From an uncultured Alphaproteobacteria bacterium (GTDB taxonomy: Bacteria > Pseudomonadota > Alphaproteobacteria > RF32 > CAG-239), in contig CASFQO010000011.1 in NCBI GenBank assembly GCA_949297145.1, positions 52,148 through 116,147 on the forward strand: a stretch of 64,000 bases of DNA, in the 5' to 3' direction. Shown here piece after piece: positions 1-64,000 of this stretch. The notes under the pieces are model-generated. The model was not told where the DNA came from. It saw nothing but the letters and a program-made list of their open reading frames with translations, and did not search any database. The stretch's first letter is position 1. Each line of letters opens with the position of its first letter. The position numbers were made by a program, and so were the translations under genes.

Positions 1-334
1 AACTTTCCAAATAGTCATTCCAAAACTTTGTCACAAGCTCTTCACAAAAGAGACGATTTTCCTCTTGTAACTGTCTGAAACGTTCATTTTCAACCTTTGC
101 TCTTGCTTGTTTTTGTTCTTGCGTTACATCCTCGTGCGTTGCTTGTTCTCGCATCGTTAATTCTTGCCAAACTTGCTCTAAATCTACTAATTCAGGGCTT
201 ACACTTCTTTGCCGTTTACATCTTTGTTGCCATTGGATTGATCCTCTACTTTTTTCGACTTCATCCAATATAACACCTATAAGTATCGCAACAATCCAGA
301 ACACTGGTAGAGAAAGAGTACATAAAACATCCAT
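1..334 (-). CDS. hypothetical protein with N-terminal TM helix and coiled coil (3' end outside window)
   Basis: Manual translation from ATG at 334: MDVLCTLSLPVFWIVAILIGVILDEVEKS..., open to the window edge; sigma70-like promoter upstream. Confidence 0.65.
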   Translation of the reverse strand, partial: MDVLCTLSLPVFWIVAILIGVILDEVEKSRGSIQWQQRCKRQRSVSPELVDLEQVWQELTMREQATHEDVTQEQKQARAKVENERFRQLQEENRLFCEELVTKFWNDYLES

Positions 335-377
335 AACATAAAAGTTTTTAAGTTCATAATAATTGTTAATTGACTTT

Positions 378-405
378 ATCTTAGCAGCGCTTCAACTTTT
401 GTCAA
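378..405 (-). promoter_or_regulatory. sigma70-like promoter TTGACA-N16-TAAGAT
   Basis: Direct reading of the minus strand about 45 nt upstream of ATG 334. Confidence 0.55.
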
Positions 406-430
406 GTTTTTTGTACCGATTTAAAAAGCA

Positions 431-457
431 AAACGCCCCTTTTTTCAAGAGGCGTTT
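431..457 (-). terminator. intrinsic terminator-like hairpin
   Basis: AAACGCC..GGCGTTT inverted repeat with A-tract on its left, downstream of ORF 527..934. Confidence 0.6.
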
Positions 458-526
458 ATACGTAATTTAATTGAGCTATCAGGCAGCTTTGCACAGATTT
501 CCGCTACTAAATACGAGTTAGGACAT

Positions 527-934
527 TCAAACCGTGAGTTTCAGCTTCTTAGTTTGTCTGTTTTGCATTTCAGGAAGAAAAAACAAAGCACTCACCCACC
601 ATATTGCAGATGGTATCAAAAGAGCTAAAAGATGTTCAAAATTGCCTACTATTCCACCGGATGGGGCAAGACAAAAGCTGATAACACTCAGCACGCTAAA
701 AATCGCCACTAAATACATAACGACCGCAAGCCCCTCAAGTTTATATGCACTCCGAAATAAATCCAGAAATTGCAGAGTAACCAGCAAAAGTCCTAGCAAC
801 ATGACCACACCCAGACTATACCATGGCAACCAAAACACATTTATACCACAGACCAAACCAACAAGCCCGACAATACATAACTGACCGATAATAAATAGAT
901 ACGGCCACCAAATTTTACTAAAAATTTTTTCCAT
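527..934 (-). CDS. hypothetical membrane protein (about 4 TM)
   Basis: 135 aa, hydrophobic helices; promoter TTGACA-N17-TACTTT at 977..1005 and terminator downstream. Confidence 0.7.
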   Translation of the reverse strand: MEKIFSKIWWPYLFIIGQLCIVGLVGLVCGINVFWLPWYSLGVVMLLGLLLVTLQFLDLFRSAYKLEGLAVVMYLVAIFSVLSVISFCLAPSGGIVGNFEHLLALLIPSAIWWVSALFFLPEMQNRQTKKLKLTV

Positions 935-1031
935 AATCCTTAAATTTAAAGTTCATAATAATCAATAACCGCCCTTAAAGTAGCTCCTAATATATCTTGT
1001 GTCAATCTTTATAATTGCCCCTCCTTGCCAC

Positions 1032-1060
1032 AAAAAAAAGGAGCCGCCGAAGCAGCCCCT
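1032..1060 (-). terminator. intrinsic terminator
   Basis: GC hairpin followed by a U8 tract on the minus strand, after ORF 1085..1654. Confidence 0.6.
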
Positions 1061-1084
1061 AAAATAGTGATGAGTTTATTACGA

Positions 1085-1654
1085 TTAGTCAAAATAAAGA
1101 TTATCGTAATAAAGAGGTGACCACTGGTTTAAGTGCATCTTTCCCCTTTCATCAAATAAAAGTTTTTTTCTACCCACCACGAGGTTGACTTTAACCAAAG
1201 TCCCTCCTCTTCCTCGTGAGCCATTGGAGCGGTAATACATCCATCCTCCATCGGCCTCACGGATGAGGTAAAAGCGGTCGTTTATCGGCATAAAAGCTCG
1301 TACATTTTCGTGCAGAACCATGCCGTGTTCGTTTATCACCTTCAGCCCGTGACCTTTCACAAGGTCATAGTCTGAAATCACCTCAATTTCTTCAGCAGAC
1401 ACGATGCGGTAGTTACCAATCTGTGTCGTTTTCTGCCCATTAAAGGCAACTAAAGTCTGCCAGTCGGGCGTATATTCAAATACCTGCCCGTCAAGCATTG
1501 AAATTTTGTTAGACTTGGTTCCGACAGCAATTTTTTCAACACCTGTCATAATTGGCGTTTTGCTGTTTTTATCAGCATAAAGATTAGAACCACGAAGAAT
1601 AACACCACTAAAAACCGGCGCAACATGTGCAGCCGATAAAACTGAATTTCTCAT
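1085..1654 (-). CDS. hypothetical beta-rich protein
   Basis: 189-aa ORF with own promoter (TTGCAT-N17-TATGGT) and terminator. Confidence 0.65.
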   Translation of the reverse strand: MRNSVLSAAHVAPVFSGVILRGSNLYADKNSKTPIMTGVEKIAVGTKSNKISMLDGQVFEYTPDWQTLVAFNGQKTTQIGNYRIVSAEEIEVISDYDLVKGHGLKVINEHGMVLHENVRAFMPINDRFYLIREADGGWMYYRSNGSRGRGGTLVKVNLVVGRKKLLFDERGKMHLNQWSPLYYDNLYFD

Positions 1655-1820
1655 AATTATAAAAAAATAAAAAAATTAAACAAATTCTTATCAAAAACTT
1701 CCTTACCATACCACATTTTTCACCCCCATGCAAGTGTTTTTTGTCAAAAAAATCATTTTAGTCAAAAAAAGAGGATTGAAACCATTCGTCTCAACCCTCA
1801 ACACCATACAAAAGTTTTAA

Positions 1821-2495
1821 TTATGCGTTCCAACCTTGCTTTTGCAGCTTAAATTGATACAACGCCCCCACGGCAATATAAGGCAAGAACATTTCACTCG
1901 ATTCTTCCAACAACTGACAAATTGCATACGTTTGCTCCGGCAGCGCCACACCGTTATGAGCTTTCCGCCAGTTAGAAGGAAATCTATCCACCCACTTTGC
2001 GCACACACCTACCGTACACAAAACGGCAATAGACCATGTCACCGGATTAAATTGGAAAAATGAACGCACTAAATGTTTAGAATATTTAACCGCCAAATAA
2101 ATCACCGCACCGGCAACAATCAGCAACACTAACCCGAAAATAATTTTCTCACTCAACGGATTATTCGGGTTCAAGAAAAATCTAGACTTAAACGGAGTTG
2201 TATCTGTTTTGGACAAGTGGTGCTGAATCCCTTGTTCGCGCAACAAAGCACACATAGATAAAAACAACAGCATCGCCCATGTTTTAATTCTATCCTGAAA
2301 ATTATCACACAACACCAACAATACCGCAATCAAAACCACATAGCCAAAGTGCGTAATATCCTCAATAACTCCGCCCTCTTCAGTAATGCTTAAAATATCA
2401 TTCGGATACAGATGATAAACACCTGCCATAAACGCCCCACATAACAGAACAAACGCAACCGGCATAAACAGAGGTGACATAAATATTTTTTTCAT
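1821..2495 (-). CDS. hypothetical multi-pass membrane protein
   Basis: 224 aa, about 6 TM helices, with intramembrane charged motifs (EGGVIE, LRE, LEESSE). Confidence 0.75.
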   Translation of the reverse strand: MKKIFMSPLFMPVAFVLLCGAFMAGVYHLYPNDILSITEEGGVIEDITHFGYVVLIAVLLVLCDNFQDRIKTWAMLLFLSMCALLREQGIQHHLSKTDTTPFKSRFFLNPNNPLSEKIIFGLVLLIVAGAVIYLAVKYSKHLVRSFFQFNPVTWSIAVLCTVGVCAKWVDRFPSNWRKAHNGVALPEQTYAICQLLEESSEMFLPYIAVGALYQFKLQKQGWNA

Positions 2496-2598
2496 ATTAA
2501 AAGTCCTAGTTCGTTAACAAATATGGGAAAATTGTAAAAACAAAAAATAATCAAGCAACAAAAAAGTCCGCGCTGTGAATAAGTAAAGATGTATAATT

Positions 2599-3180
2599 TT
2601 ACCAGCGAATTTCTGCATTTTGCTCCAGTATTCCGACAAGCCTCTTCAACACACTTTGCTCCACAAACTCCCCTTTTCTAACCCAAATTGCGCTTTCCAC
2701 CTCATCTTGCACATAAAAAGGTGAAACACGCCGATAATTTTTTTGCAACACCGCCACACTATCGGTAATCACAGCGCGTTCTCCTTCTAAATTTTGCATT
2801 TCACCATAATAAACACAATCCACCACAATCCGCGGCTTGAGCTTTTCTTTTCCGGTCATAAATAACGCATAAACCACCGCCCCACCGGCAACATAAATAT
2901 CCTCTTCCACATCAGCCATTGCCTTTTGAGAGGTAATGACGCAATGATGCGCCTCATCACTAACTTCATAATTTTCGTCTGACGTTAAAACAAAAATCCG
3001 ACATCCCTCAATCGTCCGATTAGGAAAACTCTCATACGTCACTCTGCCGCAAACAATCGTCTGTCCGGCCACCACATCCAAAAAATGCTTAGCATCGCTC
3101 GGTACATTCCAAGGAATATGTTTTCCAATTCCGATAACATCATCGCCCAAATGCCGACACCACATAGCCACAACAGTCAT
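2599..3180 (-). CDS. folA: dihydrofolate reductase
   Basis: IG..IPW..PSD.KHF, CGRVTYES and VAGGAVVY motifs. Confidence 0.85.
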   Translation of the reverse strand: MTVVAMWCRHLGDDVIGIGKHIPWNVPSDAKHFLDVVAGQTIVCGRVTYESFPNRTIEGCRIFVLTSDENYEVSDEAHHCVITSQKAMADVEEDIYVAGGAVVYALFMTGKEKLKPRIVVDCVYYGEMQNLEGERAVITDSVAVLQKNYRRVSPFYVQDEVESAIWVRKGEFVEQSVLKRLVGILEQNAEIRW

Positions 3181-3194
3181 AAAGTCTTCTCCTC

Positions 3195-3815
3195 TTATTT
3201 CAAAAATTCTTTAATCGGCGCATACGAGCGACGATGTTCCGGCGTCACCCCCAATTTTTTCAAGCCTTCAATATGCGCTTTCGTTCCGTAACCGGCATTT
3301 TTTTCAAATCCATACCCTGGATATTGCAAAGCCATTTCTTCCATCAATTTATCACGATAAACTTTTGCCAAAATAGAGGCCGCCGCAATGGAATAAGATT
3401 TAGCATCCCCCTTAATAACAGCCTTCGTCGCATATCCAAAATTCTTAGGTTCACGATTGCCATCCACCAGCACCATATCCGGTTTAATTTGCGCCGCCTC
3501 CAGAGCACGTTTCATCGCCAAAAACGAAGCATTGAGAATATTGATATCATCAATTTCCTGAGCTGACGCCTGCCCAATACCGATTTTGATGTATCCTTTT
3601 TCTGCTTCTTCTTGTAAAATCGCAAAAAGCTGTTCTCTTTTCTTTTTAGACAACTTCTTAGAATCATTCAAATTTTCTAACAGAAACGAATTAACATCTC
3701 GCCTCAGAAAAAGCGCGCATCCGGCAACCACCGGCCCGACCCAAGGCCCTCGCCCCGCTTCATCCACACCGGCAACCATACCCTTAAATTCATCTTCCAA
3801 CACAAAATCAGGCAT
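3195..3815 (-). CDS. rnhB: ribonuclease HII
   Basis: GVDEAGRGP, DSKKL, DGN, KGD..SIAAASILAKV, HRRS. Confidence 0.97.
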   Translation of the reverse strand: MPDFVLEDEFKGMVAGVDEAGRGPWVGPVVAGCALFLRRDVNSFLLENLNDSKKLSKKKREQLFAILQEEAEKGYIKIGIGQASAQEIDDINILNASFLAMKRALEAAQIKPDMVLVDGNREPKNFGYATKAVIKGDAKSYSIAAASILAKVYRDKLMEEMALQYPGYGFEKNAGYGTKAHIEGLKKLGVTPEHRRSYAPIKEFLK

Positions 3816-3880
3816 AAAAAATATCTCCTATAAAGCTATAAGAGATATTAGCAAACACTTTTGATAACACAAGGATTTTC

Positions 3881-4192
3881 TTAATTTTTAAGCACTTTTA
3901 AGCCCTCATACTCCGCTTCAATAATTCCCCCGACCACGACGGCAACATTAGGGTATCCGGCCTCTTCAAATTTTTCGGCCACTTCCGAGGCCACACCTCC
4001 CGATGTACACAAAATATTGACCACCTTATCACCTTTCGGATTATATTCAGCCATAAACTTATCCGGATTAACCTTGTCAGCACGAATAACAATATGCGGC
4101 ATAGCGAGCCTTTCGTGAGCATATTCTTCTTCGCCTCTGACATCCAGAATAATAGCTCCATTTTTTAGGCTTTCAGGTTTCACAAAACGCAT
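3881..4192 (-). CDS. rhodanese-like domain protein
   Basis: ILDVR..EEY, active-site loop CTSGGVA, GGI; start placed at ATG 4192 after GGAGGA. Confidence 0.85.
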   Translation of the reverse strand: MRFVKPESLKNGAIILDVRGEEEYAHERLAMPHIVIRADKVNPDKFMAEYNPKGDKVVNILCTSGGVASEVAEKFEEAGYPNVAVVVGGIIEAEYEGLKVLKN

Positions 4193-4337
4193 TTTCTCCT
4201 CCATCAAAAATTTTCTTAAGATATATGCGTGAAGTTTCTCCCTTAAACCTCAATTTTAGTTGAGGAATGCCCGATAATTTTTCCAAAAACAAAAAGAGCG
4301 GTTCCAATCGAACCGCCCTCATATAACACAACACCGA

Positions 4338-5120
4338 TTAGAGTGATAAAATCTTATATTCAATCCCTGTGTCATCGACATTCAAGATTTCAAGTTGAAT
4401 AGTGCCTAATGTCACATTTTTATCATACATCGGGAATTTCAAAGTTTTATTTTCTTCCACCGGCTCTCCTCTGTCATTATGAACAGTTTTATATTTAAAG
4501 ACCATTTTGTAATCTTCTATACCGGCATAACGCACTTCAAAACTGGAAACAAGATGCTCATCATCATCTTCCTGTCTGGTCCGTTCATTAACAAACTTCA
4601 GATCTTCCGGTTCAAGCTGGAAAGCCGTTTCAAGCAAAGCCAATCGGTCATTAAAGATTCTGCCGACGCGCGGATAAATATTTCCTCTATCATCCAAGAG
4701 TACCACATCGCCATAGCGATTCGGCTCAACTAAACGATAGAAATGTTCATCAATTTCCACCTCACCGATAATTTTATAAACTTTTTCATCGGAAAACTCT
4801 ACCGGAACGGTATAAGAAACCAATGCCCCTTTCTTAGTCGGTCTTACGATTTCGTCAGAATAAACTTCCTTTTCCAGCACTTTGGAAGAAACCACGATTC
4901 CGCCCGGAACGGCATGACGAACAACACCGGCTTCATAGTCACTGATTGTCTCCGTTTCTTTCGCAACAGAAGAAAACTCACCGGTATCATAATAACGAAT
5001 ATTATAAGTATAAAAGAAGTCATTAAAAGTATTTCGCTTCCCGAGAGTATAATCCCCCTTCATATAATAAGAACAGGAAGCAACAGCCAAAACAGCCAAA
5101 CCGATAAATATTTTTTTCAT
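4338..5120 (-). CDS. putative lipoprotein
   Basis: Lipoprotein signal MKKIFIGLAVLAVASC from ATG 5120. Confidence 0.75.
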   Translation of the reverse strand: MKKIFIGLAVLAVASCSYYMKGDYTLGKRNTFNDFFYTYNIRYYDTGEFSSVAKETETISDYEAGVVRHAVPGGIVVSSKVLEKEVYSDEIVRPTKKGALVSYTVPVEFSDEKVYKIIGEVEIDEHFYRLVEPNRYGDVVLLDDRGNIYPRVGRIFNDRLALLETAFQLEPEDLKFVNERTRQEDDDEHLVSSFEVRYAGIEDYKMVFKYKTVHNDRGEPVEENKTLKFPMYDKNVTLGTIQLEILNVDDTGIEYKILSL

Positions 5121-5210
5121 AATATAATCTCTTTTTAACGTTTTCCTCACTATATTTATGCATCTTGAAAACAAACTTGTAAACAAAAAAAATAGATTTG
5201 AGGTAAACCT

Positions 5211-6083
5211 ATGCATAACCTTGGAAAAAGTTGCAAATTAATCCGTTTTGCGCCCATTGCGTTCTTAGCGGAAAGAGAGTCGGAATATTTAGAAGAAACA
5301 TTTGACGTTGTAGCCATCAATTACACCGATGACGGCAAAGAAGAATATGTCTGCTACGCCCCGTTAGAATTTGATGTAAATAGCTTAAAGAAAGACATCA
5401 TCGAACAAAATCTGAACCTTCCGCCCTATCAAGAAGAAATTTTGGAAAGCAAAAATTGGCTTAAAGAAAACGTCATCAAATTTGCCCCCTTTGAAATAGG
5501 CGCTTTTATGATATACGGCATACACGAAGCCTCCTGCCCCCAAACACAAAAGATACCGGTCCAAGTTTACGCGGCCACGGCCTTCGGTTCAGAGCATCAA
5601 ACGACCAAAATGTGCCTAACGGCAATTTCAGAACTTCACGAAACCTTCCCCCAACCGCATAAAATATTGGATATGGGAACAGGATCTGGGATTCTCTCCA
5701 TTGCCGCCGCCAAAATCTGGAATAAGGAAGTGCATATTTTAGCCGCCGACATTGATGATGAAGCCGTAGATGTCACAAATAACAACGCCGTCACCAACAA
5801 CGTTGAAGATTGTATGAAAGCAATTTTAAGCGACGGTTATAACAATCCTCAGATACAACAAACCTCCCCTTTTGATATGATTTTTGCAAACATTTTAGCC
5901 AATCCCTTAAAAGAAATGGCAAAATCCGCCTACAAAGATTTAAATAAAGGAGGCTGTTACTTAATTTCGGGATTTATTGACAATCAGGAGAACGATATTA
6001 TAGAACATCATAAGCAAGTTGGCTTTAAGGTCATAAAAACATATCAAATGGAAAATTGGCGCGCCGCATTATTACAAAAATAA
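5211..6083 (+). CDS. prmA: 50S ribosomal protein L11 methyltransferase
   Basis: AFG.EHQTT, LDMGTGSGILSIAAAK, DID, ANILA, SG motifs. Confidence 0.9.
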   Translation: MHNLGKSCKLIRFAPIAFLAERESEYLEETFDVVAINYTDDGKEEYVCYAPLEFDVNSLKKDIIEQNLNLPPYQEEILESKNWLKENVIKFAPFEIGAFMIYGIHEASCPQTQKIPVQVYAATAFGSEHQTTKMCLTAISELHETFPQPHKILDMGTGSGILSIAAAKIWNKEVHILAADIDDEAVDVTNNNAVTNNVEDCMKAILSDGYNNPQIQQTSPFDMIFANILANPLKEMAKSAYKDLNKGGCYLISGFIDNQENDIIEHHKQVGFKVIKTYQMENWRAALLQK

Positions 6084-6119
6084 TTTCTGCCCGATATTTC
6101 CCTTAAGAAAGGAGTAGCC

Positions 6120-7796
6120 ATGGATATAAAAAGCGTACAAAAAGAATTGAAAACAGCCAAACTAACCGGCCGAATTTTCACCTTAGGTAACATGTTCATC
6201 AACGAAGACATTTTACCCGAAGAAAACAGGATTCTGGAGCTGACAAAATTTAGTGGTTCGTACGCTTTATTATTCATCACCCAATCAAAAGCCTATTTGT
6301 TTGTAGACGGACGCTATGAACTGCAAGCCAAAAAAGAAGTCAATTTAAGACAAATTGAAATCGTAAAATTATCTGAAATAAGTTTCTTCGAGTGGCTAAA
6401 AAACAACTATGCCAAAACCAAAGCAAGCATCAGCTATAACCCTTGGGTTATCAGTCAGAGCGCTCTGGATAATCTGCAAAGACTGCTACCATTGGCACAG
6501 TTTGTACCGATAGAAAACCCACCGAAACTCTTGAGTACACAAAAAATAAAAGTTTTCACTCATTTGAAAAAATTTACCGGACATGTTTCCAAAGATAAAA
6601 TCGCTTCTTTTGCCACGCACATAAAAAAGTTAGGCTTAGATGCATATTTGGTAACCGATGCTTCAAACAGCTCCTGGCTCTTAAATTTGCGTTCGAATGC
6701 CTTGCCCTATACCCCCATATTCAGAGCTTTCGTGTTAGTAGAAAAAAGCGGAGCATACAAAGTATTTGCCGAACATTGTGATTATGACCAAGCCCTCGGT
6801 TTTGATAAATTGCAAGAAATATTGCCGCAATATAACAAACTCGGTGCAGACTTTAATACCTCTCCGGCAATTATCAAATCTTTCAATCCGGAATTAAAAA
6901 ACATTCCGGACGAAATAACCGCGCTCAAAGCCGTCAAAAATGCCGTTGAGCTCAAAGGAGTCAGAAACGCACATCTAAGAGATGGCGTCGCCCTCACTAA
7001 ATTTATGTATTGGCTCTCCAAAAATTACAAAGGCAAAACAGAAATAGACGTCGCAGAAAAACTGTTATCTTTCCGCAAAAAAGAGCTTAATTTTCATTCA
7101 GAAAGTTTTGCAACCATAGCCGGAAGCGGCTCAAATGCAGCCATTGTCCATTATCATGCGACCGCACAAAGCAATGCCGTATTAAAAAAGAATTCGGTTT
7201 TATTGATAGACAGCGGCGGCCAATATTTAGACGGCACCACAGATGTAACCCGTACTCTTGCCATTGGCGAACCATCTGCGGATATGATAGAAAAAAATAC
7301 GCTTGTTTTAAAAGCCCATATCGCTCTGGCCAGCGCAGAATTTCCGCAAAAGACATCCGGCGATGAGTTAGATTTAATTGCCCGCCAACCTTTATACAAA
7401 AAAGGGCTTGATTATGAACATGGCACCGGACACGGTGTCGGTTTCTTCTCCAATGTACATGAAGGTCCGGCGCGCATTTCCATCCATGCCAAAAGAAGTG
7501 CCGAGTATAAAGCCGGCATGATAACTTCTATTGAACCCGGCTATTACAAAGAAAATGCGTTCGGCATCCGTATAGAAAATCTTTATATGGTTAAACCGAG
7601 CAAAAACCCGAAATTTTTACATTTTGAGGTTTTAACCCTCGCGCCTATTGATAAAAACTTAATCAACAAAAGCCTCTTAACGGCAGAGGAAATCAATTGG
7701 CTCAATCGCTACCACCGCCAAGTATTCTTGAGCTTAAAGAAATATCTGACCCGCCAAGAATTAGAGTGGTTAAGATTTGCCTGCGCCCCACTTTAA
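6120..7796 (+). CDS. Xaa-Pro aminopeptidase (M24B, aminopeptidase P family)
   Basis: DSGGQY.DGTTDVTRT, HGTGHGVG..VHEGP, EPGYY, GIRIEN. Confidence 0.95.
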   Translation: MDIKSVQKELKTAKLTGRIFTLGNMFINEDILPEENRILELTKFSGSYALLFITQSKAYLFVDGRYELQAKKEVNLRQIEIVKLSEISFFEWLKNNYAKTKASISYNPWVISQSALDNLQRLLPLAQFVPIENPPKLLSTQKIKVFTHLKKFTGHVSKDKIASFATHIKKLGLDAYLVTDASNSSWLLNLRSNALPYTPIFRAFVLVEKSGAYKVFAEHCDYDQALGFDKLQEILPQYNKLGADFNTSPAIIKSFNPELKNIPDEITALKAVKNAVELKGVRNAHLRDGVALTKFMYWLSKNYKGKTEIDVAEKLLSFRKKELNFHSESFATIAGSGSNAAIVHYHATAQSNAVLKKNSVLLIDSGGQYLDGTTDVTRTLAIGEPSADMIEKNTLVLKAHIALASAEFPQKTSGDELDLIARQPLYKKGLDYEHGTGHGVGFFSNVHEGPARISIHAKRSAEYKAGMITSIEPGYYKENAFGIRIENLYMVKPSKNPKFLHFEVLTLAPIDKNLINKSLLTAEEINWLNRYHRQVFLSLKKYLTRQELEWLRFACAPL

Positions 7797-7797
7797 A

Positions 7798-7879
7798 AGA
7801 GAAACAATCACCTATATATCCGATAGAACATTAAAGGAGAGAAACAATCACCTATATATCCGATAGAACATTAAAGGAG
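7798..7879 (+). repeat. tandem duplication of a 40-bp unit containing the RBS
   Basis: GAAACAATCACCTATATATCCGATAGAACATTAAAGGAG starts at 7801 and again at 7841. Confidence 0.95.
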
Positions 7880-7884
7880 GGAAA

Positions 7885-8361
7885 ATGCATTCCAAAATAA
7901 TCGCCTGTTTCATCGGATTAATGGTCTTCTGCATAAGTTGGAATTTTGCCAATATCTCAGCCTTATTTCAAACCGCAAAAGCAGAAGATGCTCCGACGCT
8001 TGAAAATTTATATATCAATCCGGAAGGAAAGACCAAACCTGAAGCGATTATTTTTTATAATTCCGCCAACTTTACGCCCAGAATTAATCAAGCCATATCT
8101 CTCATTATCACTATTTTAACCGCCCGTTACGTCAAAAAAATGCATGCCTATCTTATAAACATAGAGCAACATCCGGAATTCATCTCCGCCTTTAATCTAT
8201 CAGAACCTCTAACCTTAGTTCTCATTCGCATATCGGATGGAGCAGCCTTTGGCTATGAAAGAATAACCGATTTAACCGATGGAATAGATGATATTCCATC
8301 CTACACGCAAATGCTCACCGAAAAAATAGACAATTTTTTATCAATTCAAGCCGAAAATTAG
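7885..8361 (+). CDS. exported thioredoxin-fold-like protein lacking CxxC
   Basis: N-terminal hydrophobic segment; IIFY...INIEQHPEF...PLTLVLI pattern; strong SD. Confidence 0.55.
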   Translation: MHSKIIACFIGLMVFCISWNFANISALFQTAKAEDAPTLENLYINPEGKTKPEAIIFYNSANFTPRINQAISLIITILTARYVKKMHAYLINIEQHPEFISAFNLSEPLTLVLIRISDGAAFGYERITDLTDGIDDIPSYTQMLTEKIDNFLSIQAEN

Positions 8362-8453
8362 GAATTTGCTAAGTATCCGTCGTTTAATATAACAAATATA
8401 TTTACAGCCCACAGCTTTTTGTGCTATACTGATAAAAAAGCAAGGAGAGAATA

Positions 8454-9092
8454 ATGAACAAAATTTCAAATTGGTTAAAATCTTTGAGCACCAAAGAAGA
8501 ACTGTATATAAAACCACAAAAGTTCATTGATGCAAAAAGAAGCCAAATAGAAGTCAATTTCATCCACCCCGGACATCCTTTGTACGACAACATCGTCTCA
8601 AAGGAAGAAAATAAATTGCACATTCTTGCGCCCAATGAAACAGCTTATAGTGAAAACAGCTTGATACACAATTTTGTAGCCATCATCACATATAATGAGC
8701 AAAATTATCTGATTATAAACTCGTTTAAGCACTTCAAAGAACAAAGCATTGGCGGTCTACTGCAATATGATGAGAACATATATAACATCATCCCGTTTTT
8801 TGAAAACGAAGAAGAATATGAAACAGCAAGCGATTACACTTTCAAAGAGACCTATGAGTATGACCATCCGGTAGAAAGTTACGCTTTGTATGCCGAAGAA
8901 AAGAATAAAAAAACAAAGATTGTCTTAGAACGCGGTAAAAAGCCCATCACTGTTAAGATGATAGATGAAGAACGCGAGTTATTTACTGAAAAACTAACCC
9001 AACAACAAATAGAGTTAATTGATTACATCATAATTCCGGCCTTAAATGCCTACACAGAAATACTCAATCGCAAAAAGATAAAAGTATCATAA
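8454..9092 (+). CDS. hypothetical protein
   Basis: 212-aa ORF with SD AAGGAG and terminator. Confidence 0.75.
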   Translation: MNKISNWLKSLSTKEELYIKPQKFIDAKRSQIEVNFIHPGHPLYDNIVSKEENKLHILAPNETAYSENSLIHNFVAIITYNEQNYLIINSFKHFKEQSIGGLLQYDENIYNIIPFFENEEEYETASDYTFKETYEYDHPVESYALYAEEKNKKTKIVLERGKKPITVKMIDEERELFTEKLTQQQIELIDYIIIPALNAYTEILNRKKIKVS

Positions 9093-9128
9093 AAAAACGG
9101 CAGTCCCATAAGAGGCTGCCGTTCGTTT
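9091..9128. terminator. bidirectional terminator
   Basis: AACGGCAG..CTGCCGTT between convergent genes. Confidence 0.7.
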
Positions 9129-10114
9129 CAAATCAAAATCGGATCATTACACCCATCTTCAGCAACAACACTGTCACCATCAGGTGTCCAAAATCTGAGT
9201 TCTTTACCATAAGTCACATGCAGCCATCCATTGTCTTTCAAACGAATAACCACACGCTCATCATTTTCCGTTCCGGCAAACAAGAGACACTGCTTTAGGT
9301 TTTGAGCATCATAGATAGTCAGATGATAAATTTTATCTCGCAACACTTTGCCTTTTGCCGAAAAGAGTTTCCACTCATCATTTTCGTTTAAAAGATACAT
9401 ACCGTTACGAAAGAGAGCCAAGCCCAAAACATTTTGCGCCTGTAATTGCAATTTATCACTATACAACGCCATCTGCTCTCCCAAAGCAACTTCAACCAGT
9501 ATACAACCGGCATCATGCTCTTTAATACTAAGCTGAGCATCAGAAACAACAAATCTGCCGTCAAATAACGGAAACCAAGAACGCACGCTAGGAAGTTCTG
9601 CATTCACCGCTCCCAATGTTTCATGTCTTAGTTGCAAAACAACCCCTTCAGGCTCCATAAAAGCAATCACAAAATAATCACGACCACTATTTCTAAAAAG
9701 CCTTAAATTATTTGTAAAACATTTCGTTATAAACAGCAGTTTGTCTCCATCGTCAGAAAATTGATACAAATGCCACTCGCGTTCAGCCGTTTTCACAGCC
9801 AACAAATGCTCATCACATACATCAACTTTTTCCCCCGTCAGCACAACTTGCCCATCCGGCTGTAATAAAGACCAAAACTCGGAAGACACCGACTTTTGCA
9901 AACGATATCCGTTCTGAAAAACAAAGACATCATCCAAAAGCACTTCCAATTGATAGCCATGTGCGTCATATAAAGTCACACCGTCTAACAATCGCAGAGC
10001 AAACGAACCATTATGAAATTTTCGCGCACCAAAGCAAAAGCCATAGTTCACCAATCGGTCACAACAAATGACCTCATGCGGTTCCAAAAAACTTTTAACA
10101 AATTTTGTCTCCAT
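9128..10114 (-). CDS. hypothetical beta-repeat protein, paralog A
   Basis: 328 aa; collinear similarity to 10266..11264. Confidence 0.75.
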   Translation of the reverse strand: METKFVKSFLEPHEVICCDRLVNYGFCFGARKFHNGSFALRLLDGVTLYDAHGYQLEVLLDDVFVFQNGYRLQKSVSSEFWSLLQPDGQVVLTGEKVDVCDEHLLAVKTAEREWHLYQFSDDGDKLLFITKCFTNNLRLFRNSGRDYFVIAFMEPEGVVLQLRHETLGAVNAELPSVRSWFPLFDGRFVVSDAQLSIKEHDAGCILVEVALGEQMALYSDKLQLQAQNVLGLALFRNGMYLLNENDEWKLFSAKGKVLRDKIYHLTIYDAQNLKQCLLFAGTENDERVVIRLKDNGWLHVTYGKELRFWTPDGDSVVAEDGCNDPILI

Positions 10115-10219
10115 ACTTTATAATAATAATTTAATTATATTCATATACTTAAAAAACCAACGTCAGTATAGATAAAGTTTTTTTCAAGTCAAACAGATTT
10201 AGCACCTTTTCATCTGCAC

Positions 10220-10252
10220 AAAAAAATAGGATGGCGCAAAGCACCACCCTAT
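10220..10252 (-). terminator. intrinsic terminator
   Basis: ATAGG..CCTAT hairpin plus U-tract after paralog B. Confidence 0.55.
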
Positions 10253-10265
10253 CTTTTGAATTTAA

Positions 10266-11264
10266 TCAAATCAGCCAACAACCTTTTTCACGGCTATTCG
10301 CCTTGATTGTCTTTCCGGAAGGTGTAAAATAAACACTGTCATCACCACAAATCAGCCGCACCAAGTTATTATCCACACTTTCGAGCAACATTTTCTCTTG
10401 TTTTTCCGTCTCTGCCTCAACAACACAACCATCAGCCGTCTGGCAAACAGATAAATGACGCATTTTACCACGAAGCAATTTATTCTCAGAAGAATACAAA
10501 GACCACTCTTCGCCAAACTTCAGCAAATACACTCCGTTAGCAAACCAAAAGGCCTCCTGAAATGCCTGTGCAATCACATTCAACTGCTCATCAAACAGCG
10601 CAAGATTTCCCTCATCTGTAGAATAAATAGCCACACTTCCGTCAGAATATTCCGTTTTGACAATATCACTTTTTGAACAAACAAAACATCCATTAAAAAG
10701 ACATTCAAATTTCTGAAAAGTACCAGCAATTTTATCAACCTTTGTAGAAAAAGCTACGCGATGCTGCAATAAGACAGACGCATCCGGCCGCACAAAAGCA
10801 ACCACAAAATCATTCGAATTTTTATTTTGAAAGACTTTCAAATCTTCATCAAAATAAGAAATTAAAATATACTCTATCAAAGAGCGATGAGGACTAACTT
10901 GAAACACTCTCCACGTATCTCTATCATCACACAAAGCAATAACATTCCCGCTAACACAAACTTTTTTTGCTTCACATTTAACATAGCAAAGAACATCATT
11001 TCCCGATGCATCAACCAGATACCAATAAGGAGAATTTTTCTTTTTGAAGAGTTTAAATCCCCACGGAAACAGCAAAACATCTTCCAAATCTGCTTCCAAC
11101 ACATGACCGGCATTGTCATATAAAACAACACCATCGGCATATCGCACGGCAAAAGAACCGTCATCAAATTTTCTCGCACCAAGTGCCGAACCGTAACTAG
11201 TTAAATTGTTACAAAGAATAACCTCTTTAGGCTCCAAAAATTGGGGTACAAATTTTGTTTCCAT
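10266..11264 (-). CDS. hypothetical beta-repeat protein, paralog B
   Basis: 332 aa; METKFV..FLEP.EVI.C..L..YG...GARKF shared with paralog A. Confidence 0.75.
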   Translation of the reverse strand: METKFVPQFLEPKEVILCNNLTSYGSALGARKFDDGSFAVRYADGVVLYDNAGHVLEADLEDVLLFPWGFKLFKKKNSPYWYLVDASGNDVLCYVKCEAKKVCVSGNVIALCDDRDTWRVFQVSPHRSLIEYILISYFDEDLKVFQNKNSNDFVVAFVRPDASVLLQHRVAFSTKVDKIAGTFQKFECLFNGCFVCSKSDIVKTEYSDGSVAIYSTDEGNLALFDEQLNVIAQAFQEAFWFANGVYLLKFGEEWSLYSSENKLLRGKMRHLSVCQTADGCVVEAETEKQEKMLLESVDNNLVRLICGDDSVYFTPSGKTIKANSREKGCWLI

Positions 11265-11415
11265 AAAAAATAAGATTTAATAAGATTAAACAAATAATAA
11301 TTACTAACTGAGAAACAATATAAGCCAAAGTTTTCTCAAGTCAAATACTTTCTCCCTTTAAAAAACAAGAATCTGCACTACATAATAAAACAACTAAAAC
11401 AAGGAGGAGAAAGAG

Positions 11416-11634
11416 ATGGGAAAGATAATCAGTTATATCATATATTTTTTAATAGCGATTGCGATATATGTCTTTATCCGCGCTTCATTTACCGGAGAGA
11501 TAAATTCAAACACGACCATTGGTCAAGCCGCAACAGAAGTTAAGAATGGAAGCATTCAAACTCTAACAGATATGAAGAATGATGCTTCATCCGCCATCAA
11601 CGACTTAAAAAAGGATACGGCTCCCAACAAATAA
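11416..11634 (+). CDS. small membrane-anchored protein
   Basis: SD AAGGAGG; N-terminal TM helix. Confidence 0.7.
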   Translation: MGKIISYIIYFLIAIAIYVFIRASFTGEINSNTTIGQAATEVKNGSIQTLTDMKNDASSAINDLKKDTAPNK

Positions 11635-11664
11635 CATCACCCCCAATAAGGGGATTCAAAATAC

Positions 11665-11694
11665 AAAAAGAGCGCCCCACAGAGGACGCTCTTT
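11665..11694 (-). terminator. rplQ terminator
   Basis: AAAGAGCG..CGCTCTTT hairpin. Confidence 0.7.
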
Positions 11695-11713
11695 CAAACC
11701 AATACTGTTAAGC

Positions 11714-12166
11714 TTAAGCGGCAGCAGCTTCAGAAGCATTTTGAGCAGCTTCAGCAGCAGCTTTTTCAGCCTTAACGCGTTCAATATCTTTGAAACCTTT
11801 GGCATTAACATCTCTGTCAACCAATTCGATAATTGCCATCGGAGCGCAGTCACCATATCTGTAACCAGCTTTCAAAACGCGTGTATAACCACCGTTACGT
11901 TCTTTATAACGCTCAGCTAAAACAGAAAAGAGTTTAGCAACAACTTCATTATTGCGCAAGAAAGACAAAGCCAAACGACGAGAATTCAAATCACCTTTTT
12001 TAGCATAAGTAATCATGCTCTCGGCAAAAGTTCTTAATTCTTTAGCACGAGGAAGAGTAACAGTAATTTGTTCGTGAGTGAACAAAGCATTAGTTAAATT
12101 AGCAAATAACGCTCTTCTTTGGCTTTTCGGCATATTAAAGCGTCTGTGTGCATCACCATGTCTCAT
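11714..12166 (-). CDS. rplQ: 50S ribosomal protein L17 (with Ala-rich C-terminal tail)
   Basis: MRHG...TLPRAKELR...R.GGYTRVLKAG.R.GD.APMAIIELV; true start at ATG 12166. Confidence 0.97.
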   Translation of the reverse strand: MRHGDAHRRFNMPKSQRRALFANLTNALFTHEQITVTLPRAKELRTFAESMITYAKKGDLNSRRLALSFLRNNEVVAKLFSVLAERYKERNGGYTRVLKAGYRYGDCAPMAIIELVDRDVNAKGFKDIERVKAEKAAAEAAQNASEAAAA

Positions 12167-12301
12167 AGTATAAACCTTTCCATTAACTGAGCCCCGGAGC
12201 CCGGAGCGGATAAAACCAAATTCCGCACCACCTTCATGAATGCAGAAAAACTTTGAAATCCCCTTCAATCAACTCTTTTCCATTTGACACATAAAGCCCA
12301 C

Positions 12302-12343
12302 AAAAAAGAGCCAAATTTCTGACGATTCTCAAAAATCTGGCTC
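12302..12343 (-). terminator. terminator of the 14414/13305 gene pair
   Basis: GAGCCA...TGGCTC long hairpin plus U6. Confidence 0.65.
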
Positions 12344-12402
12344 ACTAATACACTATTAAATTCAATTTGTAAAGTATTTTCAGCATTTAGCCTAAAAAAA
12401 CA

Positions 12403-13305
12403 TCACCTTGTCAACCGGCGTTCCATCATAGCCTTGAGCGTAGCGGCATTAACTTCCGTTCCTTTTTCCACCTCTTTTTCACCATCTTCAACGCTTTCCA
12501 TGGTGTAGCCCTGTTTATCAACTTTTGCCTTCAGTGTATCTGTTCCATATTCGGTTGAAGTTTGTGCATTTAACTTCATCTCTCCATGACGAGACATCCG
12601 CACATCAAATTCGGAAATTTCTCCTTCATTTGCTCTGTCATCATATGTCGCATGGACAGAAACAGCCCCACCGCGACCGACATTCATCGTTCCTTTTAAA
12701 TGCCCCATATCTTCGCCCTCGGCCTTTATAGCCATTCTATTGCCGCTTTGCGAAAAGGCAAATTTCATATCATCGCCTTGAAGTTGAGCCTCCACACGTT
12801 GCCCCTTTTGAGCCACATCCAAAACAACACCGTCACTCTGAAAACGTCCGACAACATTTCCGGTCCGTTCATCTTTTTGCATAACGCCGGTCAACTGACC
12901 ATTTTCGTCATACAAAGCCGCACTGCTACGCATATTTCCTTGAGATGTTTGGATTCGACTTCCATCTTGCCCGACAATTTCCATATTAAACGGTTTACCG
13001 TCAAACCCGCCGCTCAACGAATACTTATTGCCTTCCAACATATAATTAAATTTCTGTCCATCTGTTCTGAGCGTAGCTTTAACTTCTTTTAATTTATCCA
13101 AATCATACGTATCCAAAACACGCTGCACGCCATCACTCATGCCGGCACATTGCTCTTTTAATTCAGCCATAAGAGCCTGTCTTTGTGCTTCAGTCCAAGA
13201 GATAGTCGCTTTGTCTTCATGGGCACCCTCATTTGCTTGTACTTGCCCGGCACCGGCCAAAGCAGCCCCCATCATCACAACTGTTTCAGCATTTACACCA
13301 CTCAT
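12403..13305 (-). CDS. orphan protein with shared N-terminal leader, beta-rich body and Arg-rich tail
   Basis: 300 aa, SD GGAG; N-terminus similar to 13344..14414. Confidence 0.8.
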   Translation of the reverse strand: MSGVNAETVVMMGAALAGAGQVQANEGAHEDKATISWTEAQRQALMAELKEQCAGMSDGVQRVLDTYDLDKLKEVKATLRTDGQKFNYMLEGNKYSLSGGFDGKPFNMEIVGQDGSRIQTSQGNMRSSAALYDENGQLTGVMQKDERTGNVVGRFQSDGVVLDVAQKGQRVEAQLQGDDMKFAFSQSGNRMAIKAEGEDMGHLKGTMNVGRGGAVSVHATYDDRANEGEISEFDVRMSRHGEMKLNAQTSTEYGTDTLKAKVDKQGYTMESVEDGEKEVEKGTEVNAATLKAMMERRLTR

Positions 13306-13343
13306 AGCTTTTCTCCATTTATTAACCTAATAATCACAATCCA

Positions 13344-14414
13344 CTATTCCCTAAAGGATTGCATTTTATTCAACATTGCCATATTAGCCACATTCAATTT
13401 TTCTGCCTGAGCTTGACGATTTTCATTTGCCAATTTCTGAGCTAATTCAGGATATTTATGCAACATCGGCAATTTCGCCCTTTCGCGACTTTCCTCGTTA
13501 GCATACTGAGGCTCTTTATCAATTCTTTGGCAATAATTTCTCAACTCTTCTAATTTTAAATTTTCTTTATCTGCAGCAGAAAGTTTATCATCACGATCAA
13601 TAGCGTCCATAACATTCATGGTTACATTTTGATCCACCCATCTTTTCCGCCCAAACATTTCAAGTTTCATTCTCTCTTCCACATTTTCGGGAGTAGCTTG
13701 CTTATTTGCTACCAACAAGTCGTTGCGAACATTTTTTTCAATAGTTTTCTCATCATAAGCATCCTTAAAATGTTCTCTCATATAATCAGCAGCCACCATC
13801 GCCGAAGCATGGTCAAATTTTTCCATCGCATACTTTAAGGTCAAGAATGTCTGAGTATTAACAGATTCACTAATATTAGGATTAACTTTCTTAGCAAATT
13901 CCCCCTGTGCGATAATTCTATCAGCTGGAGCTAATTGTTGATATTTTTCAGTTTTCATAAAAGCTTTTATCGGAGATTCTTTATCTTCAATACTCCTTAA
14001 AGTTTCATCATTACCTGCCAGATAATAAGGTTGATTATACTCACGACGAAATTTATGAGTAACAAGAATTTGCTCTTCTTCACTTAATTTCTTATACGCA
14101 TCGGAACTCTGAAAACGTGCAACTCTTTCCTCATTTTGCTTATAAATATTTTGATTAACGCTGTCCATATATTGATTAACAACAGCCTCTTGAGCTTTAG
14201 TCGGGAATAAGGCATAAACCATCCCTTGTCCTTCAACAAAATAAGCCAACGTCTGCCCATCAGCATCTTTTATTGGTTCACCTTTAGACATCCCTTGAGC
14301 TTCTTCCCAAGAAATTGTTTTATTATCTTGAGTTTGCGCCTGAGCATCAACATTGGCACCGGCAGCCAATGCCGCACCTGCCATCACAACTGTTTCTACA
14401 TTTATCCCGCTCAT
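13344..14414 (-). CDS. orphan protein with shared N-terminal leader and helical body
   Basis: 356 aa, SD GGAG, promoter TTGCTA-N17-TATACT upstream. Confidence 0.8.
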   Translation of the reverse strand: MSGINVETVVMAGAALAAGANVDAQAQTQDNKTISWEEAQGMSKGEPIKDADGQTLAYFVEGQGMVYALFPTKAQEAVVNQYMDSVNQNIYKQNEERVARFQSSDAYKKLSEEEQILVTHKFRREYNQPYYLAGNDETLRSIEDKESPIKAFMKTEKYQQLAPADRIIAQGEFAKKVNPNISESVNTQTFLTLKYAMEKFDHASAMVAADYMREHFKDAYDEKTIEKNVRNDLLVANKQATPENVEERMKLEMFGRKRWVDQNVTMNVMDAIDRDDKLSAADKENLKLEELRNYCQRIDKEPQYANEESRERAKLPMLHKYPELAQKLANENRQAQAEKLNVANMAMLNKMQSFRE

Positions 14415-14480
14415 AACACGTCTCCACTAATTTTCCATTACTCACAGTATAACACAAACCGCCCCATATAGCAAGCATAA

Positions 14481-15890
14481 TCAGCGTTGGCAAAGCGTCT
14501 GAAATTCATTTAATTTATGCTGATACATCTCTTCATTTTCCCCTTTAAGAGGCTGATGTTTACGAGCAATCACATACTGCGGCAAAAGTTTTTTAATTTC
14601 ATGAATATCTCTGCCCCACATTTCCGGACGAATACGAATTTTCTTTCCCTGACCGGCAGAAACTTTTGGTGTGATTTCACCAGTTTCCGCATCTTCAAAA
14701 TTCTGTAAAACCAAATCAAAATTCTCTAAACCGTGAGGGATTAAAAATTGAATTGTTTCCCCCGCTTCAATATAATTTCTCAATTCAAAAATGGCATCAT
14801 CACCCTGCCATTCAACAATAGAGCCCGCAAACAACCATTCTCCCAACGTGCGCGTATATTCATAATTTTGGCTGATATTGGTAATTTTACCGTCATGAAA
14901 GCCCAAACAATAACCGCGATTTTGCAGCGTCATCAATTCCGGCATATATTTATCACTCGACCAAGTTTTAGGATTTGCGTAATAATCATCAATAGCCTGA
15001 CGATAAGCTCTGGCAACCACACCGGCGTAATATTCGGTCTTATTACGTCCTTCCACTTTGAGGGAATCCATACCGATTCGCAACAAATCATTTAAGCGCG
15101 GCATCAAACACATATCTTTTGAATTAAGCATATAGCTGCCATGCTCGTCTTCAACCACTTCATAATATTCTCCCGGACGAAAATCTTCTTCCAACAAATA
15201 CTCAAAGTTATTTTTATTTTCGTCATTAATAACGAGTTCGCGAATAGTGCCGTCTTTCATCCGAAGATGCAGTTTATAGTGCCATCTGCAGCAATGTGCA
15301 CATTTCCCCTTATTGGCGCTTCTGTCGGCTAAGAAGTTCGAGATTAAACACCGTCCCGAATAAGACATGCACATCGCCCCATGCATAAAGCACTCTAATT
15401 CAATATCCGGACATTGTTTGCGAATTTCTGCCATTTCCGCAAAAGTAACTTCCCGTCCGAGCACACAAAGTTTCGCCCCCATGGATTGCCAAAACTTAAC
15501 CGTTTGCGCCGAACAAATATTAGCTTGGGTTGAAACAAAACGATTAAGTTCCGGAGCATTTTCTTTTAAGTAATAAAAGACGCCGGGATCTGCCACGAGC
15601 ACCCCATCCGGATGCAATCTTTTAAGTGTTTCTACAAATTGCGGCAATTTTTCCGCCTCTTCATTATGGATATAAAGATTAAGCGTCAAATAAATTTTTT
15701 TACCCATCTCATGAACGATTCGAATCCCCTCTTCCAATTCTTCCAAAGAAAATTTGGATTGCGTTCTGAGACTCATATCTGGCGTTCCGGCATACACGGC
15801 ATCTGCCCCATAAAGAAGCGCTGTTTTCAATTTAACCAAAGAACCGGCCGGCAACAAAAGTTCCGCATTATGCATTTTTTTATCCTTCAC
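14481..15890 (-). CDS. U32 peptidase family protein (TrhP/YegQ-like)
   Basis: ELLLPAG, GADAVY, HGAMCMSYSGRCLIS, N.G.C.H.CRW, SLKVEGR. Confidence 0.9.
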   Translation of the reverse strand: MKDKKMHNAELLLPAGSLVKLKTALLYGADAVYAGTPDMSLRTQSKFSLEELEEGIRIVHEMGKKIYLTLNLYIHNEEAEKLPQFVETLKRLHPDGVLVADPGVFYYLKENAPELNRFVSTQANICSAQTVKFWQSMGAKLCVLGREVTFAEMAEIRKQCPDIELECFMHGAMCMSYSGRCLISNFLADRSANKGKCAHCCRWHYKLHLRMKDGTIRELVINDENKNNFEYLLEEDFRPGEYYEVVEDEHGSYMLNSKDMCLMPRLNDLLRIGMDSLKVEGRNKTEYYAGVVARAYRQAIDDYYANPKTWSSDKYMPELMTLQNRGYCLGFHDGKITNISQNYEYTRTLGEWLFAGSIVEWQGDDAIFELRNYIEAGETIQFLIPHGLENFDLVLQNFEDAETGEITPKVSAGQGKKIRIRPEMWGRDIHEIKKLLPQYVIARKHQPLKGENEEMYQHKLNEFQTLCQR

Positions 15891-15895
15891 AATTT

Positions 15896-16684
15896 TTACT
15901 TAATTTTTAAACTCGTTGGTACTACTTTTAGCGCGCCGAGAGGCGTGGAGTCAATCCTTATTTCAAGCACGTAAGGCAATTTTGCCTTTTGTTCAACTCC
16001 AATCCAAAAATAAATCGGTGTTTCCGCACTGACATCCCATAAAATATTATCATTATTGTCTTTCAGGTTTTCTATATAAAGAGAGCATTTATAAGAATTT
16101 TCGGTACGTTTAAGCAAATCAAAATATCGATTCTCCGTTCCTTCGTCTTGAGCAATAACCCGATAATGTTTTTTACCGTCATAAACTTCTCTGACCAAAG
16201 CGCAACTGCGCGTCTGATTAAAATTACCGATTAACTCTGCAAAAATAGTTTGCAAATCGGCCGCATCTGCCGTTTTAGGCACATCTTTAATCGGAACGAC
16301 ATTTTTCTTTGCATCTTTAGTAGAGATTCGCTGATAAGCATATCCATTTTCATCATAAAAGATTTTCTTGGTTCGAACATGATTACGTGATTTTGTATAC
16401 GTCTGATAAATTTCAGGCAAAATATCCCTAACTTTTCCCTTGGTTTCAAAAACACTACCTTTGCTGGAATAACGCCCTACAAAAGGATATATAGTATCAA
16501 AAAAGTTAGCGGTTTTCACTTCTGCGCTAATCTGATACTCAGCAGGCGTCGCCTTATAATCAAGCACTATTGTAGCCGCATCAAAAACCCCAATACTAAC
16601 GTCCATTTTCTGTTCAAACCCATTAGCCTGAACCTGACCGATGAACCCACAAAAAACAAACCAAAATAAAAATATTTTTTTCAC
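15896..16684 (-). CDS. exported DUF3108-like protein
   Basis: Signal peptide; D....F...C...VYDGKK.Y pattern. Confidence 0.65.
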   Translation of the reverse strand: MKKIFLFWFVFCGFIGQVQANGFEQKMDVSIGVFDAATIVLDYKATPAEYQISAEVKTANFFDTIYPFVGRYSSKGSVFETKGKVRDILPEIYQTYTKSRNHVRTKKIFYDENGYAYQRISTKDAKKNVVPIKDVPKTADAADLQTIFAELIGNFNQTRSCALVREVYDGKKHYRVIAQDEGTENRYFDLLKRTENSYKCSLYIENLKDNNDNILWDVSAETPIYFWIGVEQKAKLPYVLEIRIDSTPLGALKVVPTSLKIK

Positions 16685-16764
16685 GAAAATTTTAGCCTTT
16701 CTTAAATTTTTTCATTTAAATTCATCCACATGAAAACAAGACATAACATATAAGGGGTTAAATA

Positions 16765-17676
16765 ATGACTAAAAAAGTAATGGTTTTGATGGGAGGTTTC
16801 TCATCAGAACGCGAAGTAAGCCTGCAAAGCGGAAAAAGCATCGCTGCTGCCTTAAAAAACAAAGGCTATGAAGTAACCACACATGATTTGAAAGATACGC
16901 AAAAATTAATCAAAGCCTTAAACACACAAAAACCTGATGTTGTTTTTAATGCTCTGCACGGTAACTGGGGCGAGGATGGAACGATTCCGGCTCTGCTCGA
17001 CTTACTACAAATCCCCTACACTCATTCCGGCATGGTTGCCTCCTGCCTTGGCATGAATAAATATATATGCAAACTCATCGCCGAAAAAGCAAACGTAAAA
17101 ACCGCTTTCGGGCGCAAAATGACTGCCAAAGAATTTATAACCATTGGCGCCACCCTTGCCCGCCCGTTTGTCGTCAAACCTGTATCAGACGGCTCATCGG
17201 TTGGGGTGTTTATTGTAAAAAATCCGGAAGACATTTTCAAAATTCGTTACAATGATCCCGAAACCGAATTAATTGTAGAAAAATATATCCCCGGACAAGA
17301 ACTAACCGTGATGTGCTACCAGGGCAAAGCCCACGTTGTAACCGAACTAAAACCTAAAAACGGTTTTTATGATTATGAACATAAATATACTTCTGGCGAA
17401 ACCTTCCACGTTCTACCGGCAAATCTACCTGAAGATGTCACAAACACATGCTTAGCTTATGCTGAAACCATGCATAACAAACTAGGCTGCAAAACCGTTT
17501 CAAGATGTGATTTTCGCTATAATCCAGAAGACGGCGTTGTCTTTTTGGAAATCAACACCCACCCCGGAATGACGGCCTTATCGCTTGTCCCCGAACAAGC
17601 CAAATACATCGGGGTTTCATATGAAGAATTGTGTCAAAATCTTGTGGAAGAAGCCTCATGCCGCGCCTTAAAATAA
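16765..17676 (+). CDS. ddl: D-alanine--D-alanine ligase
   Basis: MGGFSSEREVS, LHG.WGEDG, GSSVG, LEINTHPGMT. Confidence 0.96.
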   Translation: MTKKVMVLMGGFSSEREVSLQSGKSIAAALKNKGYEVTTHDLKDTQKLIKALNTQKPDVVFNALHGNWGEDGTIPALLDLLQIPYTHSGMVASCLGMNKYICKLIAEKANVKTAFGRKMTAKEFITIGATLARPFVVKPVSDGSSVGVFIVKNPEDIFKIRYNDPETELIVEKYIPGQELTVMCYQGKAHVVTELKPKNGFYDYEHKYTSGETFHVLPANLPEDVTNTCLAYAETMHNKLGCKTVSRCDFRYNPEDGVVFLEINTHPGMTALSLVPEQAKYIGVSYEELCQNLVEEASCRALK

Positions 17677-18638
17677 ACACCTCCCCCATCATCATCATCG
17701 CCGGTCCCACCGCCTCCGGAAAATCCGGATTAGGTATAGATTTGGCCAAACGATTAAACGGCGTCATCATCAACGCCGATTCTATGCAGGTGTATAAAGA
17801 AATCCCGATATTAGCGGCCACCCCTACCCCTCAAGAACAAGCAGAAATTCCTCATAAACTATATGGAATATATGAAGCATCTAATCGGGGCAACGTTATG
17901 GATTGGTTAGTCCTCTGCAAACAAGAAATTGATACGGCGCGCCAAAACCGTCAAACACCTATCGTCATAGGAGGAACGGGGATGTATCTGGACGCATTGA
18001 TAAACGGTCTAAGCCCAATACCGGAAACCCCTCAAACCATACGAGATAAAGTTGAAAATATGCTGCAAGAAAAAGGTCTGGAACATCTCTATGAAATCAT
18101 CCAAAAAACGGACCCAAAAACTGCGCAAAAACTGAGTCCGAACGACAGCACCAGAATTCGCCGCGCCGTAGAGATTTGGTTAGACACCAACAAACCCGTA
18201 TCCTATTGGCACAATATCGCACCAAAACCATTTTATCCGGCTCAAAATTTCTTTAAAATATACATCAAACCGGAAAGAAGCGAACTGGATAAACGCGCTC
18301 GCCTCCGCTTTGATAAGATGATGGAAATGGGAGCATTAGATGAAGTCAAAAAACTTTTACCTCTGCACTTATCCGATTCTCTTCCGGCGATGCGCGCGCT
18401 GGGTGTCCAAGAGTTGAAATCCTTTCTTGAAAACAAATGCACCCTAGAAGAAGCCATCGAATTAGGCAAATTGCACACGCGCCAATATGCCAAACGTCAA
18501 AGCACCTGGTTTAACAATCGTTTCAACGCCGACGCCGTTTATCCGGAATGTTATGGTAAAGATTTAGAAAAGGACAATTTTTTTGTTGATGAACTTGTTG
18601 ATAAATTGCAAAAGAGGTATAAAATTCTTGCAAAATAA
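17658..18638 (+). CDS. miaA: tRNA dimethylallyltransferase
   Basis: GPTASGKS, NADSMQVY, GGTGMY, TRQYAKRQ.TWF; start ATG 17658 overlaps ddl. Confidence 0.96.
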   Translation: MPRLKINTSPIIIIAGPTASGKSGLGIDLAKRLNGVIINADSMQVYKEIPILAATPTPQEQAEIPHKLYGIYEASNRGNVMDWLVLCKQEIDTARQNRQTPIVIGGTGMYLDALINGLSPIPETPQTIRDKVENMLQEKGLEHLYEIIQKTDPKTAQKLSPNDSTRIRRAVEIWLDTNKPVSYWHNIAPKPFYPAQNFFKIYIKPERSELDKRARLRFDKMMEMGALDEVKKLLPLHLSDSLPAMRALGVQELKSFLENKCTLEEAIELGKLHTRQYAKRQSTWFNNRFNADAVYPECYGKDLEKDNFFVDELVDKLQKRYKILAK

Positions 18639-18670
18639 ACGAATTTTTCTTAAAAAAGAAAGAAATATGA

Positions 18671-19729
<1,059 letters not shown>

Positions 19730-19750
19730 TTCCTTCACAAAGGATGCGCC

Positions 19751-20614
19751 ATGAAACGTGAAAGAGTTCTTTTTCTAAAAGAAAATTATGTATTACGAGT
19801 TTTGAAGAGCTTTTTCTTAGCAGGGCTGTTTATTATAGCCCTGCTGTTAGTTTTGGTGCACAAAATTGACATAAACATCGTTTCCGGCGTATCAAGGAGC
19901 GTTATGTTCGTTGTTACCCCGCTCATTCATGTGGCCTCACTTCCGGCAGAAGGCTTAGGATACGGCTATAAAAAGATTGCAGAAATCATGTATATTCATG
20001 AAGAAAACGAGCGTTTACGTCAAGAAAATCAAGAGTTATATTTGCTAAAAGACCGCATGCGTGCCCTGCAAACCGAAAACCGAATTTTCAAAAAGCTCTT
20101 ACACCATATAGATATCCCGCAAACAAAGAGTTATACAGCTCGTGTTATTGCCGAAAATGACAATGCTTTCAGCAATTCGCTAATACTCTATTTAGGCAAC
20201 GCCGCAGATTTCATCAAAAGCGGATATGCAGTCGTTAATGCCTCAGGCTTAATTGGCCGAATAGAAATTGTAAGTGGCAAATATGCACGTGTTACCCTCA
20301 TCACGGATATTAACTCTAAAATTCCGGTTGTCTCACTAAAAAGCCGTGATAGAGGAATTTTGGTCGGTAACAACACCCGTAGCCTAAATCTGATTTTTCC
20401 GCCATTGATGGCCGAATTACATAAAGGTGATATTTTAGTAACATCCGGCTCCGGCGGTGGATTACCACCTGATATACCTGTCGCAAAAATAAAAAGAGCC
20501 GGTGTTGATACCATAACCGCCACTCCGTTATTTTCGCCTTCTGAATTAGAAATTGTAAAAATCATTGCCTACGACGTTATGCCTGATGAAGCAACCGCCA
20601 AGGAGCTGCAATAA
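19751..20614 (+). CDS. mreC: rod shape-determining protein MreC
   Basis: TM plus coiled coil, GLIGRI, GD.LVTSG.GG; operon position. Confidence 0.92.
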   Translation: MKRERVLFLKENYVLRVLKSFFLAGLFIIALLLVLVHKIDINIVSGVSRSVMFVVTPLIHVASLPAEGLGYGYKKIAEIMYIHEENERLRQENQELYLLKDRMRALQTENRIFKKLLHHIDIPQTKSYTARVIAENDNAFSNSLILYLGNAADFIKSGYAVVNASGLIGRIEIVSGKYARVTLITDINSKIPVVSLKSRDRGILVGNNTRSLNLIFPPLMAELHKGDILVTSGSGGGLPPDIPVAKIKRAGVDTITATPLFSPSELEIVKIIAYDVMPDEATAKELQ

Positions 20615-21144
20615 TGTCGGAAATAAAGAATTTCTGCGCCATTTTAGCAACCTACCTTATCCCTCCGATAAGTGTTATTTTAATAGATTTACTTTTTTAT
20701 ATTCCACGTTCTTCAGATTTTTGGAATTTCACCCGCCTTGTACCGTTTTATACCGGCGTATATTTTTGGTTAAGCCAACGTCCGGACGCGTTCAATGGCA
20801 TCACCGCCTTTATCTTAGGAACAGTAGCCGATGTCATAAGTGCAACCCCGCTTGGAATAAATATTCTGACCTTTCTGTTTTTATATTACTGGGGAACAAG
20901 ACTATCAACATACTTTAATGTCAAAAAATTTTCATATGCATGGCTCTTGTTTGCACTTACAATTTTTATAACCATTGCATTTAAATTTTTAATTACCAGC
21001 ACTTTTCATCGTAGTTTTGTACCTCTCAATCAGACCTTATTAGAGCTGCTGCTGACAATTACCATTTACCCCATACTGACTTGCTACTACATATGGGTAG
21101 AGCGCCATTACATACATCTGGAGGAACGTTATGAAAAAATCTAA
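20614..21144 (+). CDS. mreD: rod shape-determining protein MreD
   Basis: Hydrophobic; YFW...RP, G...D.....PLG; position between mreC and mrdA. Confidence 0.85.
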   Translation: MSEIKNFCAILATYLIPPISVILIDLLFYIPRSSDFWNFTRLVPFYTGVYFWLSQRPDAFNGITAFILGTVADVISATPLGINILTFLFLYYWGTRLSTYFNVKKFSYAWLLFALTIFITIAFKFLITSTFHRSFVPLNQTLLELLLTITIYPILTCYYIWVERHYIHLEERYEKI

Positions 21145-22942
21145 CGACAAACTCCGTATTTTGTTAAAACGCTCGTTAATCATCTTCAGCGCCAACATCT
21201 TTTTATTTTTCGTTTTAGTCGGCCGTTTATATTATCTGCAAATTTATCAAAAAGAAAAATATGCCCTCTTAGCTGACAGTAACCGTTTCTCAACCAGACT
21301 TTTAGTTCCACCGAGAGGAAGCATCAACGACCGCAACGGTGTCGAATTAGCCACAAACATTCAAAATTTTCAAGCCCTACTGATTGCCGAACAAGTACGC
21401 GGAGATATCAACAAGTTACTTGAAGAAATCACCCCTATCCTAAAACTGACACCGGAAGACATTGAGCAAATCAAAAAAGATATTAAGAGACACCGCCGCT
21501 TTGTCCCTGTCAAGATAAAAGATAATTTAAGCTGGGATGAAGTTTCCACTCTCATGTTAAATAATCACCGTTGGCCGGGGCTGGTGATAGACCAAGGCCT
21601 AATCCGCTATTATCCGTTTAAGCAATATACGGCCCACCCTCTCGGATATGTCGGGTCTGTATCTGAAAAAGATTTACAGCAATCAGATGCCCCTTTGCTT
21701 CAAGTACCGGGATTTAAAATTGGCAAATCCGGATTTGAAAAGACGTATGATGAAAGCCTCCGCGGCAAAGAAGGAAGCCTAAAATATGAAGTCAACGCCT
21801 ACGGACGTATTATGCGTGAAATAGAAAAAATAGAAGGAACAAAAGGTGAAGATTTGAATTTAACCATAGACATCCGCCTTCAAAAAGCAGCCTTTGATGC
21901 CTTTGGAGACGAAGCCGGAGCAGCCGTTGTTTTAGATGTTCACACCGGAGAAATATTAGCATCCGTATCCACTCCATCATTTGACCCCAATTTATTTGTA
22001 GACGGCATCTCTCAAAAGAATTGGGATGCTTTGCTTTATGATGAAAAGACGCCTCTGACCAACAAAGCCATTTCCGGACAATATTCCCCTGGTTCTACTT
22101 TCAAAGTCGTTGTTGCTTTGGCGGCATTGGAGGCCGGTGTGATTGATGAAAAGACCGATTATTTTTGCTCTGGAAAAATGAAGTTGGGTAATCACCTGTT
22201 CCATTGTTGGAAACACTACGGACATGGACACCAAACTCTGGTTAACGCCCTCAAGAACTCCTGTGATATTTATTTTTATGAAACAGCTCTGGAGTTAGGG
22301 ATAGAAAAGATAGCCGCAATGAGCCGCAAATTAGGCTTAGGCACAACCTATGATTTAGGATTAGAAAATCAAAAGAAAGGCGTTATTCCGGATAAAGCTT
22401 GGAAACGGCAACAATTTAAAACCGGTTGGCAAAAAGGTGAAACCGTAATTGCAGGCATTGGCCAAGGTTATGTCCTCGTCACTCCGACACAACTTGTGAC
22501 CATGCTGGCAAGAGTAGTCAACGGCGGCTATGAAATAACCCCAACCTTCATTAAAAGACCAAATAACGAAGCGCCAAAGTCTTTACATCTTAATCCGCAC
22601 GACATCTCTTTGGTAAAACAAGGGATGTATGAAGTGGTAAACGGCAAAGGCGGAACGGCAACCCGTGCGAAACTAAAGATTAAAGGTATAGAAATGGGCG
22701 GCAAAACCGGAACGACACAAGTCCGCCGCATCAGCTTAAAAGAACGTGCCGAAGGCATAAAAAAAGATGAAGATTTACCTTGGAAATATCGTAACCACGC
22801 CTGGTTTATGGCCTACGCGCCACACGACAATCCCAAATATGCCGTTGCCGTCATTGTTGAACATGGGCGCTCCGGTGCAGGAGTTGCTGCCCCGATTGCT
22901 TCAAAGATTCTGGAAGAAGCCATAAAGTTAGACATCAGATAA
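21131..22942 (+). CDS. mrdA: penicillin-binding protein 2
   Basis: PGSTFK (SxxK), SCD, KTGT motifs. Confidence 0.96.
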   Translation: MKKSNDKLRILLKRSLIIFSANIFLFFVLVGRLYYLQIYQKEKYALLADSNRFSTRLLVPPRGSINDRNGVELATNIQNFQALLIAEQVRGDINKLLEEITPILKLTPEDIEQIKKDIKRHRRFVPVKIKDNLSWDEVSTLMLNNHRWPGLVIDQGLIRYYPFKQYTAHPLGYVGSVSEKDLQQSDAPLLQVPGFKIGKSGFEKTYDESLRGKEGSLKYEVNAYGRIMREIEKIEGTKGEDLNLTIDIRLQKAAFDAFGDEAGAAVVLDVHTGEILASVSTPSFDPNLFVDGISQKNWDALLYDEKTPLTNKAISGQYSPGSTFKVVVALAALEAGVIDEKTDYFCSGKMKLGNHLFHCWKHYGHGHQTLVNALKNSCDIYFYETALELGIEKIAAMSRKLGLGTTYDLGLENQKKGVIPDKAWKRQQFKTGWQKGETVIAGIGQGYVLVTPTQLVTMLARVVNGGYEITPTFIKRPNNEAPKSLHLNPHDISLVKQGMYEVVNGKGGTATRAKLKIKGIEMGGKTGTTQVRRISLKERAEGIKKDEDLPWKYRNHAWFMAYAPHDNPKYAVAVIVEHGRSGAGVAAPIASKILEEAIKLDIR

Positions 22943-22952
22943 GGAAAAGGAC

Positions 22953-24086
22953 ATGGCAATCATATTAAATCAAAATCAAGAACTGAGCTTAAAAGAGCGT
23001 TTCTTTAATCTGAATTTCGTATATATACTCATACTCTGCCTCTTAGCCATGATTGGCTGCCTAACTTTGTACTCTGCAGCCGGAGGCAAAATAACACCCT
23101 GGGCTCTGAACCAAGGAATTCGCTTCGGCATGGGCTTATGCGTGATGATAACAGCCGCCATGATAAAACCGGAATTTTACTATAAAATAGCCACGCCTTT
23201 TTATTTATTTACCTTGTTTTTGCTGCTTGTCGTAGACGTTGCCGGTCACACCGGAATGGGCGCGCAAAGATGGATAAATTTAGGCTTTTTCAAATTACAA
23301 CCATCCGAATTGATGAAATTGGCAATTGTGTTGCAATTAGCGCGTTATTTCAGCAACACACCGCTTGAAGAAATTAGAACGATACGCGGCATAATCGTTC
23401 CGATTATCATTGTGGCTGTTCCGGTTGCCTTTATCATGATACAACCGGACCTTGGAACATCTTTAATGGTGCTATTCTGTGCCACTGCATTATTTTATTT
23501 AGCCGGCATACAGTGGTGGAAATTTGGGTTAGCATTAGGAGGAGTTGCAGCCGCTGCCCCAATTTTATGGCATTTTTTGCATGATTACCAAAAGAATAGG
23601 ATTCTAACCTTTTTAGATCCGGAACGTGACCCGCAAGGTGCCGGCTATCACATCATCCAAGCAAAAATAGCCCTTGGTTCAGGCGGAGCATGGGGAAAAG
23701 GATTTTTATCAGGAACTCAAAGCCATTTGAATTTTTTACCGGAAAAACATACTGACTTTATTTTCACCATGTTCTCCGAAGAATTTGGAATGATTGGGGG
23801 AATTGTCATCTTATTCTTAAATCTAATCCTCATCAGCTACGGATACTGGTTTGCCTTTAGAATCCACCCCTCCAACTATTTTGGCAAGATGGTCATCTTA
23901 GGGCTTAACACAAACTACTTCTTATATGTATTTATCAATGTCGCAATGGTCATCGGCTTATTACCGGTTGTAGGCATTCCCTTGCCGTTAATTAGCTACG
24001 GCGGCACGGTAATCATTTCGGTAATGGCAAGCTTTGGCATCATGCAGTCGTTCTATGTCAACCGCGACCGAGAGTTAAAAAAATAA
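22953..24086 (+). CDS. rodA: rod shape-determining protein RodA
   Basis: GAQRW, QPSE, QPDLGT, PEKHTDFIF, SYGG. Confidence 0.96.
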   Translation: MAIILNQNQELSLKERFFNLNFVYILILCLLAMIGCLTLYSAAGGKITPWALNQGIRFGMGLCVMITAAMIKPEFYYKIATPFYLFTLFLLLVVDVAGHTGMGAQRWINLGFFKLQPSELMKLAIVLQLARYFSNTPLEEIRTIRGIIVPIIIVAVPVAFIMIQPDLGTSLMVLFCATALFYLAGIQWWKFGLALGGVAAAAPILWHFLHDYQKNRILTFLDPERDPQGAGYHIIQAKIALGSGGAWGKGFLSGTQSHLNFLPEKHTDFIFTMFSEEFGMIGGIVILFLNLILISYGYWFAFRIHPSNYFGKMVILGLNTNYFLYVFINVAMVIGLLPVVGIPLPLISYGGTVIISVMASFGIMQSFYVNRDRELKK

Positions 24087-24153
24087 TCTCCTGCATTGAA
24101 AAAGGAAGAAGAAAGCATACATCTCCCGATAGAGCAATTATCGGAGAAGAAAG

Positions 24154-24564
24154 ATGTTAAACATTTCAAAATATTTGGTATTAGCCATCATTTTAAGCAT
24201 AAGTGCCTGCGCCACACCACAAAAGTACACCGCCCAATTAAATCAAGAATTAGGCAAAACATCCGAACAACTTATGAATACCTTTGGTCAGCCTGTAAAA
24301 ATAAAAAAGCTTGCTAACGGCGATAAAATTATCACCTATATCAGTATAAACTATCAAGTTCTGCCGGATCCGAACTATTACTTTAACACCGGCCTAATGA
24401 CCGAAGATGAAATGTTCTATCCCTTTACCTATGGCGGAGCAGAAATTCCGGTCGGTAATTTTATGGGCGAGACGATTACCGAATATTGCAAAACAGACTT
24501 TTACCTAAAAAACAACATCGTCACCTCATGGCAATGGAAAGGAAACGCCTGCGTTGCATTGTAA
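24154..24564 (+). CDS. putative lipoprotein
   Basis: Lipobox ISAC; G.P motif; C-terminal W.WKGN.C; SD GGAG. Confidence 0.75.
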   Translation: MLNISKYLVLAIILSISACATPQKYTAQLNQELGKTSEQLMNTFGQPVKIKKLANGDKIITYISINYQVLPDPNYYFNTGLMTEDEMFYPFTYGGAEIPVGNFMGETITEYCKTDFYLKNNIVTSWQWKGNACVAL

Positions 24565-24574
24565 CAAGATAAAA

Positions 24575-25552
24575 TTAAGCATTAACATTTTGGCGACCGG
24601 CACGTCGAGCCGCAACCAAAGCATTGATATCTAAAGTCTTTGCTTGTTCTAAGACCTGTTTAGCGGAAGCTCTGTCAAAACTTTTATTTTGATATTGATA
24701 TTTACCGCATAAAATATTCTCGCGCTTTCGGCAATCTTCAAAATTTTTTTTCAGACTTTGCGCCAAATTTTCCCGATTAACTTGCGCCACATTTTTATCT
24801 TCAACAGCAATACCGCTTTTATGCAGCATATCCACAAAGCGTTGCCGCACTTCAGGACTCATTCTCTTCAAAGCAGCTTGCTGCGGTTGTTCGCGCAAAT
24901 ACTCAACCATGGCTTTCTTTTGTTCCACATCAGACAAACCACCGAGCAACTGAGCCGCTTCATTTTCCATTTGGCTTATTTTCATAAAAGATTGAGACGT
25001 TTGTCCGTTTTTATCGGCACGGCGTCTTTCTCTGTCAATTTCCTTAAACAAATGCACAATAAATTTTTCCACGTGGTTTTCTTTCCAATCTTTTTGGATA
25101 GCCTGTTTATCACTTTCACGTGTCTGCAACCATAACTTCATTTGTTCATCCGTCAAAGCACCACCATGGGCAGCTGCCAACAAAGCCTCTCTTTGCCGTC
25201 TGTTTTCTACCATAACAGCCACCGTCTCGGCCGCATACCCAAGAGCCAACAAGCTAACACTATAATTTAAGAGTTGCTGGGTTTCCTTTTCTTCATTCGC
25301 CAACTTTTTTTGTTCTTCTTCCACAAAATCTCGAACTGTTTCATTGCCGTTCAAGACATCCGGCGGCAAAACATCACGATACTCATTTTTAATCCATTCT
25401 GGAATATTCCTCCAAATCTGATAATGTTTTTCGTGTTTAGAAAGAATAGCATTAATAACATCATCCGGCACATCATCAGCCGTTGCACGCCGATAATCAT
25501 CCGGATAATTAGCATATAAGAATCTTTCAAAATCACCCATTGAGTTAGCCAT
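24575..25552 (-). CDS. orphan helical protein with Arg-rich tail
   Basis: 325 aa; promoter TTGATG-N17-TATAAT and SD GAGG. Confidence 0.75.
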   Translation of the reverse strand: MANSMGDFERFLYANYPDDYRRATADDVPDDVINAILSKHEKHYQIWRNIPEWIKNEYRDVLPPDVLNGNETVRDFVEEEQKKLANEEKETQQLLNYSVSLLALGYAAETVAVMVENRRQREALLAAAHGGALTDEQMKLWLQTRESDKQAIQKDWKENHVEKFIVHLFKEIDRERRRADKNGQTSQSFMKISQMENEAAQLLGGLSDVEQKKAMVEYLREQPQQAALKRMSPEVRQRFVDMLHKSGIAVEDKNVAQVNRENLAQSLKKNFEDCRKRENILCGKYQYQNKSFDRASAKQVLEQAKTLDINALVAARRAGRQNVNA

Positions 25553-25675
25553 AACACCCTCATTAGAAACATAATTGCCCTTAATTTAAAAAGATTATAC
25601 CACAAAATTTATCTATCATCAACAAAAAAAGTCCCTCAGCAAAAAGCTGTAGGGACCATTAAAAAAGAAATAAAA

Positions 25676-26047
25676 TCACCGCTGAGGTTCATCAAGTTTA
25701 CTTTCAGCATCCGGACCACAATATTTATTCAAATAAAAGGCCCCCCACAACACCAAAATAGCACCAAACAGCAACACCGCTAAATAGAAATAGCTGGCTA
25801 TCTGCTGACACCCAAAGACAAAGAACCACCTACCGCAAAACAAAAGCAACAAAATAAAATTGAGCAACTTTGTACTCAACGATTGACTGTACTTTAAGCT
25901 CAATGCAAAAACTTCTGCTGCTCCGGTTACTGCTGCAAATAACAACACCAATGCTGCAATTTTATCAATCCAAAAAGAAAGAACAAAAAGCAACACACAT
26001 GCACTGATAACACATCTGGCCATCAGTCTAAACTGATTTTTTTCCAT
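25676..26047 (-). CDS. hypothetical membrane protein (about 4 TM)
   Basis: 123 aa; promoter TTGATT-N17-TATCGT; terminator hairpin at about 25624..25656. Confidence 0.65.
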   Translation of the reverse strand: MEKNQFRLMARCVISACVLLFVLSFWIDKIAALVLLFAAVTGAAEVFALSLKYSQSLSTKLLNFILLLLFCGRWFFVFGCQQIASYFYLAVLLFGAILVLWGAFYLNKYCGPDAESKLDEPQR

Positions 26048-26222
26048 ACCTAATAATTTTTAGATTAATTTTTTAATAATTCAAAACTGACGGCACGATA
26101 ACAAACTTAAATCAAAAAATCAAGCCTGAAAAAAACATTTTTTTACCTTAAATTCTATTTTTATATTCAAAAAAAGCTGCACAATTGTACAGCTTTTCTT
26201 TAAACACAAAACGAAGTATGCG

Positions 26223-27830
26223 TTACAAACCACGTCCGCTCTTGCTCAACCATACAGCATGAACCAAATCCGCAACATTGATAGGTTTCTGAACTTCGAT
26301 TCTTGTACGCGTATTTTCAACTTCATTATCTTGTCTCAACAAGCTAACCAATCCTTTAACCGGAATATGTGCCATATCCGGACGATTGCTAACCTCATAC
26401 TGAACTTCATACAAATTTTTACGCAAAATTTCCAAAGCCAACATAGGTTCACGCTCGCTATGTCCTTGCAAGAAAGCTCTTGTCGCGGCTTCAATCATCG
26501 GAGCAACAGCCTGATTAGCCCAAGCTTCTTGCTCTGGATTGGTAACATTTTTATCTGTACCGTTTGCACGTTTAACAATTTCACCTGTAGCCGCAAAAGT
26601 TTCCGCCACCACCGGTCCCAAATATCCGCTGATAGAACGATACATACCAGCAACATCGCGCGTTTCCGGATACTTAACTTTTCTGGCCTTAACAGATAAT
26701 CCAGGTTCCCCTGCAAAGTCCAAAAACTTCAAATCATTATCTTTGGTAACCAAAACTTGCCCAAGGTGAAAATCCCCATGCACACGAACAATAGAACTTT
26801 TGGCTTCGCCGTTATTTAATTGTTCAACTTTATGATGAATAAAGTTATGCGTCAAATTATCCCAATTTTGCAACAAATCTTCAGCTTGAACTTTTGTATC
26901 TCCATCCAAATTTTGAAGATTTTGAGCAATTGTTTTTTCCGTTTGATACAACAAAACAGCCAAATTTTTCTCATACTTATAAAGATAAGCATCATCAATC
27001 AAAACCGGTTCAAAATCGGGATTACCATCTGGACGAGAAAGACACTCAGACATTTCCGCAGTTTTACGTCCGAGATTGCGCATCATTTCCAAAAATTCTT
27101 TATGATCCGCAACATTAATTTTATCTTGTCCGTTAGCCTGAGCCTCTGTTAAAGCACCAACTAAATAATTGTTAGCATATTCCCACAGGTCGCCGCGATT
27201 TGGAACAAACTCTTGAACAATACCCAATGTCGCAATTTTGCCGTCTGGCTCTTTCATAATAAAAGCACCATAGGTTTTAGGCATAGCCGAACATCCTGCT
27301 TCCATCAACTTAGCATTCATTTCCACTTCAACGCTAACCCCATAATCACTTTCAATCATACGATCTTGTTTAAAAGCAATATCCTCGCCGACACGAATTG
27401 TTGTATTACTTTGTTCCACATTCAACGGTTTAGAAGAAGCCTTCAAATTATCTTGAACAACCTCTTTTTCACCGATACTATGATATTTAACCACAGCCCC
27501 ATTATGAAACGTAACAGAATTATTATTTTCCTTAAAAAAGTTCATCAAAGATTTCCAATAATCCGGAGCTTTCATTGCATCAAAATATTCTTGACCGTTA
27601 ATTGTGACACAATCAACACCATCCATACGTCCTTTAGCCAAAGGCATAAAGAATTTCTTTTCAGAACCATCGTCAAATTTAGCTGTTCCCAAAGTAAAAA
27701 ATTTACGTCCGCCATCAAACGGGATGGCATCTAACTCTACATCTGCAACTTTGCCGTCAGCAATTTCTTGCTTAAAACCGCACCATCTTTGTGCACGAAT
27801 GTAGTTAATAAGTTCATTATTTCCTTTCAT
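26223..27830 (-). CDS. maltokinase (Mak/Pep2 family)
   Basis: QRW cap, EQSNT, RVHGDFHLGQVL, DFAGEP, RDVAGM.RS, YEV.YE..NRP. Confidence 0.88.
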   Translation of the reverse strand: MKGNNELINYIRAQRWCGFKQEIADGKVADVELDAIPFDGGRKFFTLGTAKFDDGSEKKFFMPLAKGRMDGVDCVTINGQEYFDAMKAPDYWKSLMNFFKENNNSVTFHNGAVVKYHSIGEKEVVQDNLKASSKPLNVEQSNTTIRVGEDIAFKQDRMIESDYGVSVEVEMNAKLMEAGCSAMPKTYGAFIMKEPDGKIATLGIVQEFVPNRGDLWEYANNYLVGALTEAQANGQDKINVADHKEFLEMMRNLGRKTAEMSECLSRPDGNPDFEPVLIDDAYLYKYEKNLAVLLYQTEKTIAQNLQNLDGDTKVQAEDLLQNWDNLTHNFIHHKVEQLNNGEAKSSIVRVHGDFHLGQVLVTKDNDLKFLDFAGEPGLSVKARKVKYPETRDVAGMYRSISGYLGPVVAETFAATGEIVKRANGTDKNVTNPEQEAWANQAVAPMIEAATRAFLQGHSEREPMLALEILRKNLYEVQYEVSNRPDMAHIPVKGLVSLLRQDNEVENTRTRIEVQKPINVADLVHAVWLSKSGRGL

Positions 27831-27946
27831 AAAAAATCTCCTATTGATAATAATAAGTTTAAATTGGAACGAATAGAGTAGATTTCAATACAAATTTAGA
27901 AAAAGAACTAAAACTGTTGATAAAAATGAAGGGTTTAGAAGTAGTT

Positions 27947-30157
27947 ATGTCCAAAATAGAAGAATTAGCCAAAATTTCCGGCATATCATCCGAATACATA
28001 GACAAAACAGGAAAAACGCATTATACGACAGACGATGTTCGTCGCTGTTTTTTAAAAGACATGGGGTATGAAACAGATTCCGATTCCTCACTTGACTCAA
28101 ACATAAAAAAGCTTGACGAAAGAGTTTGGAAAGACGGCGTTGACTATGTCAATTCATTCTTCACAGATGAAAAAGATACCTCTATTAAGTTGTATTTACC
28201 CGAAACAGAATTAAAGAACGCAGTTTCCTTTGAATTGGAAGATGAAAAGAAAAACATCACCAAAGGTGCATTGTCACTGGCTAATCTACCGATAGAAGAG
28301 AAAAAGAATATTGATGGCACACCTTATGCAATGGTAAAAGCCACCTTTTTCAAACAGCTTCAACCGGGATATTACACCCTTCGCATCACCATAAACAATC
28401 GCACCATGGAAACAATGATTATTATGGCAGAAACCAAATGCTTCTTAGAAGAAGGCGTTTCAGAAGAAAAATTCCGCGTATATGGGCTTGCTATTCAACT
28501 ATATGCTCTACGTTCTAAAAACAATATGGGCATCGGTGATTTTACGGATCTAAAAAATATCATCAAACTGGTCGCAAAAAACGGCGGTGATGTTGTTGGA
28601 GTTAACCCTCTCGGAGCCTCGTTTCCGGAAAGCCGAGACGATGTTTCTCCTTATCGTATTTTAACCAGAGCCTTTTTAAACTACGGATATATTGATTTAA
28701 AAGCTGTTCCCGAATATCAAGAATCACCGGAAGTTCAGACACTGGCAAACTCTGCAGAAATGAAAGAACAAATTGAACATCTGCGTAGTTTAGATAAGGT
28801 TGACTATCTGGGGGTATACAGAGTAAAAATCAAACTACTGAAAGCTATGTATGCCTACTTCAAACAAACACATTTAAATATGAGCAAGGGAATATCCGAA
28901 CGAGGCACGGCTTTTCAAAATTTTGTAGCCTCAAAAGGAAAACCTTTTGCCAATACGTGCTTATTTGAAGCAATACTTGAAAAGTATAATGAAAACGGTT
29001 TACATAATGATTGGCGCTTTTGGCCAAACAATTATGACAAGATAAATTCTTTCCACACGAGAGATTTTGAACAAATCAATCGCGATTTAATTCAATTTTA
29101 TGCATATTGCCACTGGCTTGCCGATCAACAACTGGCCGAAGCAGCAGATTTATGCAAACAACTTAAGATGAAAATTGGTTTATATCTTGACTCACCGATT
29201 GGCGCCGCTGCAAGCGGGGTAGAAGTTTGGGAAAATAGAGAACTCTTTGCCGAAAATATGGGTATTGGTGCCCCAGCAGACCCGATGCGTCCACGTGGAC
29301 AGAGTTGGGGCTTTGCACCATATCATCCGCAAAAATTGCGCCAAGCCCACTATGCGCCGTTTATTTCGCTAATTAGAGAAAATATGCAACACGCCAAAGC
29401 CTTGCGTATAGATCACGCCATGGGTTTAATGCGTTTATTCTGGGTATATTTTGTAAAAGACAATCCGGTTGTTCAAGGCGCATATGTTTACTATAACATG
29501 AGAGAAATGGTCGCCATTTTATCGGTAGAAAGTCATAGGGCTCAATGCATGGTCATCGGCGAAGATTTAGGCACCGTTCCAGCAGGCTTCAGAGAATATA
29601 TGTATGAACATGGATTGATTTCCAACAAGGTATTTTTCCGCCAAAAAGATAAAGATGGAACATTCTTGGCTCCAGAAAAATATCAATACCTATCCTTAGC
29701 CCAAGCCAGCACCCACGACCAAGCCACCGCCTATGGATATTGGCTGGATGAAGACATCAACACCTTCAATGCATGCCATTTATACGTAAATGAGGAGCAA
29801 TATCAAAGCAACCTTGAAACCAGGGCTAAAGAGCGTGCTTTGCTGATAAAGGCTTTTGAGGAACAAAAGACATTTCCGTCAGAAGAATGCAAAAAAGACG
29901 CTGAAGCAAAATTGGATGGTAAAAGCGTACCAGAAAAATTGGAATACGCCGTCAATAAATATGTTGCGCGCTCCAACAGTGCCATTTTCCTCCAACGTAT
30001 AGAAGACATATATGGTCAAATAGCCATGGAAAATGTCCCAGGCACAATAGCCGAATATCCGAACTGGCGGATAAAATTAACCATCAACGTTGATGACATG
30101 GATAAAGACAATCGTTTCAAAGCCATGTTTGACATCATACGTGGTGAACGTCAATAA
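27947..30157 (+). CDS. malQ: 4-alpha-glucanotransferase (GH77), copy 1
   Basis: QLYALRS, GIGDF, SPY, GAPAD, RIDHAMG, GEDLG, THD, YPNWR; start uncertain (27926 or 27947). Confidence 0.93.
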   Translation: MSKIEELAKISGISSEYIDKTGKTHYTTDDVRRCFLKDMGYETDSDSSLDSNIKKLDERVWKDGVDYVNSFFTDEKDTSIKLYLPETELKNAVSFELEDEKKNITKGALSLANLPIEEKKNIDGTPYAMVKATFFKQLQPGYYTLRITINNRTMETMIIMAETKCFLEEGVSEEKFRVYGLAIQLYALRSKNNMGIGDFTDLKNIIKLVAKNGGDVVGVNPLGASFPESRDDVSPYRILTRAFLNYGYIDLKAVPEYQESPEVQTLANSAEMKEQIEHLRSLDKVDYLGVYRVKIKLLKAMYAYFKQTHLNMSKGISERGTAFQNFVASKGKPFANTCLFEAILEKYNENGLHNDWRFWPNNYDKINSFHTRDFEQINRDLIQFYAYCHWLADQQLAEAADLCKQLKMKIGLYLDSPIGAAASGVEVWENRELFAENMGIGAPADPMRPRGQSWGFAPYHPQKLRQAHYAPFISLIRENMQHAKALRIDHAMGLMRLFWVYFVKDNPVVQGAYVYYNMREMVAILSVESHRAQCMVIGEDLGTVPAGFREYMYEHGLISNKVFFRQKDKDGTFLAPEKYQYLSLAQASTHDQATAYGYWLDEDINTFNACHLYVNEEQYQSNLETRAKERALLIKAFEEQKTFPSEECKKDAEAKLDGKSVPEKLEYAVNKYVARSNSAIFLQRIEDIYGQIAMENVPGTIAEYPNWRIKLTINVDDMDKDNRFKAMFDIIRGERQ

Positions 30158-30170
30158 GTCATAAAGAAGC

Positions 30171-30204
30171 AAAAAACAGCGCTATGTTGATAGCGCTGTT
30201 TTTT
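30171..30204. terminator. bidirectional terminator
   Basis: Perfect 15-bp inverted repeat AAAAAACAGCGCTAT-GTTG-ATAGCGCTGTTTTTT between malQ and the tRNA. Confidence 0.85.
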
Positions 30205-30216
30205 TGTGATATAGAA

Positions 30217-30293
30217 TGGTGTCAGCGGCGGGACTCGAACCCACTACCCACAGTTTAGGAAACTGTTGCTCTATCCTGATGAGCTACGCCGAC
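30217..30293 (-). tRNA. tRNA-Arg (anticodon CCT)
   Basis: Cloverleaf: acceptor GTCGGCG/CGCTGAC, anticodon arm ACAGT-TTCCTAA-ACTGT, TTCGAGT T-loop, encoded CCA. Confidence 0.95.
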
Positions 30294-30468
30294 ATAACAA
30301 AATATTTATAAGACGCTGTAAAATATTTTGCAATACATTTTACGGAGAAATCAGCACAAGATTTCACACGATTGATAGGCAATAAGCCACCGCAATTTAT
30401 AAAATTTTAAGCAATTCAAACTATACTAAACAAGATAAAAAACTTTTGCAATAACGGCAAATACTCTA

Positions 30469-32961
30469 ATGACAAACGAAAAAACAGACATAATCAACAC
30501 CCAATATACCAAATCTGATACCATCACTTTTGAAGATGAAAAATATATCCAAAAGCACCTTTCCCCATTATATGCATTTAGCAAAGATTCCGCGTTAAAG
30601 CTCTATCTTCAACAAATTAAAGAACCTCAAAGAATAACCGAGCTGAAAACCCAATATGCTAAAAACACTCAACAATTAGAAAAAAATTTACAACGCCTAA
30701 AATCCGTAGAAGGCAACATTGCCAACAAGCAGTTTCAAACTGAACAAGAATTTGCTTGGTTAGATCGTATCAATGCCTTCCGCACACATCTATTAAGTTA
30801 TCTTCCCCGTTGCTACTATAAAGAAGGTGAAACTTTCATCAATCGGTTTATAATGGAAAATCATCAAGAAGAATATAAAGAAGTTGCCACCCCGCCACAA
30901 TCACATTATATAGAGCCGCATACAAACTATGCACCGGGGATGCACCCACAACAACAAACAATACATGATAGAATAAAGCGCTTTTACTACAATCAATCTT
31001 TACAAAAATTTTATGATGAATTTGTGCAAAAAAATGCAGAATACAAAGAATTTGAACCAAGATATGATATCACCATACCTATCGACAAGCTCAAAAGCGA
31101 TATCTTAAATAAATTTGACACGAGTTCACTACTTCAAGAGCGCGAACGCATCAATAAAGAAATAGAAAGACTAACTGCAGAAAATGAAGAACTAAACCAG
31201 CATCTCAATCAAACACAAGCCTCTCTAATATTAAAACGAGAACGCTTTCTCGCCTATTATGACAAACAACTGTTCTACACAGATTATGAAGATGAGACCG
31301 TCAGCCAAGCCATACAAAATAATCAGTTAATCGGAACTGAAGAACAACAACAATACTTAAAAATTCTCCTCAACACCCTATGCGAATATTCTGAGCTCGG
31401 ACGCGACATCATTCATCAATGCTTAAAAATCGGCACAAAATATGATTTAAGCATTCCCAATAATACGCAACAAACCCATAGCACCTACCAAAATGGAAAA
31501 ATTACACTGCCGGATTTGACCCAACATCCCAAGCAGGCATATTCCATCTTAACGCGGATTATCTATGAATCCAAACATGCCCTGCAAGACACACATCCGG
31601 AATTCACTTTGTATCCCTCTATCAGCAATCGCCTCTTACAAATAAGCCTAAAAGAAAGAGATGCTCTTGCAGCAGCTTGTGCCGTAAGCCACGACCTCAA
31701 AGACATCTATCCTCAAGTATATCAAACAATGCTAAGTAAAGCACCCTATATGCAACGAGCTTACACTCAAAGCATACAAGAAACAAAAGATATCCTGCAA
31801 GCACTCAACAAAACAGCTCTCGCCTGGGATAAAGACTTTGGCGAATATTGCAAAAAACTCATCAGTGAGCATCCTCTTGAACCAAGCCCCACCCAAGCCA
31901 CAGAAATTTCAGATGATATTATGAATATTTCACCCGAAACAATGGCTGAGAAGTATAACATTCGTATATTTGATAAACCCTATCTGGATTTATCAGAAGC
32001 AACCAAACAATCCCTCACCGTAACCGATGACGTCTACGCCCGCCTGACGATTCTTAATAAAATTCCCTCTCAAATGCCCACAGATAACAGTCTGGACTAT
32101 ATCAATCGCCAAACCCAAAACAAGACCACCCAAAAAGATATTTATGGTTTACGCATAACCAAAGCCAAACAGATATCCGCCCCAAAACATTTTACAATAT
32201 CGCCTATAAAACCGACCGCATATCACTATACGAACCTCCCCATAAGAGCATACACATTTGAAACATTACTCGAGCAGATAGCTCAACTTTCTCCTCTGGC
32301 AAAATCACTTCAAGAATATGCTAATGAAAAACACATTACTTTTACCAAAACACGCGGTTTAACCGAAGAGTTGATGCCAAGACCAGCCCTTTATAATTCC
32401 ACCAACAACAGCATCATTTTCAATCAAAGTTATACAGAAGACGAGCAAATTCTCTCCTTTGCAGAAATAATTTTATCTCTGCAATTAACGCTGCTCCCTC
32501 CCGAATTTAAGATAAAATCACAGTTGATATATGCCAATTTATGCCAAGCCGAACAAATCACCAAACTCTATGCTTTAGCAACCGAGCTTTCGCTGCAACA
32601 TCCATTGATATTACAAAAATTAAACACCAAACACCCCCATATCCAAACTTCAGCACCAGAACAAATATTTATGTCATCTCTAAAAGACCCTAAAATTCGC
32701 CACCGTGCTTTAACCTACTTAGAGCAACAATTACCCATCAATAATCAAGAAAAGAAAAACGATGTGTACACCATCGCTCCAACAGAAATAGTAAAGCTTT
32801 TTGCCGAAAATCTACCTTTAAGCGGCAACATCAAAAACATCGCCCAACTGGCTCGCAGCATCACCATGCAAGATTTCCAAAAGCTTCAACTAATCTCGGC
32901 CATCTGGCAAGATACGAGTATAAAAGACCTGCGTCTTATAAACAGTTACGAAGAATTATAA
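30469..32961 (+). CDS. large orphan protein with coiled coils and two degenerate zincin-like (DUF6782-like) repeats
   Basis: 830 aa; YESKHALQ...ERDA and a second copy AEIILSLQ...QAEQ. Confidence 0.6.
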   Translation: MTNEKTDIINTQYTKSDTITFEDEKYIQKHLSPLYAFSKDSALKLYLQQIKEPQRITELKTQYAKNTQQLEKNLQRLKSVEGNIANKQFQTEQEFAWLDRINAFRTHLLSYLPRCYYKEGETFINRFIMENHQEEYKEVATPPQSHYIEPHTNYAPGMHPQQQTIHDRIKRFYYNQSLQKFYDEFVQKNAEYKEFEPRYDITIPIDKLKSDILNKFDTSSLLQERERINKEIERLTAENEELNQHLNQTQASLILKRERFLAYYDKQLFYTDYEDETVSQAIQNNQLIGTEEQQQYLKILLNTLCEYSELGRDIIHQCLKIGTKYDLSIPNNTQQTHSTYQNGKITLPDLTQHPKQAYSILTRIIYESKHALQDTHPEFTLYPSISNRLLQISLKERDALAAACAVSHDLKDIYPQVYQTMLSKAPYMQRAYTQSIQETKDILQALNKTALAWDKDFGEYCKKLISEHPLEPSPTQATEISDDIMNISPETMAEKYNIRIFDKPYLDLSEATKQSLTVTDDVYARLTILNKIPSQMPTDNSLDYINRQTQNKTTQKDIYGLRITKAKQISAPKHFTISPIKPTAYHYTNLPIRAYTFETLLEQIAQLSPLAKSLQEYANEKHITFTKTRGLTEELMPRPALYNSTNNSIIFNQSYTEDEQILSFAEIILSLQLTLLPPEFKIKSQLIYANLCQAEQITKLYALATELSLQHPLILQKLNTKHPHIQTSAPEQIFMSSLKDPKIRHRALTYLEQQLPINNQEKKNDVYTIAPTEIVKLFAENLPLSGNIKNIAQLARSITMQDFQKLQLISAIWQDTSIKDLRLINSYEEL

Positions 32962-34542
32962 AGAAGCCCCAATGAGCTCTCGAGCATATGGCGTCTGCGG
33001 GGCAGAAAAGATATCTTTTGCCATTCCCGTTTCAACAATCACGCCGGCCTTCATCACCGCCACTTCGTGAGCAATAGACCTAACAGCTCGCATATCGTGA
33101 GAAATAAACAAATAAGCGATTCCGGTCGTTTCCTGAATTTTTTTAAGCAATGCGAGAATTTCCGCCTGCACGGTCACATCAAGCGCTGACGTCGGTTCGT
33201 CCAAAATCATAATTTTCGGCTCAATCACCAAGGAACGCGCAATAGCAATACGCTGCCTTTGGCCTCCGGAAAATTCATGCGGATATTTATTTAAGACTTC
33301 ATCCGTAGGAAGCCCCACATCGGCTAAAACCTTTTTGACTTTTTCCAAAACTTCATTTTTCTTCAACTGCGGAAAATGCACTTTAATCCCCTCACTGACA
33401 ATTTCTTGAACAGTCATACGTGGGTTAAGCGAGTTATACGGATCTTGAAAAACAACTTGCACATTTTTGCGAAAATCACGTTCTTTTTGAATATGCACCG
33501 ATTTAGCCGTCAAAATCATCCCGTCATATTTCATCAAATTAGCCAAACACATTCCAAGCGTCGTTTTGCCGGAACCGGACTCTCCCACAACTGCCAATGT
33601 TTTCCCCTCATAAAGAGCCACCGAAACATTTTTTAACGCCTGAATACTTTTTGTTACTTTTCCAAATAAATTTTTCTTAATCGGGAACTCAACGGATAGA
33701 TTTCTGGCTTCCATCAATTTTCTGGAAACAAAATCCTGCCGAACGCTTCTCTGGTTAAAGGCTTCCAACAAACTTTTCGTATACGGATGTATCGGGGCAT
33801 TAAAAATATTTCCGACGCTTCCCTGCTCAACAATAACGCCCTGCCTCATCACCAAAACTCGGTTAGCAATACGTCGTACCAAGTTCAAATCATGCGAAAT
33901 AAAAATAACCGCCATCCCAAATTTTTGTTTTAGTTTAAGAAGAAGATCCAAAATCTGCTTTTGCACCGTCACATCTAACGCTGTCGTTGGTTCATCGGCA
34001 ATCAAAATTTTCGGATGATTAGCCACCGCCATCGCAATCATCACACGCTGCCGCTGTCCTCCGGAAAGTTCAAATGGAAAAGCATTCATGCGTTCATCTG
34101 CATTTTCAATACCCACCAATCGCAACAGATAGCGAGCTCTGGCCCATGCTTTTTTATCTGAAACCGCTTTATGTACCTTGATAATCTCTGCCACCTGCTG
34201 CCCGACTTTAATAAGCGGATTAAGCGAGCTCATCGGCTCCTGAAAAATCATACTGATTTGATTACCGCGAATATTCTCCCACTCTTGCTCAGAGAGCGCC
34301 GTTAACTCACGATTTTCAAACAAAATAGAGTTAGTACTTTTATACAAAACCTTACGCGGATTGATTAACCCCATAATAGAAAGAGCTGTAACCGACTTAC
34401 CCGAGCCCGATTCGCCCACAATAGCCACCACTTCACCTTCATCCACGGTAAAAGAGCTATTATACACCGCAGAAAAGAGAGCGCCGTTTTCATCAATAAA
34501 GCGAACATTCAAACTTCTGACATCTAAAATCGGCTCACTCAT
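32956..34542 (-). CDS. yejF: peptide ABC transporter double-ATPase subunit (YejF-like)
   Basis: Two NBDs: GESGSGKS and GESGSGKT, SGGQRQR, DEPT. Confidence 0.85.
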   Translation of the reverse strand: MSEPILDVRSLNVRFIDENGALFSAVYNSSFTVDEGEVVAIVGESGSGKSVTALSIMGLINPRKVLYKSTNSILFENRELTALSEQEWENIRGNQISMIFQEPMSSLNPLIKVGQQVAEIIKVHKAVSDKKAWARARYLLRLVGIENADERMNAFPFELSGGQRQRVMIAMAVANHPKILIADEPTTALDVTVQKQILDLLLKLKQKFGMAVIFISHDLNLVRRIANRVLVMRQGVIVEQGSVGNIFNAPIHPYTKSLLEAFNQRSVRQDFVSRKLMEARNLSVEFPIKKNLFGKVTKSIQALKNVSVALYEGKTLAVVGESGSGKTTLGMCLANLMKYDGMILTAKSVHIQKERDFRKNVQVVFQDPYNSLNPRMTVQEIVSEGIKVHFPQLKKNEVLEKVKKVLADVGLPTDEVLNKYPHEFSGGQRQRIAIARSLVIEPKIMILDEPTSALDVTVQAEILALLKKIQETTGIAYLFISHDMRAVRSIAHEVAVMKAGVIVETGMAKDIFSAPQTPYARELIGASL

Positions 34543-35534
34543 AATTTCCTCTTATCCAAAGCATCACGCACACCTTCGCCCACAAAAATCAGAGCCGTTA
34601 GCAACAATGACAAAACAAAAAAGATACTAAGCCCAATCCACGGCGCTTGCAAATTATCCTTCCCTTGGCGCACCAAATCCCCCAAAGATGGATACTCATG
34701 ACCAAGTCCGAGCCCCAAAAAGTCTAACGCAGTCAAAGCCACAATAGCCCCCGCCAAAATAAACGGCACAAACGTCACCGTTGTCACCAAAGCATTGGGC
34801 AAAATATGCCGCCAAATAATCCGAAAATTACCCACGCCGATTGCTTTTGCCGCTTTGACATATTCAAAATTGCGCGCCCGCAAAAATTCAGCCCGCACCA
34901 TCCCCGTCAACTCTGTCCAAGAAAAGAGCAACAAAATAAACAATAACGTCCAAAATGTCGGCACAAAAACACTGGCAACAATAATCAAAATAAACATCTG
35001 CGGCATAGATTCCCAAATTTCAATAAATCGCTGCATCAAGATATCCGTTTTGCCGCCAAAATATCCCTGCACTGCCCCGATAAAAATACCGATAGCCGTA
35101 GAAAGAAATGTCAACAAAAAGGCAAACGCAAAAGACAAACGAATGCCATACAACAATCGTGCCACAATATCGCGTCCCTCTTCATCGGTTCCCAGCCAAT
35201 GACGAGAAGAAGGAGCCGCCGGAAAAGGTTCATTAAGTTCATAATCAACCGTATTATAAGAAAATTCAATAAGAGGCATAATCATAAAGCCATCCGCTTC
35301 AATATTTTTCCGAATAAGCTCATCCTTATAATTAGCCTCAGTCGGAAAATCCCCGCCAAATCTGGCATCGGTATATACCTTAAAAATCGGGAAGAAATAT
35401 TCGTCATCATATTTCAACACAATCGGTTTATCGTTGGCAATAAACTCTGCAAAAACCGACAGCAAAAAGATAACGCCCAAAATAAAGAGCGACGTTTTAC
35501 CGCGTTTATTTTTAATATATTTGCCAAACAGCAT
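34539..35534 (-). CDS. yejE: peptide ABC transporter permease (YejE-like)
   Basis: EFIANDKP, LGTD..GRD, RAEFLRAR.FEYV.AA, HILPNA. Confidence 0.88.
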   Translation of the reverse strand: MLFGKYIKNKRGKTSLFILGVIFLLSVFAEFIANDKPIVLKYDDEYFFPIFKVYTDARFGGDFPTEANYKDELIRKNIEADGFMIMPLIEFSYNTVDYELNEPFPAAPSSRHWLGTDEEGRDIVARLLYGIRLSFAFAFLLTFLSTAIGIFIGAVQGYFGGKTDILMQRFIEIWESMPQMFILIIVASVFVPTFWTLLFILLLFSWTELTGMVRAEFLRARNFEYVKAAKAIGVGNFRIIWRHILPNALVTTVTFVPFILAGAIVALTALDFLGLGLGHEYPSLGDLVRQGKDNLQAPWIGLSIFFVLSLLLTALIFVGEGVRDALDKRKL

Positions 35535-35629
35535 ATACCGTTCATCCCAATAAAATAAAACCTACCATTGTTTTATAATGGTAGGCATATTTTTTCAACA
35601 GCTAACTATCTTTATTCGCAATATTTACA

Positions 35630-38032
35630 CTACGGCAGAAGTTGCGGAATTTCTGGCTCGGATGAAGTTTCAACCACAGCCGGAGCAGGTTCAGTTGCCG
35701 CAGGTGCTGCTACAGAAACAACAGCCGGAGCTTGTTCAATTGCCGCAGGTTCTACCACCGGAATCACATCTGGAACTTGTTCAGTCACCGCAGGTTCTAC
35801 CGCCGGATCCACAGCCGGAGCTTGTTCCGTTACCGAGGGTTCAGCCGTCGGTGCCACAGCCGGAGCTTGTTCAGTTGCCGCAGGTTCTACCACCGGAACC
35901 ACAACCGGAGCTTGTTCAGTTGCCGAGGGTTCAGCCTTCACTGGCACAATAACCTTTTCTTGCCCGTCTGATCTTTTTTCAAACTGTTGTGATAAAGAAC
36001 GTATTTCCCCCTTATCATCCATTTCCAAAATTAAATCATCTGTTGGAACAAAAATATTACTGTCATGAATGCGGCTTACACGATTTTCCGACGGAGCAGG
36101 TGCCGCATTATCCACCTGAGCATTTTCTTCACGCTGAGCCTGCAATCGTTTCTGTTCCTGCTGTTCTTTAAGTCTTTGCTGATAAGATTGACTTTTCAAC
36201 TTATACTCTGCATACCAATCTCGATAATTTGCCGCAATATTAGAAATTTTGCTACCACGAATAATAGAATTATTGATAAGATTCTGTTTCAAGCTCAAAG
36301 CTTCATCTTTTTTCAACTTCATATTATCTATGGTATAGCAATAGTCCTGATACCGAATAAGAGTCTTTGTAAAATCACTTGCCAAACAAATATTAGCATT
36401 AATTAAAAACTTCGGATTTTTACCTTTACGAATAGCCAAGTTGACTAATTGATCTTTTACAAAATTTCCATACCGACCGGCCATCATACCGGCCAAATCA
36501 CGAATCGTACTAACTCCTTGCACAATAACATCCGTTTTAGGATTCTTATAACTGGAATTAACCACATCCATATACTCTTGCAATTTACCAATAAGACATT
36601 TCGCCTGATCGGCATAAGCTTTTCTTTTCTCGTCAATTCCTCCATTTTGAATAGAATTATCTTTTAATGCAACCCATTCTTTACGCGGCTTCAAATTGCA
36701 AAATTCATCATACATATAAATATCTGACGGCAAATCCACATAAATAACATAAATCTGCCCTCCTTTATCATGCGCATAATCGTCTGCCGCCTCATCCACC
36801 AAATGAGGAGATCCTTCCAAAGAAACCCTTCTGTTTTCTGCGGAAACTTTAATTCCTTTAAGCGGAGACATATTAGCAAACATTTTAGCCACAGACTTTA
36901 AATTTTGATCTTTAAAGCTTAAAATCCATTCAGCCAACAAAGCATAAATATTTTGCTCCAATGATTTTGTTTTATCATAAAGAGAAACCGTCTTATAATT
37001 TTTAATAACACACCTATCCGTATCCATAGCCCCCGCCTTGATACACGTATTAAACCCAGGCATAGCATACGTACTAATGGCATAACCATTTTCTCTTAAA
37101 TAATCATATAATCGATTCTCTTCCAAACTAAAGTAATCTAAGCCACCATGAATAAAATCCCAATTATTGATAAATTCCGAATAAGCTCTATTACCGCTGG
37201 CCGAGCTTGTATAATCAACCTGATTAAAAATATCAATCATATTACTAACGGTATCATCTTTTTTAATAAAGGCATTCGGATAAATTTCAAAATTATTAAC
37301 AGCATAAAATCCAACCATTAAATCTCGCAACTCTCTAAAATTATGGTCATTTACATTACTTAACAACTGATAAGACGGCAATTTAGGCAACATAAAATAA
37401 ACTAGATTTCCATTTCTTTCTGCCCCACTTTTATTACCCAATGCTTTAACTTCACTATATTCATTTTTTGCAACTGATAAAAATTCATTTTTCTGCACAC
37501 CGATAACCCCAGCAAAGAGAAGTACACATACAACAAACAACATCGCAAACGTTGAGCGAAATGCAAAAAAGATAACTACGCCAATAAGAAGTCCCAGTAA
37601 CCATGAAGACGGAATAATACAAATAAAAGTAAGCCAACTTGCCTTTGTTTTCAACCAATCTTCAATAAACGTATCCACGTTAAACAAAGCAAACTGATTA
37701 AAAAAGACAACCACAAACAGCATGGTCATCAAGGCGCACACAACATTTTGAACATCTTTAGAAAAAGAGAGCAAAAGCATCAAAACAAAAGCAACAGCAA
37801 ATACCCCGCCAAACAAAGCCAACACAGCCTGATTAAATTGTCCACCTTCAATCAACTTTGCATTGATAGAATAAACAAACATTACCATATCAATGGCAAA
37901 CAATAAAAAGATATAAAATGCACGCAAGAATTTATCATAAAAGTGATTAGCATCTCCGCCCCAACTGGCAAAACGGCTGGATCTGCTTTTTTTTCTTAAC
38001 ACCAATGGTTGATTAACGCCTTCGGTCATCAT
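35630..38032 (-). CDS. membrane protein with 5 N-terminal TM helices, large extracytoplasmic domain and P/A/E/V-rich repeat tail
   Basis: About 800 aa; start uncertain (38029, 38032 or 38074). Confidence 0.75.
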   Translation of the reverse strand: MMTEGVNQPLVLRKKSRSSRFASWGGDANHFYDKFLRAFYIFLLFAIDMVMFVYSINAKLIEGGQFNQAVLALFGGVFAVAFVLMLLLSFSKDVQNVVCALMTMLFVVVFFNQFALFNVDTFIEDWLKTKASWLTFICIIPSSWLLGLLIGVVIFFAFRSTFAMLFVVCVLLFAGVIGVQKNEFLSVAKNEYSEVKALGNKSGAERNGNLVYFMLPKLPSYQLLSNVNDHNFRELRDLMVGFYAVNNFEIYPNAFIKKDDTVSNMIDIFNQVDYTSSASGNRAYSEFINNWDFIHGGLDYFSLEENRLYDYLRENGYAISTYAMPGFNTCIKAGAMDTDRCVIKNYKTVSLYDKTKSLEQNIYALLAEWILSFKDQNLKSVAKMFANMSPLKGIKVSAENRRVSLEGSPHLVDEAADDYAHDKGGQIYVIYVDLPSDIYMYDEFCNLKPRKEWVALKDNSIQNGGIDEKRKAYADQAKCLIGKLQEYMDVVNSSYKNPKTDVIVQGVSTIRDLAGMMAGRYGNFVKDQLVNLAIRKGKNPKFLINANICLASDFTKTLIRYQDYCYTIDNMKLKKDEALSLKQNLINNSIIRGSKISNIAANYRDWYAEYKLKSQSYQQRLKEQQEQKRLQAQREENAQVDNAAPAPSENRVSRIHDSNIFVPTDDLILEMDDKGEIRSLSQQFEKRSDGQEKVIVPVKAEPSATEQAPVVVPVVEPAATEQAPAVAPTAEPSVTEQAPAVDPAVEPAVTEQVPDVIPVVEPAAIEQAPAVVSVAAPAATEPAPAVVETSSEPEIPQLLP
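35663..35932 (-). repeat. coding tandem repeat, 6 x 45 bp (EPAATEQAPAVVPVV-like)
   Basis: Six imperfect 15-aa units read directly from the translation. Confidence 0.9.
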
Positions 38033-38147
38033 TCCCTCTTCAAAATTAATTTTTTCTATAAAATAAACCCGCATTACTAAACAAAAACTTAACCAACCAA
38101 CAAAAGAAACATTTTTTCAAAAATAAAAAAGTAATACGCGATAAAAC

Positions 38148-38176
38148 TTGAATTTAAAAAAAATAAACACTATACT
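38148..38176 (+). promoter_or_regulatory. ssrA promoter TTGAAT-N17-TATACT
   Basis: Immediately upstream of the tmRNA acceptor piece. Confidence 0.65.
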
Positions 38177-38184
38177 AAACGAAG

Positions 38185-38487
38185 TTTATGGCTCGCCATA
38201 AACTATGATACGAAAAGCCGTATGAAATAGATATATTGGACCCGGGGGCGGTACCCGGCACCTCCACCAAAAATATTTAAGAGGGGGTGAAACAGGTTAG
38301 ACAGTGTATAGTAAAGATATAGAGCTGTATTCGGCGAGACACCACCGTTATCGGTTCAAAATAAATAAACGCAAATGATAATTTTGCACCAGTTGCTGTA
38401 GCTGCATAAGGCAAAGCAACAAATTAAATTCTTCTGACTATGGTTAGTCGGAAGTGGGGAAGGAGCCGCCTAGCAACAGAACGGCTC
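38185..38487 (+). ncRNA. ssrA: permuted two-piece tmRNA; tag (A)ANDNFAPVAVAA
   Basis: Acceptor piece ends CACCTCCACCA at 38269; 13-nt spacer; coding piece starts GGGGGTG at 38283 with G3.U70 pair; tag ORF 38371..38409; outer ends approximate. Confidence 0.93.
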
Positions 38488-38522
38488 ATTTTGTGTAATA
38501 AAGGATATAGAAAGCGCTGAGG

Positions 38523-38987
38523 ATGACTGAATTTGTAGATGAAATCAACTATGATAAACTAATTGAAAAAGCCCTAAAACAAGTAGTGGTAGAAGCTCTA
38601 AAAATAGCAGAATTTCAAGGTTTACCCGGTGAAAATCACTTTTATATTACGTTCAAGACATCCTTTCCGGGAACAGTTGTCCCGCGTGATTTAAAAATTC
38701 AATATCCGGATAGTATGACGATAGTTCTCCAACATCAATATTCAAACCTAAAAGTAGATGAAACAAGCTTTTCCGTAGACCTAAGTTTCGGAGGTCATCT
38801 GGAAACATTGGTTATCCCTTTCGATTCGATAACTTATTTTGCAGATCCATATGCCAAATTCGGCTTAAGCTTTTCTTTCTATGAAAACGGAGATGTTCAT
38901 TCTTTGGAAGATTTGGAACCGGAGAAAAAAGTTTCCGGTGAAAGTGCCCAAATCATTTCTTTTGACAGTTTCAGAAAGAAAAAATAA
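38523..38987 (+). CDS. sspB: ClpXP adaptor SspB, alphaproteobacterial type
   Basis: GLPGE.HFYITF.T, YP..MTIVLQHQ, F.DP...FGL, C-terminal ISFDSFRKKK. Confidence 0.92.
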   Translation: MTEFVDEINYDKLIEKALKQVVVEALKIAEFQGLPGENHFYITFKTSFPGTVVPRDLKIQYPDSMTIVLQHQYSNLKVDETSFSVDLSFGGHLETLVIPFDSITYFADPYAKFGLSFSFYENGDVHSLEDLEPEKKVSGESAQIISFDSFRKKK

Positions 38988-39205
38988 TGAAAAAATTTTC
39001 AGTTGTCATTGCCCATCGCCATGCAACCAGCATTTCTTTGGAAGAAGAATTCTATACTGAGTTATGCAAATTGGCAACCGAACAAAACACCACGGTAAAG
39101 CAGCTGATAACAGACATTGATAAAACACGCACGACACCTAATCTGTCATCTGCTCTGCGCCTTTACGTCCTCAATAAGCTTCTTGAAAAATTACAGCAAA
39201 AGTAA
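38987..39205 (+). CDS. ribbon-helix-helix domain protein
   Basis: H.TSISLEEEF...NLSSALRLYVL. Confidence 0.85.
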   Translation: MKKFSVVIAHRHATSISLEEEFYTELCKLATEQNTTVKQLITDIDKTRTTPNLSSALRLYVLNKLLEKLQQK

Positions 39206-40039
39206 CTAAAACAGATTTAAATCTTCAAAAGCATCATCTGAAAACACATCTTCTTCCAACGTTTTAGAAGAACCATTTTGTGGCATCTGTTGCTTTTCAT
39301 TTTCACCGGATGATGATAGTTGCGGAATAGCTTTCTCCTGAATATCTACCGAAACTTCTGATGATGGAGCAACCCCCGATGATGCAGAAGAAGTTTCCTC
39401 AGTTTTTTCCTCAACTTTCACATCCTGCGCACTTTCCTGAGCTTCCTCAACAACCTTAGCGTCAGATGCCTTACCTAAAATATCTGCCAAACCACCTGCA
39501 GCCCCCATATCGGCATCAAGTGTTCTCTGTACATTCCTGGCAGGAGGCGTAATACTTTCGGCATTTTGCTCAGCAACATTCTCGTCATCAGCCCCTTTCT
39601 TCTTAAAACCGCGACGACGTTGTTTCAAATCTTGCTTAACTTCTTCAACCTTAGTATCTCTGCTGATATTTTCATTATAATTTTCACTTTTTGGACGTGC
39701 CGCCTCAAGCTTTTCTTCTTCCATTTTTTGTTTTGTCTTTATAACTTCATCCACAATAGCTTGCGGGATAAAATCAGTTTTACCACTTTCCACCGCTTGT
39801 GTCACCACATCATACTTCAATTTTTTATATTTATCTTGGTACCACTGTAGTATCTCTTCAGATTTAACACCTTGGCTCATCGGATAATAAACAGCCCCAC
39901 CGGCCCCCAAACACAGCAAAAATAAAATCCACAGAGGATGTCTCAAAACAAACAATATCGCAAAAATCGGAAATGTAATAACACTAAGCACGATATAAAG
40001 AAATTTAAATAATCCGCTTCTTTGTTTACCTTCTGCCAT
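39206..40039 (-). CDS. hypothetical membrane-anchored protein with acidic low-complexity tail
   Basis: Two N-terminal TM helices; SD GGAGG. Confidence 0.75.
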   Translation of the reverse strand: MAEGKQRSGLFKFLYIVLSVITFPIFAILFVLRHPLWILFLLCLGAGGAVYYPMSQGVKSEEILQWYQDKYKKLKYDVVTQAVESGKTDFIPQAIVDEVIKTKQKMEEEKLEAARPKSENYNENISRDTKVEEVKQDLKQRRRGFKKKGADDENVAEQNAESITPPARNVQRTLDADMGAAGGLADILGKASDAKVVEEAQESAQDVKVEEKTEETSSASSGVAPSSEVSVDIQEKAIPQLSSSGENEKQQMPQNGSSKTLEEDVFSDDAFEDLNLF

Positions 40040-40142
40040 ACTTCCTCCGTAATTTTATCATATGCACAAACTTTTCTAATAGAATAATACAAGTTTATAT
40101 TTAAAACAAGCTTAATACATAAGCAATCAAACATTTCTCTGT

Positions 40143-41675
40143 TTAATTTTGAAATTTCCATTGTCCGGTCAGCGGATCATGCACACATTTACGTTTATCA
40201 AACTCAGGCTTCAGCTGATAAACAGAAGCAAATCTGGTCGGATTATAAAAAGCATTAATGATATCTTTGTCCACATAATGAACAATTTCCATCTTACCAC
40301 TTTCATCTGCAAATTTATTAAAATAGCTTTTACCAAAAACAAATTTCGGTTTAAGTCGCAAAATGAGCTCATTGATATTAGGCTTGGGAGCAATGCCCGT
40401 CTGTTCCCCAATAACATCCAATTGCCCGATAAGTTGCCAATAATAAGCCGGATCTTTTCCAAACAGATTATACATCATTCCATCACCGTTAAAAACATAA
40501 TCACACGGGCTGATATTTCTGGAAATATAATCCGGTAAATATTTGCGCTCCGATTGTGCTTTAATAACCTCTATTTGAAAAACAAAAGCCTTGTAAAACA
40601 CGAAATAAAGCCCAATGACTGCCCCCCATAGCCAAAGTGTATTTTTAACGGCAATTTTGCTCAAGACAGGTACCCCGCATAAAACCGCAAAATAAGACAA
40701 CAACCAATAGTAATATGAATAAGGTGAAAAATAAAACTTACGCTGCACAAATTCGGTTACAAACAAAACCATAATCACCATCCAATACTTGTTTTTAGAA
40801 ACAAGAGCAGCCAACGCACCCACAAAGCCAAGCCAAACAAGGACCGCCATAAACGGCGGAAAATCCACAATCTTATGCATTTCAAACCCATTAACCAAAT
40901 TAAGGTTAAACGTAAAGTTAGATGCATAATAGAGTTCTATCATATCATAGTGCAAAAGATACGCCATAAACGCCGCCCCACCCAAAACAGGTAAGATAAG
41001 AGCCTTGAGCATATCGGTTGTCTTGATATCTTTCACATACCAAAAATAAAGTCCCGTACACCCTAAGACAAAGAGAGGGAAAACTGCTTTTTGCGCAAAC
41101 ATAAACGACACAAAAAACCACACAAAAGCAATCACAAGTTGAGAAGTCTTATGCTCTTTCAAATAAGAAAAATAATAATAAATTCCCCCCATTAAAGCAA
41201 ACACCATATAATTGTCAGGTCTAAAATCCACCGCATATAATTTATACCCCGGTGCCAAAACCGCAGCCGCCATCACTAACGCCCACCTTTTGTCACACAA
41301 AAATTCCGCACCGATTTTATAAACATAAACTCCCGATTTTAAGCACACTAATAAAGAGATTAAGCAAACAATTTCGGTAATCGTGGCATTATAGGCAAAC
41401 AAATTAACAATCGGCGCAAACAAATACCACATCAAAGGGTTATGGTGTTGAAAAAAATCACGATAAGGCACCAATCCTTGAGCAACTAAAAAGCTGGAGT
41501 GAATATGCTCAATATTATCCCCGTTTTGCGTTGGAACATGTGCGGTCATAAAGGCATACAAAATAGCCACCGCTGCTAAATCAATTCCCAGCGCGATAAT
41601 GGGCAATTTCTCCGCCCAAAATTTCCCTATTCTGTTCCAATCAAAATTCTGCCATAACCGCATTATCTTTTCCAT
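40143..41675 (-). CDS. GT-C-fold membrane glycosyltransferase (ArnT/PMT-like)
   Basis: D..EH....LV.QG..PYRDFF.HH.PL loop, RPD motif, more than 10 TM helices. Confidence 0.7.
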   Translation of the reverse strand: MEKIMRLWQNFDWNRIGKFWAEKLPIIALGIDLAAVAILYAFMTAHVPTQNGDNIEHIHSSFLVAQGLVPYRDFFQHHNPLMWYLFAPIVNLFAYNATITEIVCLISLLVCLKSGVYVYKIGAEFLCDKRWALVMAAAVLAPGYKLYAVDFRPDNYMVFALMGGIYYYFSYLKEHKTSQLVIAFVWFFVSFMFAQKAVFPLFVLGCTGLYFWYVKDIKTTDMLKALILPVLGGAAFMAYLLHYDMIELYYASNFTFNLNLVNGFEMHKIVDFPPFMAVLVWLGFVGALAALVSKNKYWMVIMVLFVTEFVQRKFYFSPYSYYYWLLSYFAVLCGVPVLSKIAVKNTLWLWGAVIGLYFVFYKAFVFQIEVIKAQSERKYLPDYISRNISPCDYVFNGDGMMYNLFGKDPAYYWQLIGQLDVIGEQTGIAPKPNINELILRLKPKFVFGKSYFNKFADESGKMEIVHYVDKDIINAFYNPTRFASVYQLKPEFDKRKCVHDPLTGQWKFQN

Positions 41676-41760
41676 TTTTAAACCCAATAAACCAAATATC
41701 AGGCAGAAGTATCCTCCTCTGCCTGATACCTATTATCAAACAAAATTCTTACTAATACGT

Positions 41761-43902
41761 TTATAAAGCACGCCATTTTTTAACAACGTCAATATTCCGG
41801 TGATAAGCCTCACTATCCTTCATATCTTCTACATCAACAGGAAGTTTTGTACGCCAGTTTGGATATTTATCGATGTCTGTCCCCGGAAGATTTTGAATTT
41901 GCATAGATTGAAAAATATCTTCAGGCTGCAGCATAAAGACAATACTGTTCGTTTTAGCCATATATCCATGAACAGCCTCTTCAAGTCCTTCCGGATATCC
42001 TTCACCAAAAAGATAATCACCCTGTCTTCTTTTATCCTCCGGCCAAACGCCCTCCTTATCCATGGCATTAAGTAAAAGCCAACGTTCATGTTCGCGGCAT
42101 TTATAAGCATTTGTAGCCTCTTCTGGTGTAAACAATTGCAACTCTTTCATCAATCCGATTTCAGCCCCAAACCACCAAGCCTTAAGCGGCGGCATATCAT
42201 GCGTTCCGACAGAAGCAAAATATAAAGTTTCATATTCATTAGGCGCTTTAAATGAAAAGCCGTCATTTCCGCGTTCATTCCATAAAACACCCAAAGAATA
42301 AATATTACGTTCCGCCAGCATTTCTTTGAAGCCATCTGCAACATTACCGATGCACTCGCCCACCACAATACATTTATTCAAATAACTTTCCAACGCCAAA
42401 ATATTAAACATATCCTGCACATTATAAGCCAAATACGTTCCATCTTTACCTTTATCAGGGATCATATAAAGTCTGGACAATCCCATCACATGATCAACAC
42501 GCAACGCACCGGCATAACGCATATTCGCCCTTAAAATCCGAATAAACGGCTTATAACAACGTTCTTTAAGCTCAAATGGATTAAATGCGCCCAATCCCCA
42601 TTTTTGGCCTGTCGGAAAACAATTGTCCGGCGGCGCTCCGGCACCACTCTCCTGCATATAAAGATATCTGTCGCTCCAAACTTCGGCACTATCCTTTGAA
42701 ACACCGACCGGCAAATCACGATATAAACCGATAACCAGATTTCTCTGCTTAATTTTATCCTCAACCAAACGCAGCTGTCTATCAGCCTCAAACTGCAAAA
42801 ACTTAAAGAAATCAATTTCTGCCGCATGTTTGTGAGCAAATTTCTCTACCTCACTCCCAATAGATGAATGCAACAATTCATCTATTTGTTTCACTTCTTT
42901 CTTATCGGCAATTTTTTTAGCGTGACATAGCGCCTGAAAAACCGCCAACCGGTTTAAGTCACCGCTGTCATTTTTCTTAAAATCATGAAACTCTTTGGCA
43001 TAATCGGAATGAGCATTTTCCTTCACACGTTCATAAATATTTTGGAGCGCTTTTATTTTAGCATTATAAACTGCCGTATAATCAATATGTTCCTGACCGC
43101 GCGCTTCTAAGACGGCTTGTTCATCTTTGTCACCCGCCTCATAAAACGGCACTTTTTCAACATCAATATAAATAGGATTTAAGAACAACCTGCTGATAGA
43201 AGCATAAGGGCTCGCCGCTTCCGGATAATCATGTAACAACACGCTAAGCGGATTAAGCCCGATAACATCCCCGCCGCTATCTGCTAACAGATCAATCATA
43301 TTCTCTAAATCCGTAAAATCCCCGACACCCCAATTTCTTCTGCTTTTCAGCGAATAAAGCTGTATGGAAAAACCATATAATTTCTTTTTACCCTTTGTAT
43401 CAAGCTGATAACACTGTTGAGGAGCTAGCGCCAATAAAGTTTTATATTCGCCCTTAGCCGTTTTAACTTTAATATCATAATAGCCAAAATCCAACTGCTC
43501 ACAAATACGCAACTGCTTTTTAACATACGAAACTCGTCCCTCTTGCCGCGTTTCCAAATCAATCATTTCAACATTAAGTTTATGAAAATCATTTTCTCCT
43601 TCCGGCGCAAAATAAACTTCCACCCCGCTCTCAACCTCTTTTTGAGGCAAAACAATATCCATCACTGGCGCTGCATTTGTAACCACATAAACAGCTTCCA
43701 ACGCACGTTGCCATCTTTTCTTTTCCAAGCGCTCCAGAGAACGTGTCATCTCTGCATCGTTTTTAGCATCATAACCTAAGCTCTCAATAAAAAAGCGGAG
43801 CAATTCATCGCTTGCGACACTCGTTTTAATCGTTCCACCGCCATAAGTAAAACTTGTGCTGATACCTAATTTGTTCGCTAATTGATACAAAAGCTCACTC
43901 AT
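41761..43902 (-). CDS. malQ: 4-alpha-glucanotransferase (GH77), copy 2
   Basis: QLYSL, GDFTDL, SPY, GAPPD, RVDHVMG, THDMP, YPNWR. Confidence 0.93.
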   Translation of the reverse strand: MSELLYQLANKLGISTSFTYGGGTIKTSVASDELLRFFIESLGYDAKNDAEMTRSLERLEKKRWQRALEAVYVVTNAAPVMDIVLPQKEVESGVEVYFAPEGENDFHKLNVEMIDLETRQEGRVSYVKKQLRICEQLDFGYYDIKVKTAKGEYKTLLALAPQQCYQLDTKGKKKLYGFSIQLYSLKSRRNWGVGDFTDLENMIDLLADSGGDVIGLNPLSVLLHDYPEAASPYASISRLFLNPIYIDVEKVPFYEAGDKDEQAVLEARGQEHIDYTAVYNAKIKALQNIYERVKENAHSDYAKEFHDFKKNDSGDLNRLAVFQALCHAKKIADKKEVKQIDELLHSSIGSEVEKFAHKHAAEIDFFKFLQFEADRQLRLVEDKIKQRNLVIGLYRDLPVGVSKDSAEVWSDRYLYMQESGAGAPPDNCFPTGQKWGLGAFNPFELKERCYKPFIRILRANMRYAGALRVDHVMGLSRLYMIPDKGKDGTYLAYNVQDMFNILALESYLNKCIVVGECIGNVADGFKEMLAERNIYSLGVLWNERGNDGFSFKAPNEYETLYFASVGTHDMPPLKAWWFGAEIGLMKELQLFTPEEATNAYKCREHERWLLLNAMDKEGVWPEDKRRQGDYLFGEGYPEGLEEAVHGYMAKTNSIVFMLQPEDIFQSMQIQNLPGTDIDKYPNWRTKLPVDVEDMKDSEAYHRNIDVVKKWRAL

Positions 43903-43928
43903 AACAAACCCCTCTTTTTTATCTTAAA

Positions 43929-46004
43929 CTACTTTTTAATTTCAAAACAAAGAACCGACCACGCCGGTACCCAAATCTCAGCTCCGCAAGCAATTTTATC
44001 TGCTTCAAATTTAGCTGAGCTATCTAACAGCAAATTCCACTTAAACGACTTTTTAATATTCGGCAGCTTCCACTTTTGATGACTGCCTTGCGCATTAAGA
44101 ATAACCATAAACAACTTCTCCCGCGCACTGACAATATAAGATAAAGATTTTCGGTTAGTTTGGTACCAATCAGCATTAGTAAACTCTGTACCTTTTTCTG
44201 TATACCAAGCCAAATCTTTAATCCCAAGCTTAGCATCCACAACCTGCCCCGTAAAGAAGTTCCTTCGATTAAAGATACCCATTTTTCGCCGCAACCGAAT
44301 AAGATTTTTCACAAAACGGATATTAGCAATTTCCTCGTTGCCGATAGCATCCCAAACCAAATAAGAAATAATATTATCCTGGCAATAAGCATTATTGTTG
44401 CCAAACTGCGTATTAAAAAACTCATCACCGGCGCGAATAATCGGCGTTCCGAAAGAAAGCAACAATGTACTCATCATGGCTCTTTGGCGAAGCTTTCGAT
44501 TTTCCAAAATTTCCTTATTATCGCTTTCCCCTTCATAGCCTGAATTGTAGCTCCAGTTTGCATCACTTCCGTCGCGATTATCTTCTCCGTTCGCATAATT
44601 ATGCTTATGATTATAAGAAACCAAATCAGCAAGCGTCATTCCGTCATGCACAGTCAGATAATTAACCGAGCTCCAAATAGTTCTTTTACTTGGTCCAAAA
44701 ACATCACTGGAACCGGAAATTCGGCTAGCCAGTTCACCAACCTGCCGATCATCGCCGCGCCAAAAACGTCTGGTTACATCGCGATATCTATCATTCCACT
44801 CCATTTGTCCGGGAGGAAAGGCGCCCAACTGATAACCGCCAATTCCCACATCCCAAGGTTCTGCCGTCATTTTAACAAGTTGCAACACCTCATCCTGACG
44901 CAAGGCCATCAAGAACCCACTGCTTTGGCTAAATTCTTGCCGAACACGCGCTAAAGACGCTGCCAAGTCTAGTCTGAAGCCATCGACATGCATTTCCTCC
45001 ACCATATAGCGCATAGAGTCCATCACCAACGTCAAGACATATGGATTTTGCAAATTAAACGACGCCCCGCAACCTGTGCTATCGTAATAATAGCGCTTAT
45101 TGGTTCCGTCTAGCGTATAATAGCTTTCGTTATCAATTCCTCTGTAACAGAGTGTCGGCCCCATATGATTACCTTCAAGCGTATGGTTATACACCATATC
45201 CAAAATAACTTCCAAACCGCACTCGTGAAATCGCTTGACCATACGTTTGAAATTATTGATATCGGCATTAACCATATAGCTCGGTTCCAGAGCAAAAAAA
45301 TTCAGTGTTTCATAGCCCCAAAAATTATCTTTCATACCGGTATTTCTTTCTGCCATAAAAGCATTCACCGGCATGAGTTCAACAGATGTAACACCAAGCC
45401 ATTTCAAATAACCGCAAACACTTCTGCTCGCCAAACCGGAAAAAGTTCCCCGCTTGGCATCCTGCACTTTGGGGTGCAATTTTGTATATCCCTTAACGTG
45501 TAACTCATAAAAAACCGTTTTCGCAGCATCAACTTGCGGCGGCACATCACCGCTCCAATCAAAATCAGAATTATCAACCACCACCGATTTCGGCACATAC
45601 GGAGCGCTGTCTAACGTAGAAAAAGACAAATCTTTATCCGGACTATCCGTATCATATCCAAAAATAGCTTTATGCCAAATCAGTCTGCCGATAATTTTCT
45701 TCGCGTATGGGTCTAAGAGTAATTTATTAGGATTAAACCGTTTTCCCTTTGCCGGTTCATATGGTCCATAAACACGATAACCATAAACCTGCCCCGGCGT
45801 AACACCTTCAAGATAAATATGCCAGATATTATTTTCATGAACAGGAAGTTCATAACGTGCAAACTCTTTAACACCGCTTTTATCAAACAAGCACAATTCA
45901 ACTTTTGTGGCACCGGCGGAGAACAAAGCAAAATTAACTCCCCATTCATCTGCCGTCGCCCCCAAAGGATAAGCACGACCTTCCCAAACTCTAATATCTG
46001 GCAT
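43929..46004 (-). CDS. glgX: glycogen debranching enzyme
   Basis: PLGAT...GVNFALFS, NKLLLDPYA, DGFRLDLA, AEPWD, HDG.TL.DLVSY. Confidence 0.95.
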   Translation of the reverse strand: MPDIRVWEGRAYPLGATADEWGVNFALFSAGATKVELCLFDKSGVKEFARYELPVHENNIWHIYLEGVTPGQVYGYRVYGPYEPAKGKRFNPNKLLLDPYAKKIIGRLIWHKAIFGYDTDSPDKDLSFSTLDSAPYVPKSVVVDNSDFDWSGDVPPQVDAAKTVFYELHVKGYTKLHPKVQDAKRGTFSGLASRSVCGYLKWLGVTSVELMPVNAFMAERNTGMKDNFWGYETLNFFALEPSYMVNADINNFKRMVKRFHECGLEVILDMVYNHTLEGNHMGPTLCYRGIDNESYYTLDGTNKRYYYDSTGCGASFNLQNPYVLTLVMDSMRYMVEEMHVDGFRLDLAASLARVRQEFSQSSGFLMALRQDEVLQLVKMTAEPWDVGIGGYQLGAFPPGQMEWNDRYRDVTRRFWRGDDRQVGELASRISGSSDVFGPSKRTIWSSVNYLTVHDGMTLADLVSYNHKHNYANGEDNRDGSDANWSYNSGYEGESDNKEILENRKLRQRAMMSTLLLSFGTPIIRAGDEFFNTQFGNNNAYCQDNIISYLVWDAIGNEEIANIRFVKNLIRLRRKMGIFNRRNFFTGQVVDAKLGIKDLAWYTEKGTEFTNADWYQTNRKSLSYIVSAREKLFMVILNAQGSHQKWKLPNIKKSFKWNLLLDSSAKFEADKIACGAEIWVPAWSVLCFEIKK

Positions 46005-46032
46005 ATACCCTCTCTACAAAAATAAGACGCAA

Positions 46033-48333
46033 TTAATATCTGATATGTTTCAGAACAATCGTCGACAACGGCGGCAAAACAAGCTCAATAGAGTGCGGAC
46101 GACCATTGATACTCTCGTCAGAAGCAATCATTTCACCTTCGTTCTTAACACCGCTTCCCCAGTAATTTTTGTCATCACTGTTAAAGATTTCCTGATAAGC
46201 CCCGCTATCCGGAACACCAATCTTAAAGCCATGACGAACCACCGGCGTAAAGTTGCATACAACAATCATATAGTTATTGTAGTCATGTCCGCGACGAATA
46301 TAAGAAATGACACTGTCGTTTGCATTAGCATGGTCAATCCATTCAAAGCCTTTGCTATCAAAATCCTCTTCATAAAAAGCAGAGTTTCCTTTATACATCA
46401 AGTTCAAATCGCGCACACAATTTTGCATTCCTTTATACATCGGATATTGCAACAAGTGCCATCTCAAACTTTCATTAGAGTTCCACTCCCAATCTTGTCC
46501 GAATTCGCATCCCATAAAGAGTAATTTTTTACCAGGGTGTGTCCACATAAATCCGTAATATGCACGAAGGTTTGCAAACTTTTGCCATTCATCTCCCGGC
46601 ATTTTACCGAGCATAGAGCCTTTACCGTGAACAACTTCATCATGGGAGATTGGCAAGATAAAGTTTTCATTAAAGGCATAGAGCAAACCGAATGTCAATT
46701 TACCATGTTCATATTTACGATAAACTGGATCTTTGCTGATATAGGTAAGGGTATCATTCATCCATCCCATATTCCATTTATAACCAAATCCAAGTCCGCC
46801 CATAGATGTCGGACGAGAAACCATCGGCCATGCGGTAGATTCTTCCGCACAAGTCATAACTCCCGGACAAGTTCCATAGCACAATTCGTTCATCTTACGA
46901 ATAAAGGCGATAGCTTCAAGGTTTTCATTTCCGCCATAGATATTCGGGATCCACTCACCTGGTTTACGAGAATAATCCAAATACAACATAGAAGCAACGG
47001 CATCCACGCGCAACCCATCAATATGATATTCTTTCAACCAATAAAGCGCACTGGAGCAAAGAACATTGCTAACTTCTGTTCTGCCGTAGTTATAAATCTT
47101 TGTCCCCCAATCTTTGTGTTCACCTTTACGCGGATCGGCATGTTCATAAAGATGCGTACCGTCAAATTCAACCAAGCCGTGAGCATCTTTCGGGAAGTGA
47201 GCCGGAACCCAATCCATAATCACGCCGATATTAGCTTGGTGAAATTTATCAATCATATATCTAAAGTCATCCGGATTACCAAAACGCGATGTCGGGGCAA
47301 ACAATCCGGTAACCTGATATCCCCACGAAGCATCTAACGGGTGTTCACATACCGGCAAGAATTCAACATGCGTAAAGCCCATATTCATAACATATGGAAC
47401 AAGACTGTCTGCCAATTCACGATATGTCAAAAACTCAGAACCGTTTTCGCCTTTTCTGCGCCAAGAACCGAGATGCACCTCATAAATAGACATCGGTCTG
47501 TCAAAACTGTTATAAGAAGCACGATACTTCATCCATTCATTATCATTCCAGTTATAGTGATTAAGATCAAAAACAATAGATGCCGTATTCGGTCTGACTT
47601 CAGAATAAAACGCCATCGGATCACTCTTGGTTAAGATATAACCTTCATGAGTTTTGATTTCATATTTATAATATTCACCTTCTGTAATATTTGGAATAAA
47701 GATATCCCACACACCGCAGTTATAGTGTTTGCGCATCACATTAACGCGCCCATCCCAATTATTGAATGCGCCGATAACGGAAACACGTTTTGCATTTGGC
47801 GCCCATACAGAAAAGCCAACACCTTTAACCCCATTAATTTCCATAATATGAGCACCAAGTTTTTTATACAATTCCAAGTGATTACCCTCAGCAAAGAGAT
47901 ACTCATCAATATCACCTAAAATAGATGGGAAAGAATAAACATCCTCTTCCTCATAAGTTTCACCTTTATCATTAGTTATTCTAAACTTATAGGAAAAGTT
48001 ATCTGTGTTCATCACGCCGAGATTAATTTGATAAAAACCACGTTTATCCAACATCGTCATCAAGCCGAGTGAATTACCGTTTTTATCTAATAGTTCAATA
48101 GATTTTGTTTTTGGTTTATATGCACGAATAAAGACTTCTTTAGAACCTTTATCCCGATGAATGCCCAACACCGCCATCACGTTTTCATAATCGCCGTTAA
48201 TAATGCAGTCCATCTCATTTTTTGACAGTAAATTTTTCATCTCTCCCCCATTGCAGGAACTCAAAACCGCAAAGTCATGCGGCGTATTATTATTCTCTGA
48301 TTTTACAGTTTGATTTTTAACTGTGTTGGCCAT
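46033..48333 (-). CDS. glgB: 1,4-alpha-glucan branching enzyme
   Basis: WAPNA, YEVHLGSW, DWVPAHFP, DGLRVDAVASM, AEEST, SHDEVVHGK. Confidence 0.97.
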   Translation of the reverse strand: MANTVKNQTVKSENNNTPHDFAVLSSCNGGEMKNLLSKNEMDCIINGDYENVMAVLGIHRDKGSKEVFIRAYKPKTKSIELLDKNGNSLGLMTMLDKRGFYQINLGVMNTDNFSYKFRITNDKGETYEEEDVYSFPSILGDIDEYLFAEGNHLELYKKLGAHIMEINGVKGVGFSVWAPNAKRVSVIGAFNNWDGRVNVMRKHYNCGVWDIFIPNITEGEYYKYEIKTHEGYILTKSDPMAFYSEVRPNTASIVFDLNHYNWNDNEWMKYRASYNSFDRPMSIYEVHLGSWRRKGENGSEFLTYRELADSLVPYVMNMGFTHVEFLPVCEHPLDASWGYQVTGLFAPTSRFGNPDDFRYMIDKFHQANIGVIMDWVPAHFPKDAHGLVEFDGTHLYEHADPRKGEHKDWGTKIYNYGRTEVSNVLCSSALYWLKEYHIDGLRVDAVASMLYLDYSRKPGEWIPNIYGGNENLEAIAFIRKMNELCYGTCPGVMTCAEESTAWPMVSRPTSMGGLGFGYKWNMGWMNDTLTYISKDPVYRKYEHGKLTFGLLYAFNENFILPISHDEVVHGKGSMLGKMPGDEWQKFANLRAYYGFMWTHPGKKLLFMGCEFGQDWEWNSNESLRWHLLQYPMYKGMQNCVRDLNLMYKGNSAFYEEDFDSKGFEWIDHANANDSVISYIRRGHDYNNYMIVVCNFTPVVRHGFKIGVPDSGAYQEIFNSDDKNYWGSGVKNEGEMIASDESINGRPHSIELVLPPLSTIVLKHIRY

Positions 48334-49010
48334 AACTATAACTCCAAAATATAAACAAAAAATAGGTTACAAAATATGTATAAAAACAATTCAAAAAAAT
48401 TGCAAGAATTTTATTAAATTTTTTCACCACGACAAACTTCATTTTCCTTTTAAAAACAACCGGATTGCGCTTTAAAAGCCTTGCACAAATTTTCCATTCA
48501 AGAGCACTCAGATTCCATGCATTTTATCACCACTATTATCTACTCATTTTTAGCGTCAAAAACAACGATAAAAATAGATATATTTTTTGTATTTTTTTAT
48601 AACACATACGCTCTTTTTTGGATATTATCTCTTATATAAATCTTATTATTTGTATTTTCGACTTTTTTTTTGCACAAGAAACAAAAAAAAATTTTTTTAT
48701 TTTTTACATTCATTTTTTTTAAAATTTTCAGCCCCCAAAAATCTCATTTTTTTATCTTTTTAAAAATTCAAAAAAACAAATTAGAATCAAATAATTAAAG
48801 ACAATAATTTTATACTTTTTCACCCCTAAAAAAATCCCCTTTTTGAGCTTCAAAAATTTTTTTATTTTCCCCTCTTTTTTTAATCATTTTTTAATCTATT
48901 TATGTATATACAATAACTAACAAGCAAAGCGAAGAAAATTTCGTATTTACAAAATAAAAATTATATTTATACTTAACCTTGTTTTATAACAAATTATTTG
49001 GAGAATTGAA

Positions 49011-49226
49011 ATGACATTCAATGAAAATTTAATTAGAGAAGCTGCTTACTACAATTGGCAGAATGCTGGTTGCCCGTTTGGTCAGGATGAAAAGTTCTGG
49101 AACATGGCAATTGAACAAATCTATGGTTCAAAAGCTACCAAGTCTTGCTGCAGCACATCTTCTTCTTCTAAGAAGACAGCTTCTTCAAGCAAAAAAACTT
49201 CTTCTAAATCAAAATCTAAGAAGTAA
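49011..49226 (+). CDS. DUF2934-like small protein with Ser/Lys-rich tail
   Basis: IREAAYYNW...G.P.G.D..FW..A; SD GGAG; terminator at about 49246..49280. Confidence 0.8.
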   Translation: MTFNENLIREAAYYNWQNAGCPFGQDEKFWNMAIEQIYGSKATKSCCSTSSSSKKTASSSKKTSSKSKSKK

Positions 49227-49395
49227 GATTTTTTATTAAGAGCTTAAAAAAAGACCACCTGTAATTAGGGTGGTTTTTTTATATCTAAAATTCGCTTAAC
49301 AACGCAAATAAATTTATCATATTTACTGAAAATTAAGCTCTGAAATTCTAAACTATCTGCACCATAAAAACAATTCTAAAAAAGCGATAAAAAAG

Positions 49396-50622
49396 ATGAA
49401 AACCCTAAACCCGTTAAACCGACTAGACATTGCCTGTTTTTTACGTTCACAGCTATATTTGGCGCCGGTTCTTTTGCTCTTTTATCAGCAAAACGGTTTA
49501 ACCATCGCAGACTTTGTTTTATTCCAAGGAATTTTTCAATTAACCGGAATTGTTTTTGAAATACCATGCGGTTACATAGCCGATGTCATATCAAAGAAAA
49601 AAGTTCTGATTTTAGCTTTCACATGTTTCTTTTTAAGAGCCGTTTTGTGGCTAAGTTTTTCAGGGATATACATCGTCCTTTTAGGTGAACTTTTCAATGC
49701 CTTATCGCGTGCATTTTTATCCGGCGTTTATGACAGCTATATATACGATTACCTCAAAAATGAAAACAAGACAAAGCGTATGCTGAAAGAATGCGGACGC
49801 ACCAATTTTGCCATGTCATCGGGTGCTATGTTTGCGGCCATTTTCAGTGCAACATTATATGCCCATTATGGCACAACCGTTCTTCTCGGATTAGAATTCT
49901 GTTTAACACTCATCAGTATTCTCTTATTAACCTCTCTGCCAAATCCCCCTTCAGCTCGCCCGCATGCTAAAACGATTAAAGAGAAATTTATAGAAATAAA
50001 AGATACAACCGTTACCACCATAAAAAACAAAAACATCAACGTTTATATTTTATATTCAGCCCTTTTGTTTTCGACCACATCACTCTTCTGCTGGTGTTTC
50101 CAACCCTTGCTAAAAATGTCATCTGCACCGGTCATCATGTTCAGTTCCATTTATGTGATAAATCATGCGTTGCGGGCGACTTTTTCATACTACGTCAACA
50201 AGCTTAAAAAATTCTTTGGATTTAATCGTTTGCTGGTTGTAACAACATTTCTGTGCTTATATTCTTTTGCTTGCATGATTTTGAGTTTTTATTTCAAACA
50301 ACCGAATGTTGCATTCGTATGCTTAATATTCGTTTGTATCGGAATTGGGTTTCAACTAGCCTTTGCAATCGCCAACATCAATCACATCCACGACTATGCT
50401 CTTGAAGAGACCAGAGCCACCATCTCCTCGGTAAACAATATGCTTCAGCAAACGATTTCCGGACTTTCTTTAATTTGCTTTAAGTTCGTAATTGCCCCGG
50501 ACAACGAAACGAGTGGCCTAAGCTTTGCCTCTGCTTTCTCGTTATTTGGTGTATTTTACATGAGTTTATTTATTTTCTTGCTATACATCATATACCAACG
50601 CTCCCGCGAACCGGTCAAATAG
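49396..50622 (+). CDS. MFS transporter
   Basis: About 12 TM helices; FEIP.G.IAD...KK motif A; RATI.S. Confidence 0.88.
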   Translation: MKTLNPLNRLDIACFLRSQLYLAPVLLLFYQQNGLTIADFVLFQGIFQLTGIVFEIPCGYIADVISKKKVLILAFTCFFLRAVLWLSFSGIYIVLLGELFNALSRAFLSGVYDSYIYDYLKNENKTKRMLKECGRTNFAMSSGAMFAAIFSATLYAHYGTTVLLGLEFCLTLISILLLTSLPNPPSARPHAKTIKEKFIEIKDTTVTTIKNKNINVYILYSALLFSTTSLFCWCFQPLLKMSSAPVIMFSSIYVINHALRATFSYYVNKLKKFFGFNRLLVVTTFLCLYSFACMILSFYFKQPNVAFVCLIFVCIGIGFQLAFAIANINHIHDYALEETRATISSVNNMLQQTISGLSLICFKFVIAPDNETSGLSFASAFSLFGVFYMSLFIFLLYIIYQRSREPVK

Positions 50623-50732
50623 AGAACAGTATAGATAAATCATTTAAAAAACATACTTTTTCTTTAACGAAAAATAAAGTAATCATCCTTAAAATAAAGC
50701 CAATTATTGTTCAACCGTAAGAGGATAATCAG

Positions 50733-51170
50733 ATGTCTGCATGGATTGTTTTTTTAATTATATCACTAATTTGTTTCATTGCTGAAATATACACCCCCAC
50801 AATGTTTTTCTTGAATTTTGCCATAGCCGGAATTGTCTGCACCGTTTTGGCATTAGTAACTGACAATTACAATATTCTCGTCCCGATATTTACGATTTTA
50901 TCTATTCTATTCATTCTGTTTTTGCGTCCTTTACTAAACATCAATCCCAAAAAGGAAAAAGAACACACATTTGAATCCCAATACATCGGCAAAATAGCAA
51001 CCGCCATCACTGATATAAACGCCTTTTCTGGACGCTTAAAAATCTATGATGAAAACTGGGAAGCTCGTACCACAGATGAATCTGTTCCGGAAATTAAAAA
51101 AGGTTCAAAGGTAACCATTCTTCGCCATGATGATCTAACCATGTTTGTAGAAAAGAAAGGAAAAAAGTAA
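50733..51170 (+). CDS. NfeD family membrane protein
   Basis: W...AE..P..F, IGK.A, G.LK...WEA OB-fold; upstream of SPFH gene. Confidence 0.88.
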   Translation: MSAWIVFLIISLICFIAEIYTPTMFFLNFAIAGIVCTVLALVTDNYNILVPIFTILSILFILFLRPLLNINPKKEKEHTFESQYIGKIATAITDINAFSGRLKIYDENWEARTTDESVPEIKKGSKVTILRHDDLTMFVEKKGKK

Positions 51171-52150
51171 TGGAAACCGTATTAGTCTTATTGATTATTG
51201 CCGCTTTTGCGATTGCGATAAAAGGTTGTATCATTGTAGAACAACAGGAAGTTGTGATTGTTCAGAGGCTAGGAAAATATAAAGAAACACTGACTGCCGG
51301 ACTAAATTTCATTGTTCCTTTCATTGATGCACCCAAGAGCGTATATAAAAAAGTCAGCACCACCTATCCTGATGGCCGCACCTATTCTTATATGCAAAAG
51401 AGCACTCGTTTAGATTTAAGAGAAACGGTATACGATTTTCCCCGTCAAAACGTTATCACCAAAGACAACGTATCAATTGCCATCAATGCCGTTTTGTATT
51501 TTCAAATCATCAATCCGGAAAAAGCCGTTTATGGGGTAGAAAATTTATCTGAAGCGATTGAAAAATTAACCCAAACAACTCTACGCCAACTCATTGGTAA
51601 AATGGAGTTGCAAGAGACCCTGGTTTCACGTGATAAAATCAACGAAGAATTGAGAGGAATTTTAGACACCGCCTCTGACAAATGGGGCGTCAAAGTCAAC
51701 CGCATCGAGCTGCAAGACATTATGCCTCCGGCAGACATTCAAGCCGCCATGGATAAGCAGATGAAGGCCGAACGCGAAAAACGCGCGATGATATATGAAG
51801 CCGAAGGCGAAAAAGAATCATCCATCCGCATCGCAGAAGGACAAAAGGAAGCCGCCATCCGCAAAGCCGAAGGTGAAAAGGAAGCCTCCATCTTAAAAGC
51901 CGAGGGTATTGCGCAAGCACGCATGGTGGAAGCCGAAGCCGAAAAAGAAGCAATTAAAAGAATAATTGAAGCTCTTTCTTCCAAAGGCCAAGCCGACAAA
52001 TATCTGATTGCGATGAAGTATCTGGAAACCATGAAAGAAATGACCTCAGGCCAAGACAACAAGATTGTTTATATGCCCTATGAAGCCAGTGCCGTATTAA
52101 GCTCTGTTGATGGCATCCGTGAAATGCTTTCAACCAAAAAAGGCGCATAA
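51170..52150 (+). CDS. SPFH/band 7 (QmcA-like) protein
   Basis: RLGKY, VITKDNV, WGVKV.RIE, QMKAERE, AEG repeats. Confidence 0.93.
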   Translation: METVLVLLIIAAFAIAIKGCIIVEQQEVVIVQRLGKYKETLTAGLNFIVPFIDAPKSVYKKVSTTYPDGRTYSYMQKSTRLDLRETVYDFPRQNVITKDNVSIAINAVLYFQIINPEKAVYGVENLSEAIEKLTQTTLRQLIGKMELQETLVSRDKINEELRGILDTASDKWGVKVNRIELQDIMPPADIQAAMDKQMKAEREKRAMIYEAEGEKESSIRIAEGQKEAAIRKAEGEKEASILKAEGIAQARMVEAEAEKEAIKRIIEALSSKGQADKYLIAMKYLETMKEMTSGQDNKIVYMPYEASAVLSSVDGIREMLSTKKGA

Positions 52151-52179
52151 CTAAAACCTTAAAAATATAAGGACGAAAA

Positions 52180-52545
52180 ATGTTTATACTACTCACCATC
52201 GGAATTGTCATCTTAAAATTTTTAGCGCTGGCTGTCGTCGGCCTATTCTTCGCTGAAGATTTGGAGCTGACACGTTCCGTCGGAGGTGCTGTTTATTCAG
52301 CTTATTTCACCATAGGATTATGTACTTTTTTTGCATTATTTTTCTTCGTTTTGGGGAAAAGGCTTTTCTGGCTGATTATAGCAGGCGTACTAGGGTTCTT
52401 TTACTTAGGAATGTATAATGGCGCCCCAGGCATAAAAGATGTACACGCCAGCAATGATTTAAAAAGCCGATATTTTAAGGATACAGACACTTTCATCGCG
52501 CGTATGCATGATGTGGTCAAAATTATTCAAAAAGATAAGCAGTGA
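52180..52545 (+). CDS. hypothetical membrane protein
   Basis: 121 aa, about 3 TM helices, SD AAGGA. Confidence 0.7.
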   Translation: MFILLTIGIVILKFLALAVVGLFFAEDLELTRSVGGAVYSAYFTIGLCTFFALFFFVLGKRLFWLIIAGVLGFFYLGMYNGAPGIKDVHASNDLKSRYFKDTDTFIARMHDVVKIIQKDKQ

Positions 52546-52546
52546 C

Positions 52547-52584
52547 AAAAAAATCCTCGTTTTAACATCAAAACGAGGATTTTC
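52547..52584. terminator. bidirectional terminator
   Basis: AAAATCCTCGTTTT..AAAACGAGGATTTT between convergent genes. Confidence 0.8.
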
Positions 52585-52602
52585 AATAACAACACCGTTT
52601 AG

Positions 52603-53139
52603 TTAGAATTGACCACCAAACTTTTCTTCATAAGCATCACGAGCTTCTTCAATCAATTTTTTCGCCTCACTTGGCCCCAAAAATTTTTCAATAGTAACTT
52701 GCTTTTTTTCCAAAACTTTATAATCTTCAAAAAAGCGTTGCAACATTTTCAAAATATGCGGCGGTAATTGAGATATATCCGTAAACACATTATACTCCGG
52801 ATCGTCCTCATGGATAGCAATAATTTTATCATCAGCTTCACCGCAATCAATCATTTTCATCACCCCGATAGGTCTTGCACGCATAATAGAAAGCGGCACA
52901 ATCGGTTCTTGACCTAAAACAAGAATATCAAGCGGATCATTGTCTTCACAATACGTTTGCGGAATAAAGCCGTAGTTTGCCGGATAATGCACGGAAGAAT
53001 AAAGAATACGATCCACTTTTAACAATCCGCTTTCTTTATCCAATTCATATTTAACTTGAGACCCTTTCGGCACTTCAATAATCGCCGGAATGATATTCGG
53101 AAACTGTGAATAATGTTTTACTTGATGCCACGGATGCAT
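52603..53139 (-). CDS. ppa: inorganic pyrophosphatase (family I)
   Basis: [28 protein letters not shown]. Confidence 0.96.
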
Positions 53140-53286
53140 AACAACTCTCCTAAAAAACTCAAAACAGCAAGAAAATAATCTTTGTCATATTTTTTGTCAA
53201 GAGAAACTTTTTCAGAAAAAGACATTGCTATCTAAAGAAAAGCGTGTTAGAGTGTAAGGATTAGTAATATACTCTGGAGAATAAAA

Positions 53287-54822
53287 ATGAAAACATATAC
53301 CCTAGACCAATTAATTAATTTGGATTCTGGCGGAATAGACATCGTACAAAAAAATAACGACGACGATGCCCAAAATTTTTTGGAAGAAAAAAAGGAAGAA
53401 CTTTCATTTTTAAGTCCCCGAGAGTATGAGCAACTCAAAGAATACTATACAGACACGATGGAAAAATATCGCCTGATATATGAGGCCATCGTTTCAGGTT
53501 TTTCCACTTCGAACAACCCTGGTTTTCCGGAATATATTTATAACATCAATCTCAAAGACGGTAGCATAGAAAGAGACAAAAACGGCCGTTTAATTAGCTA
53601 TTCAACAGAAGTTTTAGCGCCCTGCTCAACTTCAATGCTGCACTACATCAACCATGAATGTAATGATGTCTTTGTTATCATCCCGCCGATTAAAAGCGAG
53701 CAGCGTACTGCTGAAAAGATGATTTCGGAGTGTCTTCGCGAATATGATGCGGAAAAAGAAAACAATCTGAATAAATTTACAACAGACCCAACTTTTAATC
53801 CGGAAGATGAGCCGGAATTGCCTTTCCCAACAACAAATGATAAAAAGCAAACTTCATCTTGCCAAACAGCCTTGCGGCTCAACGATTTATTTGATGAAGA
53901 AAAGACCTCCGACGCTCTCATCAACATCGCTAAGAAAGATATTATTCCGCACGATATTTACCGCTTATCCATCACCTCCAAATACCCAAATGATTTGGAA
54001 GAGCTGATAAAAGAATTGGAAGCCAAATTTCCACCGTACATTTCTTTTGAAAAAGGCGAGCGAAACCTTTATAAAAAGAATTTGAGTGAAAATACGCGTA
54101 ACTATTTTGATATCAAAAAGACCGCTCGAATTACCATTCCCGAAACCGGAAAAACATTTTTCATTGAATTTCAATTCAAACAAACATTAATGTTTTTCGC
54201 CCACCTTCGTTCGCACGCTGCATATGAAGAGTATCGGATATTAGAAGCCAAATATCAGGCCTTAAAAGATGCAGAACAAAAAAATAAAAACAAGAACGTC
54301 ACCACACGCCAAAAATTACAGCAACTCAAAAAACAGCGTGATGAAAAAAAAGAATTATGTTTACAAATCCACCGCAACGCCGTCCATCAAAGCAATTTAT
54401 ACTTGATGCATAAAATTCAGTGGCTGGATGACAATGCCAGAGGCCTTCATCGCGTGCCGGACTATACGGATGACAAATACAAACATTCGGTAGATACCAT
54501 TAAGAAGAACTATATCGTAGAAAGCTATGAACCTTTTGACGGAGCCACCGCTTTTACAACAACGCCGGATGAATATCTGAATAAATCTTTTTATTTAAAG
54601 ATGATAGGCATTCTTCCGGAAAGTTTTGATGAACTAGGCAAAAATGCAAAAGACCATGTCATGAAAGCATGGAACACCTTAACACCGGCCGATTTAAAAG
54701 ATTTTACGCGTATTAGCAAAACAGCCGTCAAATACCAAGACGTCATCAAAGACATTCAAAAAAAGCGCAAGATGATGGATTCCGTGACACTCTTAAACAC
54801 TTTTGCCCAAAACGAACGATAA
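53287..54822 (+). CDS. stand-alone RelA/SpoT-like nucleotidyltransferase (alarmone synthetase-like) protein
   Basis: Ordered motifs IKSEQRTAEK, HDIYRLSI, NYFDIK, IEFQFK, SHAAYEEYR. Confidence 0.7.
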   Translation: MKTYTLDQLINLDSGGIDIVQKNNDDDAQNFLEEKKEELSFLSPREYEQLKEYYTDTMEKYRLIYEAIVSGFSTSNNPGFPEYIYNINLKDGSIERDKNGRLISYSTEVLAPCSTSMLHYINHECNDVFVIIPPIKSEQRTAEKMISECLREYDAEKENNLNKFTTDPTFNPEDEPELPFPTTNDKKQTSSCQTALRLNDLFDEEKTSDALINIAKKDIIPHDIYRLSITSKYPNDLEELIKELEAKFPPYISFEKGERNLYKKNLSENTRNYFDIKKTARITIPETGKTFFIEFQFKQTLMFFAHLRSHAAYEEYRILEAKYQALKDAEQKNKNKNVTTRQKLQQLKKQRDEKKELCLQIHRNAVHQSNLYLMHKIQWLDDNARGLHRVPDYTDDKYKHSVDTIKKNYIVESYEPFDGATAFTTTPDEYLNKSFYLKMIGILPESFDELGKNAKDHVMKAWNTLTPADLKDFTRISKTAVKYQDVIKDIQKKRKMMDSVTLLNTFAQNER

Positions 54823-54933
54823 CAAGCCATAAAAGTTCCCATAAAATAGTCATCTTTTCTATTGACTAAAATCCAAAAAAAACATATCAAAGGAAAGTAA
54901 TACTTATTTTTATGAACTCTAAAATGAACTATT

Positions 54934-55371
54934 ATGGAACAAAAAAAGACAACTGAGCCGCATTTTCCATTAAAAATTTTGGTAAGAACCGCTAAAGAAA
55001 ACTTCGTGCAAAAAGACGCACCTTCCGCAGAAGACATCAAACTAGGCATATGTGTTGAACAAAATGCCTGGTTGCTGGTCAAAATTCCAACAGATCGTTG
55101 CTCGCCGGAAAGTTTCTTAAAAACCGTTGCCAATCTGACAGGATTACCGGTTCACTATCCGAAAGCAGAAGATTTTGCTAAATTAAAAGAAGTTTTTCCC
55201 ATGGTAACAGAAATCTGTGCAACCCTAAAAAAGGATGAGCGAACAAACCGTGGATTAAGCTATTCTCACATAGACAATTTTAATGAAGAAGAAGAGCGAG
55301 TTTTGCAAAATTTTCTAACCAATCATCGACCGAGTTATATTCGTCTTGTGATTAACTTAGATGAGCTATAA
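54934..55371 (+). CDS. hypothetical protein
   Basis: 145 aa; TTGACT -35 element upstream; hairpin at about 55429..55458. Confidence 0.65.
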   Translation: MEQKKTTEPHFPLKILVRTAKENFVQKDAPSAEDIKLGICVEQNAWLLVKIPTDRCSPESFLKTVANLTGLPVHYPKAEDFAKLKEVFPMVTEICATLKKDERTNRGLSYSHIDNFNEEEERVLQNFLTNHRPSYIRLVINLDEL

Positions 55372-55543
55372 ACGGAAAACAAGCCTTAATGCCACCCAAG
55401 AAAAAGGGCCGCATTTTATGTAAAAACAAAGGAGCCTCTATAAAAAGAAGCTCCTTTTATTTTAGCAAACGACATTTTTCAACCGTAAAATTTTTCATAA
55501 AAAAGATTGAAAAAAATGATTTTTTTTGTAAAATAACTTCATT

Positions 55544-55858
55544 ATGAGAAAGTTTATTGCCATATTGATGATAATCACGTTTACGACATCCATTTTTGAT
55601 ATCTTGGACGCCAATGAACTGTGCTTTGATAACGGCAAACAAATTTTCTCCACCGACAATCCAAACGCCGATAACGAATATGACGGCTTGAACGATAACG
55701 GCTTCCAATATACCACTGTAGAAAATTTCTTTTTACCCTATTTTCCGCAAGTCTACAAAGAAAAGCGTGTTTTGCAGCATAAGATTTCAGCTCTAAACAC
55801 GACCTTATTTTTTTATAACTACATCCCCGCAAATAACGAACAACCTCCGAGAGTTTAG
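55544..55858 (+). CDS. small exported protein ending in QPPRV
   Basis: Signal-like N-terminus MRKFIAILMIITF. Confidence 0.55.
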   Translation: MRKFIAILMIITFTTSIFDILDANELCFDNGKQIFSTDNPNADNEYDGLNDNGFQYTTVENFFLPYFPQVYKEKRVLQHKISALNTTLFFYNYIPANNEQPPRV

Positions 55859-55923
55859 TCTTATTTTTCCCATAAATATCGGGATACAAATTTTTGGTAA
55901 AGACTAAACAAACGAGGACGACC

Positions 55924-56445
55924 ATGCAACAAGAATTGCATCTTTTTATCATATGGAGCAAAGGACTCTATTTGCAAGAACCTATTATTGATGATATAAA
56001 AAAGCACTTTGAAATCAAACAAATATTTAACTGCAACTGGGAAAAGCAAAGTTTTGCCTCACACTTATCGCGTTTTTACGGCAAAAAGCTCTTCCAGTGT
56101 TATAAAAAAGAAAAACGCTGCGGCAACGACAACTTTTTAGCCATTGTTGTGATAGACAAACACCCTCACTACAAAGATGGGTTAAACACCAACACGGCAG
56201 AGCTAAAATATAAATACAGAAGCTGGTATGGAGGTGGATTTTTAATACACGCCAGCGATACGGCAGAAGAAGGCGCAGAGAATCTCAAAACCTTAACAGG
56301 TTTAAGCGTACCGGAATTTTTGGCGCGTTATCCCAAAGATTGGGATGGAAACCATATTTCTCAATTAGAAGAAAAGCCGCTTGCCTTAGCACCAAAAGAA
56401 AATTTTTATCTCAAATTGCTCCATAGCTTCAGTATCTTTTTTTAA
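55924..56445 (+). CDS. NDP-kinase-fold-like hypothetical protein
   Basis: ELHLFIIW, LSRFYG, KYR...GG..IHASDT; start ATG 55924 after GAGGA. Confidence 0.6.
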   Translation: MQQELHLFIIWSKGLYLQEPIIDDIKKHFEIKQIFNCNWEKQSFASHLSRFYGKKLFQCYKKEKRCGNDNFLAIVVIDKHPHYKDGLNTNTAELKYKYRSWYGGGFLIHASDTAEEGAENLKTLTGLSVPEFLARYPKDWDGNHISQLEEKPLALAPKENFYLKLLHSFSIFF

Positions 56446-56505
56446 TAGACTTTTATAAAACCGACTTTTATACTTACTAAAAGAAAACGATAAAAGGATA
56501 CACCG

Positions 56506-57141
56506 ATGAATAACTTGCCCGATACCCAAGTACCCACCATACAATATGCCATCTTTGATGTCGGACAAGTTATTTATCCATTTTCACTAAATCCCCTAAA
56601 AGAACTGTTGGAAAAGCTAACCACTTCTCCATCTTTATATGAAAACAACGCCAACCCGCTACATTACAATTATAACCCCTATATGAAAGGGGAAATGAAC
56701 AAAGAAGAATTTGCAAAAGACCTCTGCACCTTTTGCCATGTTCCATACACCAAGCCTCTTGCTAAAGACATTCAAAAAGCCTTGCATGAAGGATGCGGCC
56801 CCCGATACGAAGAAACAACAAACGCCATAAAGTACCTAAAACAAAGAGGCCTTACCATTTGCATCCTCTCTAATGCTTTACCAACCCTCAAAGATACCGT
56901 CTCCGGAATAACCACTCCGCAATACATTTTTGCCTCTTATCAGCTGGGTTTATTAAAGCCGGATACGCACATTTACGAACGCGTCAGAAGCGCTCTGGAT
57001 GTACCATATAGCCACCTTCTGTTCATAGATGATAAAGCAAAAAACATAGAAGCCGCCCAAAAACTCGGTATACACGGGATTATCTATAATCGCAACACCA
57101 TTTTAGATGACATAAAATCAGCCCTGTCGGCGGAAGAGTAA
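56506..57141 (+). CDS. HAD-superfamily phosphatase (YihX-like)
   Basis: FDVGQV, LSN, KP, FIDD..NI.AA...G. Confidence 0.88.
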   Translation: MNNLPDTQVPTIQYAIFDVGQVIYPFSLNPLKELLEKLTTSPSLYENNANPLHYNYNPYMKGEMNKEEFAKDLCTFCHVPYTKPLAKDIQKALHEGCGPRYEETTNAIKYLKQRGLTICILSNALPTLKDTVSGITTPQYIFASYQLGLLKPDTHIYERVRSALDVPYSHLLFIDDKAKNIEAAQKLGIHGIIYNRNTILDDIKSALSAEE

Positions 57142-58326
57142 TCGCCACATAATAAACACACAGAGCAAACAAGCCACCCCATTGATAGCAAAAATCCGCC
57201 CCACGCCATAAAGATTAGCAAACTGACTAAAAAAGATAATTCCGAGCGGAAGTGCAGCCGCAGTCACAAACTGCAAAAAGCCAAAAATCCGCCCCTGAAA
57301 CGGCACCATTACTTTTTCTTGAATAAGTGTCGTAACCGGAGTGTTATAACAAGGCACCGTAACTCCGGCCATCAGATTAATCCAAAGATATAAGACAAAG
57401 GTATCGGCACGCCCCAGCCCAATCATAAACAAGCCATAAAGCGCAGCCGCCGCCAACATAATCTGCAACTTGTATTTTGTTTTGTTTAACCCTATCACGA
57501 CAACACCGCCAATCACCATTCCCAAACTATAAACAGCTTCGGCATAACTCAACAAATCAATATCTTTTCCGAAAGTCTGACTAACAAGCAACGGATTCAA
57601 AAATGCCGACGGACTAATTAAAAACAAAATCACAAATTGAAAAAAGAGTACTCTGAAAATCAAACTATTTTCTCTTAAATAAAGCCATCCCTGCCGAACC
57701 GATAAATATGTATTTTTCAACCACTGTCCGGTACTCAAAGCCATTTTATCATCCGGCTTAAACGGCGCCACTTTAAGCCACATCAGCAGAGAAACTCCCA
57801 CAATCGCCGTTATAATATCTGAAAAGAGCAACGCCGTAAACGGCAAATAATTTAAGAGCACGCCTCCCAACAATGGTGCAATTAACATCATCCCGGAATT
57901 AAGCGCACTGTTAATACCGTTTATTCGCATCAAATTTTCTTTACCAACAATCTGCGGAATAAGCGCATTAACAGCCGGCATCTGCACCCCGGTTGCCAAC
58001 GCCCGCACCACCAAAACCAGAAAAATAACCGCCATTGTCTCTTTATGAAAATAAAACAAAACCGCCAATCCGGTTGTCACTAGCGCCGTTAAGACATCCG
58101 CGGCAATAATCACCTTTTTGCGATTATATTTATCAATCCACACCCCAGCAAACATAGAAACAGCCAGTTGCGGCAAAAAGCCGGAAATAGCCGATACCGC
58201 TAACATAGTTGCCGATTCGGTCACAATAGTCACATACCATACAATGGCAAACTGTACCACCAGCGATCCCCAAAGCGAAATCGTTTGCGCGCCCAAAAAT
58301 AATCCAATAGCCGCCGATGACTTCAT
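57118..58326 (-). CDS. MFS efflux transporter (DHA3/Mef-like)
   Basis: SL.GS..VQFAIVW, G...D...RK, QGRIFG. Confidence 0.88.
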   Translation of the reverse strand: MKSSAAIGLFLGAQTISLWGSLVVQFAIVWYVTIVTESATMLAVSAISGFLPQLAVSMFAGVWIDKYNRKKVIIAADVLTALVTTGLAVLFYFHKETMAVIFLVLVVRALATGVQMPAVNALIPQIVGKENLMRINGINSALNSGMMLIAPLLGGVLLNYLPFTALLFSDIITAIVGVSLLMWLKVAPFKPDDKMALSTGQWLKNTYLSVRQGWLYLRENSLIFRVLFFQFVILFLISPSAFLNPLLVSQTFGKDIDLLSYAEAVYSLGMVIGGVVVIGLNKTKYKLQIMLAAAALYGLFMIGLGRADTFVLYLWINLMAGVTVPCYNTPVTTLIQEKVMVPFQGRIFGFLQFVTAAALPLGIIFFSQFANLYGVGRIFAINGVACLLCVFIMWRLLFRRQG

Positions 58327-58349
58327 CAATAATTGACCTCAAAAAGCTT

Positions 58350-58754
58350 CTAATTTTGTTTCTCATCAAGAAAGGTTTTCCCATTAATCAACAATTTCAA
58401 AGCCAAGGGGTGTCTTCCTTTTTGATACGCAAAAACAATCTCCGCCTGGTTTTGAGTATTTTGAATTTCCTTTTCTAAATCTTGTGCCAATTCTTGAGGA
58501 ACATAAAAAGTATAACTTTGCTCAAACTCTTTTTGCGGACATATTTTATCAGGAAATTGTGCACAATCGGTCTTGCTCCAATCAATAGAATAGCGGATAT
58601 AATGCCCCGCCAACAAATCCCGCGGATCATACCCTTGAATGCGGACTTTAACCTCTACTCCCATCGCAATCTGCATCAAGAAATACCCGCAAATCCCAAC
58701 AAAAAATATCACCGGCACGAGAGCAGCAACATAGTTTTGTATTTTCTTAAGCAT
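58350..58754 (-). CDS. GDYXXLXY-domain protein
   Basis: YDPRDLLAGHYIRY and FYVP; paired with a DUF2157 gene. Confidence 0.8.
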   Translation of the reverse strand: MLKKIQNYVAALVPVIFFVGICGYFLMQIAMGVEVKVRIQGYDPRDLLAGHYIRYSIDWSKTDCAQFPDKICPQKEFEQSYTFYVPQELAQDLEKEIQNTQNQAEIVFAYQKGRHPLALKLLINGKTFLDEKQN

Positions 58755-59697
58755 GATTTTTCTCCTCTAAAACACGGCGTATAAATTTAGGTATAAAGAC
58801 AAGCGCCGCAATAAGCAGAGCTCCGCTGATAACCAACCCGATACCTGTTTCAAACAGCCCGAAACGTTCCCCAAAATTGACATAGAGCATCAGAATGGCC
58901 AAGCCCTCTAATTTAAGAAATGAGCGCACGATTTTATGATATTTAACCCGCGCAAATACACCCGCCAAAATACCGACATATAAAAACGACTTAAAGAGCA
59001 TAATCAAACCATCACCAGAGTCAAATCCGGCAGTAATGATATAAAAAGCCAATAACAAATACAAACAAACCAACGCTTCCCGAAACAACACAACGCCCAC
59101 CGAAATTTTAGGCTTCCACCAATCAAACACTTTTCCAGCTCCCACAAGAACTGCAAAGAAAAGCAAAACATAATCAAGTGTTGCAAAAAAGTTCCACCAC
59201 CTATCACACAAAAAGAGCACCGCCCAAGTTAAAAAAAGCGGCATCCAAAAATAAGAAACCAACCTTTGTTCTGGCAAAAACAACAAAGAAGCCGTCATCA
59301 GCGCCCAAACGCCTAAAGGAGAATAGATTTCTCCGCCGCTGAGCTGAAATATCTGAATAACAAGGCCAACTGCCGCACCGGAAAAAAGAAACTCACTCAG
59401 CGCCCATTTTTCAGCCGTTTTCCATTTATTTTGTCGTCCGTAATATAACACACCACCCGCAGACAAAAGCAACAGTACAAACATCCCGATAAGTTTAGCC
59501 CACTTTCCGATATCATACCAATTTGCCGCCACAATAGAAATCACGCCCACACCAAGCGTAAAAATCCCCAATGTCATAAGCGCGCGATAAAGCCAAGTCC
59601 GCCCATTGTCACTATCAAAATCCAAAATCTGCAACTTCTGCGTTGGCGTAATAATCCCTGCGGCCACCAATCTATCCAGTTGTCTCGGCTTAAACAT
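58747..59697 (-). CDS. DUF2157 membrane protein
   Basis: GII...Q, G...GVI..VAANW..I...K, L..Q.FQL. Confidence 0.82.
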   Translation of the reverse strand: MFKPRQLDRLVAAGIITPTQKLQILDFDSDNGRTWLYRALMTLGIFTLGVGVISIVAANWYDIGKWAKLIGMFVLLLLSAGGVLYYGRQNKWKTAEKWALSEFLFSGAAVGLVIQIFQLSGGEIYSPLGVWALMTASLLFLPEQRLVSYFWMPLFLTWAVLFLCDRWWNFFATLDYVLLFFAVLVGAGKVFDWWKPKISVGVVLFREALVCLYLLLAFYIITAGFDSGDGLIMLFKSFLYVGILAGVFARVKYHKIVRSFLKLEGLAILMLYVNFGERFGLFETGIGLVISGALLIAALVFIPKFIRRVLEEKNHA

Positions 59698-59796
59698 ATC
59701 CTCACCTCTCTAAAACTTTTAAGAATAGGCCAATCCTATCGTAAAAAGATAAATAAAGCGTAAAATAAAAATCCACTTCCACACATCCGCCAACAC

Positions 59797-59826
59797 AAAA
59801 AAGCGACAGTTTTTAACTGCCGCTTT
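59797..59826 (-). terminator. intrinsic terminator
   Basis: AAAGCGGCAGT..ACTGTCGCTTTTTT on the minus strand. Confidence 0.7.
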
Positions 59827-59999
59827 AAGTTTAGAGAGGTGAAACGAATTATGCAAATTTCTTCACATACTCGCAACTTTTCAATACATCTTCAATCGTT
59901 GCATTTTCTGCAAAGAGTTTAACCAAGACGTCAGCACATACCTTTCACATCAAAAGAAACAAAATCCCCAATACGACAAAACGTAATTTTTTGCTTTAA

Positions 60000-60449
60000 C
60001 TAAAGAAATGGTTCTGATGGCTCATACATACGAGAATCAAAGAAACCATATTCTTGCCGATCTAGAGAAATGTAATACTCTTTATAAACAAGACATTGCC
60101 CTAAACGATTATGAACCGAACAATTAGTTCCTAAAAATTTTTCTTTCAACCAAATCTCAGAAACATCTTCCCTCGAAACAGGAATTTGAAGTAATTCCTC
60201 AAAAAATTTCGCCGCATCATATTCTGACCAAAAAACTATGTCATAATGTCCCATAACAGTATGAGCACAAGGAGGAGATGGTAGCCACGGATCATTAGAT
60301 TTAGATTTTTTCTCCAAAAATTCATCGACAAGTCGACGAACATTGGCGATTTTATCTTCCTCATTTCGAGGAAGTTTCTCTTTAACCTCCATAGCCGCAG
60401 ACAGCTTATGTCCCAACTGCGCAAAATAAGTAATAATTTTTTTAATCAT
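60000..60449 (-). CDS. hypothetical protein
   Basis: 149 aa; promoter TTGACA-N16-TATAAA. Confidence 0.6.
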   Translation of the reverse strand: MIKKIITYFAQLGHKLSAAMEVKEKLPRNEEDKIANVRRLVDEFLEKKSKSNDPWLPSPPCAHTVMGHYDIVFWSEYDAAKFFEELLQIPVSREDVSEIWLKEKFLGTNCSVHNRLGQCLVYKEYYISLDRQEYGFFDSRMYEPSEPFL

Positions 60450-60659
60450 AATATCATAAGTTTTAAATTACGGCATCTTTATACCATTTTTTCACTTTTT
60501 GTCAACTTTCAATTTTTCAACCGCTAAGACCTTTCCTTAAACACCGAAATTTCGCCGTAAAACAAACTATTATTTCGTTCAGTAAAAGATGAAATATTTT
60601 TTAATAATCTCCAATCACTAACATTCCATTTTTTGCTTTAACGACACCCAATTAAACCA

Positions 60660-61257
60660 AGCACAAAAAAGCTACCCACCCGTAAACGGGTCATTCAAAT
60701 CCATTGTCAGTTGTTCTGCTAACTGATCTTGCTTAAGTTGCTCTTTAATATATTCCTTAATTTTTTCTGTGTTTTTACCAGTTGTATCAACATAATATCC
60801 TTTACACCAAAATTCTCGGTTGCGATATTGATACTTTATATTACTCCATCTCTCATATATCATTAAACTACTCTTTCCTTTGAGAAATCCCATAAATCCT
60901 GATATACTGATTTTCGGTGGTATCTTCACTAAAATATGGATATGGTCTGGACATGCCTTTCCTTCAAGAATTTCCACTTCTTTCCATCTACATAATTCTT
61001 TAAGTATTTTAACTATTTCTAGTCTTTTACTTCCGTAAAAGACTTTTCTCCTATACTTTGGCGCAAATACTATATGATATTTGCAATTCCACGTTGTATG
61101 TGCTAATCTTTCTATGTCAGTTTTCATTACTGTCCTCCAAATAGGTTGTTTTGCGTTCTGGCAGACTGCAAAACTCTAACCTATTTGGAGCGTTTTGTCA
61201 TCCTCACCGCTATAAGCTTTACTGAACCACGCGTCTAACGCGTGGTTTTCAGAATAC
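60660..61257 (-). mobile_element. IS200-type insertion sequence (tnpA only)
   Basis: TnpA gene; subterminal hairpin AACCACGCGT-CTA-ACGCGTGGTT (61225..61247); RBS-sequestering stem 61135..61190; ends approximate. Confidence 0.85.
60672..61127 (-). CDS. tnpA: IS200/IS605 family Y1 (HUH) transposase
   Basis: YHIVFAPKYRRK, DHIH, KGKSS, FW..GYYV, YI..Q. Confidence 0.96.
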   Translation of the reverse strand: MKTDIERLAHTTWNCKYHIVFAPKYRRKVFYGSKRLEIVKILKELCRWKEVEILEGKACPDHIHILVKIPPKISISGFMGFLKGKSSLMIYERWSNIKYQYRNREFWCKGYYVDTTGKNTEKIKEYIKEQLKQDQLAEQLTMDLNDPFTGG

Positions 61258-61284
61258 AAAAAAGAGCCGGAAGTTATCCGGCTC
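61258..61284 (-). terminator. rpoA terminator
   Basis: GAGCCGGA-N5-TCCGGCTC plus U6. Confidence 0.85.
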
Positions 61285-61308
61285 TCTCACACAATATTTT
61301 AGATTCTC

Positions 61309-62319
61309 TTAAAAATGTTCATCACATTTTTTAATTAACTCTTCAATATTCTCAGGCGGCCAACCTGGAGTTTCCATACCCAAGTGAATACCCATCTTTG
61401 CTAAAACTTCTTTAATTTCATTCAAAGATTTTCTACCAAAGTTCGGTGTTCTGAGCATTTCGGCTTCAGTCTTTTGAACCAAATCACCGATATAAACAAT
61501 ATTGTCATTCTTCAAGCAGTTAGCCGAACGAACAGACAATTCAAGTTCATCAACTTTACGCAACAAGTTTCTGTCAAACGGAAGTTCTTCTTTAACATCT
61601 TCAACTTCGTTTTCAGGCTCATCAAAGTTAATAAACGGCTTCAATTGGTCTTGTAAGATTCTGGCAGAAAGAGCAACGGCATCTTCAGGAGAAACAACAC
61701 CATTTGTTTCAACAACCATTGTCAACTTATCATAATCTGTATTTTGACCAACACGAGTTTTTTCAACTTTGTAAGAAACTTTTCTAACCGGAGAATAAAT
61801 TGCATCAACAGCAATCACACCGATTGGCGCATCAGCAACTTTATTTTGAACAGCCGGAACATAGCCTTTACCTGTACCAACTGTCAATTCCATAGAAATT
61901 TTAGCACCGGCATCCAAAGTACAAATAACGTGCTCTGGGTTCATAATTTCAACATCATGACCTGTTTCAATCATACCAGCGGTAACAACCATCGGACCTT
62001 CGGCCTTCAAGCGCATTGTTTTCTGTCCTTCAGAATGAACAGCAACAGCGAGTCCTTTGATATTCAGGATAACATCGGTAACATCTTCACGAACGCCTTC
62101 GATAACCGAAAATTCATGTAAAACGCCGTCAATTTTTACTGCGGTAACAGCACCACCCTGTAAAGAAGACAACAAAACTCTTCTTAATGCGTTACCGAGA
62201 GTTAAACCAAAACCTCTTTCTAAAGGTTCAACAACTATCTTAGCAACATTCCTGCCTTCGCCTGGAACAACCTCTAGATTAGTTGGTTTTATAAGTTCTT
62301 GCCAATTTTTCTGAATCAC
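61309..62319 (-). CDS. rpoA: RNA polymerase alpha subunit
   Basis: [37 protein letters not shown]; GTG start. Confidence 0.99.
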
Positions 62320-62397
62320 CGGAATACCCTCTTAATAGATTTATACGCAACTAAAAAACAAGCAGAAGGAAGGTAAACCTTCCTCTGCAATAAAAAA

Positions 62398-62781
62398 TTA
62401 AACTCTGCGGCGTTTTCTTAAACGACAGCCGTTATGTGGAATTGGAGTCACATCACGGATAGAAGTAATGGTAAAGCCGATAACCTGCAAAGCTCTGATT
62501 GCGGATTCGCGTCCAGAACCTGGACCTTTAACTTCAACTTCAAGAGTTTTCATACCATTTTCTTGAGCTTTTTTACCAGCTTCTTCAGCAGCAACCTGAG
62601 CAGCATAAGGTGTAGACTTTCTAGAGCCTTTAAAGCCTTGAGCACCGGCAGTAGACCAAGAAACTGTATTACCTTGAGCATCCGTAATTGTTACTCGTGT
62701 ATTGTTAAAAGTAGAATTTACATGAGCGACACCGGATGTGATGTTCTTTTTTTCTTTTCTTTTAATAACTGTTTTTGCCAT
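62398..62781 (-). CDS. rpsK: 30S ribosomal protein S11
   Basis: [30 protein letters not shown]. Confidence 0.99.
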
Positions 62782-62792
62782 CACTACCTCAC

Positions 62793-63161
62793 TTATTTCT
62801 TCTTGTTAGCCACAGTCTTGCGTTTACCTTTACGGGTTCTCGCATTTTGTTTAGTACTCTGACCACGAACAGGCAAACCTTTACGATGGCGAAGGCCGCG
62901 GTAGCAACCCAAATCCATCAAGCGCTTAATGTTTACAGCAACTTCACGACGAAGTTCACCTTCAACGAGGTAGTCCTTATCAATTACATCACGAACTTTT
63001 GCAATATCTTCGTCAGACAATTCCTGCACACGACGATCACCAGCAACGCCCGCTTTTGCACAGATAACCTGTGCTGTTTCTCTTCCGATACCATAGATAG
63101 AGGTCAATGCGATCTCCAATTTCTTGGCAGAAGGAATATTTACACCAGCTATACGAGCCAA
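62793..63161 (-). CDS. rpsM: 30S ribosomal protein S13
   Basis: [27 protein letters not shown]; TTG start at 63161 after GGAG. Confidence 0.98.
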
Positions 63162-63232
63162 ATTAACTCTCCATTTATTTAAACAATTAAACCATTCAAA
63201 AAGTTGATCACCACTCTTCAAAATTAATGCGG

Positions 63233-63260
63233 ATTATAGGGCATAATTTCTTAGAGTCAA
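63233..63260 (-). promoter_or_regulatory. rpsM promoter TTGACT-N16-TATAAT
   Basis: Near-consensus elements followed by a GC-rich discriminator CCGC. Confidence 0.7.
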
Positions 63261-63331
63261 CACTTCTTTTAAAAAAAATACAAAAAAAATACACATTTTT
63301 AATAAATTATTAATTTAAAGAAGCCGAATCG

Positions 63332-64000
63332 CTAAGCTTCGGCAATCCCTAAAACTTTTTCTATTTTGGCAGCAACGGCCTCAATCGTACCCGTCCCGTC
63401 AACACATCTAAGCAGCCCCTCTTTTTCAAAAAAAGGAATTGTCGGATAGGTATAAGCTCTAAAATTAACCAAACGATTATGAACAGTCGTCCGATTATCA
63501 TCTTGCCGACGTGAAAATTCAACTCCGCCGCATTCATCACATACGCCATAAACCCTTGGTTTTAAGAACTTATCATGATAGCCGCGTCCACATTTCATGC
63601 AAGCGTAGCGCCCCAAAATACGTTCCATAATAATTTCATCAGGAACTTGAATCTCAATAACGGCATCTAATTTCTGCTTTTTTGCTTTGAGCATTTCTTC
63701 CAAAATTTCAGCCTGCACCAAAGTTCTTGGGAAACCATCCAGAAGGAAACCATTTTTACAATCTTCTTGTCCGATTCTATCCTCAACCATGCGGATAATC
63801 AAATCATCAGATGCAAACCCACCATTATCCAGAGCTTCTTTAAGTTCCAACCCCAGTGGAGTTTCTTTTTTAATCTCAGCCCGAAGCATTTCTCCTGTAG
63901 ACAAATGGCAAATCCCCGTTTTCTCACACAAAATGCGAGCCTGGGTGCCTTTTCCGCACCCGGGCGCGCCGGTAAAAACAACAAACAAATGTTTATTCGT
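63332..64000 (-). CDS. adk: adenylate kinase with Zn-binding lid (start probably just beyond the window)
   Basis: GAPGCGKGTQ, STGEMLR, LDGFPRT, CxxC...CxxC, RQDD; frame open to the window edge. Confidence 0.96.
   Translation of the reverse strand, partial: TNKHLFVVFTGAPGCGKGTQARILCEKTGICHLSTGEMLRAEIKKETPLGLELKEALDNGGFASDDLIIRMVEDRIGQEDCKNGFLLDGFPRTLVQAEILEEMLKAKKQKLDAVIEIQVPDEIIMERILGRYACMKCGRGYHDKFLKPRVYGVCDECGGVEFSRRQDDNRTTVHNRLVNFRAYTYPTIPFFEKEGLLRCVDGTGTIEAVAAKIEKVLGIAEA

What the first reader, a model, noticed from the sequence alone, without database searches (positions are those of the whole stretch)
53287..54822. Stand-alone RelA/SpoT-like synthetase with an inserted segment, coiled coil and effector-like tail
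Seen: five synthetase-like motifs in the right order between about 53689 and 54237 (IKSEQRTAEK, HDIYRLSI, NYFDIK, IEFQFK, SHAAYEEYR), with a roughly 70-aa insert between the first two. No HD hydrolase, TGS or ACT domain is recognisable. Known: these match the RxKxxxSxxxK, DxxxxR, GYxSxH, EIQIRT and HxxYK elements of RSH synthetases, and lone domains include toxSAS toxins and the secreted (p)ppApp synthetase Tas1. Inference: a divergent alarmone synthetase or pyrophosphokinase, possibly exported. It is divergent from ppa, and the downstream 145-aa orphan is an untested immunity candidate.
Basis: partly seen in the sequence, partly recalled or inferred. Interest (0 to 1): 0.75.

Follow-up and report, generated by a model that had tools for sequence, protein, structure and literature searches.

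The report
Hidden alarmone-synthetase-like enzyme, gut Alphaproteobacteria
This gene encodes a very divergent relative of the small enzymes that make bacterial stress-signal nucleotides, found only in one family of small-genome gut bacteria and missed by the standard family model, so it adds a new branch to a well-studied enzyme group, with its substrate still unknown.

Summary
The ORF 53287..54822 (+) is real and encodes 511 aa. Their key residues are nearly invariant in 115 distinct homologues that fall to about 19% identity. Pfam RelA_SpoT and sequence searches of the PDB miss the protein. A confident AlphaFold2 model (pLDDT 88) matches small alarmone synthetases best: RelP Z 11.6 with 182 of 184 residues aligned, then RelQ, an exported SAS, CapRel and Tas1. 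A profile alignment and a bridging signal-peptide SAS give the same motif register.

The family is chromosomal and usually single-copy. It was found in 92 of 199 sampled genomes of one family of 1.1-2.0 Mb gut Alphaproteobacteria, and in only two other genomes of a 401-genome phylum sample.

The proposed immunity gene has no support. orf145 evolves fast and has no homologue in 5 of 10 other loci of the genus. No export signal was found.

In other genera the gene lies between flagellin genes and a Sel1-repeat gene, probably the ancestral position.

Verdict: a new, architecturally distinct branch of RSH-fold pyrophosphokinases. Its product is unknown, and it is probably not a toxin-immunity pair.

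The parts
53287..54822 (+). ORF of 511 aa ('X511'): divergent RSH-fold synthetase-like protein
   Evidence: ORF; 82 homologues of about 500 aa; model pLDDT 88.4, pTM 0.84; SAS structures are the top matches
53287..53502 (+). N-terminal helical region, residues 1-72. Its last helices fall inside the stretch aligned to SAS structures (model 47..379)
   Evidence: It is conserved across the wide family. The first 96 residues also match the N-terminus of a protein that carries TPR repeats (P0093)
53533..53682 (+). Beta-rich segment, residues 83-132, ending in the strand that leads into motif 1. G92 is invariant
   Evidence: strands 83-85, 116-121, 127-132; G92 in 113 of 115
53689..53718 (+). Motif 1, IKSEQRTAEK (K136, R140, K144): candidate ATP-phosphate-binding basic motif
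   Evidence: Invariance. It lies at a predicted strand-to-helix junction. Equivalence to RxKxxxSxxxK was not confirmed by alignment
53770..53934 (+). Family-specific insert, residues 162-216. Residues 168-190 are predicted disordered, followed by two short helices. Its length varies widely among relatives
   Evidence: pLDDT below 50 for 168-190; this site is shorter or more than 100 aa longer in distant members
53950..53973 (+). Motif 2, HDIYRLSI (D223, R226): aligns with the Mg-coordinating Asp strand DIxxxRI of RSH synthetases
   Evidence: hhalign register; bridging protein alignment; D223 in 113 of 115 and R226 in 114 of 115
54100..54117 (+). Motif 3, NYFDIK (Y273, D275, K277): aligns with GY(R/Q)S(L/I)H. 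Y273 takes the place of the acceptor-stacking Tyr
   Evidence: The role of the Tyr is taken from Kurata et al., passages read
54163..54180 (+). Motif 4, IEFQFK (E294, Q296, K298): aligns with (E/I)EIQIRT, the catalytic Glu/Gln strand
   Evidence: E294 in 114 of 115 and Q296 in 108 of 115
54211..54237 (+). Motif 5, SHAAYEEYR (H310, Y313, R317): aligns with the HxxxY(K) element
   Evidence: bridging protein EHALYER; extended alignment, low confidence; Y313 in 115 of 115
54184..54444 (+). Long antiparallel helical hairpin, residues 300-386 (the 'coiled coil')
   Evidence: helices 300-332 and 338-386. Many unrelated coiled-coil matches cover only this part
54481..54819 (+). C-terminal helical domain, residues 399-511, of no recognised fold. 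It ends in Arg
   Evidence: domain model pLDDT 83.9; best Z 4.6; C-terminal Arg in 63 of 114 family members against 5.9% of genome ORFs
52603..53139 (-). ppa, inorganic pyrophosphatase: the divergent upstream neighbour, syntenic within the genus
   Evidence: Pfam 4e-62; adjacent in 8 of 8 loci, own locus included
54934..55371 (+). orf145: a real but fast-evolving gene restricted to part of the genus. It is not a conserved partner
   Evidence: No Pfam, NCBIfam, PADLOC or PHROGs family
55428..55457 (.). 12-bp-stem hairpin just after orf145: a terminator-like site that would close an X511-orf145 transcript
   Evidence: consensus scan only

Best explanation
X511 is a cytoplasmic, chromosomally inherited and highly divergent member of the RelA-SpoT-homologue (RSH) synthetase-fold pyrophosphokinases. 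In effect it is a new, long-branch type of small alarmone synthetase.

Inferred mechanism. ATP binds with its phosphates held by the invariant basic residues K136, R140 and K144 and by Mg2+ on D223. An acceptor with a purine base stacks on Y273. E294 and Q296 on the central strand promote attack of the acceptor's 3'-OH on the beta-phosphate of ATP. This transfers pyrophosphate and releases AMP. The most likely acceptor is a guanine or adenine nucleotide, which would give (p)ppGpp or (p)ppApp. The 3' end of tRNA cannot be excluded.

The family-specific parts probably set oligomeric state or gate activity. These are the variable insert, the long helical hairpin and the C-terminal helical domain with its conserved terminal Arg.

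Shown here: the fold, the motif register for motifs 2 to 5, residue conservation, taxonomic distribution and gene context. Inferred: catalysis, the donor and acceptor, regulation, and cytoplasmic location.

It is not part of a conserved toxin-immunity pair with orf145. The genome's single long RSH, which has an HD domain, is the only candidate found to remove a guanosine alarmone.
For: Fold. The AlphaFold2 model has pLDDT 88.4 and pTM 0.84. In Foldseek against the PDB, every listed hit down to rank 26 is a small alarmone synthetase (best E 3.2e-4, probability 1.00), followed by CapRel. In the VIA-align wide search the matches are RelP 6fgk_A (Z 11.6, rmsd 3.0, 182 of 184 residues), 6ewz (Z 11.0), RelQ 5dec (Z 10.8), an exported SAS 8vx3 (Z 8.7), CapRel 7ztb (Z 8.3), Tas1 6ox6 (Z 7.9) and Rel 8acu (Z 7.5).

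Sequence. hhalign of the wide family alignment against an RSH synthetase alignment built here gives P 3.6e-4. It places D223 on the D of DIxxxRI, YFDIK on GYQSIH, and IEFQFK on IEIQIRT. The register is the same with 115 sequences (P 1.8e-3).

Bridge. A 258-aa signal-peptide protein from another genome of the phylum matches the family profile (E 7e-6 per genome; 1.9e-8). It also matches Pfam RelA_SpoT (2.3e-5, 25.1 bits), RelP (1.2e-5) and Tas1 (3.8e-3) in the same register.

Other support. Catalytic-position residues are conserved in 106 to 115 of 115 sequences. The ESM Atlas feature search returned 6 clusters of which some members carry RelA_SpoT (score 0.92; the family is on 12% of members of the listed cluster), a weak lead only. 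The roles of the conserved Asp and Tyr in SAS enzymes come from passages of Kurata et al..

Context. The gene is usually single-copy. It was found in 20 of 24 and 20 of 23 sampled genomes of the genus. The ppa synteny is stable. Neighbours in other genera are housekeeping genes. There were no phage, plasmid or viral-contig hits and no PADLOC or PHROGs family. The genome holds one 719-aa long RSH with HD_4 and RelA_SpoT domains.
Against: Pfam RelA_SpoT, NCBIfam and sequence or profile searches of the PDB do not detect the protein. Membership therefore rests on predicted structure plus weak profile signals: hhalign probability is only 37% and 15%.

The close-family alignment alone gave nothing against RSH (first run). 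Motif 1 could not be aligned significantly.

Some canonical positions are replaced. The S and H of GYxSxH are D275 and K277. The R and T of EIQIRT are K298 and Q299. The Ser of RxKxxxSxxxK would be R140. The substrate or the chemistry could therefore differ.

No residue-level superposition was available, so active-site geometry was not checked. No RNA run that holds the stretch was listed, and no biochemical data exist. The patchy distribution among genera (0 of 30, 0 of 10 and 19 of 43 in some) is also what an accessory toxin or effector would show.
Confidence: 0.7

Rival explanations
1. A self-restrained toxic SAS, either toxSAS-like or a CapRel-like fused toxin-antitoxin. The synthetase domain would be growth-arresting, by (pp)pApp synthesis or tRNA 3'-pyrophosphorylation. 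It would be held off by its own C-terminal domain or by a neighbouring gene product until a trigger such as phage infection releases it.
For: CapRel is among the structural matches over a long span (7ztb_A, Z 8.3, 226 residues aligned, model 22..457). An extra C-terminal domain of unknown fold is present. The distribution among genera is patchy. In 8 loci of 8 other genera the gene is tightly coupled to the next gene, with gaps of -38 to +21 bp in 7 of 8 by the coordinates. Jimmy et al. treat conserved bicistronic architecture as the mark of toxSAS (passages).
Against: No small adjacent ORF is conserved in the genus of the window. orf145 is missing in 5 of 10 other loci. The tightly coupled neighbour elsewhere is a Sel1-repeat protein with a signal peptide, and its orthologue in this genome is unlinked. 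There is no PADLOC or PHROGs family and there are no phage, plasmid or viral-contig relatives. Synteny is stable and inheritance looks vertical within genera. The C-terminal domain alone has no match at Z 5 or more.
Confidence: 0.12
2. An exported alarmone synthetase or effector. The protein would leave the cell, through the bacterial family's type IV secretion system or, ancestrally, through the flagellar export apparatus, and act outside the cell or in another cell.
For: Exported alarmone synthetases occur as isolated loci without immunity genes and use several secretion routes (mBio 2025, passages read). The nearest sequence-detectable RelA_SpoT relative carries a signal peptide. In other genera the gene follows flagellin genes on the same strand, and the tree suggests this position is ancestral. 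The C-terminus ends in Arg in 63 of 114 members against 5.9% of genome ORFs. A VirB4 gene is present in the genome.
Against: There is no signal peptide or hydrophobic N-terminus (sequence). No T6SS sheath gene, flagellin or FlhA was found in this 87%-complete genome. The gene is kept in 20 of 23 genomes of a genus where flagellin was found in 1 of 23. VirB4 is present in 197 of 201 genomes, so it does not co-vary with the gene. The net charge of the last 20 residues is ordinary (+0.99 against +0.45). The flagellins of these bacteria do not end in Arg.
Confidence: 0.1
3. A repurposed RSH-fold protein that no longer makes alarmones. It could be a nucleotidyl- or phospho-transferase acting on another substrate, or a non-catalytic nucleotide-binding regulator.
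For: Several canonical motif positions are substituted (D275 and K277 for S and H; K298 and Q299 for R and T). The branch is very long and Pfam does not detect the protein. Large family-specific additions are present.
Against: The residues that define catalysis in SAS enzymes (the Mg-binding Asp, the stacking Tyr, the catalytic Glu and Gln, and the basic cluster) are the most conserved positions of the whole family. A non-catalytic scaffold would not be expected to keep them.
Confidence: 0.08

Closest known systems
RelP / RelQ (SAS2 / SAS1) small alarmone synthetases of Firmicutes (PDB 6fgk, 6ewz, 5dec, 5ded)
   Same: They are the best structural matches (Z 10.8-11.6, nearly the whole SAS chain aligned). 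Both are a lone synthetase domain without a hydrolase. The Asp, Tyr, Glu-x-Gln and His-x-x-Tyr elements come in the same order and register.
   Different: Sequence identity is 10-15%, and Pfam RelA_SpoT finds nothing. X511 has about 300 extra residues: N-terminal helices and a beta segment, a variable 55-aa insert, a long helical hairpin and a C-terminal domain. The S and H of GYxSxH and the R and T of EIQIRT are replaced. The lineage differs too: one family of gut Alphaproteobacteria.
Exported alarmone synthetases (SaEAS 8vx3, RelV/VpEAS) and Tas1/Apk1 (6ox6)
   Same: The SYNTH fold is shared (Z 8.7 and 7.9). The locus is isolated and has no conserved immunity gene, as described for the Sec-type exported enzymes. 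The nearest sequence bridge is a signal-peptide SAS that also matches Tas1.
   Different: X511 has no signal peptide and no LXG, PAAR or XopAD-type module by Pfam. No T6SS sheath gene was found. No Tis1-like partner is present.
toxSAS toxins (FaRel, FaRel2, PhRel, PhRel2) and the fused CapRel defence protein (7ztb)
   Same: The fold is shared. CapRel aligns over 226 residues. Like CapRel, X511 is a single polypeptide with a C-terminal extension.
   Different: There is no conserved bicistronic toxin-antitoxin arrangement in the genus of the window. There is no mobile-element or defence-island context. The C-terminal domain has no structural match at Z 5 or more.
Long RSH (Rel/SpoT) of the same genome (719 aa, contig C9)
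   Same: The synthetase domain has the same fold class (8acu Rel, Z 7.5).
   Different: The long RSH has HD_4 and RelA_SpoT domains detected at 4e-51 and 7e-44. X511 has neither detectable by sequence, and it has no TGS or ACT domain.

Membership tests
RSH superfamily, SYNTH domain (Pfam RelA_SpoT PF04607) | Match to the PF04607 profile at or above its gathering score (27 bits) | tested here: not met
   No PF04607 match at E <= 1 for X511 and none in 23 relatives at E <= 0.1. The bridging 258-aa protein reaches 25.1 bits.
RSH superfamily, SYNTH domain (Pfam RelA_SpoT PF04607) | SYNTH fold: a mixed beta-sheet flanked by helices, as in RelP, RelQ and Rel | tested here: met
   The AF2 model has pLDDT 88.4. 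Every listed Foldseek hit down to rank 26 is a SAS (best E 3.2e-4). VIA-align gives Z 11.6, 11.0 and 10.8, with 182 of 184 RelP residues aligned.
RSH superfamily, SYNTH domain (Pfam RelA_SpoT PF04607) | Mg2+-coordinating Asp on the DxxxxR strand | tested here: met
   D223 aligns with the RSH Asp in hhalign and through the bridging protein. D223 is present in 113 of 115 sequences and R226 in 114 of 115. This is alignment-level evidence only.
RSH superfamily, SYNTH domain (Pfam RelA_SpoT PF04607) | Acceptor-stacking Tyr of GYxSxH | tested here: met
   Y273 aligns with that Tyr. It is Tyr in 106 of 115 sequences, otherwise F, H, N or T. The S and H of the motif are D275 and K277.
RSH superfamily, SYNTH domain (Pfam RelA_SpoT PF04607) | Catalytic Glu (and Gln) of EIQIRT | tested here: met
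   E294 and Q296 align with the E and Q of IEIQIRT. E294 is present in 114 of 115 sequences and Q296 in 108 of 115.
RSH superfamily, SYNTH domain (Pfam RelA_SpoT PF04607) | Basic ATP-phosphate motif RxKxxxSxxxK | tested here: inconclusive
   K136, R140 and K144 are invariant or nearly so. They sit at a strand-to-helix junction. The profile alignment of this region alone was not significant (P 0.08 and 0.2).
RSH superfamily, SYNTH domain (Pfam RelA_SpoT PF04607) | ATP-dependent pyrophosphate transfer to a 3'-OH | not testable with these tools
   This needs an enzyme assay.
toxSAS toxin-antitoxin modules | Conserved two- or three-gene operon with a neighbouring antitoxin gene | tested here: not met
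   orf145 homologues are present in 5 of 10 other loci of the genus. HAD follows directly in L004 and L005. In 8 loci of other genera the downstream gene is a Sel1-repeat protein with a signal peptide, and its orthologue in this genome is unlinked.
toxSAS toxin-antitoxin modules | Toxicity that depends on the synthetase active site and is neutralised by the partner | not testable with these tools
   This needs expression assays.
CapRel-type fused toxin-antitoxin defence proteins | C-terminal antitoxin domain like that of CapRel, folding back on the synthetase | tested here: inconclusive
   Full-length CapRel aligns at Z 8.3 with rmsd 6.8. The C-terminal domain modelled alone has no match at Z 5 or more among 48,161 chains. 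Domain packing in the model could not be inspected.
Exported alarmone synthetases / Tas1-type effectors | A recognisable export module (Sec signal peptide, LXG, PAAR or T6SS linkage, XopAD) | tested here: not met
   The N-terminus is hydrophilic. Pfam finds no such domain. No VipB gene was found in the 87%-complete genome. T4SS linkage is uninformative because VirB4 is in 197 of 201 genomes.
Exported alarmone synthetases / Tas1-type effectors | Adjacent cognate immunity gene (for the T6SS and T7SS types) | tested here: not met
   Same evidence as for the antitoxin row.

The most novel reading that the evidence does not exclude
The family began as a flagellin-linked alarmone-synthetase-like enzyme. 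It would have been transcribed with late flagellin genes and translationally coupled to a periplasmic Sel1-repeat protein. In that setting it would either tie nucleotide second-messenger synthesis to flagellar assembly or motility, or be a non-flagellar cargo of the flagellar export apparatus. In non-flagellated genera such as the window's it was kept, moved next to ppa and evolved fast. Its conserved C-terminal Arg would mark an autoinhibitory or partner-docking tail. Either way it would be a sixth kind of RSH biology, beside long RSH, housekeeping SAS, toxSAS, secreted effectors and exported EAS.
Probability: 0.15. Interest if true: 0.8.

Novelty: new variant of a known kind. Interest (0 to 1): 0.58.

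Why it matters
RSH enzymes have been catalogued by profile searches: 30 SAS subfamilies in Jimmy et al. 2020 (passages read). This family escapes the Pfam profile and shows up only through predicted structure, so such catalogues may be missing deep branches.

It sits in uncultured, small-genome gut Alphaproteobacteria, where nothing is known about stringent signalling. It combines the catalytic core with three unexplained additions. In several genera it is wedged between flagellin genes and a Sel1-repeat gene.

Finding its product, whether (p)ppGpp, (p)ppApp, pyrophosphorylated tRNA or something else, would show how far the substrate range of this fold extends. It would also show whether alarmone-type chemistry is linked to motility in these bacteria.

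Two full-text searches found no paper on such a family: 'alarmone synthetase' with 'Foldseek' gave 2 unrelated papers, and 'small alarmone synthetase' with 'flagellin' and 'Alphaproteobacteria' gave 0 papers. Supplements of the RSH census papers were not opened, so an unnamed listing there cannot be excluded.

Tried and rejected
Sequence-level detection gave nothing for X511: Pfam, NCBIfam, PADLOC and PHROGs, and PDB by phmmer and by profile. hhalign of the close-family alignment A1 against RSH also gave nothing (probability 0.2%).

Mobile-element origin. tblastn of a distant homologue found nothing in the phage collection or the plasmid collection. The viral-contig scan gave 75 pattern matches, none confirmed.

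Complex prediction of X511 with orf145 returned 'no answer' (ipSAE 0.00 and 0.02, controls not run). It is not used for or against binding.

No RNA holder was listed for window 52500-55600, so expression was not examined.

The C-terminal domain alone had a best structural match of Z 4.6. That does not show that the fold is new.

Motif 1 alone against the RSH profile was not significant.

T4SS co-occurrence test: VirB4 is in 197 of 201 genomes, so it has no discriminating power.

Flagellum dependence is rejected by the genus tallies: g1 has the gene in 20 of 23 genomes and flagellin in 1 of 23; g231 11 of 11 against 0 of 11; g236 0 of 10 against 10 of 10.

Flagellin-tail mimicry is rejected. 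The local flagellins end in ...SVLSLF or similar, not Arg.

A positively charged T4SS-type tail has no support, since the net charge of the last 20 residues is ordinary.
Full report
**1. The observation**

The ORF 53287..54822 (+) encodes 511 aa. These correspond exactly to 53689-54237. Seventy-seven residues separate K144 from H222.

Pfam and NCBIfam give no family for the protein at E <= 1 beyond noise, so no HD, TGS or ACT domain is present. The upstream gene on the other strand is an inorganic pyrophosphatase (Pfam 4e-62).

**2. A real, conserved family**

A word-indexed search found 82 homologues, nearly all 480-530 aa and all unnamed. The few source names say Alphaproteobacteria MAGs. 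An exhaustive profile search of 1.84 billion representatives found 50 proteins. They include full-length relatives at 16-31% identity, and none has a Pfam domain.

In the 27-sequence wide alignment the invariant columns are G92, K136, R140, K144, D223, R226, E294, H310 and Y313. In 115 distinct members the motif residues are kept in 106 to 115 sequences.

**3. Fold**

AlphaFold2 on the 42-sequence alignment gave pLDDT 88.4 and pTM 0.84. Only residues 168-190 fall below 50.

In Foldseek against the PDB, every listed hit down to rank 26 is a small alarmone synthetase (best E 3.2e-4, probability 1.00), followed by CapRel.

VIA-align, which does not depend on Foldseek, ranks the matches as follows:

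| Structure | Z | Note |
|---|---|---|
| RelP 6fgk_A | 11.6 | rmsd 3.0, 182 of 184 residues, model 47..379 |
| RelP 6ewz | 11.0 | |
| RelQ 5dec | 10.8 | |
| Exported SAS 8vx3 | 8.7 | |
| CapRel 7ztb | 8.3 | |
| Tas1 6ox6 | 7.9 | |
| Rel 8acu | 7.5 | |

The other rows at Z 7-9 are unrelated helical proteins that cover only the hairpin 299-379.

**4. Motif register**

I built an RSH synthetase alignment from 30 long RSHs, 5 short RSH-like ORFs and the bridging protein, all taken from genomes of the phylum. hhalign of the wide family alignment against it gave P 3.6e-4 (probability 37%). It aligned DIYRLSI with DIMAFRI, YFDIK with GYQSIH, and IEFQFK with IEIQIRT. With 115 sequences the register was the same (P 1.8e-3).

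A 258-aa signal-peptide protein of another genome links the two families. It matches this family's profile (7e-6 per genome; 1.9e-8). It also matches Pfam RelA_SpoT (2.3e-5, 25.1 bits against a cut-off of 27), RelP (1.2e-5) and Tas1 (3.8e-3), in the same register.

Passages of Kurata et al. state that the Asp (Mg2+) and the Tyr (stacking on the acceptor) are highly conserved in SAS enzymes and essential in FaRel2. D223 and Y273 take those places.

Motif 1 is weaker. Read against the long RSH of this genome, IKSEQRTAEKM lines up with EKSPYSIWRKM (K, S, x, x, S/R, x, x, x, K, M), and it lies at a strand-to-helix junction. A profile alignment of that region alone was not significant, and the greedy alignment placed it elsewhere at zero confidence. 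I therefore rate motifs 2 to 5 as verified in register and motif 1 as plausible.

**5. Family-specific parts**

- N-terminal helices and a beta segment, residues 1-132.
- An insert, residues 162-216, whose length varies greatly among relatives.
- A long antiparallel helical hairpin, residues 300-386.
- A C-terminal helical domain, residues 399-510. Modelled alone (pLDDT 83.9) it has no structural match above Z 4.6.
- The last residue is Arg in 63 of 114 distinct members, against 5.9% of 1068 ORFs of the genome. The charge of the tail is ordinary. I have no explanation for this.

**6. Where the gene lives**

The window's genome is 1.41 Mb in 16 contigs and 87% complete. The gene was found in:

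- 20 of 24 other sampled genomes of the genus;
- 92 of 199 genomes and 15 of 22 genera of the order sample, with every positive in one bacterial family;
- 2 further genomes of a 401-genome phylum sample.

Presence is patchy between genera (0 of 30, 0 of 10, 19 of 43) but near-complete within others (11 of 11, 10 of 10, 7 of 7). The gene is usually single-copy.

Nothing was found in phage, plasmid or viral collections, and there is no defence or phage family.

The genome has one long RSH with HD_4 and RelA_SpoT domains. No VipB, flagellin or FlhA gene was found. A VirB4 gene is present, but it is in 197 of 201 genomes of the order sample.

**7. The immunity candidate**

ppa is adjacent to the gene in 8 of 8 loci, the own locus included.

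orf145 is a real gene, with 44 invariant columns in 6 sequences. It is 37% identical where X511 is 73% identical. It is missing from L004 and L005, where the HAD hydrolase follows directly. It is also missing from three further loci of the genus. In all, homologues were found in 5 of 10 other loci. It matches no family.

A conserved toxin-immunity pair is therefore not supported. The complex prediction gave no answer and is not counted either way.

**8. An unexpected context elsewhere**

In 8 loci from 8 other genera the homologue is followed on the same strand by a Sel1-repeat protein of about 380 aa with a signal peptide. The gaps are -38 to +21 bp in 7 of the 8. In 4 of them it is preceded by one to three flagellin genes. 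The coordinates show flagellin within about 2.5 kb upstream on the same strand in at least 10 more genomes.

On a maximum-likelihood tree these loci lie on both sides of the midpoint root, and two of them are sister to the clade that holds the window's protein. The arrangement is therefore probably ancestral. The window's genus sits on a long stem branch of 1.89 changes per site.

Presence of the gene does not follow presence of flagellin. The Sel1 orthologue of this genome is unlinked, on contig C6. The linkage may reflect co-regulation or only inherited gene order.

**9. Reading**

Most likely (0.7) this is an active, cytoplasmic RSH-fold pyrophosphokinase of a new, architecturally distinct branch. 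It would use ATP to pyrophosphorylate the 3'-OH of a purine nucleotide, or less probably of tRNA, with its additions serving regulation.

The rivals are a self-restrained toxic SAS (0.12), an exported synthetase (0.10) and a repurposed or non-catalytic protein (0.08).

It fails the Pfam membership test but meets the fold and catalytic-residue tests. I therefore file it as a new variant of the RSH synthetase kind and assign it to no named subfamily.

Two literature searches found no description of it. Supplementary tables of the RSH census papers were not opened.

Noticed in passing
window 54817-54819 (last codon of X511); family-wide: The protein ends in Arg. So do 63 of 114 distinct family members, mostly as -GR or -ER, against 5.9% of 1068 ORFs of the same genome. 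A further 15 have Arg as the second-last residue. The net charge of the tail is ordinary. This is unexplained.
   Followed up: partly
L063-L070 (8 genera), e.g. L064:2570-9276: The gene order is flagellin gene(s), then the X511 homologue, then a Sel1-repeat protein with a signal peptide, all on one strand. The last two are tightly coupled, with gaps of -38 to +21 bp in 7 of 8 loci. The tree suggests the order is ancestral.
   Followed up: partly
G000 contig C8:41733-42251, and 197 of 201 genomes of the order sample: A single VirB4-like ATPase gene of about 810-830 aa is near-universal in these 1.1-2.0 Mb genomes. That suggests a vertically kept type IV secretion system in the bacterial family.
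   Followed up: no
P0093 (441 aa): Its first 96 residues match the N-terminus of X511 (E 5.5e-29), and the rest carries TPR repeats. The N-terminal module may therefore be a separable domain.
   Followed up: no
P0078 (439 aa): Its N-terminal 104 residues match the ThyX family (Thy1, 6.5e-31) and the rest matches X511 positions 156-505. This is probably a gene-call or assembly join on a 2.2-kb contig, not a real fusion.
   Followed up: no
L012:1432-2208 (-), genome G183 of the same phylum: A 258-aa protein with a signal-peptide-like N-terminus scores just under the RelA_SpoT cut-off and matches RelP and Tas1. It looks like one of the Sec-exported alarmone synthetases described in 2025. It lies next to an outer-membrane-type ORF.
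   Followed up: partly
L077:4812-6236 (-), genome G354 (0.9 Mb, same class, other family): A 474-aa distant homologue matches profile positions 27-83 and 128-300. It sits next to a lysyl-tRNA-synthetase-like gene (my reading of its sequence, not scanned) in a very small genome outside the main bacterial family. It has a very long branch.
   Followed up: no
window 55544-56445: Two more orphan ORFs, of 104 and 183 aa, lie between orf145 and the HAD hydrolase. They are present only in the closest relatives (L006, L007) and match no family, so this stretch is a variable islet downstream of X511.
   Followed up: partly
window 48000-49500: G+C falls to 0.27, against about 0.40 on either side. A 71-aa ORF with a Ser/Lys-rich tail (49011-49226) follows.
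   Followed up: no
genome G472 of the order sample: One genome carries two homologues of different subtypes (E 2e-156 and 8e-58), so the family has at least occasional paralogues.
   Followed up: no
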